From positions 1-56,211 of IMG/VR virus record IMGVR_UViG_3300030101_003189: 56,211 nt of DNA; one strand, written 5' to 3'. The stretch comes from a virus. Its lineage: Duplodnaviria > Caudoviricetes. The first letter of the stretch is position 1, and every line of letters starts with the position of its first letter. The translations under genes and the position numbers were made by a program. Shown here piece after piece: positions 1-56,211 of this stretch. Below the pieces are notes generated by a model. That model searched no databases and was not told the DNA's origin. It worked only from the letters and a program-made list of their open reading frames with translations.

Positions 1-2949
1 GATAATTATACAGGCGATTTATTAATTAGAAACCAGACAAACGACGGAAATGTTTCTCTTATTTGTGACAATGGTTCTGGAGGTATGGCTGAGTATTTCC
101 GTTTAGATGGTGGGCTAGGTTATAGTGTTGTTAGTAAAACTTTAAATTTTAGTGATAATGTTCCAGCGTCATTTGGAGGTGGCGGTGATTTATCACTAAG
201 ACACAATGGGACTGATTCAGAAATTATAAATTATACAGGCAATTTAATTTTAAGAAACAATGCAGACGACAAAGATATTGTATTTCAGTCTGATGACGGT
301 AGTGGAAGCACAGAAACCTATTTCTTTTTAGATGGATCAGCTTCAAGTGGTAATCCTGTTACAAACTTCCCTGACAACTCAGCTTTAACTTTTGGAAATG
401 ATCGTGATTACTGGATTTATCACGATGGGACTAATTCTAGAATATCAAATTATGTAGGTGATTTGGTTATTAGAAATTATGCTGACGATAAAGATATTGT
501 TTTTGTATCAGACGATGGGTCAGGCGGTATAGCTGAATACTTCCGTTTAGATGGTGGTTTGGGTTACTTATTTGTTAGCAAAACTTTAAATTTTGCTGAC
601 AATGTTCCTGCAACATTTGGCCCATCAGGGGACTTAAATATTAGGCACGATGGAAGTAATTCATTAATAACTAATAACACAGGTAATTTAAATATTACAA
701 ATGCTACTGACGACGGTGATATCATATTTGAATGTGACAACGGCTCTGGTGGTTTAGCTACTTACTTCCGCTTAGATGGTAGCGAATCTCAAACTAGATT
801 TGAGAAACATATAAAATTATCTGATTCTGTTGAACTGCGATTAGGTACTAGTAACGATCTAAAAATTTACCATGATGGTTCTAATAGTTACATTGACGAC
901 ACTGGAACAGGCGATTTATACATAAGAGCCAACAATTTGCGTTTATCAAATGCAGACGGCACTGGTCAAACTATAAATGCCAACAACGGTGGAGCGGTTG
1001 AATTATATCACAACAACTCAAAAAAATTCCAGACATCTTCAACAGGAGCCACAATAACTGGAAATCTTGTCATGGGTGGAGGGCAAGTTAAATTTGCCGA
1101 TAGTGGTAGAGTTAGGCTTGGGGATAGTAACGACTTAGATTTATATCACGATGGTACAGATTCATATATAGAAAATGAGACTGGCACTTTAATTATAAGT
1201 AACAATGTTGATAATGCTGATATTAGGTTGCAAGCCTCTGGCGGATCTGGTTCTGCTTCTGATTATCTAATTTTAGATAGTAGCCAAACTGCTGTACGAC
1301 TAAAAAGAAAAACTAAACTTGATGACAACTTAGATCTTTGTTTTGGAGATGGCGAAGATTTAAAGATTGGTTTTGACGGGACTAACTCCACATTTAGTCA
1401 GACTGATGGTAACATGAGGTTTATTCAGTATACAGACGATAAAGACATTATCTTTATGAGTGATGATGGTTCTGGCGGAGTTACAGCTTACTTAACAATA
1501 GATGGCTCTGGGGGTTATATGTGGGCTTCCAAGAGTATTCTTTTAGCTGACAATATTTCAACATCGTTTGGTAACTCTCAAGATTTATTCATCAAACACA
1601 ACGGCACTGATTCAGTTATTGAAAATAATACTGGAGATCTATACATTACAAATAAAACAGACGATAGAGACATCATTTTCCAATCTGATGACGGTTCTGG
1701 AGGTGTAACTGAATACTTCCGTTTAGATGGAGATTCTGGATACACTAAGGCACATAAAGAAATCCGTATGGATGATGCAACACCACTTCGTATTGGAACA
1801 GGTGGTGATGCTCGTTTCATGCACGATGGTAACAATACCTATCTAGATAATTTCACAGGCGACTTTTATATTCGCCAAGCTACTGACGACAAAGATTTAA
1901 TTTTTCAATGTGATGATAGTAGTGGCGGAATGACGGAGTATTTCCGTTTAGATGGTGCTGACGCAATATCAGTTTTTTCTAGAACTGTCAGACACCTTGA
2001 TACAGTGGTTAGTAGTTTTGGTAATTCAGATGATTTGCGAATATCACACAACGGCACTGATTCAGTTATAGACAATTTTAGTGGAGATCTTTACATATCA
2101 AATAAAGCAGATGATAAAGATATTTATTTTCAATGTGACGATGGTTCTGGCGGTGTAGAAACCTATTTCTATTTAGATGGGTCAATGAACACGGACGGGA
2201 CACCTAAGACAGTGTTCCCTGACAATTCTAAATTGCAGTTTGGATCGGGTGCTGCTGACCTTCGCCTTTATCACAATGGAACAAATAGTTATATCGAAAA
2301 TAATACTGGAGATCTACGCATAACAAATTATGCTGATGATAAAGATATAATTTTCCAATCTGATGATGGTAGTGGTGGAGTAGAAACCTATTTCTTCTTA
2401 GATGGATCATTATCTGGAGGTAACCCATTTACAATATTTCCTGACAATAGTCGGTTAGGTATTGGCACAAGTGCGGATCTACATTTTATCCACGACGGCA
2501 CGGATTCATTAATAAATAACACTGACGGAAATTTATTTATTAGTAATTTTGCTAATGACAAAAGCGTATATTTAAGAACCGACGACGGTAGTGGTGGGAT
2601 TGCAACTTATTTACAATGTCGTGGTGATCGTGAAGTAGTACAACACCACAGAGGTGTTGAGTATAATACAGTTCTTTCAAACAACTCTGATTACACAGTA
2701 GGTTCAGCAAATCATGTTATACTTATGCACGGTATGAGTGCAGGTAGAACTGTTAATATACCAGCAGCCCAATGTAATTCTGGACGAGTTTTAATTGTTA
2801 AAGATAGGGACGGAACTGCTGCTACTCATAATATTACAATAGCGACAGGGGGCTCTGAAACCATCGACGGAGGGGCTACACATACTATATCCACTAATCG
2901 TGGTTCAGTAACCCTTATTTCTGATGGATCTAATTGGTTTATTATTTAA
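1..2949 (+). CDS. Repetitive tail fibre / receptor-binding protein (5'-truncated)
   Basis: Frame 1 is open from base 1 (DNYTGDLLIRNQ...), so the ATG at 85 is internal. About 12 copies of a ~75-aa Gly/Asp/Asn-rich unit (YFRLDG...FG...DL.I.HDGTDS.I.N.TGDL.I...DDKDIIFQSDDGSGG), then a distinct C-terminal beta-rich domain; lies upstream of the lysis genes. Confidence 0.75.
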   Translation, partial: DNYTGDLLIRNQTNDGNVSLICDNGSGGMAEYFRLDGGLGYSVVSKTLNFSDNVPASFGGGGDLSLRHNGTDSEIINYTGNLILRNNADDKDIVFQSDDGSGSTETYFFLDGSASSGNPVTNFPDNSALTFGNDRDYWIYHDGTNSRISNYVGDLVIRNYADDKDIVFVSDDGSGGIAEYFRLDGGLGYLFVSKTLNFADNVPATFGPSGDLNIRHDGSNSLITNNTGNLNITNATDDGDIIFECDNGSGGLATYFRLDGSESQTRFEKHIKLSDSVELRLGTSNDLKIYHDGSNSYIDDTGTGDLYIRANNLRLSNADGTGQTINANNGGAVELYHNNSKKFQTSSTGATITGNLVMGGGQVKFADSGRVRLGDSNDLDLYHDGTDSYIENETGTLIISNNVDNADIRLQASGGSGSASDYLILDSSQTAVRLKRKTKLDDNLDLCFGDGEDLKIGFDGTNSTFSQTDGNMRFIQYTDDKDIIFMSDDGSGGVTAYLTIDGSGGYMWASKSILLADNISTSFGNSQDLFIKHNGTDSVIENNTGDLYITNKTDDRDIIFQSDDGSGGVTEYFRLDGDSGYTKAHKEIRMDDATPLRIGTGGDARFMHDGNNTYLDNFTGDFYIRQATDDKDLIFQCDDSSGGMTEYFRLDGADAISVFSRTVRHLDTVVSSFGNSDDLRISHNGTDSVIDNFSGDLYISNKADDKDIYFQCDDGSGGVETYFYLDGSMNTDGTPKTVFPDNSKLQFGSGAADLRLYHNGTNSYIENNTGDLRITNYADDKDIIFQSDDGSGGVETYFFLDGSLSGGNPFTIFPDNSRLGIGTSADLHFIHDGTDSLINNTDGNLFISNFANDKSVYLRTDDGSGGIATYLQCRGDREVVQHHRGVEYNTVLSNNSDYTVGSANHVILMHGMSAGRTVNIPAAQCNSGRVLIVKDRDGTAATHNITIATGGSETIDGGATHTISTNRGSVTLISDGSNWFII

Positions 2950-2995
2950 ATAAATTACTTGAACAGTCCTTAAATATGCCTATTCTAAACGTATT

Positions 2996-3187
2996 ATGGA
3001 AGAAAAAGTTACATTAGAAATTCCCAAAGGATTTGTACAAGTCATCTATCAAGCACTCGACATTGCTACTAAACAAGTAGGTTTAAATGGCGCAGAAGCT
3101 CTTGTTGTTGTAGCAAAAGAAATTGCTAAACAAAGCGGAGAAGAGCCTCCAAAGCCTGAAGAGGCTAAAGAAGAAGAGTCAGAGTAA
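2996..3187 (+). CDS. Small helical protein, possible tail fibre chaperone
   Basis: 63-aa ORF directly after the fibre gene; function inferred from position only. Confidence 0.45.
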   Translation: MEEKVTLEIPKGFVQVIYQALDIATKQVGLNGAEALVVVAKEIAKQSGEEPPKPEEAKEEESE

Positions 3188-3468
3188 TGCCTGATTTAGA
3201 TCTATCGGAAAAAGACTTCAAGATGCACTGGATGTTTAATCCAGTACAACAACGAAGTGTTGATTTTAAAGGCAACATAACCGAACACACTGACAAAAGA
3301 GTTTGCCAAGACTACGAAGACTACTTAAAGCTTCGGGAAAAAGGTTGGTGGACAATTAGTGATGTGAATGATAGTCACACAGATGTCCCAGAAAAAGAGG
3401 GACTCACTAAGTTTCAAGAGACTATGGAAGTAGAAGAACCTACTGAAGACATAGTTTTACCTGATTAA
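3187..3468 (+). CDS. Hypothetical acidic protein
   Basis: 93 aa, TAATG stop/start coupling with the previous ORF. Confidence 0.6.
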   Translation: MPDLDLSEKDFKMHWMFNPVQQRSVDFKGNITEHTDKRVCQDYEDYLKLREKGWWTISDVNDSHTDVPEKEGLTKFQETMEVEEPTEDIVLPD

Positions 3469-3521
3469 TAGGCTTTTCAGCACCTTGATTGAAGCTACAA
3501 ATATGCTATATTTTTAGCTTC

Positions 3522-3695
3522 ATGAGTAATAGTGAAATAATAGCTAAAGGAGTTACAGGTGTAACTGGATCTATCGTAGCAGTTACAATACCATACGCAG
3601 AGGTTATTCAATGGGGTATTCAAGTGGTCGGAGGACTTTTAGGTATCACTGTAGCTATAATAACTTTATATAATTTAATTAAGAAAAAGAAATGA
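3522..3695 (+). CDS. Small membrane protein, holin/antiholin candidate
   Basis: ATG 3522 preferred to TTG 3489, which overlaps a -35-like box. Two hydrophobic segments and a KKKK tail; within the lysis cassette. Confidence 0.55.
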   Translation: MSNSEIIAKGVTGVTGSIVAVTIPYAEVIQWGIQVVGGLLGITVAIITLYNLIKKKK

Positions 3696-3856
3696 ATAAA
3701 GAATCAATCTTAGGAATCATTCGTCATATCCTTACTTTCGGTGGGGGATTCATGACTCAGAATGGGTTAGCTTCTGGTGAGGAAGTTACTACTGGTGTGT
3801 CTGCTGCGGTTACTTTAGTAGGCGTTATTTGGTCAATTTTATCTAAAAAGAAGTAA
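3692..3856 (+). CDS. Putative holin (Pam3 gp28-like), not in the ORF track
   Basis: Manual translation MNKESILGIIRHILTFGGGFMTQNGLASGEEVTTGVSAAVTLVGVIWSILSKKK (54 aa). IRHxLTxxGG N-terminus, WS plus basic tail, ATGA overlap with the upstream gene. Confidence 0.7.
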   Translation: MNKESILGIIRHILTFGGGFMTQNGLASGEEVTTGVSAAVTLVGVIWSILSKKK

Positions 3857-3857
3857 A

Positions 3858-3977
3858 ATGCCTTTTAGTAAATACTCAAAAAAGCAAAAAAAGTTAGCTT
3901 CTATAGAAGAACCAAGAAATAAAATAACCAAAGCTGACTTTATAAAACTCAATTCAAAAAATAAAAATAAAAAGTGA
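3858..3977 (+). CDS. Small basic protein, not in the ORF track
   Basis: Manual translation MPFSKYSKKQKKLASIEEPRNKITKADFIKLNSKNKNKK (39 aa); fills the gap and its stop overlaps the next start (GTGA). Confidence 0.6.
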   Translation: MPFSKYSKKQKKLASIEEPRNKITKADFIKLNSKNKNKK

Positions 3978-4168
3978 GGCATTTTTTCCGTATAATTGTG
4001 TTAGCGTTAGAAGCTTATGTGAATTATACTAGGTCTAAACAACGGAAATACGTATATGACCTTGAAGATGAAGTTGATCGCCTTGCTGCTGACGGTAGCC
4101 CTGCTTCCAAATTGCGCCTTGAACGACTTAGTGGGCGACTCCAGATTGAACGAAAGCGCAATATATGA
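3974..4168 (+). CDS. Putative inner-membrane spanin (Rz-like)
   Basis: Short hydrophobic N-terminus followed by a charged helical region; overlapped in +1 frame by a lipoprotein gene, next to the endolysin. Confidence 0.5.
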   Translation: MRHFFRIIVLALEAYVNYTRSKQRKYVYDLEDEVDRLAADGSPASKLRLERLSGRLQIERKRNI

Positions 4169-4325
4169 CCCTCCTACAATCAGCCTTATAAAAGGCTACG
4201 ATTATCCTTTTGTAGAGGGTAATCTCATGGGTCGTGGTCAGAAGTTCCATAGTGATTTTTCGTACAGACGTGCTATAATAATAGGTAATGATAGCAATCT
4301 GCGTGGGACACAGCCGACCAAATGA
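4068..4325 (+). CDS. Putative outer-membrane spanin lipoprotein (Rz1-like)
   Basis: MKLIALLLTVALLPN-C signal peptide with lipobox-like Cys; starts inside the previous ORF (alternative ATG at 4056). Confidence 0.55.
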   Translation: MKLIALLLTVALLPNCALNDLVGDSRLNESAIYDPPTISLIKGYDYPFVEGNLMGRGQKFHSDFSYRRAIIIGNDSNLRGTQPTK

Positions 4326-4842
4326 CTCAGGTGCAGCATCTGTAACTGGAGTCACTGAATGGGATTACAATTCGGAGCTTGCCGAGATGATTGGCAAGGA
4401 ACTAAAACAACCATATAAGGTTTACCACACCTATAAAGGTGGGAGTTATGTCACTGCTATGCGGTGGTTAGCTAGGAAGCTAGATGAAGATCGTGTAGAC
4501 ACAGCCGTTGAATTACACTTCAACGCAGCAACACCCAAAGCAACAGGCCATGAATGGTTACACTGGCATACCTCTGAGAAAGGAAGATTACTTGCACGTA
4601 CACTAAGGGATTCTTTTGAAGACTCTTTCCCTCTATTTAGAAGTAGGGGAATTAAGCCACGTAAAAAAGGAAGTAGAGGAGCTTACTTCCTACGTGCGAC
4701 CTCAATGCCAGCCTGTATCGCAGAACCCTTTTTTGGGACTAATGAAGAAGATTGGGATTTAGCTGTAAATAGTAAACAAGGAATGGCCTCTGCTATCGCT
4801 GGCGGTATTACACTTTACTCGGAGCTTGTGGAAAGGTGGTAA
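4288..4842 (+). CDS. Endolysin, N-acetylmuramoyl-L-alanine amidase (Amidase_3)
   Basis: Zn-ligand pattern VGH...GA...E...ELHFNA and catalytic IAEPFF, typical of Amidase_3. Confidence 0.9.
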   Translation: MIAICVGHSRPNDSGAASVTGVTEWDYNSELAEMIGKELKQPYKVYHTYKGGSYVTAMRWLARKLDEDRVDTAVELHFNAATPKATGHEWLHWHTSEKGRLLARTLRDSFEDSFPLFRSRGIKPRKKGSRGAYFLRATSMPACIAEPFFGTNEEDWDLAVNSKQGMASAIAGGITLYSELVERW

Positions 4843-5146
4843 GGTGGTACTCCCAAAGACAGTTTCTATTGCTGGCAGACGAGTAAAGATTGCCTTAGTT
4901 CCCTTTAATGGGGATAGCCCTGACTACGGATTATATCTACACGACAAGAAAACTATTGAGATAAATAATACTCTCAAAGGTAAAGCCCTTATACACACTA
5001 TAAGGCATGAAATGATGGAGGCTAGTTTATTACTGAGTGGTGTAGGGTGGTTAGAGAACTACGATCAAGAGGCTATTGTCCGTTGCATGGAGGAGATATT
5101 CTTCCCTGCATGGGAATCGTTCCTCAAACGAATAACCCAAGATTAG
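4826..5146 (+). CDS. Zincin-like small phage protein
   Basis: YGLY...IEIN...TIRHEMME...DQEAIV pattern resembles minimal metallopeptidases, but the motif is HExxE rather than HExxH. Start may be a few codons downstream. Confidence 0.5.
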   Translation: MWKGGKVVLPKTVSIAGRRVKIALVPFNGDSPDYGLYLHDKKTIEINNTLKGKALIHTIRHEMMEASLLLSGVGWLENYDQEAIVRCMEEIFFPAWESFLKRITQD

Positions 5147-5147
5147 T

Positions 5148-5678
5148 TTGGCTAGAAATAAAAAACGATTCAAGGTCGATGACAACTTTGTTGTTTACCG
5201 ACCCACGAGCGAGGACTTAGTTATTGCTCACAAACGTTCTTGTAAATTGGGAGTGCTACCTAACTCATTTACTCAGGGTTTAGGGCGCATGGCAGGATAC
5301 TTAGGAGAGATAGCAGTACAAAACTATTTGAAGAGGAGTAAGTATGTAGGTGACTCCGTGTATACACATGATATTGAGTACAAGAAAAGAAAGATAGAAG
5401 TTAAATCAAAGTCTTGTGCTACTCCTCCAAAATCTCATTACTCTGCTTCTGTTAATTGTAAAAAGCAGTTCATGCCCGACAACGACGTTTATTTTTTCAC
5501 CAGAGTCCGTAAGGATTTCATGGTTGTTTGGATTGTAGGTTGGTTACCTACTACAAAACTATTGAAGGAAGCTGAGTATAAACAAAGAGGAGATAAAGAT
5601 ACTGATGGCTTTGTGTACAAAACCTCTGGTCTACATATTGATATAGGTGATCTAAAGTCACCTACGTTATTTCAATAA
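5148..5678 (+). CDS. PD-(D/E)XK restriction-endonuclease-like protein
   Basis: GxLGE...HDI...IEVKSK motif. Confidence 0.6.
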   Translation: MARNKKRFKVDDNFVVYRPTSEDLVIAHKRSCKLGVLPNSFTQGLGRMAGYLGEIAVQNYLKRSKYVGDSVYTHDIEYKKRKIEVKSKSCATPPKSHYSASVNCKKQFMPDNDVYFFTRVRKDFMVVWIVGWLPTTKLLKEAEYKQRGDKDTDGFVYKTSGLHIDIGDLKSPTLFQ

Positions 5679-5938
5679 GTTTCTTCAGGTGTAGATATAA
5701 AGATAGGATACCCTTCACCTCTTGAACCTGCTACATTAACCCAAAAATATTCTTCGGCTTCATCAGGTTTCATTTCTTTAGATAAGATTTGTATGCATCT
5801 TTCTATGGAATAGACAGCTCGTGTAGGATCTTCATCTAAAGCAACTCCGATAAAAGCATCATCTAAATCATCAGGAACTATAACATCTTCACTAGGGACT
5901 ACTGTTTCACAAAAGTCGTTTATTTCCTCTCTAGTCAT
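5672..5938 (-). CDS. Conserved hypothetical phage protein
   Basis: DDLDDAFIG...AVYS...EAEEYF...P motif; paralogous to 14608..14880. Confidence 0.7.
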   Translation of the reverse strand: MTREEINDFCETVVPSEDVIVPDDLDDAFIGVALDEDPTRAVYSIERCIQILSKEMKPDEAEEYFWVNVAGSRGEGYPIFISTPEETY

Positions 5939-8117
5939 GAGAGATACTTATATCCCATTTAGGGTCTAAATCAATACATAAAAATTTCATATTATTTTTG
6001 TATGTAGAGGTTACAGACCTAAGATTATCGTCACTTATACAAGCTTCTTCCAGAGACTGTATACTACGCCTCAACCACTCAGTATTAGCGACCATGCTGT
6101 TCAAAGGTTTATTATTATTGTATTCTAATATATCGTGAACAAAATCTGTAAGGTTACCTCTCCAATATGGCTTATCATGTCCATATTCTTTTAGTTTTTT
6201 TACAAAAAACTCAATAGTCTCTATTAGTAACGATCTAGTAGAATTAGCAAAAGCTGCTGCATCAATTTCTGGGTCGATGTATGATTTTACACCAAACCTT
6301 GAATCTCCTTTAATGGATTTAGGTACTTCAAAATCTTCTAGCCATTTACCAAAGTAAGGCAGTTCTTCTTTTATAGTCTTTTCGATTATAGAATTACTTG
6401 CTGTATCTATCCCTAACAAAGAAGCAAAATCACTAGTAGCTGCATCAGAAATACGCAAAGCTAATATTTTATCTCTGTTACTAGAATCTAATGCGGGAAT
6501 TACTGACAGACTATTTGGGTCCATGTTAAGTGACATAATCACCCGTCCCGCCCAACTTATAGTAATGGTATCCTCAAACTTCGCTTGGTACTCAATGCGT
6601 GGGTTAGCTGTAGATTTTTTAATAAGCTCCGTCGCTCTACGTTGTTCTGCAAAAGAAGCTGCTGAAGTTGTATCATCTATAACCCAAGCAGCTACTCTAC
6701 CTAATTCTTTGTTGAATTTACTATCACCACTTAGATAGTCTGACGCATCAGCAAACCCTCCTAATAAACCGCCTATAAGTTTATTAGATAGCAAAGATTT
6801 ACCTTTATTAGTTGGGCCTACTAATAATAAAGCATGCCCCTGTTTCATCTCTTTATAAAGAACAGCAGAGTAGATACGTTGCAGCCATGCATAGAAGTGT
6901 AGTAAAGATGTCTCATCTTTGAAAAATTGACTTAACCATTTATCTATAAAAGGCCAGTGTTTCTTATCACCTTCCCCCGCAGGTTGTACTGCTTTTAAGG
7001 TACTAGTATTAAGTATTTTATTTGCTCCTGATTCTACTACTAAACGAGAATCAAATATAACAGGAGCTATTTCAGTTATACGACACTGTTGCTGTATTAA
7101 CAAAATACTACTTTCTAATTCACTAAGACGTTCTCTCGGTCTTTTTACAGGGTTATATCCTGCTTGGCGTAGTTCTAATTTTAATTGATCTTTATCAATC
7201 ATAACAGGAACGTCATTGACCAAACCGTAAAAAGCTTTTCCTGAGAACCAATATTGTTTTAATAAGTTATCTAATTTTCTGTTTTCGTATTTTTCAACAA
7301 AGGCTTGCCCGAAAATTTCTTTCCACGACAAAAAAGATTTAGGTGCTCTATCAGAATAACAAATCATACCATCTTCAACCACCATACACCCTTCTGTTTC
7401 CCTACCATCATCTATCCAATACAACGGACCCCTTGAACCTACTTCAAAAGTTGAAGTCCACCTATTTTTATACTTAGGGTTTGATCTAACCTCTTCCTCA
7501 ATAACCTCTAAAGGTATGCTTAATGCAGAAGGAGCCTGTGGAGGGTTTTCAAGAGAGGTCTTTAAAAGGAGGTTAGTATATAAAGCTTTTGGTATCTTCT
7601 TTCCTGTATATTCTAGAATATCTCCTAAGTAATAATATTGAGTAGCTCTTGTGCAAGAATCATCAAATCCTGCTAGTAGTCTTTTTAACTTAAACCTAGC
7701 CACTAATTTCTTTATATAAGCACTGTATAGTTGAGCATCAATTAAAAGCTGTTCTTCAAACTCAAATACTAGTCGAACACCTCCTGATGGTGTTCTCGTA
7801 ATCAGTGTAGGTTTATTTGCACCACATTTAGCTAGTATTTGTTTTACCGTAGTTTTCCAACAATCTATTTTAATATTATCGTATTCAACTACGAAACCAT
7901 ACATAGCTGTTACTTTATTATCACCAGTGATCCTCAAAGAAGCTATAGTGCCTTCAGCTAACGAGTAATAAGCATAATCAGTTTCTGGGTGATTACTCCA
8001 CAAGCTTCTTAGTTTTTTATCGTCAAATTTTTTAGGAGTTACTTTTAGGTCTTTAAGAGAGTTGCATGTGTAGACTTTTGAGCTAGTTAGGTTTTTTAAG
8101 TATTTGTATTTATGCAT
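5931..8117 (-). CDS. Primase-helicase (AEP-like N-terminus plus SF3 / DUF5906-like helicase)
   Basis: Walker A GPTNKGKS, Walker B WVIDD, motif C IMSLN; N-terminal VVEYD and TPSGG primase-like motifs. Confidence 0.8.
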   Translation of the reverse strand: MHKYKYLKNLTSSKVYTCNSLKDLKVTPKKFDDKKLRSLWSNHPETDYAYYSLAEGTIASLRITGDNKVTAMYGFVVEYDNIKIDCWKTTVKQILAKCGANKPTLITRTPSGGVRLVFEFEEQLLIDAQLYSAYIKKLVARFKLKRLLAGFDDSCTRATQYYYLGDILEYTGKKIPKALYTNLLLKTSLENPPQAPSALSIPLEVIEEEVRSNPKYKNRWTSTFEVGSRGPLYWIDDGRETEGCMVVEDGMICYSDRAPKSFLSWKEIFGQAFVEKYENRKLDNLLKQYWFSGKAFYGLVNDVPVMIDKDQLKLELRQAGYNPVKRPRERLSELESSILLIQQQCRITEIAPVIFDSRLVVESGANKILNTSTLKAVQPAGEGDKKHWPFIDKWLSQFFKDETSLLHFYAWLQRIYSAVLYKEMKQGHALLLVGPTNKGKSLLSNKLIGGLLGGFADASDYLSGDSKFNKELGRVAAWVIDDTTSAASFAEQRRATELIKKSTANPRIEYQAKFEDTITISWAGRVIMSLNMDPNSLSVIPALDSSNRDKILALRISDAATSDFASLLGIDTASNSIIEKTIKEELPYFGKWLEDFEVPKSIKGDSRFGVKSYIDPEIDAAAFANSTRSLLIETIEFFVKKLKEYGHDKPYWRGNLTDFVHDILEYNNNKPLNSMVANTEWLRRSIQSLEEACISDDNLRSVTSTYKNNMKFLCIDLDPKWDISISHD

Positions 8118-9881
8118 TTATTTTTCGTATCTATCCAAAATTTTACCTTCCGCATCTAGGGGGATGTCAGGTAACCACTTTGGTGGGGTTCTCATTTCCT
8201 TTATTACAAAATCCAAAGCTTCCTTTGCATCGTCTTCTTTCACTTCTATGACAACTTCGTCATGTACGTGAAAAATTATTCGCATCCCTCTATTTTCGAG
8301 GCGGGTGAGTATATCAGAAAATACATCTCGTGCAAGTGCTTGTGAGGCATTTTCTGTTAAAAGACCTCCATATAATTTTACAGGTACTTTTTTAGCTCCT
8401 TTAGTTATTAGAGCTATGTAGTTTCTACGCCCGTACTGCATCGCAGTTTGTATTGTACCGTAGTTTAAAGTGCGCCCTGACGGTAGTTCTATAATAAAAT
8501 CATTACCTAATGAATAAGCTACGTGCAACTTCCTTTGTAAGTTGTTCCAAAGACCCACAACTCGTCTCATTGTTGTCCTATATAACTTTACAGCCTTGAC
8601 AGCTTCTTTTTCATCCATTCCCGATATCAAAGCAAATTTTTTAGCTGATACACCATAACCACAACCAAGAACCATTGTCTTAACCATGTGACGAAGGCTA
8701 GGGGCTTTATCTTTTAAAACTCCATTTGATTTATCCCATTTGTTAAAAAGTATAGCAAAAGCTTCATAAATATCATCACTATCTCTGATTGCATTCAAAG
8801 ATTTTTGATCTTCGGCCAACCAACATAAAGTTCGGACTTCGATTTGTGACAAGTCTACTACGACTAACTTATTGCCTTTCTTTGGTGATATTAGACTCCG
8901 CAAATTAACACCAAACATTTCACCTCTAGGTAAGTTTTGTAAATTCAAGTTACCTCCACTACCACTAAATCTACCTGTATGCGCTCCGTGATAGAGTATA
9001 CCTCCGTAGTATCTTTGATCTTCCATAGTGGCGTGTTCAAACGCCTCTAGCTTTCTTTTAAGAGAGTTTATCCTTCGGTATTCACGTATAGCAGAAATCC
9101 ATTTGTACTTTCCTCCGTGCTTTTTAATCCATGCGTTAGCTTCTTCATCAGTCATAGCTAAACTAGCTGGAGGTTCTAAACCTACTTTTTTACACTCTTC
9201 ATTGAAAGCTAATCTTGATAGTACAGGTTTTTCATCTATCCAAGGTATACTATTTTCAGCTTCAAAAAGATTTTGATTAATAGTTATTAAAGATTCTTTC
9301 AATAAATCTGTATCTATGGGAACACCTCTTTGTACACATTTTCTATTAGCTAAACTTATATCCTGCTCTTGTTGAGGCCATTTATCTCCTAAATCTTTCC
9401 ATAAGCGTAGACATAGTTCAGAGTCTTTTAGTGCATATTCATCTACTTCTTTTTTAAATTCTTCTGTCATAGACTCCCACCGTTTCCCTGACATATTATC
9501 CCTTGTTGATTTGTCTACTTCGAGATTATACAAAGTTGTAGTAGCCCCTTTTAAAGATCTTGGTAAACCTGAATACGCAGCTAAGTCTGCTGTACAAATC
9601 CATTCAGCGTACTCGTATTTGCTCCACCAGCCTTGAGCCACTCCATATAAATATAAAGTCTCATCAAATTGAGCGTTGTGCGCTAATACTCTATTATTTT
9701 CTATAACGCTCCAATCAAATTCTTCTTTAGGACACCCAACGAAATTTGTCCCTTCATCTCCTACAGCACTAACTCTATATGCGTCAAAATCGCAATGGCT
9801 AAAATAACCTAAGAGTCCTAATTTTTTTATAGAGCAGTGCTTGTCGTAATACGTTTCAAAGTCTATTGCTATTGTATCCAT
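8118..9881 (-). CDS. polA: DNA polymerase family A with 3'-5' exonuclease
   Basis: ExoI DFET, ExoII HNAQFD, ExoII/III YALKD; TGRFS, NLQN, motif A DLSQIEVR, motif B RHMVKTMVLGCGYG, motif C VHDE. Confidence 0.95.
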   Translation of the reverse strand: MDTIAIDFETYYDKHCSIKKLGLLGYFSHCDFDAYRVSAVGDEGTNFVGCPKEEFDWSVIENNRVLAHNAQFDETLYLYGVAQGWWSKYEYAEWICTADLAAYSGLPRSLKGATTTLYNLEVDKSTRDNMSGKRWESMTEEFKKEVDEYALKDSELCLRLWKDLGDKWPQQEQDISLANRKCVQRGVPIDTDLLKESLITINQNLFEAENSIPWIDEKPVLSRLAFNEECKKVGLEPPASLAMTDEEANAWIKKHGGKYKWISAIREYRRINSLKRKLEAFEHATMEDQRYYGGILYHGAHTGRFSGSGGNLNLQNLPRGEMFGVNLRSLISPKKGNKLVVVDLSQIEVRTLCWLAEDQKSLNAIRDSDDIYEAFAILFNKWDKSNGVLKDKAPSLRHMVKTMVLGCGYGVSAKKFALISGMDEKEAVKAVKLYRTTMRRVVGLWNNLQRKLHVAYSLGNDFIIELPSGRTLNYGTIQTAMQYGRRNYIALITKGAKKVPVKLYGGLLTENASQALARDVFSDILTRLENRGMRIIFHVHDEVVIEVKEDDAKEALDFVIKEMRTPPKWLPDIPLDAEGKILDRYEK

Positions 9882-9896
9882 ATTTTAGGAAGAGTT

Positions 9897-9933
9897 GTCC
9901 ACCTACGTGAAAACCTAGAACACGTAGGTGGAC
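9897..9933 (-). promoter_or_regulatory. 13-bp perfect hairpin in the polymerase leader
   Basis: GTCCACCTACGTG / CACGTAGGTGGAC with an 11-nt loop, 15 nt upstream of the pol start; no U-tract. Confidence 0.55.
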
Positions 9934-9975
9934 TCCCCCATTTCGTATTGCGGAACTCCTACCGCTTGACGAGAT

Positions 9976-10176
9976 TTATATTAGTTCAGGCTGAGATGCC
10001 TTTAGCTCCTTTAAGGTTTTGATCTGAGCTTTAAAAGCTTCACCTGTTGCCATCATCTTAATAGCAGAGAATTCTAACTCTTCTATTTTAGAAGTTATTT
10101 CTTCTCTAATTTTGCGTACTTGTATAAGTTCACTTTCAAGATGAGCTATCTTTGTATCTATATTAATATCACCCAT
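9976..10176 (-). CDS. Hypothetical coiled-coil protein
   Basis: 66 aa, within the replication operon. Confidence 0.6.
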   Translation of the reverse strand: MGDINIDTKIAHLESELIQVRKIREEITSKIEELEFSAIKMMATGEAFKAQIKTLKELKASQPELI

Positions 10177-10178
10177 AA

Positions 10179-10835
10179 TTATGCAGGTATAATTCTAGAT
10201 ACGAATTCAACAACTTGTGGATCGGTATCAACCTTAGTTACAGTCATTTGTGGTATGTACCAACTGACTCTGTTAGCTGTAGCTTGATCAGCCTGAAACT
10301 TCCAGTGTTTTGCACACAGTGGAGCATCTGGATTCATCGCTTGAAATAGTCCAAGTCTCTTGAACGTATTTCGGTATGCTGCTTTACGTACATGGATTTT
10401 ACCCATCGCATAAGAGGTTTCTCCTATGGGGAAAGGGAATGCGTCGGCAGCGTCCTCTCCAATATCCTCTGGTTCAGGGATAAGAAGTGTCACATCAGCA
10501 AACTCAATCGTACCAAATTCCGAATCCTCTGCTATTGCTTGTTTCTCATCTGCGGTGTAAGCAACTCTCGCTACTTCGTTTGAACCAAAAGGTACGTTTT
10601 CGGCCCACCCCTTTACTGCTGTGATTGGGATAACTGAAATAGTCCCCCCTGTTGGCATTATAGTGTGGGTTCTATTGATAACGAGCGCACCCTCGTCACC
10701 ATCGATTTCCGAAGATCCTTGTATAACATTAAGTCTTGGAATCTCGATATCTTCTGCTGATATCGCAAGCCTTGGAGCAGCTACTGGAGCTGCGAGTTTT
10801 TCTTTTTTAGCTTCTACTAATTTAGTTTTGGGCAT
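10179..10835 (-). CDS. Probable single-stranded DNA-binding / annealing protein
   Basis: EDIEIPRLNVIQ N-terminal motif and C-terminal SWYIP; lies between exonuclease and polymerase with an A-rich leader. Confidence 0.55.
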   Translation of the reverse strand: MPKTKLVEAKKEKLAAPVAAPRLAISAEDIEIPRLNVIQGSSEIDGDEGALVINRTHTIMPTGGTISVIPITAVKGWAENVPFGSNEVARVAYTADEKQAIAEDSEFGTIEFADVTLLIPEPEDIGEDAADAFPFPIGETSYAMGKIHVRKAAYRNTFKRLGLFQAMNPDAPLCAKHWKFQADQATANRVSWYIPQMTVTKVDTDPQVVEFVSRIIPA

Positions 10836-10873
10836 GGTCTTAGTTTTGGTCTTGGTCTTAGTTTTATTTTAGT

Positions 10874-11992
10874 TCAAGAAAGGGTAAACCTTTCCTCTGA
10901 CGTTTCTATAATGCCATTGTTTTCAACAGCGTCAAGAAAAGATCTTGATTTTTCTCCTTTTTCTCCTTTAGGAGCATTATCCCCCACAGCATTAGCTACT
11001 TTTTTGAGGGGGATACTAATCAAATTAAGTAAATCTTCTTGTTCTAAATCGTGCTCTTTTGCTATCTCTAAGAGTTTTATGTTGTCAGTACACTTACGAG
11101 TTGCTCCCATAGATCTAAGTTTCAAGTTTTGAAACTCCATTCCTTCTTTAGCCAAAGTAACTGCTTTTTCTTTTACCCTCTTTGCCCAATTCTCTACAAC
11201 TTTGGCTACAATATAAAGATGCTCTACTGTTTTAGGATCTGTAGGATCTTCTATATTTTCTTTAGGTAAATTATCTCCTGATATACGTTGTACTATTTCA
11301 ACTGCTAAACCACCAAGTGAAGGGCAATAATCTTCGTGTTTACAGAATCGGCAGTTAACCGAAGGAGAAAGTGCGTCTGCTTCTGGGAAACCACCATCCC
11401 ATTGAGGGCGCACTTTCTCCCCATTTCGTATTACGTCGGCTAGTTGCTTAACCAATAAGGGCAATTCCTCTCGTATAAATGTTCCTTCCAGTACTTCATT
11501 GCGTACAGGTATATAAAACACAAAAGTGATTTCATCAAGCTCTGGGTATTTTTGAAAAGCTCCAACCGTGTAAGCCCTTGCTTGCCAGTTACTTCTGGGT
11601 GGGTCTATTTCGCTGACACCTGTTTTGTAATCTGCTAGTATGGCTCTATTACCAAATGTAAGTAGTCTATCGCAAGTTCCCCACGTACTTGTAGAGTCAA
11701 GGTCAACATCTAGGAGAATCTCATTCTCTTCCTTGTACTCCTGCCCTTTAGCATAATTCTTGGTATACTCATCCTCTTGCTTGACGATTGCTTCATAGAT
11801 CATGACTTCGTCTTCATCGTGCAGGGCAGAGGGATCACGAACTTCTAGGGCTTCGTGAATACGAGTACCTTTTTCAGCAGCAGCGTTTGTACCTGATCGT
11901 CCTTCGTAACCAGAACAACCTGCTACGTACTTGAGACTTGATGGCGAGAAAGGAGCGTGTCCTCTGCTGCTATGATCTGGTTGGCTGTCCAT
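10874..11992 (-). CDS. DUF2800-like PD-(D/E)XK exonuclease
   Basis: HAPFSPSS...C, AAEKGTRIHE, WGTCD, DYKTG, QARAY, CRFC...CP. Confidence 0.85.
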   Translation of the reverse strand: MDSQPDHSSRGHAPFSPSSLKYVAGCSGYEGRSGTNAAAEKGTRIHEALEVRDPSALHDEDEVMIYEAIVKQEDEYTKNYAKGQEYKEENEILLDVDLDSTSTWGTCDRLLTFGNRAILADYKTGVSEIDPPRSNWQARAYTVGAFQKYPELDEITFVFYIPVRNEVLEGTFIREELPLLVKQLADVIRNGEKVRPQWDGGFPEADALSPSVNCRFCKHEDYCPSLGGLAVEIVQRISGDNLPKENIEDPTDPKTVEHLYIVAKVVENWAKRVKEKAVTLAKEGMEFQNLKLRSMGATRKCTDNIKLLEIAKEHDLEQEDLLNLISIPLKKVANAVGDNAPKGEKGEKSRSFLDAVENNGIIETSEERFTLS

Positions 11993-12545
11993 GATGGGTA
12001 AATTCTTTGTGTAGTGAGGCTCTTAACTCTCTGAGTGCTTGTATAGCCTTTGCTTTTCCTTCTTCTGTATAAGGATATTTAGACGTAGGATATCGTTTAC
12101 CATTATGATCTACTACACCTACATATACTTTATGGTAGGAACCGTCTTTTCTTTTAAACCTTGGCTCTCGTAGTCCTTTTACTCCTGTTTTACTTTTTGC
12201 TTCCCAACGGTTTGCTTGGTTTTGACTGTTAGTACACTCCCTTAAATTTTCTATTCTATCATCTAAAGTATTACCATTTATATGGTCAATCATTTTTTTA
12301 GTATCACCTTTAAACATTGCCCATACAACTCTAGCTCTATAATATTCTAACCTTTTGTATTTTAGCCTCCATCTTGTTCTCCTACCCCTTTCGCTACTAC
12401 CTTGTGATGGACTATATAAACAACCTGCAACGTCACCTACTTTCTTTCTTCCTCTACTTACTTTGTAATACAAAACTCCATCTCTATACTCAAGTATATC
12501 TAAAAAATCTTGTGGTATAGGCTTTGCTATTTCTTTACACTCCAT
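11970..12545 (-). CDS. Free-standing HNH homing endonuclease
   Basis: IDHINGNTLDDRIENLRECTNSQNQAN HNH motif followed by an SKTGVKG AP2-like C-terminus; overlaps both neighbours. Confidence 0.9.
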   Translation of the reverse strand: MECKEIAKPIPQDFLDILEYRDGVLYYKVSRGRKKVGDVAGCLYSPSQGSSERGRRTRWRLKYKRLEYYRARVVWAMFKGDTKKMIDHINGNTLDDRIENLRECTNSQNQANRWEAKSKTGVKGLREPRFKRKDGSYHKVYVGVVDHNGKRYPTSKYPYTEEGKAKAIQALRELRASLHKEFTHHGQPTRS

Positions 12546-13830
12546 GTAACTCCGTTAGGTTATTTATTTTTCTTTCTATTGAGTCTATAACATTTTCTTC
12601 TATAGACCCTGACGTAACTAAAACTTTTTGTATAGCGTCAGACTTTGCACCATTACGGTGGATACGTCCTAAAGTTTGGAGGTAGTCTTTAGCATTGAAA
12701 GAAGGACATATCAAACTAACTCTTGGTCTATCCCCATTACAATCATGTAATGATAGTCCAGTACCCCCTGCTGCAATGTTAGCAACAACAATAGTTGATT
12801 CATCATTTTGAAATTCGTCTACGATTGCTTGTCGTTCTTCTACTGTCTGACCCCCTTGAATTGCTTTACAATTAAGTTGTTTACATAAAGCTTCTACAGT
12901 ATCTCTAAAGTTCACAAACAATACTACAGAGTTTCCTTGCTCTTCTAAGTCTTGAGCATAAGCCACTAAATCAGGAACTTTCATTGCTTCGGTTAACTGT
13001 CTTGCTCGTAAGATATTTACGATCACATGTTCACTGTCATCTACAGTGCCATTTTCTATTAAGTCAGTAATTATTTGGGGAGTTAGTCCTAACTTCTCAT
13101 ATATTTTTATTATCTTTTTAGAGTCTGAAAATTGCATAGGCTCTACAAAAACTCTGTTATTTCTAAAAGAATCAGGAAAGTCTAAGATAGTTAACTTTGC
13201 TGCTACAGAACCATATATTTTATCGTGTAATTTTTTTAATGTTTTATTAGAACCCATACGCCAACCGTTCCATTCATCTTGGTAACAACCATAAGATTTC
13301 ATCCAAGCAAACCAATTATATAAACCGTTTTCTGATTTAGCGAGGCTATGTAATCCTAACATATAACCAATAGATCTCATTTCTGTAGGATCTTCACAGG
13401 CAGTCGCTGACATACCATGCACTAAAAAGTTTTGCTTTACTAAGCTTATAATAAGTTGTGCGTTTTGTGTGTATGGTCCTTTACATTTATGTATCTCATC
13501 AACTAAAAACAAAGTATTCTTAGGCACTTTCCAATTCATTATCTTCTTACCTCTTTTAGACATGTGTGGGGTATTGCCTGTCCTTACCTTTTCAAAATTC
13601 AATACAAATATAGGATCAATACCTACTTCCTTTAATTCTCTTTCCCATGAAGGAATCACTGCTTTAGGACACATAACAGCTACAGGACGTTCTAAACGTA
13701 ACGCTAAATGGGATGCGACTACTGTTTTTCCAGTACCAACAGAGCTAGAATCTAGAGTGTTTTTATTTTCTCTTAGTTTTTCTTCAAAGAAATCAGCCAC
13801 TTTGGACTGAGCGGGGAATAGGTTTTTCAT
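12535..13830 (-). CDS. Superfamily 2 helicase
   Basis: Q-motif FPAQ, GTGKT, DEIH, SAT, AGGTGLSL, QTLGRIHR. Confidence 0.9.
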   Translation of the reverse strand: MKNLFPAQSKVADFFEEKLRENKNTLDSSSVGTGKTVVASHLALRLERPVAVMCPKAVIPSWERELKEVGIDPIFVLNFEKVRTGNTPHMSKRGKKIMNWKVPKNTLFLVDEIHKCKGPYTQNAQLIISLVKQNFLVHGMSATACEDPTEMRSIGYMLGLHSLAKSENGLYNWFAWMKSYGCYQDEWNGWRMGSNKTLKKLHDKIYGSVAAKLTILDFPDSFRNNRVFVEPMQFSDSKKIIKIYEKLGLTPQIITDLIENGTVDDSEHVIVNILRARQLTEAMKVPDLVAYAQDLEEQGNSVVLFVNFRDTVEALCKQLNCKAIQGGQTVEERQAIVDEFQNDESTIVVANIAAGGTGLSLHDCNGDRPRVSLICPSFNAKDYLQTLGRIHRNGAKSDAIQKVLVTSGSIEENVIDSIERKINNLTELHGV

Positions 13831-13837
13831 TTAAGAC

Positions 13838-13865
13838 ATAGTAAAAGAACTTGAATTGAAGGCAA
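13838..13865 (-). promoter_or_regulatory. Sigma70-like promoter for the replication operon (leaderless)
   Basis: TTGCCT-N16-TACTAT-N7-ATG. Confidence 0.5.
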
Positions 13866-13875
13866 GGAAAACTTT

Positions 13876-14382
13876 CTACAATTTATCATACCCTAATAAA
13901 GCATGACTTTTCCGTATGTATCTAGCTATCAGAAAAGCGTCTACCATACCATCGTGAGGTTTAGAACAACGTTTACTTTTTAACCAACATTCTTCAGGAG
14001 CTAACATGTTAGCTGCTCCTAATGCAGCTTTTTTTGTATCATAAGGTGGGGATAACTGACCTAACATAGCCTTTTGCCAGTTACGTACTTTGACACATCT
14101 TACATCCCACTGCCTACTCTCAGCTAGTCCTAATAGTTTGCCGAACGATATCGCCATAGACCTAACAGCTTGTGAACTCTTTGCATGGTGCAATGGCTCT
14201 TCAATAGCAAAGATAAAATCTGATTCAAGTGCCATGACCCATTCATAAACTTTACGAGTATCAGTTTCTCGTTTCTTACACCGATGAAGTGTAGGCATCA
14301 CTGTCTTATCAATGATACCTCCTGTTGTTTTTGATATGGCGACTAACCCACCGTTGAGTCCGTTATCAACTCCTATGATCAC
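13876..14382 (-). CDS. RuvC-like Holliday junction resolvase
   Basis: IIGVDNG, AIEE, WQK, HDGMVDAFLIA acidic tetrad. Confidence 0.85.
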   Translation of the reverse strand: MIIGVDNGLNGGLVAISKTTGGIIDKTVMPTLHRCKKRETDTRKVYEWVMALESDFIFAIEEPLHHAKSSQAVRSMAISFGKLLGLAESRQWDVRCVKVRNWQKAMLGQLSPPYDTKKAALGAANMLAPEECWLKSKRCSKPHDGMVDAFLIARYIRKSHALLGYDKL

Positions 14383-14650
14383 AATGTTCTATAGCTTTAG
14401 CAGAAAGTATTACACCATCTCCTTCTTCTGGTATTAAAGCATCTACATTTGGGACAAGCATCTGTATATAAAATACTTCTCTTGCTGAGTTAGGTATTAC
14501 TCTGTAGTAAGTACCAGACCTACGCTCTACAATATATGTAAAGTCTTTACCCATTTCCTTACGAACCATAACACAGGGGTTTTCTTCAACCTTCCTGTCT
14601 TCAAACATCACTCCGATAGATCGTCTAAGAAACATGGCGTACCCTCCCAA
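14366..14650 (-). CDS. Hypothetical protein
   Basis: In the operon; true start may be MFEDRK at ~14608. Confidence 0.55.
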   Translation of the reverse strand: MGGYAMFLRRSIGVMFEDRKVEENPCVMVRKEMGKDFTYIVERRSGTYYRVIPNSAREVFYIQMLVPNVDALIPEEGDGVILSAKAIEHCDHRS

Positions 14651-14880
14651 AAATTTGTTTGTAGGTATTCATATTCATATCTTTCAAAAGCTTGTTGTTT
14701 TGTAAGGTTGTAATTTTTTTGTAGCAAATCTATTGTCATTTGTTTTGAATAACAAGCAACAGGAGGTCTACCATATTGTTCTACTGTTCCTATATAAGCA
14801 TCTTCTAACCCGCTAAATAAAAGAACAGGTTTATCAATATCTTCTTTGGTTTCAGGGTTTGTCATCGTTTGGCTCAACAT
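14608..14880 (-). CDS. Conserved hypothetical phage protein (paralog of 5672..5938)
   Basis: SGLEDAYIG...VACYS...AFERYEY...TP motif. Confidence 0.7.
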   Translation of the reverse strand: MLSQTMTNPETKEDIDKPVLLFSGLEDAYIGTVEQYGRPPVACYSKQMTIDLLQKNYNLTKQQAFERYEYEYLQTNFWEGTPCFLDDLSE

Positions 14881-15472
14881 CTATTATATTATTTCTGTTT
14901 ACCTTAACAGACCCGTCTCCACGATCTGCTTTTGCGTTATTTAAAATACTAATGTCTATTTGTAGTTTCCCTGAACCTCCTGCTGTCTTTGCATTTAATC
15001 CTAAATTCCTACGGATTAATTGATCTAACTCAGATAATTCTTTTACTGTTCTCGGACCTCTTAAATTTTTAATACTATCTCGCAATAGTTTTATTGCAGA
15101 AGCAGCCATATACGATTGGTACTTATCGGCTGGTGACGATTGAGATTGAGCTATATCCATTAGGTTTTTATCTTCTTCAATACGAGCTTCTAGTTTAGCT
15201 TCTCGTATTGCTTCATCTGTTTTACCTTCAAGATTATCATCTAAAGTAGCTTGCAAAGGATCTTTATCCTCTACTTCTTCCTCTTCCTCTTTTAAGGATG
15301 GGTTGTTAGCATGAGGATCTTTTTTAGGTTTAGCTCCTGCATCCCTCAACCATCTACGCAATGTAGACACATTGATACCTAACTCCTTCGCAATAGTAAC
15401 AAGTTTATATTGCTGCTCATACATTTCGAGAGCATGTTTAAGCAACTTGGATTTTTTAGATTTATAAGCCAA
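14852..15472 (-). CDS. HTH DNA-binding protein, probable terminase small subunit
   Basis: IAKELGINVSTLRRWL helix-turn-helix, helical core and a terminal IIDVE; adjacent to but divergent from terL. Confidence 0.55.
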   Translation of the reverse strand: MAYKSKKSKLLKHALEMYEQQYKLVTIAKELGINVSTLRRWLRDAGAKPKKDPHANNPSLKEEEEEVEDKDPLQATLDDNLEGKTDEAIREAKLEARIEEDKNLMDIAQSQSSPADKYQSYMAASAIKLLRDSIKNLRGPRTVKELSELDQLIRRNLGLNAKTAGGSGKLQIDISILNNAKADRGDGSVKVNRNNIIDVEPNDDKP

Positions 15473-15515
15473 AGCACTTAATATATACTATATTTTTACA
15501 TATCTTTCAAATTAA

Positions 15516-17285
15516 ATGACACAGACCTTACGGATATACGAACCAAGGATAGATGATAAAACATCTAAGATGGATGTGGGAGGTATGTCTATAAGCGCAA
15601 CAAATACAGTAACTGCTTTATTATATGGACTAGCAAATCACAAAAGTGACAAGGCACGAGAATATTATTTTTGGAGGTTGTGCGATGAACTTTGGAATCA
15701 TGACGAGCTTCCTGAACCCTTAATGGTAAAACATCCTTGGGCAGAAAGCATGATACAAGCTGTTATAAAAAATAAGTATGTGTCTATTGGAGGGGCTGCT
15801 TCATCAGGTAAGTCACATACTATGGCTGCATGGGGTATCTTGAACTGGTTAGCTGCGCCAAGAGATACGCTCGTTCTACTAACATCGACTACGTTACGTG
15901 AGGCAAGGAAAAGGATATGGGGTTCGGTTATTAGTTTACTAACAGTTTTAGAAGGTGCGCCATTTAAAATAAGAGATTCTATAGGTAACGTCGCTTACGT
16001 AAATGAGAATGGAACTCTGATAGAGAAAGCTGGTTTGAGTTTGATTGCAGCAGAACGTAGTAAGACAAGGGAAGCTGTCGGTAAGTTTATCGGTATCAAA
16101 CAAAAGAATGTTATACTGATTGCAGATGAGCTTTCTGAATTGTCTACCGCTATACTGCAAGCAGGTTTATCTAACTTATCAAAAAACCCATCGTTTAGTT
16201 TAGTTGGTTTATCAAACCCTGCTTCTCGTTGGGATGCTTTTGGCGAATGGAGTGAACCAGCAAAGGGTTGGGATTCTATTGATCCTAACACCGAGGATAG
16301 TTGGAAAACAAAATGGGGTGGTCTTTACGAAAGGTATGATGGGGAACGTTCTCCTAACATACTGGCTGGCGAAACAGTGTACCCTTGGTTACCCACAAAA
16401 GAAAAAATCGATGAGGATAAAGCACTTCTTGGTCAAGAGAGTAGAGGATACTATCGAATGGTACGTGCTGTGTTCTTTGATTCTGATGAATCAGACGGAG
16501 TGTACTCTGACGCAGAATTAGTCAAATCAGGAGCTATGAGTAGTATAGAATGGGAAGGAACTCCTACACCTATTGCTGGTTGCGACCCCGCCTTTACAAA
16601 CGGAGGTGACCGAACCATCTTGTATACAGGACACGTTGGTTATGATAAGTCTGGTCAGTTTGTTTGCCAACTTGAGGAAGCGATATCACTTAGTGACGAT
16701 GCCACCAACAAAGCCGTCCCCCGATCTTACCAGATTGTTCAGCAGATAAAGGACGAGTGCAAGAAGAGGAAGATACTCCCAGCCAATTTAGGAATCGACT
16801 CCACAGGTGCGGGTAGTCCTTTGGCTGATATTCTTGCTGCTGAGTTTGGTGATGATATTCTTCGTGTTTCATTTGGTGGAAAAGCCTCTGACAAGCGAGT
16901 TAGTACTAATAGTAAACTGGTAGGTAATGAACTATATGTCAATCGTGTTACTGAACTTTGGTTTGTGGGTAAAGAATTTTGTAGAACTAAGCAGTTGTTT
17001 GGTATTACAAATGAATTAGCTCAAGAAGTTGTAGGTCGTAAGTACGATATGGTTAAAGGATCTACCCTTAGAATGAAGCTTGAATCCAAGCCAGAATACA
17101 AAAATAGGTTAGGAAAATCTCCTGACTTAGCTGATGCTGCCTTTATCTGTATTGATGTCGCAAGGCAACGTCATGGTCTTGTTGCTGTAGAGCCTCTTGA
17201 TTTAGGAGACAAGGCACAGGGATCAAGGCGCAGGAGGTCTATGAAACAACTTACAAATGTACTTGCTAATGATCCTTTAGGTTAG
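15516..17285 (+). CDS. terL: Terminase large subunit
   Basis: GAASSGKS Walker A, LIADE Walker B, LSNP motif C; nuclease domain GCDPA, IDSTG, SPDLADA. Confidence 0.92.
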   Translation: MTQTLRIYEPRIDDKTSKMDVGGMSISATNTVTALLYGLANHKSDKAREYYFWRLCDELWNHDELPEPLMVKHPWAESMIQAVIKNKYVSIGGAASSGKSHTMAAWGILNWLAAPRDTLVLLTSTTLREARKRIWGSVISLLTVLEGAPFKIRDSIGNVAYVNENGTLIEKAGLSLIAAERSKTREAVGKFIGIKQKNVILIADELSELSTAILQAGLSNLSKNPSFSLVGLSNPASRWDAFGEWSEPAKGWDSIDPNTEDSWKTKWGGLYERYDGERSPNILAGETVYPWLPTKEKIDEDKALLGQESRGYYRMVRAVFFDSDESDGVYSDAELVKSGAMSSIEWEGTPTPIAGCDPAFTNGGDRTILYTGHVGYDKSGQFVCQLEEAISLSDDATNKAVPRSYQIVQQIKDECKKRKILPANLGIDSTGAGSPLADILAAEFGDDILRVSFGGKASDKRVSTNSKLVGNELYVNRVTELWFVGKEFCRTKQLFGITNELAQEVVGRKYDMVKGSTLRMKLESKPEYKNRLGKSPDLADAAFICIDVARQRHGLVAVEPLDLGDKAQGSRRRRSMKQLTNVLANDPLG

Positions 17286-17331
17286 ATTTGAGCGGTTGCC
17301 TTTACCTGAAAAAGCTGTAAATTTATAGGAT

Positions 17332-19182
17332 ATGGCACGTACAGTAAACCCGAAAAAACCGTCTTTAGTTGCTGAATCAGGAGAATTTGAATGGTCACCT
17401 ATCGAGGGCGTTTTAATAAAAGTAACCCCTGAAGGTAGAATTTTATTTAAAGACATCGCTACAGGTAAAATAACAGGCGATAAACCTGTTAAAAAGGGAG
17501 GTGTTGATATTTACAAATTAGGGGTATCCGCTAAACCACCAAGTATTACAAAATCTGTGGGAGCCAGTGCATTCCCAATGACCCCTTCAGGAAGTGAAAT
17601 AGCGTCTTACAATGCATGGAAATCTAAAATTACTCCTGCTATTAATAAAGCAATCGAAAATTACAAAAATAGTCCTGAAGGTAAAAAAGCCCAAAAAAAT
17701 GCGGAGGTTTTAAAGAAACAAGGGTTACAAAAATCCCCTGTCGTTGGTGAGTATATGAAAGAAGGCATTGAGGGGGTATACAAACTTAGAGATGAGGGCA
17801 ATATTGATTTTTCTGGGGGTACTGATAAAAGCACAGGTCAACAAATAGCTCCAATGAGAACAGACTCTGGAGGAGTTTTTACTGAAGAAGGAAGGGGTAG
17901 AGGGGACCGTAAAGAGGGGTTTCGTTTAAAATCGCCCGAAGAAAGAAAACGTATAATAGCAGAATCAGACGCTGCTTCGGGAATACCTGAAGGTGAAACT
18001 ATAAAACCGAGTGGTGTAACGTCTGCACAAGATATACCAACAAGAAAAGAATCTGATATGCAATTAAATCAAATAAGCCGTTCACCTGCGGGGACTAGTC
18101 TAGCTTTAGACCCATCAGGGAATTTAGTTAGCACAGCCCCCAAACTTGATTTTGATGACCAAGGCAACATGGTTTCTAAAATAGGTGGTGTGGAACCCCC
18201 AACACCTAATAAAATAGCTTCTAGTATTAAACAAGCTGTTGCTACTAAGAAAGGTACTTCTACAAGCACAACACCTACAAACACAACAGCTACCAGCACA
18301 ACATCAAAACCCTCTGGTAAAGGTATGAGTTTAGGGTCAGGTTCTTCATTAGATTATCTTAGGTCTGAGGAAGAGGTAGCAGCACGTAATAAAGAAGTTA
18401 GGGACCGTATGGGGAAAGAACAAAAAAGTAGAAGACTCGATGCGGAGGCTAGATTCAGAGAGCGTAGAGATTTTATAGAGCAAGGCAAAAAGATAGAAGA
18501 CCCCAACTTAATTAAAGATCAAGGGGGTCGAGAATTAGGTAGAGTTATAAAAGACCGAACAGGTAAAATTGTAGGTAGTTCTTTAAATAAATTAGGGAGG
18601 AAAGCTCTAGGTAATAGGCAAGGAATGGGTGTTGTAGAGGGGGGTGTTCCCGATGCATCTAAGTTTGAGGGTACTCCTACAGAAAAAACATTACAGGCAC
18701 TACGTGCTATGGATACAAGAGATCAAGGTATAAAGAACATAACAGACACTCAAAAAGATGTTACTAAAATGTTTTACGGAGGGTTAGATTCTAAACAACA
18801 AGCAAGAGTAAACAGAGCTTCTCAAAGGAGCGTACCTTTAGAAACTCCAAAAGAATCTCCTTTTGAATTTCAAGGTGATAAGAACAAAGCTCCTTTAATG
18901 GGCAGCCCCTCAGTAGGTAATATACCAACAGCTCCTAACAATCTTGCAGGGCGTAATGCGTTGAACAACATGATAAAAACCGCTAGGCAAAAAAGGACAG
19001 AAGGTTATAATTTCGACCCAGAGGTAGAAAATATGCTTCAAAAAAATGAGGCTAAACGAGCTGAAGAAGAAGATAGAATGATTAGTATAGTCGAGTCAGG
19101 AGAGCCTATGGACGATAGGCAACTCAACGAAGAATACGATAAAATTTTTAAAAAAGGTAGGAAAATAAGAAAAGGACTATAA
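17332..19182 (+). CDS. Low-complexity putative internal virion protein
   Basis: 616 aa rich in K/G/S/T; first of three genes ending in the giant protein; preceded by TTGCCT-N16-TAAATT. Confidence 0.5.
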   Translation: MARTVNPKKPSLVAESGEFEWSPIEGVLIKVTPEGRILFKDIATGKITGDKPVKKGGVDIYKLGVSAKPPSITKSVGASAFPMTPSGSEIASYNAWKSKITPAINKAIENYKNSPEGKKAQKNAEVLKKQGLQKSPVVGEYMKEGIEGVYKLRDEGNIDFSGGTDKSTGQQIAPMRTDSGGVFTEEGRGRGDRKEGFRLKSPEERKRIIAESDAASGIPEGETIKPSGVTSAQDIPTRKESDMQLNQISRSPAGTSLALDPSGNLVSTAPKLDFDDQGNMVSKIGGVEPPTPNKIASSIKQAVATKKGTSTSTTPTNTTATSTTSKPSGKGMSLGSGSSLDYLRSEEEVAARNKEVRDRMGKEQKSRRLDAEARFRERRDFIEQGKKIEDPNLIKDQGGRELGRVIKDRTGKIVGSSLNKLGRKALGNRQGMGVVEGGVPDASKFEGTPTEKTLQALRAMDTRDQGIKNITDTQKDVTKMFYGGLDSKQQARVNRASQRSVPLETPKESPFEFQGDKNKAPLMGSPSVGNIPTAPNNLAGRNALNNMIKTARQKRTEGYNFDPEVENMLQKNEAKRAEEEDRMISIVESGEPMDDRQLNEEYDKIFKKGRKIRKGL

Positions 19183-19184
19183 AT

Positions 19185-20408
19185 ATGGCTTTTACATCAC
19201 GTTCTTTGAGGGCTGTAAGAAGACTCGGTCCTGAATCAAGTAGACTTTTAAAAGACGCTGAAGACCTAAAAGACAGGGGTTTTACATCGGCTGCTAATCA
19301 AATAGCTCTACAAGCTGCTCAGATAAAACAATCAGAGTCTCCTGTAGATACTCCTGCTTTAAGAGAGTCTCGTGAAGCTGCTCAAAGAGCTATTGCTATG
19401 GGGCAACAGATTGCGGTACAAGGTGATTTTGACCCAGCAGAGGTTGTTGCTCCTCTTAAACAAAAGTTTTTAGGTAGCCTTAGTGGATTATCATCAGCAC
19501 AACAAAGTGCTATGCTTAATAGGTTCGAGCCAGAATTTAGGAAACAAAGAATATTGCATCAAGCAGAACAAAAAAGTTTTCTAGATCTAAAAGAAGCTCA
19601 AAGAAGGGCTAGACTTAATCAAGCCACGGACGCTTTAAAAGCCCCTGTAGCTGCTCGTGTCGAAACTTTGATGGGTTCCGCATTATCAAATAACGAAAAA
19701 CAACAGGAACTCAATCGTGTTATTTTTCAAAATCCTGATGTGTTACGTAGTCCTGAAATGGTAGCTGTTTTTAATAACGCTAATAATAGCCTTACTAAAA
19801 AGTTAGACGCAAAATTAAAAGAGCAAAACAATACTAATACAAAGAAGTTTTCTTTAACACAACAAGCTATAGCAGCAGGTAAGCCCTCATTAATACCCGC
19901 TTTATGGGCTGTTAAAAAGGAAGAAGACCTTATACCTATTTCACAACAGATTGCTGAACAGTACGGAGCTAAAGCAGAAAAACAAAAAGCAGATGCAAAC
20001 CGATCTGCTATACTAAAGAGTATAACTGCTTCCGATATGTCAGGATCAGATAAACAACTGTTGTTAGCTGCTCTATCACAACAGGATCTTGATCCTGCTC
20101 AAGCATTACAAGGAGTAGCTTTAGGGGAAGCAAGAGTGCAGTCTAGGCAAGCCATGATCCAACAAATAGATAGTTTCATAGGGTTAGCAGCTAGTTTGGC
20201 AAAAGATGATACCCTTATGGGGGATGAAAAAACCCAAGCTATAGAAGATTTAGTAACACAATTAGAGATAGTGGGTATTGTAGAAAAAGGAGAGCTTGAT
20301 AAAGTTTCTCCAATGACAATACAAGCAATCTTGATTGGTAAAAAAACTGAGTTAGCTAAACAAGATACCCAAATGGGTTTTGCATCAAACTTTGACTCAA
20401 TTAACTAA
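19185..20408 (+). CDS. Helical putative internal virion / ejection protein
   Basis: 407 aa, Ala/Gln-rich, Cys-free, immediately upstream of the giant protein. Confidence 0.55.
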   Translation: MAFTSRSLRAVRRLGPESSRLLKDAEDLKDRGFTSAANQIALQAAQIKQSESPVDTPALRESREAAQRAIAMGQQIAVQGDFDPAEVVAPLKQKFLGSLSGLSSAQQSAMLNRFEPEFRKQRILHQAEQKSFLDLKEAQRRARLNQATDALKAPVAARVETLMGSALSNNEKQQELNRVIFQNPDVLRSPEMVAVFNNANNSLTKKLDAKLKEQNNTNTKKFSLTQQAIAAGKPSLIPALWAVKKEEDLIPISQQIAEQYGAKAEKQKADANRSAILKSITASDMSGSDKQLLLAALSQQDLDPAQALQGVALGEARVQSRQAMIQQIDSFIGLAASLAKDDTLMGDEKTQAIEDLVTQLEIVGIVEKGELDKVSPMTIQAILIGKKTELAKQDTQMGFASNFDSIN

Positions 20409-20444
20409 AGCTTTGTAAACTTTAACTACATATACATACCTGCT

Positions 20445-23400
20445 GTGACAGAAAAACCGTTATTTAATCCTGAAGGATTATTTCCTTCCACGCCTATGCA
20501 AAATGAGCCTTCAGAGGGTCCGTTGAAATTATCTCAATGGAGTTCAACGTCGGGGGCAGAACTATCTGATCTGGACAAAGTACTTGGATACTCAAATTAT
20601 TTAAGGCAACATAGCTTAGATCAAGGTACTTTAGATAGAGAAGCGGAGATAGGTATAACTACAGCTACAGCTCAAATGTTAGGTCGAGTAGATCCTACAT
20701 ACAAAATGTCTATGGATGTAGGAACTACTGATACAGATGCAGCTTTGATAGGTCAAGCTTTTGGTGAAGATGCAAAAAATAACTTTATCGAATCTTTAGA
20801 TAAAGGTTTTACAAGAAACGATTTTACAGAAGAATTAAACGAAGCTAAACAGCACCTTGTTGAAAATGGAACGCTAAAACTTGCTTCTTTAAAAAAGAAA
20901 AGTGCTGAAGGGAATAACTATTTTGAAGTCATTGGAGCTTCAAATATTGTTGATAAAAACAAAGCGGTCAATGATGCATTAAATGCAGGAGCATTACGTC
21001 ATAGAGATATGTGGCAAGTCCCTACTGGACTTGAAGAATTTTCAGCAGGTGTCTCAAGGTTCAAAGCTATTACAGCTAATAAAATTAGAAATGAGTTCGC
21101 AGCAGCATCAAAGAGTGAGGAGAATAAAGACCTCTATGACGAAGTACGGGCAGAAGCTAAAGAACATTTTTCTTCTGAAGGTAATGATCCCTCTGCCCTG
21201 ATTACTAAGTCTAGAGACTTGTTATCTAATATTAGATCAAGTGACTCAGGTATATCTAATGAAGCGTTTCGTGCTAGGTTTGATGATGATGACATCATGG
21301 GAGTGTTAGAACAACTTGCTGTCTCTGATCAATACGCATCTGGAGAAGCTAAGTTTATATCAGACCCAGAAAAATTAGGGGACAACATAAAAGTTACTAG
21401 TAATGGACACGCTATAGCACACTTAGAACTCATACTAGATAAACAAAAATTTGAAGCAGCCCTTAATCAAAAAGAGCTATCTGATAACCAAAGAGATCAA
21501 CTAACAAATTACAGGGGATGGTGGTTTGATGCTCATTATGAGGGCTACAATGAAATGTTTTCTGACTCCACTGTTTCGGATGAGTGGACAGAAGCCAAGA
21601 TTCAGGGTGCAACTGAATCTAAAAGTAATGGTCAGATTTTAGAAGAGTTTATTGGGGATGACTCTAATTATTCAGGATTCAAGAACAGGTTAGGTTTATT
21701 TGTAGACTCTATAAAAGATTCTTTTACAGGTTTAGTAGCAGTAGCTCCTGCCTTATTTGGTAATAAAAACGCAATAAACTATTTATCAGAACAAGAACAA
21801 GACAGAGTAAATAGGCGAGAGGTAGCAAAAGTTTTTGGGGATGAGTTTGGAATAGCTGCTGATGTAGGGAGTATGATAGCTCCTGTATTAGTTGATATAG
21901 GAGCTACTGCAATGCTAAGTGCAGGAACTCTTGGTCTGGGGGGACTAGCTTATATAGGAGGTAAGCAAGGGGTTCGAGTAACTGTAAAGGGTCTTGTTAC
22001 CAGTATGACTGGTAGTATCCTGTCAAAACAATTTGGAGAAACAGCAGCCGATACCGCAGTTAGATTAAGTGCTAGGAAACTGATTGAAATATCAGGTAAA
22101 GGTGGAGCTAAAGGAACTATGGAAGCTATACAAGCTTACAATAAATTAGCTGCTACTAAATTTTTCCGCAGAGGGACACAAACACCATTTTTATTTGCTA
22201 CAGCAGCGAACAGATCGGCTGGCGGTACGTATGCCACTGTCTATAATAATTTTGAAGGTACTCATGATGAAAAACATGATGCTGCATTAGGAGCTGCTTT
22301 AAGAGCTGGCACAGCTACTGGTTTAATAACATCCGCTTTTAGTTTTGTTGGAGCTGGTGGTCTTGAAGACGCTTTACTACGTGGTATGACATATAGCCAA
22401 AAAGTTTTTATGCTTAACAGAATCGGGGGTAGTCCAATCACCCAACTGAATGTTAAGAAATCTAATGAACTTATCAAGGCTCACATACAAGGGAGGCTAG
22501 ATAAGCTTAGTAAAACTAATTTTGGTGATATCTACCAAAGGTTTTTAAGGGCTGGTACAGAAGAATTTGTGGAGGAGGCTTTAGATGAATTTATAAATCA
22601 ATTTATTGTAGATGCTTCTCTAGATAGAGAGACACCACTCATCGATAAAATATCAGGAGCCATGTACGCAGGACTTCTTGGAGGTATCATAGGTCAGGGT
22701 GCTGCTGGAGCTAGGTCAATAATCAATAAGAATAATAGAGAAGCTGCTAGTATTTTTATGGCTCAAGAAGAAGATGCTTTGATTAATGCTTTGAGAGAAA
22801 GTGGATCTCCTTTGACAGCTAATGTCCTTAGTAACGTAAGCAGTTCTCAGTTAACTCAAGGAGAGCTATCTGAGTTAGCAGTAGAAAGACAAACAAGGCA
22901 ACTGCTAAGAATGCCCGCAGGAGCCGAACTACCAACAACTGGACCTGCAATAGAAATTGCTGAGAAAGCTAGTTTAGACGAACAAGGTTCAATAAATAAA
23001 ACTAGTGCTGAGTTAAAAGAAGAACGCTTAAATAATTTAATAAACCCTGATCCAGAAGTCCAACAAGAAGCACAAGATCTAGTTAAACAAGCTAACAACA
23101 GTGAGGTCCAAATAGATTTAGAAGAAGAATTAAAGTCGGAAGATTTCCAAAACTTTAGGGAAGAACAAGCAGCTAAAGGAACCAAAGAAGAAAACATAGA
23201 AGAGGATAATGTACTTGATCCAAATGTAGAACTACAGCAGGAAGCAAATAGACAAATAGAAGAAAACATAGAGGCTTCATCTAAAATAGATCCTGAAGTA
23301 GCTTTATCGGAGGAAGAACAAGCTAAGATACAGAAAAAGTTTCAAGATAACTTATCCAATATGTTAAATATTGTAGATAGGTTTGGGGCTAAAATTGAAT

Positions 23401-26400
23401 TTGATGATAACGCAAAAACGTCATTTGCATTTAATCCTAGCTCTCAATCAATAATTATTAACAAAGGACAGGTCGCTGGGCTAATAGCTAACCTTAACGC
23501 TCGTAATGGTAAAGCACTTACCAAAGCAATTCTGACAGAGGAACTTATACATAAAGGGTCATATAACATTCTGACAAAAAGTGAACGTAAGGCTGTGTTT
23601 GATACCCTTAGTAAGAGTGAACAAAATAAACTTGTTGATAATTATTACAGAACTCCAGAAGACAGAGCAGCAGCTAAACAAAGACTTGCTGAAAACAACA
23701 CTCGTGAAAGAGAGACAGTTGTAGAGGAACTAATGCGTATGGAAGCTCAGAAAGCAATGTCTGGGTTTACCAGTGAAGAAAACTATGAGTTCTTTAGCCA
23801 GAACCCAAGTGCTTTACGTGTCTTCCTTAGATACCTACAGAATCTAGTAAGCAGACTTAGAAGATACTTTGAAGCGGAGCCTGATAACCCATACTTAGCA
23901 GCCACTACAAACAGAGTGATCAGAGCGTACAACGCAATGAAGAATGGTTTTGAGGTTACTTCATTACCAGCGTTTTCTCCAGACAATCCTGCAAACACAT
24001 TTGAACTTTTAGCAAGTCAGATTAGAACTGAGGGTGAAAAACCATTCAGTGATGTTGAAGGTATAAATGAGGTTGCAGGACAACGTCTTGTAGATGCAGC
24101 TACAAATGCTGAATACTTAGAACTAGCCAAAGATCCAAAGAAGAACAAACAAGCTCTTCAAGATATGGTGGACAAAGCTGCCATAGCTGCGGGGTACAAT
24201 TCAAACGAAGTGTACCACGGAACTCCTAATGAGTTCACAGCTTTTGATTATGATAAGATAAATTCTGGGACGGGGTTTGCTTTTGGATTAGGTTTTTATT
24301 TTGGCGGTAATAGAAATATGGCTTCGGGATACGCACTTGCAAACGGGAATATTATTCCTGCGTATTTGAAAATTGAAAATGGAATCCCTCATGATACTCC
24401 TGCACTTTCTAGTGCGGAACTAGTACCCATACTTCAAGAAATAGCCGAAGCCGAGCTTCAAGAACTAAGAGTAGATAATCCTGAAGCAAATGAATTCGAA
24501 ACTACTTTAGGCGATTATGGAGGAATTGAGGCTGCTGCTGATCTGATAGCTGATGGTAACGACACAATAGCAGAACAAACGGGGGAACTTTTTAATGCGG
24601 GTGTATCAGCTAAAAATGTACTAGAAGCCTTTAAAAAAATTACTGGTATTGATGCCTTCTATTCAAATGCTAGGGGGGAAAAGGCGATTATAGTAGTCCT
24701 GACACCTGAGCAAATAAAGTTATCCGATCCTGTAACTTACGATGCAGAAGGTAATATTATACCATTAGCTGAAAGGTTTGATGAAACCACCGACGAGCTT
24801 GTAAGATCGTCCATTGTTTCGGGTGTAGAGTACAGGGTTCATGATGCACAAAGCCTGATCGATGAAACATTTGCAAACAACGCAATAGGCATAGATAGAG
24901 ATCCGATTGATTCTGGTTTACGAGGAAGCAGAGTACATGAAATTGCCAAATTATTTGATTCTTTAATTAAAGATGAAGAAAGAATTATTTGGAATGAATC
25001 TAAAGAAGGCACTGATAAGTATGCTGAGAATGTAAGTAGGGCAGGTGACCGAGTTGCTAATCTATTACATAGAAGTATGGATGAGTATCCTCAATTCGCT
25101 ACGTGGTACGAAGAGCGGATTGATATGGCAATGGATATTTTTGAAGAGTTAGATCCTGACATAAGTAAACCAGAAAATTCGTTTGTACTAAAAATACTAT
25201 TAGCCGTTACTTCAAATGGAGCAAAAGTATTAACACAAACAAAAGATAGTTGGAATATTTACAAAGAATGGAAGAAAACAGGTAAACTAAATAACGCAGT
25301 TAGATCTTCAGGAGATAGGGGGGATCAAGTAGCTAAACACTTAGCTGATACTGATAATTTTATTGAGAGAGTTGGTTGGGAAAAGTTAAAAGCTTTCTTT
25401 GATCGTTCTGGAACAGTAGCCGAAGTAAGAGACGCTTTGGTATCAGATCTAGGAGTGGATTCTGAAGTAGCTAAAGACATATTAAAGAGTAAAGGGGAAC
25501 TAATTGATGAGGTAGTTCCTTTTAGTATATTCTACGGACCGAAGTTAGGTTCTTTTTACCATAATTTAAATGGTAAGTTTGATTCTATAACTATGGACAG
25601 ATGGTTTTTGAGAACCTTTGGAAAGTTAACAGGTACTCAACTTAAAAAAATAAGTAGGAAAGTAATGGCAGAAAAGAGAGATAGGTTCGCAAGAGCCTTC
25701 CGTGCCTATGTAGCTTCTGACCCCAAAGGTGGTTTGTTATCTGCTGCGGGATTATCAACAAGATTAAAAGATCCGAAGGGAGAGACTCGTGATAATGTGG
25801 TAGCTGCTTTAGTAAAATATTTTGCCAAGAAACCAAACCGATCTTTTTATTACGACAAAAAAACAGGGGATAGAATACCAACAGATGAAAAACTTATACC
25901 TAAGAAAGCTCCGAAGTTAGCTGACTTACGCTTGGCTGCAAACGGGTTAAAACTTTATTTGGATGGAGTGACTGTAAAAGATGATCCAGAAGGAGGAGGT
26001 CACAGAAGATTTACTAGACAAGCAATGCTTGATGGTATTAATAAATTAGAACAAAGAACAGGAACAAAGTTAGTGCCAGCAGAGGCACAAGCACTATTAT
26101 GGTATTATGAAAAAGAAACGCACAGATTATTCGGGTCAGCCCAAGAAAGAGATCCCGACTACGGATCAGCAGCCAATGAAGTCTTCCGAAACGAACGTGG
26201 GGAAGATGCCATCAATTTCAGACCTTCTATCGGAAACAGAAGACGTTCCGAGCAACGAACCGATGATATCGGATCTGATGCACGGGTCGATAGAACAGGA
26301 GAAGATGTACTGGAAAGCGATGATGAGGTTATAGCTTCACAATTAAGTCCTGATACAGCGAGTAAAAAAGCGTTAGCTAGGTTTGGTGACCTGACAGGTA

Positions 26401-29400
26401 TGCTTGAAGTACCTCAGTACTACACAGGAAAATACAGAGGTAAATTTACTGGACTTAAAAAATGGTTGAATGGAGTAGCAGGTGAAGCTGATCCAAGGCT
26501 TAGAGAATTATACGAGAACGAAGTAAACTTACGTAATGCTGTAGGAGAGCAGGTAGATTTGTGGAGAAATAAACTTCAAGAGTTAGTTCTTAAAGCATAC
26601 CCCAAAGGCAACCCTCCTATAGATTTGTTTAGAAAAATCACAGGTGACCCAGAAGGTATGTCCCTGTCTCGGAACACAGTTGGCTACATAAACAACTTAG
26701 TAGGTAAAGCTAAACGGAAAGTTGGTCTTGAGAAGAAGAAAGCACAAGCAGATTTAGATTCTAACGACCCCTTGTTCCAAGAAGCAGAGCAGAAATATGT
26801 AAATGATTTAGCGGTTATAGATAACTACAAGACGCAGCTTTACAACAAAGCGTATGCAGCACAGAAAAAAGTGATGCAGAGAGAAAAGAACGAAGCCATC
26901 GAAGCACTTGGTGGTTTTGATAGTGATGGTGTACCCAAGGGGGAGTTAGCACAACATCTTTTCGGTCTTAGGGCGCAGATTGATGAGTTTTCAAAAGCAA
27001 TAAGAAACCTTTATCCTAATGACCCAGACGCTCACAGAGATCTAAGAGCTACTATAGATAGAAACCTAGAAGTATACTTAACTAGGTCTTATCGTTTGTT
27101 TACGGAAGCTGGTTTCATACGTAAGGTTATGTATGAACCTAACTATAAAAGTACAAGAGACAATGCAGTTAAGTTTTTTGAAGCTCAATACATAAAGGAG
27201 AGAGGGCGTTCACTCTTCAAAAAAGAAGACGTAGCAACACTTCAACAAGCAGAAGAACAAGCACTTCAAGAACTTCGTGACTCTCCAACCAACCCAGATA
27301 GTGGTTTAACGGAGATAACACATGGTTTAATGATAGAGTTTTTAAATATGTATTCACCTAAATCTAATGGGTGGTTACAAGTAAAACCTCAAATGACGTT
27401 CAGAGGTGGTAAATCTTTTGGTACTGTGTTGGCAGATAAACTAAAAGACAGGAAGAACATACCTAAAGAACTCAAAGCTCTCATGGGAGAAGAAGTAGAT
27501 GCTACTGGTTATGATGCTGCCTTACGTACATATATGCACGTTGGTATCATGGCATCCCACCAAGCATTTTTAAGGAACTTAGTGCAAGTAGGTAGGGAAG
27601 GAAAAGAAGGAGAGAAATGGTTACTAACCGCATCTGAAGTACAAAAAGAACCTAACGCAAAGGACTATGAAATGATAGACTTGAGGTCTGATAAAGCGTT
27701 CAACCCTTTTATAATCGATGGTCAAACTTTATACGCTCACAAAGACTTGATTGAGTCTGTCAGAGCAATGGGAGCTAGTACTGATTACGTACTCAACGAA
27801 ACTGATAAAGCAGCATCTTACATAAACAGAACTATTGGTGTTATGACAGGATCGGCAATGGCAGCGAAGACTCTTGGTTCTGTAGGGTTCTACATGAGGA
27901 ACGCATTGGGTAACGTACTTTACTTTGGTTTGTCTCAAGGAAATCTACCCACACTTAGTATGGGTAAAACTTTCGTGAAAGAGATAGGACGGAAGAAGCT
28001 TTTCTTTTTACGAGGTAAGCTAAACAGAGAAGCTGTCCAAGCTTACTACTCAGAACTAAAAGCCCTTGGTGTAATCGGAGATGAGCTTAGACCTAAAATG
28101 CTAGAGGAATTATTCTCTGGTGAGAAGACACCTGCTCAAATGATGGAAGAGGCTACTGGTATTGTGGAAGAGATTGGTAAGTTAGATTCAATTAAAAATA
28201 AAACCAAATCAGTGAGAAAGACTATCGATGGTTTGTACTCTAACTTGAAAGATCTATCAGCAGCGATGGATACTTTTTACAAAATTGACTATTTTGAAAG
28301 AGAATTAAAAACAATCAAGAAAGCGGTAGCAGCAGCAAAAAGTAATGACACAGAGTACTATCAACTAAGTGAGTACCAAATGCAGAGAAAAGCTGCTCGC
28401 ATAGTTAAGAGAACAGCTCAATCTTTTAGTCAAGCAATGCCTTTTATAAAAGGATTCGCTAAATCTTCTGTTGGTCAGATGTTTGCTCCGTTCGTCAGGT
28501 TTAAAGGGGAAGTAGCTCGTATCACAGTCAACACGACTGTACAGGCTTTCCAAGAACTAGCACACCCAAACAGTGTTATAAAGCTGAGAGGTGCTAGGAG
28601 ACTAGCAGGTCAGACGGCTGTCATGGGCGGTATATCTGCAATGGTTCCTGTCTTGTTGAGACTTGCTCAGAACATAACAGATGAAGAGGACGAAGCTTTA
28701 AGAGCCACCACAGTGTCCTACTTGAAGAACCATACGTTTTTCATAGCAAAAGGGTTTATACCTAAAGTGCAGGATGAAAACAAATTGTACACATGGGACT
28801 TTACATACCTCAATCCATTCTCACTCGTAGTAGATCCGTTCATAAGATCATTTGAAAAAATAGCTCAAGGAAAAGATACAGGAGAGGTTATGAAAGTCTT
28901 CGCTGAGTCCTTGATATTTGACCAATACCTTGATGAACAAATCTTTGCAGGGGCTTTACTAGCACTCAGAAAGAACAAAGACCCAGAAACTGGACGAGCC
29001 ATTTGGGGAACTCAAGAAGATTCCTTTGATCAGTTTTACAAAATGGGAATGTTCCTATGGGAAGAGGCTTTTCAACCTAAAGTAATACAAACAGGTAGGG
29101 AAGTTGCAAAAGGGCTGACAGTGGATAAAGAAAAAGCTTTAGAGCAAGCACTGCTACGAATAGCTGAAGAGTTCCTACCACTCAAACCTTACGAATTAGA
29201 CTTGAGAACCAACCTCTCTAGATACATGAACAGTATAAGGATGGAAACTCAAATAGCTTCTAGAGGTAAGAACAAAGCTTTCTTCGCAGATAAGATGTCT
29301 AAACAAGATGTGTTTGATATCGTAGATACAGAACTCGAATACAAAAAGAACATTGATAGACAAGCATACAAAGTATTTAATGGCATTATGGAACTGTCTA

Positions 29401-29636
29401 AGAAAACGGACACACCAATAACTGAGGATGAACTTAGGAAACTAGCATTGGCTAACCAGATAGGTAAGAGACGCTTTAGTCTCATCATGCGTGGTATGAC
29501 AGAGACTCCAAGGAAAGCAAACATAGACTTCCAGAAGAGACTACGTGCTAAAATGCAGGAAGACCCTAAGTTTGTAGAAAGAGCTGACCAGTTTAACGAG
29601 GCTTACAAATCTTATCCGAGGTACTTGTTCCACTAA
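20445..29636 (+). CDS. Giant polyvalent internal virion / DNA-ejection protein (peptidase-like, ART and HhH-glycosylase-like domains)
   Basis: 3063 aa. Gly/Ala hydrophobic segments near 21870-22720; EELIH zincin-like motif near 23538; VYHGT...GFYF...QIKLSDPVTYD ART-PolyVal signature 24110-24785; WY...LLAVTS...GPK...TMDRW...QALLW domain 25100-26115. Confidence 0.75.
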   Translation: MTEKPLFNPEGLFPSTPMQNEPSEGPLKLSQWSSTSGAELSDLDKVLGYSNYLRQHSLDQGTLDREAEIGITTATAQMLGRVDPTYKMSMDVGTTDTDAALIGQAFGEDAKNNFIESLDKGFTRNDFTEELNEAKQHLVENGTLKLASLKKKSAEGNNYFEVIGASNIVDKNKAVNDALNAGALRHRDMWQVPTGLEEFSAGVSRFKAITANKIRNEFAAASKSEENKDLYDEVRAEAKEHFSSEGNDPSALITKSRDLLSNIRSSDSGISNEAFRARFDDDDIMGVLEQLAVSDQYASGEAKFISDPEKLGDNIKVTSNGHAIAHLELILDKQKFEAALNQKELSDNQRDQLTNYRGWWFDAHYEGYNEMFSDSTVSDEWTEAKIQGATESKSNGQILEEFIGDDSNYSGFKNRLGLFVDSIKDSFTGLVAVAPALFGNKNAINYLSEQEQDRVNRREVAKVFGDEFGIAADVGSMIAPVLVDIGATAMLSAGTLGLGGLAYIGGKQGVRVTVKGLVTSMTGSILSKQFGETAADTAVRLSARKLIEISGKGGAKGTMEAIQAYNKLAATKFFRRGTQTPFLFATAANRSAGGTYATVYNNFEGTHDEKHDAALGAALRAGTATGLITSAFSFVGAGGLEDALLRGMTYSQKVFMLNRIGGSPITQLNVKKSNELIKAHIQGRLDKLSKTNFGDIYQRFLRAGTEEFVEEALDEFINQFIVDASLDRETPLIDKISGAMYAGLLGGIIGQGAAGARSIINKNNREAASIFMAQEEDALINALRESGSPLTANVLSNVSSSQLTQGELSELAVERQTRQLLRMPAGAELPTTGPAIEIAEKASLDEQGSINKTSAELKEERLNNLINPDPEVQQEAQDLVKQANNSEVQIDLEEELKSEDFQNFREEQAAKGTKEENIEEDNVLDPNVELQQEANRQIEENIEASSKIDPEVALSEEEQAKIQKKFQDNLSNMLNIVDRFGAKIEFDDNAKTSFAFNPSSQSIIINKGQVAGLIANLNARNGKALTKAILTEELIHKGSYNILTKSERKAVFDTLSKSEQNKLVDNYYRTPEDRAAAKQRLAENNTRERETVVEELMRMEAQKAMSGFTSEENYEFFSQNPSALRVFLRYLQNLVSRLRRYFEAEPDNPYLAATTNRVIRAYNAMKNGFEVTSLPAFSPDNPANTFELLASQIRTEGEKPFSDVEGINEVAGQRLVDAATNAEYLELAKDPKKNKQALQDMVDKAAIAAGYNSNEVYHGTPNEFTAFDYDKINSGTGFAFGLGFYFGGNRNMASGYALANGNIIPAYLKIENGIPHDTPALSSAELVPILQEIAEAELQELRVDNPEANEFETTLGDYGGIEAAADLIADGNDTIAEQTGELFNAGVSAKNVLEAFKKITGIDAFYSNARGEKAIIVVLTPEQIKLSDPVTYDAEGNIIPLAERFDETTDELVRSSIVSGVEYRVHDAQSLIDETFANNAIGIDRDPIDSGLRGSRVHEIAKLFDSLIKDEERIIWNESKEGTDKYAENVSRAGDRVANLLHRSMDEYPQFATWYEERIDMAMDIFEELDPDISKPENSFVLKILLAVTSNGAKVLTQTKDSWNIYKEWKKTGKLNNAVRSSGDRGDQVAKHLADTDNFIERVGWEKLKAFFDRSGTVAEVRDALVSDLGVDSEVAKDILKSKGELIDEVVPFSIFYGPKLGSFYHNLNGKFDSITMDRWFLRTFGKLTGTQLKKISRKVMAEKRDRFARAFRAYVASDPKGGLLSAAGLSTRLKDPKGETRDNVVAALVKYFAKKPNRSFYYDKKTGDRIPTDEKLIPKKAPKLADLRLAANGLKLYLDGVTVKDDPEGGGHRRFTRQAMLDGINKLEQRTGTKLVPAEAQALLWYYEKETHRLFGSAQERDPDYGSAANEVFRNERGEDAINFRPSIGNRRRSEQRTDDIGSDARVDRTGEDVLESDDEVIASQLSPDTASKKALARFGDLTGMLEVPQYYTGKYRGKFTGLKKWLNGVAGEADPRLRELYENEVNLRNAVGEQVDLWRNKLQELVLKAYPKGNPPIDLFRKITGDPEGMSLSRNTVGYINNLVGKAKRKVGLEKKKAQADLDSNDPLFQEAEQKYVNDLAVIDNYKTQLYNKAYAAQKKVMQREKNEAIEALGGFDSDGVPKGELAQHLFGLRAQIDEFSKAIRNLYPNDPDAHRDLRATIDRNLEVYLTRSYRLFTEAGFIRKVMYEPNYKSTRDNAVKFFEAQYIKERGRSLFKKEDVATLQQAEEQALQELRDSPTNPDSGLTEITHGLMIEFLNMYSPKSNGWLQVKPQMTFRGGKSFGTVLADKLKDRKNIPKELKALMGEEVDATGYDAALRTYMHVGIMASHQAFLRNLVQVGREGKEGEKWLLTASEVQKEPNAKDYEMIDLRSDKAFNPFIIDGQTLYAHKDLIESVRAMGASTDYVLNETDKAASYINRTIGVMTGSAMAAKTLGSVGFYMRNALGNVLYFGLSQGNLPTLSMGKTFVKEIGRKKLFFLRGKLNREAVQAYYSELKALGVIGDELRPKMLEELFSGEKTPAQMMEEATGIVEEIGKLDSIKNKTKSVRKTIDGLYSNLKDLSAAMDTFYKIDYFERELKTIKKAVAAAKSNDTEYYQLSEYQMQRKAARIVKRTAQSFSQAMPFIKGFAKSSVGQMFAPFVRFKGEVARITVNTTVQAFQELAHPNSVIKLRGARRLAGQTAVMGGISAMVPVLLRLAQNITDEEDEALRATTVSYLKNHTFFIAKGFIPKVQDENKLYTWDFTYLNPFSLVVDPFIRSFEKIAQGKDTGEVMKVFAESLIFDQYLDEQIFAGALLALRKNKDPETGRAIWGTQEDSFDQFYKMGMFLWEEAFQPKVIQTGREVAKGLTVDKEKALEQALLRIAEEFLPLKPYELDLRTNLSRYMNSIRMETQIASRGKNKAFFADKMSKQDVFDIVDTELEYKKNIDRQAYKVFNGIMELSKKTDTPITEDELRKLALANQIGKRRFSLIMRGMTETPRKANIDFQKRLRAKMQEDPKFVERADQFNEAYKSYPRYLFH

Positions 29637-29860
29637 GCCATTGCAAAGCTTCTGAAAGGAATAGTAGCTGAGACAGCCCCGTGCTTATGGGCGAGATACT
29701 TAAAAGTATCTATGCTCTTTTGTTTGTCTTTGTTTCTATACAGAAGGACTCTTGAATCTTTGATGCTTCCAACAATCTCGTATGAGTTTTGTTTTTCCAA
29801 CATCGCAATCCAATCATATCTACTATCTGCATCCGTTTGTATGTAGCGTTTAACACTCAT
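29633..29860 (-). CDS. Hypothetical protein
   Basis: Likely start MSVKRYIQ (~29860) within the tracked 29633..29947 ORF; converges on the giant gene. Confidence 0.45.
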   Translation of the reverse strand: MSVKRYIQTDADSRYDWIAMLEKQNSYEIVGSIKDSRVLLYRNKDKQKSIDTFKYLAHKHGAVSATIPFRSFAMA

Positions 29861-30068
29861 GGAAATATTGCTTCGGCAGAATTGCCTTGGCAGCTCCCAG
29901 AGGCATAAAGATCTCAGCCCCAACTTTGGGGTTAGCTCCATTTTCATCCCTAAAAATAGGATAAACTTTAAATGTCTCTGGCATTACTCTGTGGTTCTTT
30001 GTTTGCATGGTCATAAGGAGTTCAAACTCTTCAAAGTATATTCTCAAAATGTTCATGGTCTTTAACAA
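29850..30068 (-). CDS. Hypothetical protein
   Basis: 72-aa ORF continuing the leftward gene string. Confidence 0.5.
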   Translation of the reverse strand: MLKTMNILRIYFEEFELLMTMQTKNHRVMPETFKVYPIFRDENGANPKVGAEIFMPLGAAKAILPKQYFHEC

Positions 30069-30104
30069 TATTTCTAAAATGATTTAAAAGCAAGCCAGAA
30101 AATA

Positions 30105-30227
30105 CCCTGACCCCTGTAGTCTGAACTAGGTGTTCATCAAAGATGCATTGAACAACTATGCAAAAATAGCACCTCATCTAGAGTTCTCCTCTAGCTTTAT
30201 TCCTAGTCCAGAGTACAGGAGTCAGGG
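30105..30227 (-). ncRNA. Candidate structured element (26-bp closing stem enclosing three small hairpins)
   Basis: Arms 30105-30130 and 30202-30227 pair at 23/26; two of the three mismatches become G-U on the minus strand. Confidence 0.4.
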
Positions 30228-30235
30228 TTCATGGT

Positions 30236-31972
30236 TTATTCGTCGAGGTTTGCAGCGATTAAATCTTCTAAAGATGGTGGAGCAGTGTCGCTTTTTACTT
30301 TTGGTACAATATGACCTATTAAGACACGCTCTTCTGGTAGAGTATTTCTTTTATTTAACCTATAGTTTTCGTAAGCCTTATTTTTCTTTATATGTTCTGC
30401 TCTAATTTTGTTAGCCTCATTATTAATATCAGAAAACTTTGGGGCAAAACTATCTAATATATCACTGATTTTATTTTTAAGTGGTGAAGGCTTCATTACA
30501 ATAGTTTTAGAATTTATTAGTTCACGTATATGACGCTCCAAAATAATTACACGAGGTGCTATTATAACATTACCTTTTTCATCAGTTATATTTTGATCTA
30601 TTCCTTTATTTAAAAGGAGTTCACAAAGTTTTTCTGCCATAAATATTTTTATATTTTCAATTTTATGTTGGTTAATATTATCTAATTCTTCTTTAGAAGG
30701 AACCTCATTACCTTCAAAGTGTTTAACTATATTTATGTATTGCTGTGAAGTTAGATCTACAGCACTACCTAAAGAAGAATGTTTATACTTACTACCTAAA
30801 ATCATTTTGTAAATGTATTGCTCGTCTGATGGGTCACCATAAAACCTCCCGATCAAATCTCCTTTTTCTGGAACTTCTTCCGTTTTTTGTCGGAGACTAT
30901 ATGTCCTATTTTTATACATACATAAATCATATATAACTGTAGGTAGTTCAACAGGATCAGCATTTGAAAAAGCTAAGAAAGGTAATCTTGCAGTTAAAGG
31001 TTCTTTTGGTTTTTCAGATGAGTACATATGCGAACCAGAAGGATTAAATATTTCTACTAAAACAGAAGGTCCATTGAACTCACCAAAAGTATCACCCCTA
31101 AGATAATCATCAACAATTTTTACGTAGCTCAAACTCTTTATGAAGTTATCGAAAAATAGTTTACGATAAGATAAACCATGTTTTTTTGCGATTTCAGCTA
31201 TGCGACATATACTACTAGCTATTGATTCTTTACCTAGCCAACGTGCTTTTGGTTTGAGTATATTTGTAGTCTTAATTTCTCGCACCACACTCGATGCGTT
31301 TATTGACTGATTACGATTTGCCGTCGACTTATTATTATAAAAGTGATAGTGTGAGACCCCCACTCTAGAGTCAACATCAATATCAATTTTTAAATCTCTT
31401 AACTTCTGTGTTATTTGTTCTATAGTTTTTATATGTACTTCTTTTGTGAGAAGTAAATGGCTGTCTGTTTTAAATAATGCAGATATGTAATCTATATTTA
31501 AATCATTTACGTTGAAAATTTCTCCGTTTTTAGGTAGAGCTACTTTTCTAAATACACCTCTTCTGTTTTCGTCTTTTACACACCAATTAAGATTATATGT
31601 ACGTCTCCTCTGATAAACTAAATCTTCTAGTACAGCTATGTTATTTTTAGCTTTATTGAATATCTTTTGTTTTTCTTTTGAGATTAAATTATCTAGTCGT
31701 TCAGTTTCTTTTTCTATATTCTTATATAGATCTACAAAACTTTTTTTAGAATCTACTCTCTTCCTATCTCCTTTGACACGTATAAAAAGCTTTCGATAAG
31801 TTTCATCATCCTCATCAAACATTTTACGTATTCTTTTCTCATATTCCGACTTCTCTTTTCGATAGCCTAAATCAGTTTCCATCAAGGGTATTACTCCTTT
31901 AGGTTCTCCTTCAGGAAATTTGATCCTTTCAAAGTCCCCTTTTCCTTCCAGAATTTCACTTATGTTGTTCAT
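30236..31972 (-). CDS. Large AT-rich hypothetical protein
   Basis: 578-aa Lys/Ile/Asn-rich ORF; no motif recognised. Confidence 0.75.
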   Translation of the reverse strand: MNNISEILEGKGDFERIKFPEGEPKGVIPLMETDLGYRKEKSEYEKRIRKMFDEDDETYRKLFIRVKGDRKRVDSKKSFVDLYKNIEKETERLDNLISKEKQKIFNKAKNNIAVLEDLVYQRRRTYNLNWCVKDENRRGVFRKVALPKNGEIFNVNDLNIDYISALFKTDSHLLLTKEVHIKTIEQITQKLRDLKIDIDVDSRVGVSHYHFYNNKSTANRNQSINASSVVREIKTTNILKPKARWLGKESIASSICRIAEIAKKHGLSYRKLFFDNFIKSLSYVKIVDDYLRGDTFGEFNGPSVLVEIFNPSGSHMYSSEKPKEPLTARLPFLAFSNADPVELPTVIYDLCMYKNRTYSLRQKTEEVPEKGDLIGRFYGDPSDEQYIYKMILGSKYKHSSLGSAVDLTSQQYINIVKHFEGNEVPSKEELDNINQHKIENIKIFMAEKLCELLLNKGIDQNITDEKGNVIIAPRVIILERHIRELINSKTIVMKPSPLKNKISDILDSFAPKFSDINNEANKIRAEHIKKNKAYENYRLNKRNTLPEERVLIGHIVPKVKSDTAPPSLEDLIAANLDE

Positions 31973-32078
31973 ATTTTTATATTTTTATATTAATCTTTAT
32001 CTATCTCAGAAGAGACAGCGAAGAACTTTAGTACAAGGTAGATCAACGCAAACCAGATAACTATTCCTGTTAGTATTG

Positions 32079-32414
32079 TCATGATGTGACTTTGTTTAAA
32101 AGGTTTACTACAGATTCTTGTGTACTTAAATAGTGATGGGCTTCAAACTTAGCTTCACTATCAGGCACACACCCATATTCCTCAAAGAACTTTTGGCGTA
32201 AAGCTTTAAGAAGTTCTGGAGCCTCTACCCCAAAACTTTCTGTGGTTGAATGGAACTTACGTTCTCGTTTCTTTAGTTTATTATAATTCATATTAAACTT
32301 TTTTGCGTGACGAGTTGCGTCTGCTTTGTTTTTAAACCACTTGGTTTGTGTACCTGCTGTTGGGTATTCACACCCATCTAGTTCTATAGTTGTTATTTTA
32401 TATATCGTGTTCAT
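32079..32414 (-). CDS. Hypothetical early protein
   Basis: 111 aa, ATGA-coupled to the upstream gene. Confidence 0.65.
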   Translation of the reverse strand: MNTIYKITTIELDGCEYPTAGTQTKWFKNKADATRHAKKFNMNYNKLKKRERKFHSTTESFGVEAPELLKALRQKFFEEYGCVPDSEAKFEAHHYLSTQESVVNLLNKVTS

Positions 32415-32671
32415 AAACTTATATCTACTTCGGGTTCTATTGTTTCTGTGTGTTCTAATGCTTCCTTAAAACACCCTGACTCTCTAGCTTCCTTGATCCT
32501 TTTGAATAGGTAAGCTACCAATACTTCATCGTCAATGAGCCAAGGATCAAGGTGCAGGGAATCAACGGAGAACGAGATATTAAAGTCGTGTGTAAACAGT
32601 TTTGGTTTGCTACTAATAACATCCCTCAACCATTCATGGTAGGGTTCATTTGATATGTGATTGCTCGGCAT
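32411..32671 (-). CDS. Hypothetical early protein
   Basis: 86 aa in a tightly packed leftward string. Confidence 0.6.
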   Translation of the reverse strand: MPSNHISNEPYHEWLRDVISSKPKLFTHDFNISFSVDSLHLDPWLIDDEVLVAYLFKRIKEARESGCFKEALEHTETIEPEVDISL

Positions 32672-32843
32672 CGTTTAGTTCCTCCATTCTTTCTGATAGT
32701 GAATTGATTCTTTTTTTGTATTCTATGATACGTTCGTTGTGTATACGTATCTCATCTGCCTGTTCGTGCAACTTTTGTAGCAGTCGCAGACAGATGAGAA
32801 CGATACCAACATACACTCCTATGATTAAAATTGCGTATATCAT
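32646..32843 (-). CDS. Small membrane-anchored coiled-coil protein
   Basis: N-terminal transmembrane segment MIYAILIIGVYVGIVLICL followed by a heptad-rich helix. Confidence 0.6.
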   Translation of the reverse strand: MIYAILIIGVYVGIVLICLRLLQKLHEQADEIRIHNERIIEYKKRINSLSERMEELNDAEQSHIK

Positions 32844-33229
32844 TCTGGTCTAATTGCTATTTCTATCGAGCCGTCTGTATGCCACAGGATATCGGCTAGT
32901 TGTTTCTTCTTTACGACAGACTGGTACTTGATCCATGCGTCGTTAAACTTTGGATAGCTGTACTTCGCCCACATCTTGAGATCACTCGGATGAATGTAAT
33001 CTATATCAGATGGTTTGTAATCACCGATTGAATCCCAATCCCTTTGAGTCATCTGAGTTTCTCTTTCATCTGCCTCCAGTAAATCTGCAAGGGCGGTTTC
33101 ACTGGCTAAGTTTTTATGGCGTTTCTTTCGGAGCGTCACCCTTGGTGGGTTCGGCTCCAATGAAACAATATAAGATTCACCATTTAATTCTACAGCTCTG
33201 TGTATTGCTTTGTTTAAATCTGTAGCCAT
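32840..33229 (-). CDS. Hypothetical early protein
   Basis: 129 aa with GGAGG SD and TAATG coupling. Confidence 0.65.
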   Translation of the reverse strand: MATDLNKAIHRAVELNGESYIVSLEPNPPRVTLRKKRHKNLASETALADLLEADERETQMTQRDWDSIGDYKPSDIDYIHPSDLKMWAKYSYPKFNDAWIKYQSVVKKKQLADILWHTDGSIEIAIRPE

Positions 33230-33414
33230 TATGATACCTCCTTAATATAATCTTCCCATTGGGATGCTTCTTCTACTTTATAAATCAAATCATCTATAAC
33301 ATCTCCGATAGTAAAACCAGATCCGTTATTATCCTTTGGTTCATCCATCAACTTGCGTAGCTCTAAGAACTCCTTGATGTCATTTAAATCACATAGGGTT
33401 TCTGATACGTTCAT
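33229..33414 (-). CDS. Hypothetical early protein
   Basis: 61 aa with GGAGG SD and ATGA coupling. Confidence 0.65.
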   Translation of the reverse strand: MNVSETLCDLNDIKEFLELRKLMDEPKDNNGSGFTIGDVIDDLIYKVEEASQWEDYIKEVS

Positions 33415-33566
33415 TCTGATACCTCCTCCTCTGTTATAATTTCACACTCAGCAGATAACAAAGTATCTGCTCCACCCTCCCACAAGAATACATTGCTGAT
33501 AGAACCCTCATAATAAATAGCAATGTGATCATCACTGTTTGGTATCTTAACTTCTAAGAGTTTCAT
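33411..33566 (-). CDS. Hypothetical early protein
   Basis: Start reassigned to ATG 33566 (MKLLEVKIP..., 51 aa) based on GGAGG SD and ATGA coupling. Confidence 0.6.
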   Translation of the reverse strand: MKLLEVKIPNSDDHIAIYYEGSISNVFLWEGGADTLLSAECEIITEEEVSE

Positions 33567-33748
33567 TCTGATACCTCCTCTAACTTGAGTTTGTACTCCT
33601 CCACTTCTAGCTCCTTGAGGATAGTCATCGATTGACAAGACCAGATAGCATCATCAACTTCTTCAATTAGATCTGCCTTAGTTTTGTTAGCAGACATCGG
33701 GTGTACACATCCATAGAATGTGAACTTATATACTTTAGGTTTTTTCAT
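33563..33748 (-). CDS. Hypothetical early protein
   Basis: 61 aa with GGAGG SD and ATGA coupling. Confidence 0.65.
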   Translation of the reverse strand: MKKPKVYKFTFYGCVHPMSANKTKADLIEEVDDAIWSCQSMTILKELEVEEYKLKLEEVSE

Positions 33749-33954
33749 TTTGATACCTCCACATCTTCTTTAGTTCTAAACCACCAATCGTCTAAACTGA
33801 AGCCCTCATCAGAACTCCTATCGTTTAGGAAATTAAGGAACTGATCAATTACCTCTGACTTAGTACCACTTGCAATGGTTAACCATAACCAGTCTTTATT
33901 AGGATCACTACAATCTCTATCTATATGGGATACTTTCCCTACTTGAATTTGCAT
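33745..33954 (-). CDS. Hypothetical early protein (first of the leftward operon)
   Basis: 69 aa with an A-rich leader, downstream of a hairpin and promoter. Confidence 0.65.
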   Translation of the reverse strand: MQIQVGKVSHIDRDCSDPNKDWLWLTIASGTKSEVIDQFLNFLNDRSSDEGFSLDDWWFRTKEDVEVSK

Positions 33955-33980
33955 AGTTATTATTTTATTTTGAGTTAATA

Positions 33981-34021
33981 CCCCCTCAGATAGAAGCCGT
34001 ATAAGAAACTATCTGAGGGGG
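33981..34021. promoter_or_regulatory. 13-bp perfect hairpin in the leftward early leader
   Basis: CCCCCTCAGATAG / CTATCTGAGGGGG with a 15-nt loop. Confidence 0.6.
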
Positions 34022-34055
34022 CTGTGTTTCATTACTGTTTGAGTAACGGAAACCT

Positions 34056-34084
34056 ATCTTAACCCCAAGTGAATATTGAGTCAA
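34056..34084 (-). promoter_or_regulatory. Sigma70-like leftward early promoter
   Basis: TTGACT-N17-TAAGAT on the minus strand. Confidence 0.65.
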
Positions 34085-34164
34085 GATATTTTCTTCTTTA
34101 TTTATTGACTTGTCGCAACTGCTTCAAGATTAAGGGGTAATGAATAAGGGATCAGGGTGCAGGG

Positions 34165-34235
34165 TGTCTCCCATAGCTCAGTGTCTCCCATGTCTCCCAT
34201 GTCTCCCATGTCTCCCATGTCTCCCATGTCTCCCA
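34165..34235 (+). repeat. 9-bp tandem repeat TGTCTCCCA
   Basis: Six contiguous copies 34182-34235 plus one isolated copy at 34165. Confidence 0.95.
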
Positions 34236-34268
34236 TGTCCGATGGCTCCGCAGGAGGGGGAAGCTCAC

Positions 34269-34398
34269 CCTAACATTTTACCAAGCCCTAACACTTTACT
34301 AACCTAACACTTTACTAACCTAACACTTTACTAAACTAACACTTTACTAACCTAACATTTTACTAAACTAACATTTTACTAACCTAACATTTTACTAA
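34269..34398 (+). repeat. 16-bp tandem repeat (C/A)CTAACA(C/T)TTTACTAA
   Basis: Seven contiguous copies 34287-34398 plus a degenerate copy at 34269. Confidence 0.95.
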
Positions 34399-34497
34399 CT
34401 AACAAAGCAATAAACACTAACAAAAATAAAAACCTAACGATTTTCAAATGCACTAGCATTGCAACAAACCCTAGCATTGTCATAAAAAACAAAGAAC

Positions 34498-34526
34498 TTG
34501 AATTATTTGTTAATATATGTTAAATT
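34498..34526 (+). promoter_or_regulatory. Sigma70-like rightward early promoter
   Basis: TTGAAT-N17-TAAATT with an A-rich upstream tract. Confidence 0.6.
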
Positions 34527-34591
34527 TGACGCTCACAGAGAACCTCTCACAAAGGGGGGTTCAACCAGAAAAAACATATAGAAAAATAACT

Positions 34592-35689
34592 ATGATAGAT
34601 AAGACAGCCAGAGCAGCTAATGCTCCAATTGATAAAGTGTTAGAAAAAATACGTAGAAGCGACTATGTCGCACCAAGGAATCAACTAAGATTCCATCATA
34701 ACAGAAATGAAGATGGCAGATCGTTAGGCTATAGCATTAGCCTAAGTGATAAGGGAACGGAGGTTCACCGCTTCAATACTAACCAACACTTTAACCATCA
34801 GACCGCCAGTTACCTCGGCAGTGGGTTAAAGGAATACAGCCGACACCTTCACGAAACTAACCAGCGTGAACTCTTAGTTCATAACTTTAATAAACAGTTA
34901 GAGCGTCAAGAGGGTAGGGCGTTGATTAGAACAATAGGTGAGGATAGAAAAGCTAGAGCATTCCTTAGTTCTAAATACAAAGTAGTGGACGATGCGGAAG
35001 TATTCGCACCAGTGGTTGAAATGATAGCCAAGGACTCTAACAAATACAGAACACTTGGTGGTCAAAGAACCGACACTAGAACTTATTTAAAGTTCATATC
35101 TAGAGAACCCATATTCCAACTTGGTGAGAGAACTTGTTATGCAGGTTTCCAAGGTGGCAACTCTGAAGTCGGCAAGGGTAGTGCATCCATTAAAGCTTTC
35201 ATCTTTGATAGCTTCTGTGAGAACGGATGCACGTTTGGAAACTTGGAAATGTTTAACGTAAAGTTCAGACATGTTGGTGCAGATATCTCGACACCCTTTG
35301 GAGAGGTATTTGATGAACTGCAATTGCAGCAGTCGCAGCAAATTGTACACGCACTAAAACAAGCTGTGGCTAAAGTGTTAGATCCTAGCACACACAGCGA
35401 AATTGCTGACTTGTTAGTACGTGGTGCAAATCGTCGCATAACTGGTGATATGGGGGCAGTGCTTAAAGGTGTTGGAGCTAAGTTCAAACTTACCAAAGCA
35501 GAGCAGGAAGATATCCTCCTAACAGCCGACGAAAAGGAACCGCATGCTTACGGAGTACAAGCTGCCATTACCAAGTTAGCTCAGGAAGCCAGTAGCTATG
35601 ACCGCAGAGCAGAGTTAGAAGAAATTGGTGGCAAGGTTTTAACCATGTCAGATAACCAGTGGAATTCTATAGCAGCACTAACTAAGTAA
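34592..35689 (+). CDS. DUF932-like protein
   Basis: RAFLSSKYKVVDD, GNSEVGKGS, CENG and C-terminal ELEEIGG motifs. ATG 34592 chosen because ATG 34517 lies inside the promoter. Confidence 0.75.
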   Translation: MIDKTARAANAPIDKVLEKIRRSDYVAPRNQLRFHHNRNEDGRSLGYSISLSDKGTEVHRFNTNQHFNHQTASYLGSGLKEYSRHLHETNQRELLVHNFNKQLERQEGRALIRTIGEDRKARAFLSSKYKVVDDAEVFAPVVEMIAKDSNKYRTLGGQRTDTRTYLKFISREPIFQLGERTCYAGFQGGNSEVGKGSASIKAFIFDSFCENGCTFGNLEMFNVKFRHVGADISTPFGEVFDELQLQQSQQIVHALKQAVAKVLDPSTHSEIADLLVRGANRRITGDMGAVLKGVGAKFKLTKAEQEDILLTADEKEPHAYGVQAAITKLAQEASSYDRRAELEEIGGKVLTMSDNQWNSIAALTK

Positions 35690-35693
35690 CAAA

Positions 35694-35768
35694 ATGGAAC
35701 CAGTTATTTATTACATTTTAACTTGGTTTGTATTTGTAATCATTACCGCAATTCTAACATTAAGATAA
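35694..35768 (+). CDS. 24-aa single-pass membrane peptide, not in the ORF track
   Basis: MEPVIYYILTWFVFVIITAILTLR, starting 4 nt after the DUF932 stop. Confidence 0.45.
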   Translation: MEPVIYYILTWFVFVIITAILTLR

Positions 35769-35812
35769 AAACTAGGAGGGGGGTGACACCCCCTCCGCAA
35801 CTCAAAACAAAA

Positions 35813-36220
35813 ATGATAAACTTTCCTTTCACAATCTGGACTATGCCAGATTACAAACTACAGATTCATTACCGCATTTACAAATTTGAATCTAGCATTG
35901 CCAGATCCGTTAGATCTAATGATATAACTTATGATATTGGTGAAACATATTTAAGCTATCGCTCCAGAGTTAGATTACTTCTGAAAAAATATAACAAAGG
36001 CAACTGTGTTGAAATTGGTTCCGCTCTAGCAGAGTTAAAACAAGAATTGTCTGTCATGAAAGACTCTTACAAAAAACTAGCTTCTGTTAATGTTAGGCAC
36101 AGGCAGCAATTTAAACAGTGCCTTTTAGATATGCACTGCATTACAAATTTTCAGACTCTTAAATCTGCAATGGTAATAACACAATTCCGTACAAAAAACT
36201 TTAATCATTCCTATGCTTAA
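35813..36220 (+). CDS. Hypothetical early protein
   Basis: Likely start MINFPF after an A-rich leader and a GC hairpin at 35775-35796. Confidence 0.6.
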   Translation: MINFPFTIWTMPDYKLQIHYRIYKFESSIARSVRSNDITYDIGETYLSYRSRVRLLLKKYNKGNCVEIGSALAELKQELSVMKDSYKKLASVNVRHRQQFKQCLLDMHCITNFQTLKSAMVITQFRTKNFNHSYA

Positions 36221-36265
36221 CTAATAAACTTAATAACAAAACCCTAACATCAAAATAAAATAACT

Positions 36266-36832
36266 ATGAAAAACAAAATCAATAAGCTCCTAACGAAGCT
36301 TCAAAACAAGGTTGCTGATATTGTGATCAAACGATTGCAAGATGGCGATACAATCACAGCTTCTGTATTAGCGGAAGCCCTAACAAACAATCAAAAATTC
36401 CGCTATGACATTATTGAATCCGTAGCAGGTGATGTTTTAGACAATGATAGGATCGTTAGTGACCTTGCACAACATATCGAACCTTACGCCGTTGCTAACG
36501 AGATTGATTTGTGTGATCTGGCTAACGTCATTAATACTGATGATATCGCTTATGAAGTAGCACACAATTTCTCAGCTTCTGAGATTGCCGAGAACTTTAG
36601 CCCTGATGAAATCGCTCAAGAATTAGATGCCTCTGAAATCGCTGACCAAATCCAAGAACGGATACCGACACCAGATATTGAAACTATTAGAGCCGAACTT
36701 AATCACTTAGAAGAATCCCTAACGGAGTTCAAAACTCTAACGAATGAACAATTCGATATTGCTAATGAAATGACTAACAAAACACTAAGAACTTTGTCTG
36801 AAAGTTTGTTAGAAGCGAGTCAGCAGTACTAA
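36266..36832 (+). CDS. Acidic protein with ~9-aa helical repeats
   Basis: Repeats of the type ASEIAENFS / PDEIAQELD / ASEIADQIQ, then a C-terminal coiled coil. Confidence 0.7.
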   Translation: MKNKINKLLTKLQNKVADIVIKRLQDGDTITASVLAEALTNNQKFRYDIIESVAGDVLDNDRIVSDLAQHIEPYAVANEIDLCDLANVINTDDIAYEVAHNFSASEIAENFSPDEIAQELDASEIADQIQERIPTPDIETIRAELNHLEESLTEFKTLTNEQFDIANEMTNKTLRTLSESLLEASQQY

Positions 36833-36869
36833 ATCATCAAAAATGGTCGATCCTCAAAAATCGCTTAGA

Positions 36870-36934
36870 ATGGCTAATGAGACAGCTTGCAGGGTTCAAG
36901 TTGCATTGATCCCCTGCAAGCTGTTCTCAGCCAT
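36870..36934. repeat. Long inverted repeat / hairpin
   Basis: Core ACAGCTTGCAGGG / CCCTGCAAGCTGT (36882-36894 with 36912-36924), extendable on both sides with bulges. Confidence 0.8.
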
Positions 36935-37260
36935 CCTGAAGGCTGACAACGTGGGTTCTGGGTCTCTGATCTGCGTGGTTTACCCGCTCATTTTCTCAAT
37001 CTCCGATTGAGCTGAAATTTTCCCATTTGCAAGGAAGCATGACGTAGCAAATGGGCATCCATACCATTCCGAAGGCTGAATGATTCATGCAACATGTTGA
37101 GCGATAGCGAACTAGAATCTTACCTAGCATCCGAGCTTTGCTCGCTAGATTCCTGCTACACGCCACGGGGGGTATGCGACTTTTGTTCGTCTCTCGTAGT
37201 ATGTATATGGGGGCTTTGAGAAAAAATTTGACTTATTTTTGCCCGCTCATATTAATACAG

Positions 37261-37503
37261 ATGGCCGATCTTAAAAAGCAAGAATATTACAAAAATAACA
37301 AGAAAAAAAGACTAGAATACCAGCGTAAGTACTACGAAGCAAACAAAGAGCGTATAGCTCAAAAAAGAGAGCGAGAGCGGTTGGATGACCCTCAATGGAA
37401 AGAAAAACAACGGGCGTATAATCGGGTGTACTACATGCAAAACAAAGAGAAAATCATGGATCAAAGGAAAGCTAAGAAAAAAGAGCCAAAAAACCGCTCG
37501 TAA
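37261..37503 (+). CDS. Small Lys/Tyr/Arg-rich protein
   Basis: Likely start MADLKKQEYY; YYxxNKE repeats; TTGACT box upstream. Confidence 0.6.
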   Translation: MADLKKQEYYKNNKKKRLEYQRKYYEANKERIAQKRERERLDDPQWKEKQRAYNRVYYMQNKEKIMDQRKAKKKEPKNRS

Positions 37504-37602
37504 TTTTGAGCGTATGAGCCTGTTCTGAGCGGAAGAAAAAACTTGACTACCATAAAATAAACCATGTCTATATATCCTCAGAAACTTTTTGAAACAAATA
37601 TG

Positions 37603-37673
37603 AAAAGGTGTACACAGTTTATAGGATTTGCATACAATGTACATACAAATCCTATAAACTGTGTACACCTTTT
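37603..37673. repeat. Perfect 28-bp inverted repeat followed by an AT-alternating tract (origin candidate)
   Basis: AAAAGGTGTACACAGTTTATAGGATTTG / CAAATCCTATAAACTGTGTACACCTTTT with a 15-nt spacer. Confidence 0.9.
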
Positions 37674-37736
37674 TTAGAAAGTAATATATCTATATATTAT
37701 ATATAATGTATTGATTCAATTTCTTTTCTATGCTAT

Positions 37737-38204
37737 ATGGGTGATATGGAAAACCTATTAGAAAATATAGAACGTCGCCCCATTCCCAAATCGAAATACG
37801 AAATAGACCAAAACGGCTTCATTTATCGTAAGGGTAATAGACTTAGATCCCACTATAAAAATGGGAGGTGGTATTGTAACTTGCTGTTATCAGGAAAACA
37901 GCTAATGGTAGACACTGAAAAACTAGCCGACTTAATTTTCAGTGACGAAGACCCTCCAGAGCTTACTCGGTCGATGATTGAGGATCAGCTCAAGGCTCGC
38001 CCTGTTCCAGAGTACCCCCGTTATTCTGTTACTGAGTATGGGGCTATATATTGCATGCAGCCTCCAAAAAGAGGTCCAAACGCAGGTAAGCTGTATCTTG
38101 TATCCGAAAGAACGCTTCACGGAAAAGATTATGTTCTGTTATATGATTACGAAGGATGCCGACGTTCTATACAAGTTCAGACAATAGTGGACTCTGTATG
38201 GTGA
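37737..38204 (+). CDS. Tandem NUMOD4-like DNA-binding protein
   Basis: Two units: RPIPKSKYEIDQNGFIY and RPVPEYPRYSVTEYGAIY. No HNH catalytic motif. Start may be ATG 37746. Confidence 0.5.
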   Translation: MGDMENLLENIERRPIPKSKYEIDQNGFIYRKGNRLRSHYKNGRWYCNLLLSGKQLMVDTEKLADLIFSDEDPPELTRSMIEDQLKARPVPEYPRYSVTEYGAIYCMQPPKRGPNAGKLYLVSERTLHGKDYVLLYDYEGCRRSIQVQTIVDSVW

Positions 38205-38289
38205 TCCCTGATTCATGATTCCTGACTCAAGGTACAGGGATCAGATTCACCCTTGTAGAAAGCTAAATTGGCCTTAAATTTATTGACTA

Positions 38290-40506
38290 ATGTATACTGA
38301 TCCAGATGCCATGCATGAGCTTGACGGTTTAGCTGCTTTTGACAAAGAAGGCAAGCCGATGAAAAGCCGTATTAAAGATGTAAAAAGTGCCTTAAAAATA
38401 TTTCAAGGACTTCGCAAAGCTGATGAGCAATCGTCTGTAAACAGAGCCAGAGTAGATGCGATGTTTGATGGAGCTAATCCCTACAATCAAGCGCAACTGA
38501 ATGCGAGCGGTCAGGGTCTTAAAACTAATTTGAATTTCGGAGAGGCTCAACGTCTTTTGGATATATCGCTATCTGCCTACGTAGACCTTTACTCTTCACT
38601 AGAAAAACTAGTGGAGGTAAAGGGTACGCAGGGAGAGCCTAGCGAGATTACTCAACAGGAGGATATTGTTTCTGAGGAGATAACTCATTTGTTGCGTAGT
38701 TGGCCTGATTTTCATTCTCACTACCTTCGTCTTTGTACGACGTTCATTAAACATGGTACAGGGATCACTTACTTTGATACCCCTGATGATTGGAAGTTTA
38801 GAGTAGGTAGTTTTGCAGATTTTTTGATTCCGAGGCAAACGCCCGCATCTGAGTCGGCTATTGATGTAGCGATTGGACGTAGGCAGTATCACATACATGA
38901 GTTATTTAATTTCATAAAAAATCCAGAAGCAGCTAGTAAAGTGGGTTGGAATGTTGAAGAGGTAAGGAAAGTTCTTTTGAAACATGTTACTACAAGCGGG
39001 CGTAGGAATCACAAAAACATTTATGATGATTGGGAGTCTTTACAATCTGAGTTAAAAAACAACGACATACATGAGGGGTATCAAAACCCTACGGTATCTG
39101 TGTTACATTTTTGGGTACGTGAATTAGATGGTAGTATTTCTCATTACATATCTACTGAAAAAGATTGTGAATATTTTTTATATAAAAAGCTTTCCCGCTA
39201 CGAAAAGCCAGAGCATGCGTATGTTATGTTTACGTATGGTGTAGGCTCGAATGGAACATATCATTCGGTGCGGGGGTTGGGGCATCGTATCTTTAACCAC
39301 ATTCAGACAAGCAACCGATTGCGTTGCCAGATGATTGACGGTGCGATGTTAGGATCGGCAGTTATGATTCAACCCGAAAACCAGAGGGCGTTAGATGAAT
39401 TAGGGTTTACGTATTATGGAGCATATGCCGTCCTATCCCCCAACGTTAATATTATTGAGAAGGCAGCACCTAACTTGAGTACTGGTGTGCAGCCAGCACT
39501 GAACGACATATCAAATCAGTTAGCTTTGAATACTGATACTATAAGTACATATGGGCCTAATCAGAGTTCACCGTACAAGAATCAGATGCAAGTGGTTGCT
39601 GACATGGATGTGCAGACTAGGTTGTCTGGTGCATCCTTAAACCTGTTTTATGCATCATGGAACAGGTTACTTAAAGAGATTGTTAGGAGGATAGTAAACG
39701 GCAAGAAAGACAAGGAGCTTAACGAGTTTTATAGTAGGTGTGCAGACCGAGGGGTACAGGAATCATTTATCAAGACACTGGATTTGGCTAGAACAAAAGC
39801 CGTCCGATCTATTGGCAATGGCTCGTATGCGAATAGATTGGTTGCCCTTCGGGAGTTACAAGCTATATCAGGTTCGTTTGATGAGGTTGGTCGAAAGAAC
39901 CTTACTCGTGATATAGTTTCTACTCGTGTCGGGCATGATTTAGCTGACAGGTATGCTCCTGTGGTAGAGGGTGCTCGCCCAACTGTTGATGGTAAGATAG
40001 CTTATCTTGAGAACCAACAGTTATCAGAAGGCATTTCTGTTCCTGTGGTTTCGACTGAATTACACGCAGCTCATTTAGCAGAGCATATTCCAGCTTTGAC
40101 AGGGTTAATTGAGCGTTTGAATACAGGTCAGGCAGATCCGTTGCAGGTTTTACCTGCCTTACAAGCATTTTATGAACACATTGCAATGACTGCGGAGCAG
40201 TTAGCAGGTGATCCTATGCAAGAGGGTTTGGTTGGTCAGGCTAAACAAGCCCTTCAATTTGCAGAGGAGATGATAAATAACACCTCAAAACAAGTACAAA
40301 AGATGCAGCGTGAGGCTGCTGAAGCGGGTGGTACACCTGAAGGCGGTGAAGATCCTGCAATGACTGCTAAAATGCAAGAGCATCAGATGAAATTGCAGAT
40401 GGCACAACAAAAAGCTGAACTTGACATGCAGTTAAAACAAGCCAAGTTTGAGCAAGAGCAAGCATTGCGTGATGCTAAGACTGCAATGGACTTGCAAAAA
40501 CAATAA
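38290..40506 (+). CDS. Portal (head-tail connector) protein
   Basis: 738 aa, first gene of the head module, FIKHGTG and RGLG motifs, Gln-rich C-terminal coiled coil as in podovirus portals. Confidence 0.75.
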   Translation: MYTDPDAMHELDGLAAFDKEGKPMKSRIKDVKSALKIFQGLRKADEQSSVNRARVDAMFDGANPYNQAQLNASGQGLKTNLNFGEAQRLLDISLSAYVDLYSSLEKLVEVKGTQGEPSEITQQEDIVSEEITHLLRSWPDFHSHYLRLCTTFIKHGTGITYFDTPDDWKFRVGSFADFLIPRQTPASESAIDVAIGRRQYHIHELFNFIKNPEAASKVGWNVEEVRKVLLKHVTTSGRRNHKNIYDDWESLQSELKNNDIHEGYQNPTVSVLHFWVRELDGSISHYISTEKDCEYFLYKKLSRYEKPEHAYVMFTYGVGSNGTYHSVRGLGHRIFNHIQTSNRLRCQMIDGAMLGSAVMIQPENQRALDELGFTYYGAYAVLSPNVNIIEKAAPNLSTGVQPALNDISNQLALNTDTISTYGPNQSSPYKNQMQVVADMDVQTRLSGASLNLFYASWNRLLKEIVRRIVNGKKDKELNEFYSRCADRGVQESFIKTLDLARTKAVRSIGNGSYANRLVALRELQAISGSFDEVGRKNLTRDIVSTRVGHDLADRYAPVVEGARPTVDGKIAYLENQQLSEGISVPVVSTELHAAHLAEHIPALTGLIERLNTGQADPLQVLPALQAFYEHIAMTAEQLAGDPMQEGLVGQAKQALQFAEEMINNTSKQVQKMQREAAEAGGTPEGGEDPAMTAKMQEHQMKLQMAQQKAELDMQLKQAKFEQEQALRDAKTAMDLQKQ

Positions 40507-40514
40507 TTTTATAG

Positions 40515-40823
40515 ATGCCAAAAAAAGTTGCCTTACCTATTCCAATAGATAGGTGGTTCAAAGATGTTAAACGAATTGAGGAATTACGAGCGGTCTTGGA
40601 TTCTGAGGCTTTCCAAACGGCAGTCGCAATTCTCAAAGACACAGCAGGACCAACTTTCGGATCAGTTGCTGGAGACGAGAAGATTAACAGCAACCGTCAC
40701 GCATGGTACGCAGGATATCGTGATGCTTTCAGTGATTTACATAAACTAACTAAATTAAAAGGGGATAACCAAACAAACGTAACACCTGAAGAATGGAATC
40801 ACATACAGACACCGCAACAGTAG
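40515..40823 (+). CDS. Small head-module protein
   Basis: 102 aa between portal and scaffold. Confidence 0.6.
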   Translation: MPKKVALPIPIDRWFKDVKRIEELRAVLDSEAFQTAVAILKDTAGPTFGSVAGDEKINSNRHAWYAGYRDAFSDLHKLTKLKGDNQTNVTPEEWNHIQTPQQ

Positions 40824-41989
40824 AAGCACCAGTAGCCGAATCAACAGAGGCTGTTGAAAGTTTACCACAAGAAACTACTCAAGATAGTTTCCTTGATGCT
40901 TTGGATTCTGCTTTAAGTAACATTACTGAGTCACCTTTAGAAAATGTTGAAATAGAAGAACCAAAAGAAGAAGCAAGTCCAGAACCAGAAGCCACTGAAG
41001 AAGCCACTGAAGAATCTGCTGATAAAAAAGAGAGTACAGAAAAACCAAACACTGACGAGCCGTTAGAAGCTTTATCTGAAGATATTGGAGATGAGTGGAC
41101 ACCTAAAGCAGCTAACAGGTTTAAACAATTAAAAGACGAACTTAAAACTAACCGATCAGAACTTGATACTCTTAGACAAACTGTAAAAGAACAAGCGTCT
41201 AAAATGGAAGAGCTTAACGCTATGGCAGAAAGCCGTGACGTTGATGCATTGAAAGAAACTTTACAGCAGTACGAGATTGAAAAGTCTTTTAGTGATTTAG
41301 AAAATACAAATCAATATCAAGAAGCTGTTAGTGAACCTTTAAATAGGTTAATGGATAAAGCTTCTGTTATAGCAGATAAGTATGACGTTGATTACGACAG
41401 CTTAGTTGATATTATTGCTTTAGATGATTCTGAAGAACAAGACCTTAAACTAGGTGAGTTATTGCCTGATGCTTCTGATAGAGATAAGTCATCAATTTAC
41501 AGGATTATTGAAGATATAGACCCTATCATGGATAGGCGTAATCAGTTGTTTGAAAATGCCGATGCTGCGTTACAAGAAGCTCAGTATTTAGAAGAACAGA
41601 AGCAACAAGCTGAATTAGCTGAAAAAGTTGAAATCCGTAAAGCAATTACTCGCAATGTAGTAAAAAGAGTCGGTGAAAAACTACCTTTTCTTTCTGGAGT
41701 AGAAGGTTTAGACATGGCTTCTATAGAAGCAAAAGCTTCAGATCTTGATCCATCAGTGGTTCACCCTGTAGATTTTGCTTATAATTCTGTAGCATCTCAA
41801 ATTTTACCTACAATAGTTCGTGAATACCTATCCTCTCGTGCTGAAGCTGAAGTTCTTATGAATAAATTAGCTGAGTACGAAGACGCAGAGCCTACAATAT
41901 CAGGCTCTCCGAAAACGGATAGCCCCTCTAGTAGACCATCAGATTTATCATTTGAAGAGGCTATTAGTGCAGCCTTGAGTGGGACGTAA
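40793..41989 (+). CDS. Capsid scaffolding protein
   Basis: Very acidic, disordered N-terminus, AANRFKQL coiled coil, short C-terminal helix; between portal and capsid. Confidence 0.7.
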   Translation: MESHTDTATVEAPVAESTEAVESLPQETTQDSFLDALDSALSNITESPLENVEIEEPKEEASPEPEATEEATEESADKKESTEKPNTDEPLEALSEDIGDEWTPKAANRFKQLKDELKTNRSELDTLRQTVKEQASKMEELNAMAESRDVDALKETLQQYEIEKSFSDLENTNQYQEAVSEPLNRLMDKASVIADKYDVDYDSLVDIIALDDSEEQDLKLGELLPDASDRDKSSIYRIIEDIDPIMDRRNQLFENADAALQEAQYLEEQKQQAELAEKVEIRKAITRNVVKRVGEKLPFLSGVEGLDMASIEAKASDLDPSVVHPVDFAYNSVASQILPTIVREYLSSRAEAEVLMNKLAEYEDAEPTISGSPKTDSPSSRPSDLSFEEAISAALSGT

Positions 41990-42003
41990 AAGTAGTTTAT
42001 ACT
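41975..42003 (+). promoter_or_regulatory. Sigma70-like leaderless promoter
   Basis: TTGAGT-N17-TATACT-N5-ATG(42009). Confidence 0.6.
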
Positions 42004-42008
42004 AGCAT

Positions 42009-42302
42009 ATGGCTAGGGCAAAATTCAAACGATTACCTTCAGGAAAGATCCTATGGAGAGGTGAGCAGTTTGCTGGTTTTAATAAACCGAAGAAAGCTCC
42101 TGCGGGAAGTAAAAAGAAGTTTATTGTTCTTGGCAAGCAGGGAGACAAGATTAAAAAAGTAGGGTTTGGTCATAGAGACTATCAAGATTTTAGGCAACAT
42201 AAAGACCCTAAGAGACGTAAAAATTTTAGGGCAAGACATAATTGTCAAACCGCAAAAGATAAAACAACCGCTCGTTATTGGGCATGTAGAAAACTTTGGT
42301 AA
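42009..42302 (+). CDS. Small basic conserved phage protein
   Basis: FG...HKDPKRRKNFRARHNC...ARYW motif seen commonly in aquatic phages. Confidence 0.75.
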   Translation: MARAKFKRLPSGKILWRGEQFAGFNKPKKAPAGSKKKFIVLGKQGDKIKKVGFGHRDYQDFRQHKDPKRRKNFRARHNCQTAKDKTTARYWACRKLW

Positions 42303-42481
42303 TGGCTAAGAAAAAATCAACAGTTAACAAAGCAGGTAATTATACAAAGCCTACGATGCGTAAGCGATTGTTCCGTCAGATTATGGCAGGTACTAAGGGG
42401 GGCAGAGCAGGTCAGTGGTCTGCACGTAAAGCTCAGTTACTTGCTATGATGTACAAAAAAAGAGGTGGGGGTTATAAGTAA
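42302..42481 (+). CDS. Small basic protein (DUF5872-like, N-terminal part)
   Basis: NYTKP..RKRL...AGTKGGRAGQWSARKAQLLA..YK..GGGY. Confidence 0.7.
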   Translation: MAKKKSTVNKAGNYTKPTMRKRLFRQIMAGTKGGRAGQWSARKAQLLAMMYKKRGGGYK

Positions 42482-42759
42482 TGGCTTTGAAAAAGTCACA
42501 GAAGTCCTTAAAAGACTGGACTAAACAAAAGTGGCGTACTAAATCTGGTAAGAAGTCTTCTGAAACAGGGGAGCGTTACTTACCTGAAAGAGCTATTAAG
42601 ATGTTATCTTCTGCAAAATATGCAGCGGGTACTCGTAGGAAAAGAAAAGCTACAGCGGAGGGAAAACAAAACGCTAAATATACAGAAGCGGAGAGGAAAG
42701 CATTTATCAGAGCAACTGGTAGAAAATACAAACCAAAAAAGAAAAAAAGTAAAAAATGA
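42481..42759 (+). CDS. Small basic protein (DUF5872-like, C-terminal part)
   Basis: SQKSLKDWTKQKWRTKSG...ERYLP motif. Confidence 0.7.
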   Translation: MALKKSQKSLKDWTKQKWRTKSGKKSSETGERYLPERAIKMLSSAKYAAGTRRKRKATAEGKQNAKYTEAERKAFIRATGRKYKPKKKKSKK

Positions 42760-43007
42760 AAGGTGTACCACACTATTTAAAAGACGGAACTCTTTATGAA
42801 GGTAAATCTCACAAAATGCCTAATGGAGAAGTTCACACAGGAGAATCTCATAACAAAGACAGCGAAAAATTATTCCATTTCGATGAACTTAGTGGTGAAT
42901 CAAAAAAGAAAGCAAAAAAAGAAAAAGGGTCCGATGAAAATAAAAAAGGTTCCGCAGTTGTTATCTCTTTTATGGACGCTGTAGAAAAAGGTATAAAGGA
43001 AAAATAG
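42756..43007 (+). CDS. His-containing small phage protein
   Basis: HY..DG..Y.G..HKMPNG..HTG..H motif. Confidence 0.7.
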   Translation: MKGVPHYLKDGTLYEGKSHKMPNGEVHTGESHNKDSEKLFHFDELSGESKKKAKKEKGSDENKKGSAVVISFMDAVEKGIKEK

Positions 43008-43023
43008 GAGTAGTAGAGAATTA

Positions 43024-43212
43024 TTAATCCTCTACTACATCAAGACCAACACAAATTTTAGGTGGCAGTGGTGTAACCTGTGTTTCAAGATTAACCCTTA
43101 CTGCTGGGTCTGTGAATGGAATTGGTAGACCTACTTTAGCGTTGGTTGTGTCACAAGCTACGTTGGCGAGTGCTACAAAAGCTAGACCGAGTAATACAAT
43201 TATTTTCTTCAT
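43024..43212 (-). CDS. Small antisense lipoprotein
   Basis: MKKIIVLLGLAFVALANVA-C lipobox; own promoter TGGAAA-N17-TAGATT-N5-ATG at 43218-43246. Confidence 0.7.
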   Translation of the reverse strand: MKKIIVLLGLAFVALANVACDTTNAKVGLPIPFTDPAVRVNLETQVTPLPPKICVGLDVVED

Positions 43213-43280
43213 ATGTTAATCTAAGCATGGAGTCTAAAAATTTCCACTGTAAAAAATTCAAATGAAGTATATATTTTATA

Positions 43281-43553
43281 ATGCCCAATTACAAAAAAAG
43301 TAAAAAACAATTTTTACAATCTTATAAGGGTAAGGGTATGGGTGGTAGTTCTGAAACTCCAGCCCCTAGGGCTTTACCTGTAGAGACAAAGAAAAAAGCA
43401 CCTAAAGCTGAGAAGGTAGGTGGGCAAACTCTTCCTGATGAAGAAATAGAAAAGTTTCACAAAAACCTAAATAAGTTTAAACAAAGAAATTTTGAACGTG
43501 AACAAAAAAAGAAAAAAGAAGCTATAGAGTTTTATAAAAGTTTAAGAACATAA
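43281..43553 (+). CDS. Small basic hypothetical protein
   Basis: 90 aa, Lys-rich. Confidence 0.6.
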   Translation: MPNYKKSKKQFLQSYKGKGMGGSSETPAPRALPVETKKKAPKAEKVGGQTLPDEEIEKFHKNLNKFKQRNFEREQKKKKEAIEFYKSLRT

Positions 43554-43556
43554 GAT

Positions 43557-43679
43557 ATGAAAATGACAAAAAAAGAATTCATAAAGTCGCACAGCAACAC
43601 CAAACAGGCTAATAATAAGCAAAAGAAGAAAAAAAGTAAGCGTCAATCTAATAATAGCTCTTACGGAAGTACTTATTAA
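43557..43679 (+). CDS. 40-aa basic peptide, not in the ORF track
   Basis: MKMTKKEFIKSHSNTKQANNKQKKKKSKRQSNNSSYGSTY, starting 3 nt after the previous stop. Confidence 0.45.
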   Translation: MKMTKKEFIKSHSNTKQANNKQKKKKSKRQSNNSSYGSTY

Positions 43680-43749
43680 ATAGCTTCATAAAATACCCTG
43701 TTGCATATATAAAAAATAAGATTATTTTATATATGTTAACAACTCATAC

Positions 43750-43851
43750 GGTTGCTCTAGCCATAAATAGTTCTAGTGGGAAGTTATCAATGGGCTGTGT
43801 TCCGTTCCATACTCAATCTACTTGGTTGCTCTAGCCATAAATAGTTCTAGT
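43750..43851 (+). repeat. Perfect 28-bp direct repeat in the capsid gene leader
   Basis: GGTTGCTCTAGCCATAAATAGTTCTAGT at 43750-43777 and 43824-43851, separated by 46 nt. Confidence 0.95.
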
Positions 43852-43944
43852 TCAGTAGATTCCAATAACTTTATTTAGATCGTCTCCAGAACGAAACAGG
43901 AGAGGTCTGTACTACTATAACTTAACAATTAGAAAACAAATAAA

Positions 43945-45318
43945 ATGGCCTTTGGACCTCCAAGCACTCTGTCAGCCCCCGCATCAGGATCGGCTGCGGA
44001 TCAAACTATTAACACAATATTGACCCAAGAAGCGGGTAGAATTGGTGCTGATATACATAAAGCAACTCTTCACACCAGCCCTTGGATTGATCTTATTAAA
44101 CAATCTACATTCCCAGAAGGAATGGGTTATACACTCAACACTTTGATTTATGACCGTGCTCTCCCCGTGTCTCCTCTCGACGCAGATCTTGATGAATCTG
44201 CTGCTCTTGTAGGTACTAACTGGAGTGCTCTAGGTACTACACAAGGATCAGCTTCTGCTGGTTTTATTGCTAACACAACTGAGTCTACTACAGCAGCACC
44301 AACAGGTGGGGATAATGTTAACCACATTGACTTCTCTAAAGTGCTTAAAACTTACAGCCTTAGTAGAGCTGTCATTGAATCTCCACATATCAATGTAGAA
44401 GAGCTTCGTTATGCAGCCCACCGCACAGAGCAACTCCGTGCGATTATGGATTTGCTTAAAGAGTCCACTCGTTCTTCTTGGGAGAATCGTTATCGTCAAC
44501 AGTACGATAAGGTATGTAACAATGTTGTTTACGCTAAAACTGCTTCTTCTATCTTTGCTAGTGGTGCTGAAGGTAAAGCAACACACTCTACTGACTCATC
44601 TGAGCTTTTAGATGTAGATGCTGCTACTACTGCTGGTGGTGATGGTGGAACAAGTGATAATGTTGTAGATGCAACTGCAAACATCTCTAACGCTCTTTTG
44701 GATAAGATTTACTTCCAACTTGTGCGTAAAGGTGCTGGAAACAATGCACATGGAGTTGAGAATGGTAGGCCAGTATTTACATTGGTTTGCTCATCAGAAG
44801 CATCTTATCAGTTGATGACTGAGTCTGGATTCCGTGATGATGTACGTTACAACAATTCTAGAGTGAGTGAGCTTATTGCTCCTTTAGGTGTTGAGAAGTC
44901 TTTCAGAGGTTTCTATCACTTGATTGACGACATGCTTCCACGTTTTAACGCTGCTCTAACTGGTGGAAACGACAACCTTGTTGAAGTACCTGTCTACGAC
45001 GTAGACCACTCAAACAAGAAAGTTGTAATGAACGCAGCTTATGATAGTGCTGCTATCGAAGTAGCCTACATATTACACGAAAGTGTAATGGAGTCCTTGA
45101 TTCCTGCGCCTGTCACTAATGTAAGTGGTCTTTCATTTGATCCAGTCAGCTATAAAGGTGACTTCAAGTGGACTAACATTCCTGATATCGTGCGTAACCC
45201 AGATGGAAACATTGGTTTCTTCAGGGGTATCATGGCTTCAGCTTCCAAGCCTATTAAGACAGACTTTGGTTATGTGATTCTCTTCAAGAGAGATTCCGCT
45301 ACACCTGCTGCTGTTTAA
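43945..45318 (+). CDS. Major capsid protein
   Basis: 457 aa downstream of portal and scaffold; strong codon bias, A-rich leader, strong terminator after it. Confidence 0.8.
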   Translation: MAFGPPSTLSAPASGSAADQTINTILTQEAGRIGADIHKATLHTSPWIDLIKQSTFPEGMGYTLNTLIYDRALPVSPLDADLDESAALVGTNWSALGTTQGSASAGFIANTTESTTAAPTGGDNVNHIDFSKVLKTYSLSRAVIESPHINVEELRYAAHRTEQLRAIMDLLKESTRSSWENRYRQQYDKVCNNVVYAKTASSIFASGAEGKATHSTDSSELLDVDAATTAGGDGGTSDNVVDATANISNALLDKIYFQLVRKGAGNNAHGVENGRPVFTLVCSSEASYQLMTESGFRDDVRYNNSRVSELIAPLGVEKSFRGFYHLIDDMLPRFNAALTGGNDNLVEVPVYDVDHSNKKVVMNAAYDSAAIEVAYILHESVMESLIPAPVTNVSGLSFDPVSYKGDFKWTNIPDIVRNPDGNIGFFRGIMASASKPIKTDFGYVILFKRDSATPAAV

Positions 45319-45362
45319 TTTAATGCGGGGTTCTTAAAAGGAACCTTACATAAATACTTCAC

Positions 45363-45408
45363 AATAACCTCGATCCTCTTGCAAAAATGGGGATCGGGGT
45401 TATTTTTT
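45363..45408 (+). terminator. Rho-independent terminator after the capsid gene
   Basis: AATAACCTCGATCCTC / GGGGATCGGGGTTATT stem with G-U pairs, followed by a T-run. Confidence 0.8.
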
Positions 45409-45424
45409 ATAAACAATTAATATT

Positions 45425-45793
45425 ATGGCAGAAGTAGCAGAACAACCAATGGAATCAGTCGAAGAGCCTAGTACAGACGCTATGCTTGACGAACTTGTAA
45501 GTGTTTTACCAGAAGAAGGAGATGATCTTTCTGTAGAGGACATGGAACAAATGGTAGAAGAAGAAGAAGAGCAGCCTGAAGAAGTAGCAGCTCCTAGTGA
45601 AGAAATTTTTATGGATTTGTTTGAAACTATCTATGGGGAACCTGTAGATGATTCAGAAGAAGCTCAAGATCAAATGCAAGATATACAAGAGTTAGTCATG
45701 GCGATGCCTGAGTTAGCTGCTGCATTATCTTCAGGAGATATGAGTCCCTCTGAAGCTGCCTTGATGATATTTAGAGAAGCTTCCTCTATGTAA
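45425..45793 (+). CDS. Extremely acidic hypothetical protein
   Basis: 122 aa, Glu/Asp-rich, no Lys. Confidence 0.7.
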   Translation: MAEVAEQPMESVEEPSTDAMLDELVSVLPEEGDDLSVEDMEQMVEEEEEQPEEVAAPSEEIFMDLFETIYGEPVDDSEEAQDQMQDIQELVMAMPELAAALSSGDMSPSEAALMIFREASSM

Positions 45794-45796
45794 GGG

Positions 45797-46504
45797 TTAT
45801 TCTTTCCCTACCAAAGTTTCAATTAAAGCTCCACTGAATAATCTTGAACCACAATGAGTAAGCTTTGCGTGGGCATCACAATATATTTTACCACCTATTT
45901 TTGTCCATAGGTTACAGAAAGCTAAGTCTTCACCTACACCTGAGTGTCCATTTTCTGAAGTGCTACAATCAAAGTATGTGTAGTAGTTTGGTTCTTCTGT
46001 CACTACCCCTTCAATAAGGTGGCGTATAAAAACTTTTTTCTCAGGATAGGCTTCGTGTAGTTTTTCAAAAACTTTTCTATCTATCATCATAAAACCTGCT
46101 GGCCCTGCTTCTATCTCTATAAAACCTTGTTCATCTACGGCTATGTTGCTTGGATCTTTATAGTGAACAACAAAATTATTATTTTCTTCACCTGAATAAG
46201 TTTTAACTACATAAGGAGCTAGAACTACATCTTCATTTTTTCTTAAAAGCCTCCAAATGTTTTCGGGTTCAAATCCTATATCGGAGTCTATAAATAGAAG
46301 TTTTGTACAATCCGTCTTTAAAAATTCAAGAACACAATTATTTCTAGCGTGTGTAACTAGGGAAGATCCAGAGTGTAAGTGTAAAGATGTTTCATATTCT
46401 AGATCTTCTGGGGATGCACTAGCAACAAAGTTAATCAAACCGTGCATATAATCTATAAAGGCTTGATATCCGTATGTTGGAGTCGCTATAAATAATTTTT
46501 CCAT
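45797..46504 (-). CDS. GT-A fold glycosyltransferase (antisense moron)
   Basis: IATP, ARN, LLFIDSD (DxD), GFMMI, GEDLAFC, LTH.G motifs; likely start MEKLF at 46504. Confidence 0.8.
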   Translation of the reverse strand: MEKLFIATPTYGYQAFIDYMHGLINFVASASPEDLEYETSLHLHSGSSLVTHARNNCVLEFLKTDCTKLLFIDSDIGFEPENIWRLLRKNEDVVLAPYVVKTYSGEENNNFVVHYKDPSNIAVDEQGFIEIEAGPAGFMMIDRKVFEKLHEAYPEKKVFIRHLIEGVVTEEPNYYTYFDCSTSENGHSGVGEDLAFCNLWTKIGGKIYCDAHAKLTHCGSRLFSGALIETLVGKE

Positions 46505-46570
46505 ATCTGATATTCGGTTTATATAGTGATAAGTCAATTAATTTTCACAAGTACTGTGGGGGTGGGGAGC

Positions 46571-46599
46571 TTGCTATTTGCTTGCTTTAGACCTATAAT
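46571..46599 (+). promoter_or_regulatory. Sigma70-like leaderless promoter of the tail module
   Basis: TTGCTA-N17-TATAAT-N5-ATG(46605). Confidence 0.7.
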
Positions 46600-46604
46600 T
46601 AAGG

Positions 46605-47234
46605 ATGCCAACTTCAATATCAGGAAATGTTAGGCTGGTGTATGGTAATCATGTACATAGTGAGACATATAGCACATCAGCCTCCGCATATAGTAATACA
46701 AACCCATTTAATGAGTATGCATCAGGAGGGGCTAGGGCTTTGGTTGCAGGTGGTGCTATAGATGTAGGTACTCTCGTTGTTTCAGGATCTGATCCCCAGC
46801 ATGAGGGGTTATTAATTATTAAGAACACAAATACTGTTGGTAGTCTTTCTGTCAGTGTTGATGGGGGGACTGCTTATGATATTAGTATACCAGCAGGATT
46901 AGTTAACTTAATCTCTGTTGGTCCTGATCATCCAGTCCATGTTAAATGCCCGACGGCTACTAACAATGGTTTGGGTGTTGCTTCTGTAACAAGCGCAGGA
47001 GTTATTACTTTTGATGGAAGTGCTGGTGCTGTTGGAACTGCTATAATGGAAGGCAAAACTAATGTAAACAGCAACACCAATAAATATATAGTTCAAATTT
47101 CTACACAAGGAACTGGAACAGTATACGAACTAGATGGAGTTACTAAAAAAGATTTAACAAGTGATTATGGGGCTTCGTCCACAGTAGATTTAGTGTATTT
47201 CACTGGATATCGTTATACACTAACTGAAGCTTAA
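46605..47234 (+). CDS. Virion structural protein (beta-rich)
   Basis: 209 aa, Gly/Ser/Thr/Val-rich, in the late module. Confidence 0.55.
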   Translation: MPTSISGNVRLVYGNHVHSETYSTSASAYSNTNPFNEYASGGARALVAGGAIDVGTLVVSGSDPQHEGLLIIKNTNTVGSLSVSVDGGTAYDISIPAGLVNLISVGPDHPVHVKCPTATNNGLGVASVTSAGVITFDGSAGAVGTAIMEGKTNVNSNTNKYIVQISTQGTGTVYELDGVTKKDLTSDYGASSTVDLVYFTGYRYTLTEA

Positions 47235-47242
47235 TAAGAAAA

Positions 47243-48556
47243 GTGCCTGTACAGAGAAATCAACCAAGCCCTCAAAGGCAGTCAGTATTAACATTTGTAT
47301 CTCCAAATGTTCAAGATTTATTATTTTATGAGACTGTAGATAAACAACGGGTTGGTAAAACACCCCCTGTTTATGGGTCAGCACACCCAAACACTACTAA
47401 GTTTCCTAACCACAAACTAGTTTATGTTAAACAGTTTGATGCCGAGGGGCAGTTATACCAATACTACTATGCTGCTTCTAGGTCTAGCCAAGATGAATAT
47501 AACTTTGAATATTCTCAAGCTAGTTTAGGAAACTCTAAATTTAATACTGTAGTCAGGACTTATGTTATTCCTAGGTCTGATTTTAAAGAAGATGATGCAT
47601 CTTTGGAGGCTGGTGATGCTATGCCCACTGAACCTTCTTCAGCTAACTTTACTGGTAAAGGGTATATCCTAATGTCCCGCCAACAAAAAAGATTAAGAGA
47701 TCCAGAATTAGACGGGCATTTTATTGTTGAGCAAAGAGTTTATTTTATTAGGGAAGACATTGAAACCCTGAAGTGGGATGAGTTATCGGGTTCTAATTTA
47801 AAAACAACAGTTAGTTATTTTGCGTTGGGAGAGACTCCTACTGGAGCTTCTTCAAATATACAGACTTTAATTTCTGACGCTGATAATTCTTATTGGGGTA
47901 CTGCTATAGAGTATAGAGAAGATTCACCTTCTCAGGGGAACTTAAACAAAGCAGTCGCTTTTTATAAAGAAGGAAGACAGGTATCTTTAGATTGGTTTGA
48001 AGTTGTAAAGATAGAAACAATGGCTGGTACAACTACTGATGGGGCAATCAACTCAGATACCACTTTACTTATTGAAGAACTAAATACCTCAATTAATTTT
48101 ACATTCCCACCAGTTTTACAAAGCATTTCATCTGTTGCTTGGGAAAAGCATGATGGTCAAGTTCAACATAATCCAGAGTATCATATGAATCCAGAAGGGT
48201 ATAGTGGACCTTGTAGAGCTGTAATTAAAAAAGAATATAGGACAACAGAGTTTGATCTCGACGTTCCTAAAGCTATGCAGCCCCAGTCTTTTGCATTTTC
48301 TACTCCTTATATAAATATAAGAATACCCTCTTGTTTAATTGATGGTCCAGCGTTAGGTGGGGAAATTGGATTCACTACAGGAACTACTGACCCTGTATAT
48401 AAATATACCTCATATGTTAAAACATTACCTAGAACAGAGCCACCAAATCTTATAGGGATAGCTGAAACTGGGCTTAGAGCTAGAGTCATCCAACAAAAAT
48501 CTAGGGGAGGTTATATAAAAGAAACTACTACTGTATTCCCTCCGTCTTTTAATTAA
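47243..48556 (+). CDS. Putative tail structural protein
   Basis: 437 aa, TAATG-coupled to the fibre gene. Confidence 0.55.
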   Translation: MPVQRNQPSPQRQSVLTFVSPNVQDLLFYETVDKQRVGKTPPVYGSAHPNTTKFPNHKLVYVKQFDAEGQLYQYYYAASRSSQDEYNFEYSQASLGNSKFNTVVRTYVIPRSDFKEDDASLEAGDAMPTEPSSANFTGKGYILMSRQQKRLRDPELDGHFIVEQRVYFIREDIETLKWDELSGSNLKTTVSYFALGETPTGASSNIQTLISDADNSYWGTAIEYREDSPSQGNLNKAVAFYKEGRQVSLDWFEVVKIETMAGTTTDGAINSDTTLLIEELNTSINFTFPPVLQSISSVAWEKHDGQVQHNPEYHMNPEGYSGPCRAVIKKEYRTTEFDLDVPKAMQPQSFAFSTPYINIRIPSCLIDGPALGGEIGFTTGTTDPVYKYTSYVKTLPRTEPPNLIGIAETGLRARVIQQKSRGGYIKETTTVFPPSFN

Positions 48557-51500
48557 TGCCTGAACAATTTACAGATGGTAATATTGGAGCTTTTGGATCT
48601 CCCATATCTCCTGCTGACAGGGAAGTAACTGAGTCTTCACTAAACAAAATCCCTGATGTAGGATTACAAGGGTATACCGACAGTGGGGCTTATAGTAGTA
48701 ATTATCCTTCGGGAATGATTGGGGCTACTCCACAAGACGAGATTCGTTATCGTCAGGAGCATGAGCCTTATAACTATCAACCAGACGATGATCAATTTGT
48801 TTATATAACAAAAGCTTATTTATATGAGATACATCCCTTACTAAATGAAGAGGAATCAAAACTAATAAAAAAGCACGAGCTAAGTCCTTTAAAAATAAAG
48901 TTAGATACAAAGAAAGGTTGTGTATATACACAATTCATGGTGGATCAACAAGGGAAGGTTATAGGTGAATATAATCTTTTAAAGACAGAAGAAGATGAAC
49001 CTCCCGATTCAACACCATTTCAGTTATTGAATGCAGATGGTGACGATGAGCCTGACAAGTATGGCATATATAATGTTCTTATATTTAAATTCGCAGATGG
49101 AGTTATTTTAAGAAATAATTATGATTCTGATAAAGATGATCCAAGATCTGTAAGAGGACATGGTGGTATAGAAGGGCATAGGGGACCACTTATATGGTCC
49201 CGTGGTTATAATACTATAAACAATTTAGGTATTGGGGGTGGGATGATATATGAAGGATATAATCTTACTGAGGATAAAATAAATTTACGAACCCTAATGG
49301 GGCAAGGTCAAATCAGTGTATCAACGGCTGGTGATCAAATAAATATCCGAGGAAACAGTAATAATAAAACTTGGAAAGCTATTGCTGCTTCTGGGGTAAT
49401 TGACTACAACAATCCTGCTGCATCAGGGACAACCGCAAATGAAAAAACATTAGCTACGTTTGCAGATGGGTTATTGACTGGAACCCCAAGTAATTTAGAA
49501 GTTGTACAAGTTGCTAAAGCAACAGGTTCGGGAACTACAGTCAACACTTTTGTTGATACAGACGATGTAACATTGAATGTTGATACTCTAACATCTACTT
49601 CTGTAAATTTACCAACAGGTAGTGGTATAGAGTTATCTACTGAGAAGTATACTCCTACAGCAGTAAGTACTGAAGGACCAATAACACAGAAGGCTAACGC
49701 TTTAGTTAAAGGGACGGATATTGACCTTGACGCTGTCGAAGTAACTTCTGTAGAGATGCTTCCTCCAAGTGGGTCAAGTTTACAGTTAGAAACGTATGAT
49801 TATAAGCCTACATCAGTTTCTACTGAAGGGCCAATAACGAAAGAGACTGGCAGTCTTAAAGAAGGATCAAACATTGACTTGCAAGCTGTTAAACTACAAA
49901 CGCAAGAAATAACTCCTCCAAGTGGGTCAAGTTTAGATTTAGAAACTAATCAATATGCTACCGTAGATTTAGGGTTTAAAACGACGGGTATAGATTCTAC
50001 TGTTTTAAAAGGAGGTAATAATTTAACTACAACAGCTACTGAACTACGTTCAAAAAGTGTGCCTGTTCAAGATACGGGAGTTAAGGAATATACATCTAAA
50101 GCATTTCCTCCCCATACTCTAACGGCTACAGCAGGAACTTTAAAAGAAGAAGTGGGGGCGGGGAATGACGTTACTTTATCATCAGTTGAATTAAGCCCAA
50201 CTTCTTTGTCTGGGATAACTTTAAGTCGTAAGACATACACCCCAACACAAGTTGGCACTAAGACAACAACTGAAACTTCTTTTTACACAGGAGGTAATCA
50301 ATTAACAACAACACCTACACCCTTATCTGTAACACGATCACCTGTATTAGAATTTGATACTAAAAAATATACTTCTAGACAGTTAGAGCAACTATCATTA
50401 CAAAAAAAGACTAATATTTTATCTAAATCAGCATCTACGGCAGAAACTACTTTAGAAGCAACTGCGTTAAAAACTACTTCAATAACTCCTCCAAGTAGTA
50501 CTCCACTATCTTTAGGGACTAAGACATATACTCCTAGAGCGTTATCTAAACAGACATTAACTAAAGAAACTACTGCTTTAAAAGGTGGTAGTGAGTTAGA
50601 CACAACTGTTGCTACTTTAAGCACAAAAAAAGCAGACATTGTTTCTTCTACACCGAACACTTATAAAGCTAGGTCGTTAGATAAAACAACTTTATCCCCT
50701 CAGTCGAACGCTTTATACGGAGGTGACCCCCTTACCTGTCATCCGACAGATTTAAACACGGAGACTCTTGAAGCTCCCGAACTATCCGTCAAAACTTTTA
50801 CTACTACTGAGTTAGGAACTGCTTCTTTATCAAAGAAAGATATGACGACTAAAGCGTTTAGTCGTGTTGAAGAAACTTTTAATGAAAATTTAAAGCAACA
50901 ATCAGGTGCTTTAAAAGGTGGTACTGAGTATATCTGTACTCCTACAGATATGACGACTAGAGCGTTTAGTCCTGTTGAAGAATCTCTTGATGAACATTTA
51001 CAACAACAATCGGGTGCTTTAAAAGGTGGTACTAATTATACCTGTACTCCTACGGCTATGACGACTAGAGCGTTTAGTCGTGTTGAAGAAACTCTTAATG
51101 AAAATTTAAAGCAACAATCGGGTACTTTAAAAGGTGGTGTTGATTACACATGTAATCATACAGATTTTAAAGTTAAGACGTTTAGTCGTGTTGAAGAATC
51201 TTTTAATGAAAATTTAAGGCAACAATCAGGTGCTTTAGAAGGAGGTGCTGATTACACATGCACCCCTACGTCTATGACGACTAAGTCGTTTACGACTCAA
51301 GCTAATACCTTACAAGGTGGTAGTGATTTAGAGTTAGTATATAGAGAGGTCTACCTTACAGATAATGAAACGTCTGTTTGGGTATTAGGACCAAAGAATG
51401 TTCCATCAAATACTTCTGCTACGTTAACTGCTGTTGTTGGAGCAGGGAGATATACAGCAATAAAGAGGGGGGATGGCAACACTGCTGAAACTTTCCATTT

Positions 51501-54500
51501 ATACCAATCTGGGACTAATGGAGTTACTGGTAATAATAAAGTATTAACTACAGATAGTCCTAGTACGGATACAGTAACACTTAGAAAAGACATTGGTACA
51601 TACACAGGAGTCAAAAATCTTTCCGACGCTTCTGTTTTTTTATATAGTACAACAGGAGCTTCGACCACTAGAGTATACATAAAACCACCCGACAGTGATC
51701 CTGTTGAGAACAGTCATTATTTATATTATGCTGCTAGTGATGTCTCTGATACTAAAGTACTAACTACAGATTCTAGTGATACTACAGTAACACTTAAAAA
51801 AGACATTTCGGATTATGTAGGAGTCAAAAATCTTTCCGCTCCTAATGTTTATTTAAATACTACAACAGACGCTACAAGCACTAGAGTATACTTACGTCCA
51901 TCCGACAGTAATACCACTCAAAATTTATACTTTGCTGATAGTCCAGTTACTGGTAATAATAAAGTATTAACTGTAGATAGTGTTGATACAGATGATGTAA
52001 CACTTAGACAAGACATTGGTATATACACAGGTGTTACAAATCTTTCCGCTGCTGATGTTTATTTATATAGTACAACGGGGGCTTCGGACACTAGATTATA
52101 CCTAAGGCCACCCGACAATAATACTACTCAAAATTTATATTTTTCTACGGATGAAGTAACTAGTTCTAAAGTATTAACTACAACTGACTCTAGCACAGAT
52201 GATGTAACACTTAGACAAGACATTAGTACATATGTAGGAGTCAAAAATCTTTCCGCTACTGATGTTTATTTAAATACTACAACAACCCCTACAGACACTA
52301 GAGTATACCTAAGTCCACCCGACAATAATACTACTCAAAATTTATATTTTTCTGCGGATGAAGTAACTAGTTCTAAAGTATTAACTACAACTGACTCTAG
52401 CACAGATGATGTACTATTTTATACTGCTGAAAGCACAGGAAAACGATTTTTAGAGGCTGATGCTGATGACAACAACGATGATACAACTAATGTATACTGT
52501 ACTAATAATGCTACACAAAGCAGAAATTTTTTAAGTAACACTACTAATTCTAGTAAAACCACGTATCACGTATACACAAATGCGGATTCAGTATCAGAAC
52601 AGAAATTCTTAAAAACCGACTCAGATAATACACAAGAAGTTTTAAGAACTGGTATGCAACCATTTATTGCCATTAAGGGAATATCTTCTGCTGTTTCATT
52701 GTATCAAGCTCCTATACCACAAGCAAATTCATCAGATACTTTCTTAGAAACTGCATCTGCCTCTGCTGCGGATACTTTTTTATATTCAACCTCAGATGAT
52801 ACTCCAAGAAGATTATTGGCTAAATCAGGTACAGATTCAGATACTGCAATTCAGTTATATAATGCGGGTACGGGCAATACAGTTGTTGAAACAAAGGTTT
52901 TAGAATTAGATTCAAGTGCTACGGGTGATAAAAAATTAACGGTTGGTGCTACAGCATTCGATGCAGTGACTGGAATCCCACAAACTGATGATTCTATTGA
53001 GCTTTACAAAGCTCCTGTTCCATCAGCAAATTCAACAGACACGTTCTTAGAAACTTCAGAGTCAACTGACCAACATCTTTATTTTTCATCGGGAGCATCG
53101 ACACATAGTGTTATAACTAGTTCAGGTACTGCTATAAACGTTGTACACACTGTTGATAGTAGTTCAGGAGCTGCTGTAACTTTTTCAGACACAAAATTTG
53201 TAAAGATAAAAGCAGGGGATGATTGGGCAGGGGACGAAAAATCTTTCATGCACACAATCGACGACTTTGACGGGGTAACTGCCACAGTAGGAGATGGAGT
53301 TAATGTTTATAAAGCTGTTGATGAAGATGATAATCCATCCCACAGATTTTTAGAAACAAACGACAGTACGGGAACTGAGTCACATATTTACGCTACTACG
53401 TCACCAGCTTCTAATACTAAATTTTTAACTACAGAAGATTCTACTAGTAACCTCTTTTTATATTCCACGGCTAATAATGAGAATACCACAAAGTTCTTAA
53501 CAGTACCTGATAGTGTACAAGGACAGAAAATTTTAAGATCTGGTATGTCTTCCTTGAATGCAGTTACAAATATTCCAAACGGGACTAGGTTATATTTTAC
53601 AGATACTGATGAACCTTCTGATGCAAGATTCTTAAAAACAACTCATACAGATAATACAGACAATACACATATCCTATATGTTTCAGATAGTACTGATGCT
53701 AGGACATTCTTAACTAGTTCAGGAAGTGACATAGGTATTTTAACTTCTGATTCTGTATCAGGAGTATCAGCAGCCAATTATGTAAAAGCTAATAACGACT
53801 CATTATCTGCTGGTAAAGTATTCAAACATACTATTGGAACCTACACAGGTCTTTCTTCTAATGATGATGGAAATGTTATTGTATATGAAGCACCTGATTC
53901 AAATACACGAAACTTTTTACAAACAGGAGAAAACGCAGAGACTAAACATCGTGTCTATTTTACAAACACCACAACAACTAGCACTAGATTTTTAAGTACT
54001 TCAGAAAATGATTCTTTACTTACCTCACTTAATTTATATTCTACAGCTTCTCCTGATACTACTACAAAGTTTTTGAAAGTATCTGATAGTGAATCAGGAA
54101 ACAAAATTTTAAAGCATGGCATAGACAATTTTAATGCTGTTACAGGTATTCCAAACGAAACTAATTTATACCACGCAGGAAGTGCTTCTACCCACCATTT
54201 CTTAAAATCTCCTACAGCTTTATCAGACCATCATGTTTATTTTTCTGATACTGCTAGTGACTCTAGCAACAAAATGCCATTTGTAACAAGTTCAGGTAGT
54301 AGTATAAATATTGTAAAATCTTCTGATGATTCTAATACTGGTGCTTTCTCACTAACAAGGTTCTTAAAAACAACAGGAGATAACGTGGCTGCCCTTGATA
54401 GTGTTTCTAAAACTTTTAAGCATTCGTTTGGGACTTATACTGGAATTAACGGGGACCAACTTTCAAATGCCAGTAACATTTACGTATATACCACAAGTGC

Positions 54501-55059
54501 AGCTAGTTCTAATAGTTCGGAAAAGTTCGTAAAGACTACGGATACAGAGGACAAGCACGTATTTATTTCTGCCAATAGCACCACCAGAAACTTTATAACT
54601 AGTACAGGTAGTGCAGTAAATGTTTTAACTGCGGGTAGTATGAGTAATAGTTCTACCGCTAAATTCGTAAAAACAGCAAACACTAACGTCGATGCCCTTG
54701 ATAGTTCTAAAACATTCCAACATACATTTGATACTTATACTGGTATGACAGGACTTTCGGGTACTAGTGATCTCCGTTTGTATTCTACAGTTGGTGCTGA
54801 TACTACAAAGTTTGTAAAGACTGACGCTAATCACACCACCACAAAATTCTTGTATGTTTCTGACGCTAATAACCCTAGAACCTTCATAACTAGTACAGGA
54901 TCTTCTAGTACTAATGTTCTTACAAGTTCTAGTGACGTAAATGTGTTAACAACAGATAATGTTGATCCTTCTTCAATCACACTAGTTAAGTCTGTAAATA
55001 CCACACCTTCAACATTACAGACGGTTACTGGATCTGAAAAAGTATTGAAAGCCCCTTAA
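48556..55059 (+). CDS. Long Thr/Ser-rich fibre protein with mirror-ordered repeats
   Basis: 2167 aa; four 36-aa repeats at 50839-51270 and four ~70-aa repeats at 51580-52413 flank a unique centre. Confidence 0.7.
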   Translation: MPEQFTDGNIGAFGSPISPADREVTESSLNKIPDVGLQGYTDSGAYSSNYPSGMIGATPQDEIRYRQEHEPYNYQPDDDQFVYITKAYLYEIHPLLNEEESKLIKKHELSPLKIKLDTKKGCVYTQFMVDQQGKVIGEYNLLKTEEDEPPDSTPFQLLNADGDDEPDKYGIYNVLIFKFADGVILRNNYDSDKDDPRSVRGHGGIEGHRGPLIWSRGYNTINNLGIGGGMIYEGYNLTEDKINLRTLMGQGQISVSTAGDQINIRGNSNNKTWKAIAASGVIDYNNPAASGTTANEKTLATFADGLLTGTPSNLEVVQVAKATGSGTTVNTFVDTDDVTLNVDTLTSTSVNLPTGSGIELSTEKYTPTAVSTEGPITQKANALVKGTDIDLDAVEVTSVEMLPPSGSSLQLETYDYKPTSVSTEGPITKETGSLKEGSNIDLQAVKLQTQEITPPSGSSLDLETNQYATVDLGFKTTGIDSTVLKGGNNLTTTATELRSKSVPVQDTGVKEYTSKAFPPHTLTATAGTLKEEVGAGNDVTLSSVELSPTSLSGITLSRKTYTPTQVGTKTTTETSFYTGGNQLTTTPTPLSVTRSPVLEFDTKKYTSRQLEQLSLQKKTNILSKSASTAETTLEATALKTTSITPPSSTPLSLGTKTYTPRALSKQTLTKETTALKGGSELDTTVATLSTKKADIVSSTPNTYKARSLDKTTLSPQSNALYGGDPLTCHPTDLNTETLEAPELSVKTFTTTELGTASLSKKDMTTKAFSRVEETFNENLKQQSGALKGGTEYICTPTDMTTRAFSPVEESLDEHLQQQSGALKGGTNYTCTPTAMTTRAFSRVEETLNENLKQQSGTLKGGVDYTCNHTDFKVKTFSRVEESFNENLRQQSGALEGGADYTCTPTSMTTKSFTTQANTLQGGSDLELVYREVYLTDNETSVWVLGPKNVPSNTSATLTAVVGAGRYTAIKRGDGNTAETFHLYQSGTNGVTGNNKVLTTDSPSTDTVTLRKDIGTYTGVKNLSDASVFLYSTTGASTTRVYIKPPDSDPVENSHYLYYAASDVSDTKVLTTDSSDTTVTLKKDISDYVGVKNLSAPNVYLNTTTDATSTRVYLRPSDSNTTQNLYFADSPVTGNNKVLTVDSVDTDDVTLRQDIGIYTGVTNLSAADVYLYSTTGASDTRLYLRPPDNNTTQNLYFSTDEVTSSKVLTTTDSSTDDVTLRQDISTYVGVKNLSATDVYLNTTTTPTDTRVYLSPPDNNTTQNLYFSADEVTSSKVLTTTDSSTDDVLFYTAESTGKRFLEADADDNNDDTTNVYCTNNATQSRNFLSNTTNSSKTTYHVYTNADSVSEQKFLKTDSDNTQEVLRTGMQPFIAIKGISSAVSLYQAPIPQANSSDTFLETASASAADTFLYSTSDDTPRRLLAKSGTDSDTAIQLYNAGTGNTVVETKVLELDSSATGDKKLTVGATAFDAVTGIPQTDDSIELYKAPVPSANSTDTFLETSESTDQHLYFSSGASTHSVITSSGTAINVVHTVDSSSGAAVTFSDTKFVKIKAGDDWAGDEKSFMHTIDDFDGVTATVGDGVNVYKAVDEDDNPSHRFLETNDSTGTESHIYATTSPASNTKFLTTEDSTSNLFLYSTANNENTTKFLTVPDSVQGQKILRSGMSSLNAVTNIPNGTRLYFTDTDEPSDARFLKTTHTDNTDNTHILYVSDSTDARTFLTSSGSDIGILTSDSVSGVSAANYVKANNDSLSAGKVFKHTIGTYTGLSSNDDGNVIVYEAPDSNTRNFLQTGENAETKHRVYFTNTTTTSTRFLSTSENDSLLTSLNLYSTASPDTTTKFLKVSDSESGNKILKHGIDNFNAVTGIPNETNLYHAGSASTHHFLKSPTALSDHHVYFSDTASDSSNKMPFVTSSGSSINIVKSSDDSNTGAFSLTRFLKTTGDNVAALDSVSKTFKHSFGTYTGINGDQLSNASNIYVYTTSAASSNSSEKFVKTTDTEDKHVFISANSTTRNFITSTGSAVNVLTAGSMSNSSTAKFVKTANTNVDALDSSKTFQHTFDTYTGMTGLSGTSDLRLYSTVGADTTKFVKTDANHTTTKFLYVSDANNPRTFITSTGSSSTNVLTSSSDVNVLTTDNVDPSSITLVKSVNTTPSTLQTVTGSEKVLKAP

Positions 55060-55106
55060 CAGTTCATGGGTTGAATTGCGGTGTAAACGCCTTATATTTA
55101 GGTATC

Positions 55107-56066
55107 GTGCCAGCTAAAACTACAGAACAATTATTTGCTACTCATTCTCAATATTTAGACGTTGAGTTTGCTCATCAAGAGGATTTTCGTAATGCTTTGA
55201 ATGAAGTAATGCCTCGTATTTATAAAATGGGGTATTGGAGGGATTTAGTAACAGAACATACGCAAGATGCATCTAAAGGTTATGTTTCTTTGCCTCAAGA
55301 TACAGATTCTATATTACACGGGATATTAGATAATAATCCCATGCCAACACGTTCTTTATGGCACGATTACAAGACTTTTGGTACAAATGACCAAGACGAT
55401 ACCATATTGAGTTCTTTTATAGATGACGGATATGCCTCTTCATATAGGGATATAGAAACTCCATATGCATACCAGCTTGAGCTTCAAGCTGTTAGAAATT
55501 ATAACGATAGTTTACCTACTGGTCCTTTCACGGTTGACGTTTTATATAGCGGAGCTACTACAGGAGATGGTTTTATGGACTATCGTTTAGATCAAACAAA
55601 CACAGCGGATACTGGTTCTGGTGTTAATATTTCTAATATAGAACAAATAATTTATAACAACATACCAGATGGCTTTACTGTAAGAGTTTTAGCTGATCCT
55701 TTTGACGATAGTTTTGACGCTATTACTTTAGCTGATTTACCAAGCGGGTCTGGCACTGTGCGCTATCGAAGGTATAGAGTAGGCAATACTAATAGTAATT
55801 CATCTGCACATTTATTGTTAAAAAGAGGATGGGTAGATGTAGATAGTGGGTCTGATTTAGTACACCTACCGTCTAATGCTATCTTAAAACATGCTTTATT
55901 AGGCAAGTTTGGAGAAGACAATGCAGATTTACAAAGAGCACAGTATCATTGGGCTACAGTGGCTCAACTTTTAGAAAAAGACACTGACTCATACAGAGGG
56001 TCTGCTAAACCAACTTTACGTATCGCTCCTGATGGTGTGGGAGCAGGTATGTCAGGAATGTATTAA
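55107..56066 (+). CDS. Putative head-tail adaptor / tail tubular protein A-like
   Basis: Likely GTG start 55107 (MPAKTTEQ) after TTGAAT-N16-TATATT. N-terminal helices (RNALNEVMPRI), SLPQD, and C-terminal helices (LKHALL...AQYHW) fit the adaptor pattern. Confidence 0.55.
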   Translation: MPAKTTEQLFATHSQYLDVEFAHQEDFRNALNEVMPRIYKMGYWRDLVTEHTQDASKGYVSLPQDTDSILHGILDNNPMPTRSLWHDYKTFGTNDQDDTILSSFIDDGYASSYRDIETPYAYQLELQAVRNYNDSLPTGPFTVDVLYSGATTGDGFMDYRLDQTNTADTGSGVNISNIEQIIYNNIPDGFTVRVLADPFDDSFDAITLADLPSGSGTVRYRRYRVGNTNSNSSAHLLLKRGWVDVDSGSDLVHLPSNAILKHALLGKFGEDNADLQRAQYHWATVAQLLEKDTDSYRGSAKPTLRIAPDGVGAGMSGMY

Positions 56067-56094
56067 CAATTTAACAAACAAACAAAATTATATT

Positions 56095-56211
56095 ATGGCA
56101 ACAACCAACATTGACAAACAATCCTTTGGGCAAGCTGGAGCTTATTTAATAACAGATACTAGCAATACTATTACTAGAGAGTTTTGTGCTATTACTTTTT
56201 TAGAGGATTCT
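56095..56211 (+). CDS. Structural gene, 3'-truncated
   Basis: MATTNIDKQSFGQAGAYLITDTSNTITREFCAITFLEDS runs off the window; A-rich leader. Confidence 0.6.
   Translation, partial: MATTNIDKQSFGQAGAYLITDTSNTITREFCAITFLEDS

Follow-up and report, generated by a model that had tools for sequence, protein, structure and literature searches.

Two copies of a small structured module lie in the leader of the candidate major capsid gene of this phage, and the 28-nt string that is duplicated there is likely the conserved heart of these twin RNA modules at the 5′ end of the capsid mRNA. The DNA analyzed, referred to here as the window, covers an entire virus record (56,211 nt) whose estimated completeness is 91%. 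The module occurs twice per genome and solely before the capsid gene, and it is almost certainly a conserved RNA structure of the sense strand. Regarding its function, our preferred reading, to which we give a probability of roughly 40%, is that the twin modules dock one trans-acting factor that would control how stable the capsid mRNA is or how it is translated.

The string GGTTGCTCTAGCCATAAATAGTTCTAGT was found on the plus strand at 43750–43777 and again at 43824–43851, with a gap of 46 nt between the copies, which is the exact duplicate in the leader that a preliminary description of this DNA had reported. With up to three mismatches allowed, these were the only two matches in the entire 56,211-nt window. 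The duplication is beyond chance, since none of 100 dinucleotide-preserving shuffles reached two matches. The closing stems that had been proposed around the copies, perfect at copy 2 and imperfect at copy 1, can both be read in the sequence. The features of the locus are as follows.

43701–43728, plus strand: predicted sigma-70-like promoter (TTGCAT at 43701–43706, 16-nt spacer, TATTTT at 43723–43728)
43741–43785, plus strand: module 1 (covariance-model match 43743–43780, E 1.1e-7)
43741–43749 and 43776–43785, plus strand: 5′ and 3′ arms of the module 1 closing stem P1, AACTCATAC / GTGGGAAGTT, imperfect
43750–43762, plus strand: module 1 core, GGUUGCUCUAGCC
43763–43767, plus strand: module 1 A-rich linker
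43768–43770, plus strand: module 1 UAG, the 3′ strand of helix S2
43771–43775, plus strand: module 1 UUCUA
43791–43804, plus strand: small GGG/UCC hairpin in the inter-module spacer, read from the sequence
43815–43861, plus strand: module 2 (covariance-model match 43817–43859, E 4.3e-9)
43815–43822 and 43854–43861, plus strand: 5′ and 3′ arms of the module 2 closing stem P1, AATCTACT / AGTAGATT, a perfect 8-bp stem
43824–43836, plus strand: module 2 core
43837–43841, plus strand: module 2 linker
43842–43844, plus strand: module 2 UAG
43845–43849, plus strand: module 2 UUCUA
43877–43908, plus strand: hairpin HP3, AGAUCGUCUCC...GGAGAGGUCU, whose 3′ arm contains a conserved GGAG and which ends in GGUCU
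43909–43944, plus strand: A/U-rich leader up to the ATG, with no Shine-Dalgarno sequence and no hairpin called
43945–45318, plus strand: candidate major capsid protein of 457 aa with an HK97 fold, from the open reading frame and the predicted fold

The distribution of the module was followed through relatives of the capsid gene. A scan guided by the protein yielded 39 related loci, with 51–98% capsid identity, and a profile scan found 219 contigs encoding capsid relatives. The core can be written GGTTGCTCTAGCC-N-TAGTTC; 87 viral contigs carried the strict pattern with a spacer of 2–10 nt, GGTTGCTCTAGCC-N2-10-TAGTTC, most loci having it twice. Among the motif-bearing loci gathered first, 120 carried the pattern and represented 85 distinct regions, nearly all with two copies. 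The most distant relatives with the motif had about 51% capsid identity, and the strict pattern was absent from five related loci (L020, L021, L026, L027, and L033). In each of 85 motif loci checked, 80 on viral contigs and five on contigs of metagenome-assembled genomes (MAGs), the N-terminus of a capsid homologue was encoded downstream. The search was also carried out with a covariance model of the single module, R1, built from 11 seed units. R1 gave 175 matches in 380 kb, all of them at capsid leaders and on the capsid-sense strand, with no match elsewhere in that sequence: 87 sources had two each, L027 had one weak match (E 0.69), and the other four sources named above (L020, L021, L026, and L033) had none. 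All five complete relatives had exactly two R1 matches, both at the capsid leader. Two units were carried by 71 of 111 distinct leaders. A divergent clade retained a single unit, and a different structured element stands in for its second module; helix Hb of this replacement covaries, with all of its five pairs 100% paired and three of them showing double-sided changes.

The search of 185,579 cellular genomes with the core pattern returned 16 matches, compared with a chance expectation of about 39 by our own arithmetic (19 fixed bases in 596 Gb). Five of the 16 were tandem and lay on short MAG contigs, in each case ahead of the same capsid gene. The remaining 11 were single matches without closing stems, six of them orthologous (five Methylophaga genomes and one Gammaproteobacteria MAG), and are consistent with chance. 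A host copy of the motif was therefore ruled out, the five tandem matches being phage-type MAG contigs and the 11 single ones lacking stems, and the cellular genomes contained no genuine copy outside phage contigs that had been binned into MAGs. A blastn search of 50,697 phage records with positions 43300–44400 found no relative among isolated phages.

Each module has the order GG-Y-N-GCU-[CUA]-R-CC, an A-rich linker and [UAG]-UUCUA, all enclosed by the closing stem P1. The sequence of P1 varies freely between phages while its pairing is kept. The closing helix was present in all 140 distinct units, with 93 distinct left 8-mers, and was usually 5–12 bp long (full range 3–15). Its mean helix score of 12.7 fell to 6.5 when the arms were taken from different units and to 6.7 when the right arm was reversed. 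In alignment A3, which was fitted to the structure of the model and is biased towards it, double-sided changes were seen at all seven P1 pairs, and 89.7% of the P1 cells were paired vs. 63.7% in shuffles, none of 500 shuffles being as high. Pairing in A3 was 16–38% with the partner slid by one to three columns. The mismatched-partner control (12.7 vs. 6.5) is free of the structural bias of A3. The description of identical cores on differing stems was borne out by these data, as the conserved cores sit in covarying closing stems.

Inside P1, the CUA and UAG triplets form a 3-bp helix, S2, in which core nucleotides 8–10 pair with the base triplet that precedes UUCUA. This helix became apparent from variant cores and from the divergent clade. 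Across 73 distinct units, 218 of 219 S2 cells were paired, a count that leans towards structure in that the unit parser favored S2-paired parses where several were possible. Double-sided changes occurred at all three pairs (in 5, 10, and 15 rows), and seven combinations were seen: CUA/UAG, CUG/CAG, CCG/CGG, UCG/CGA, CCA/UGG, UUG/CAA, and UUA/UGA. The small 5-bp GGTTG/TAGCC hairpin that had been proposed within each copy did not hold, since its inner two pairs compete with the covariation-supported S2 and only its outer three pairs survive in variants with a 15-nt core. Those outer pairs, GGY with RCC, likely form a helix S1 which, together with S2, would make a small H-type pseudoknot inside P1, with the A-rich linker as the probable third loop. 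The GG and CC of S1 did not vary in any unit and are uninformative for that reason. At the third pair, the 73 units had U·G in 53, C-G in 14, U-A in five, and U·U in one, with no C·A; these counts are compatible with pairing and statistically not strong. Short linkers were 54% A, and those of the divergent clade carried optional GNRA-capped hairpins (15–25 nt). The GG, GCU, CC, and UUCUA blocks were invariant or nearly so.

The fold belongs to the sense strand, which is that of the capsid transcript, because G·T outnumbered A·C at internal non-Watson-Crick positions (55 vs. 12) when the helices were called in a strand-neutral way. The proposal of a structured RNA in the capsid-gene leader is thus supported by the covariation of P1 and S2 and by this strand asymmetry. 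The MFE fold of the whole window leader by itself was uninformative (z-score −0.86).

Several details of the duplicated copies are particular to this phage and its close relatives. The two copies were identical from G1 to TAGTTC+2 in just 11 of 81 two-copy leaders, and exact identity between copies is a trait of the lineage of the window; the core blocks are near-invariant in all relatives. Two CTAG palindromes had been described in each copy, and both are present in the window, but the second is not conserved, the 3′ block in relatives reading TAGTTCTAC, TAGTTCTAA, or TAGTTCAG instead. The mini-hairpin between the modules is a minor, lineage-limited feature, because a strict hairpin pattern found a comparable one in only eight of 65 distinct spacers, and it was ruled out as a general part of the module pair.

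The identity of the downstream gene was investigated at the level of families and of fold. The capsid protein of the window matched no Pfam and no PHROG family, and 30 of its relatives gave one stray endolysin match only (E 0.0027). A tblastn search of the 50,697 isolated-phage records with the protein found nothing, and a profile search of the PDB using the capsid alignment returned only a sugar kinase (E 0.03). An AlphaFold2 model based on 30 relatives was of low confidence (mean pLDDT 58.6). In an all-against-PDB fold search with this model, all 50 matches listed were phage or herpesvirus capsids or encapsulins, the best with a Z of 7.6 and an rmsd of 5.6 over 197 residues, and the best 10 Foldseek matches were all phage capsids (best E 8.2e-3). 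The name capsid gene, used from the outset for this reading frame, is moderately supported by this HK97-type, capsid-like predicted fold. The gene is followed by one small open reading frame and then by a gene on the opposite strand. By eye, a hairpin followed by a T run lies beyond the capsid gene at about 45372–45410; no terminator was called in 45250–46700.

Transcription likely starts a few nucleotides 5′ of module 1, at the sigma-70-like promoter predicted there. In the window, this promoter implies a start near 43735–43737, 4–6 nt 5′ of hairpin 1. A stricter promoter scan (at least nine of 12 matches) did not list the TTGCAT-16-TATTTT of the window. By the criterion TTGnnn-16..18-nAnnnT with at least eight of 12 matches, a promoter ending 14–23 nt before core 1 was present in 58 of 81 leaders, compared with none of 67 control windows within the open reading frame under the same scan. 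A start downstream of the repeats would argue against an RNA element, and the predicted promoter lies upstream of them. Terminators 5′ of the promoter gave no signal (16 of 78 vs. four of 34 control segments). The copies were spaced 52–81 nt from start to start, leaving 27–57 nt between modules, and the modules lay 47–134 nt, mostly 72–104 nt, from the ATG.

Between module 2 and the start codon, the further hairpin noted at 43877–43908 (HP3) was recovered as the strongest local hairpin, at −11.3 kcal/mol. A strong HP3 (dG of −8 or lower) was present in 48 of 60 distinct leaders, and in an 18-sequence alignment of its lower stem nine pairs were kept, two of them with double-sided changes. The end of HP3 lay mostly 24–45 nt from the ATG in relatives (full range 2–45). 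HP3 was ruled out as a general terminator or attenuator, because a T run followed only two of the 48 strong hairpins by one threshold (at least six T in the next 9 nt) and four of 48 by another (at least five T). The window has four T in the 9 nt past HP3, and no terminator was called on the plus strand in 43200–44200. A Shine-Dalgarno sequence is missing before the capsid gene and is absent before most other genes of the phage too. Three further possibilities in the leader were set aside. AAGTTAT (43781–43787) and ATAACTT (43865–43871) are both in the window, but the alternative pairing suggested for them is broken in L003, a relative with 98% capsid identity, by changes that are not compensated, and no equivalent was seen by eye (uncounted) in more distant leaders. 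A leader peptide was rejected: the window has a 14-codon open reading frame that begins in the spacer and reaches the TAG of core 2, L008 is similar, and L012 has no ATG (by eye). A possible pairing between UUCUA and a UAGAA close to the start codon was limited to an A/T-rich subclade (by eye) and is not general.

Comparison with known RNA families, which had been suggested for this leader, gave no relative at gathering or permissive thresholds. None of the 4227 models of Rfam 15 matched the whole window at gathering score. With E values up to 10, positions 43650–43960 matched only mir-4904, at 14.2 bits vs. a gathering score of 100, and the loci of 20 relatives (24,598 nt) matched only STnc320 (E 0.45, 26.2 bits vs. 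50). The module matches no described RNA family in Rfam.

In the mechanism that we tentatively prefer, both modules would be docking sites for a single trans-acting factor, most plausibly an RNA-binding protein, present as a dimer or in two copies and either phage- or host-encoded. Once bound at the 5′ end, this factor would govern how long the capsid mRNA persists or how it is translated, and thereby when, or in what quantity, capsid is made from a promoter that would otherwise be open to host polymerase from the start of infection. Separate docking sites are favored over one rigid fold because the spacing varies (52–81 nt from start to start) and some phages, those of the divergent clade, have a single unit. 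A phage-specific partner would also fit better than a common metabolite, because no genuine cellular copy was found. On the other side, the invariant junctions, the probable pseudoknot, and the GNRA-capped insertions also fit protein-free RNAs, and the replacement of the second module in the divergent clade would be easier if any stable fold served. The modules are too far from the start codon (47–134 nt) to cover the ribosome-binding site directly. A comparable layout is known in T4 gene 32, whose autoregulatory leader has a 5′ pseudoknot followed by an unstructured A/U-rich leader and is bound by gp32 itself. The capsid leader is similar in having a distant, probable pseudoknot and then an unstructured A/U-rich stretch to the start codon; it differs in that the module is duplicated, HP3 intervenes, and the product has an HK97 capsid fold, whereas gp32 is a single-strand nucleic-acid-binding protein. 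The operator of E. coli thrS likewise has two hairpins with similar recognition loops, in a design suited to a dimer. That operator overlaps the ribosome-binding site, mimics the anticodon arm of a tRNA, and is bound by a dimeric protein, whereas the modules lie 47–134 nt from the ATG and no tRNA likeness was recognized in them.

Other readings account for part of the same evidence. The modules could be protective structures that need no protein, compact 5′ pseudoknots blocking decay that depends on the 5′ end, for instance by an RNase J-type 5′-to-3′ exonuclease or through RNase E entry, with two in series as a double barrier. Duplicated modules with conserved cores, different stems, and variable spacing would suit this, as would their probable pseudoknot, their position at the extreme 5′ end of the predicted transcript, HP3 as a third stable hairpin, and the swap of one module for an element with a covarying Hb. 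There is a precedent in flaviviruses, where xrRNA1 and xrRNA2 in series form a double barrier to Xrn1. The xrRNAs of flaviviruses and plant viruses are likewise tandem compact pseudoknots with conserved cores and diverging stems and with more structure behind, but they lie in the 3′ UTRs of eukaryotic RNA viruses and have a three-way-junction ring around the 5′ end. In known bacterial mRNAs such as ompA, a plain stable hairpin suffices for 5′-end protection, so the roughly 21 invariant nucleotides of the module would be left unexplained. S1 and S2 are also just 3 bp each, and we consider protection of this kind fairly unlikely. It is unlikely, too, that the module represents a new, knot-like, protein-free class of phage RNA that mechanically stops the 5′-end-dependent decay of the host or captures the ribosome or RNA polymerase directly. 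Tandem riboswitch aptamers, in which each pseudoknot would bind a small molecule and the pair would sharpen the response, could adjust the output of capsid mRNA to conditions in the infected cell. The aptamer-like part of this proposal, made in the preliminary description, stood: the conservation is of the aptamer type, with covarying stems, invariant junctions, an A-rich third loop, and optional loop hairpins, and both single and tandem arrangements were found. The topology would resemble the preQ1-I H-type pseudoknot, which has the same strand order (S1 5′, L1, S2 5′, S1 3′, A-rich L3, S2 3′) and a similar size; the module differs from it in its extra enclosing stem and invariant UUCUA tail, and in having no bacterial examples. 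On the other side, no expression platform was found, 44–46 of the 48 strong HP3 hairpins having no T run, HP3 mostly ends 24–45 nt 5′ of the ATG, and the AAGTTAT/ATAACTT alternative is not conserved. No Rfam riboswitch matched up to an E of 10, and the absence of the module from cellular genomes and from before other genes would be unusual for a metabolite sensor; this reading appears quite unlikely.

A nascent RNA that binds host RNA polymerase and suppresses pausing or termination over the capsid unit, like the put RNAs of phage HK022, is also quite improbable. The put RNA, of about 70 nt, combines two stem-loops with a triple helix and needs no protein factors for its activity (PMC9378689). 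The likeness is that putL and putR are cis-acting phage RNAs that follow host-type promoters and combine stem-loops with tertiary features (PMC9378689); here, the stem-loops stand directly 3′ of a predicted sigma-70-type promoter, as putL does after PL, and a hairpin with a T run was seen by eye beyond the capsid gene (about 45372–45410). The put RNA is, however, one unit of two different stems packed side by side that binds the β′ zinc-binding domain of RNA polymerase, whereas the modules are copies 27–57 nt apart, and it serves early operons, whereas the modules were found before the capsid gene only. No sequence or Rfam relation links the two. No terminator was called in 45250–46700, and the single small open reading frame before the opposite-strand gene leaves no long operon that would obviously need antitermination. 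A pair of self-cleaving ribozymes, or a site of endoribonuclease processing, could instead trim the 5′ end of the capsid mRNA. The modules are small, phage-borne, highly conserved, and probably pseudoknotted, and read-through from upstream genes on the same strand is conceivable; processing could then define the 5′ end, because upstream terminators were no commoner than in controls (16 of 78 vs. four of 34). Against this, no Rfam ribozyme family matched, trimming would be needless with a promoter directly before module 1, and P1 and S2 are too short and irregular for RNase III, which makes this reading very improbable. At the DNA level, two identical 28-nt direct repeats 46 nt apart beside a promoter could be tandem operators for a DNA-binding regulator or a two-repeat mini-CRISPR, both of which had been listed as weaker alternatives and are rejected here as extremely unlikely. 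Operators are disfavored because duplex DNA sites need no covarying closing stems, and the covariation of P1 together with the ratio of G·U to A·C (55 vs. 12) points to sense-strand RNA. For a CRISPR, the inter-copy spacer is orthologous leader sequence in close relatives, the array has a fixed size of two copies in five of five complete genomes, and the stems flanking the conserved block differ between the two copies. No Cas family was found among 36 open reading frames scanned against Pfam or PHROGs, and the 1.1-kb stretch holding the spacer had no match in the 50,697 phage records.

The motif may already be catalogued, without a name, in a 2023 survey of IMG/VR, which lists 8,495 unnamed candidate structured RNAs (PMC10690425). 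Five of its candidates precede a major capsid protein domain, at most 25 nt from PHA00201-domain genes (PMC10690425). The DNAVirus_X, GP20-a, and GP20-b motifs described there are similar in having been found in IMG/VR by comparative genomics before phage structural genes, but those five capsid candidates precede PHA00201-domain genes, and the capsid protein of the window has no known domain (PMC10690425). The core string and two contig names were absent from those of its supplements that were searched. In the literature searched, the 13-nt core string was not found in RNA or DNA letters, nor was any account of the module architecture, the pseudoknot, the tandem form, or the tie to this capsid family.

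Few structured leader RNAs are known to control late genes of phages, and most of these come from model coliphages. The module described here adds one whose comparative support spans about 140 distinct units and helices of three kinds, and whose position and copy number are fixed. It is borne by a sizeable group of uncultured phages whose capsid falls outside the described families (219 contigs encoding capsid relatives, 87 with the strict motif), for which the motif is a specific DNA marker in metagenomes. If the modules act alone, a compact fold of about 45 nt would have a new activity, could serve as a portable mRNA leader element, and would be of interest to RNA structural biology; a protein-free class, if true, would be the equivalent in bacterial viruses of the xrRNAs found in eukaryotic RNA viruses. 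If they are bound by a protein, as in the docking mechanism that we prefer, they would constitute a new RNA–protein switch for capsid synthesis.

In the divergent clade of relatives, whose capsid leaders keep a single unit of the structured RNA module and whose capsid proteins begin with MAVNAGQ..., the place of the second module is taken by another conserved element. It was aligned (alignment A6) across rows L176:399-454, L189:411-464, L204:330-385 and 13 others, these being loci of related phage contigs, and follows the pattern GAAGC..GGC-loop-GCC..GUCGC..GCUUC..GCGAC. The GUCGC/GCGAC helix was 100% paired in this alignment with double-sided changes in three pairs, and GAAGC/GCUUC was almost invariant. 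Provided that both helices form, the replacement element would be a second pseudoknot. Several capsid leaders (L011, L013, and L041) contained UUAAC or CUUAAC repeats making up their last 40 nt, and these repeats are reminiscent of A/U-rich translation enhancers. Across the whole window, most genes lacked a Shine-Dalgarno sequence.

The surroundings of the capsid gene (43945-45318, + strand) and the other genes of note were as follows.

Features of the window
20445-29636, + strand: ORF of 3063 aa with a PF18760 domain at residues 1255-1425
43281-43553, + strand: very basic, lysine-rich ORF of 90 aa, 5' of the leader
43557-43679, + strand: very basic, lysine-rich ORF of 40 aa, 5' of the leader
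within 45319-45424: hairpin GGTTC/GGAACC, 3' of the capsid stop codon
within 45319-45424, 3' of that hairpin: CCTCGATCC...GGGATCGGGG and then TTATTTTTT
45425-45793, + strand: very acidic ORF of 122 aa, directly 3' of the capsid gene
45797-46537, - strand: gene of 246 aa interrupting the structural genes

Judging by its sequence, the second 3' feature resembles a terminator whose loop is 13 nt long; the terminator scan did not call this candidate after the capsid stop. The capsid message may form a transcription unit of its own. The two small basic ORFs directly precede the leader, and in many relatives the ORF at this position instead ends with a conserved ...sFedAiaAAfG tail. Neither these two nor the acidic ORF matched a Pfam or PHROG family. 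The opposite-strand gene matched PHROG 1574 (E 4.8e-33), which is of unknown function, and gave a weak Anp1 glycosyltransferase-like Pfam match under the family cut-off. The PF18760 match of the 3063-aa ORF (E 1.1e-15), an ADP-ribosyltransferase domain of 'polyvalent proteins', was its only family match, and the product is probably a giant multi-domain protein that is packaged in or injected from the virion.

No Pfam, PHROG, or isolated-phage match was found for the capsid protein family (window 43945-45318; loci L003-L041 and L149-L228), and a profile scan identified capsid relatives encoded on 219 viral contigs. The phages appear to form a sizeable, uncultured group whose HK97-fold capsid proteins make up a family not yet described. 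The MAG-binned contigs of the group (L136, L138, L139, L140, and L146) carried the MAG labels Acidimicrobiaceae, Opitutae (two contigs, one MAG), Blastopirellula, and Verrucomicrobiales, a weak hint that its hosts may lie in Verrucomicrobiota or Planctomycetota.
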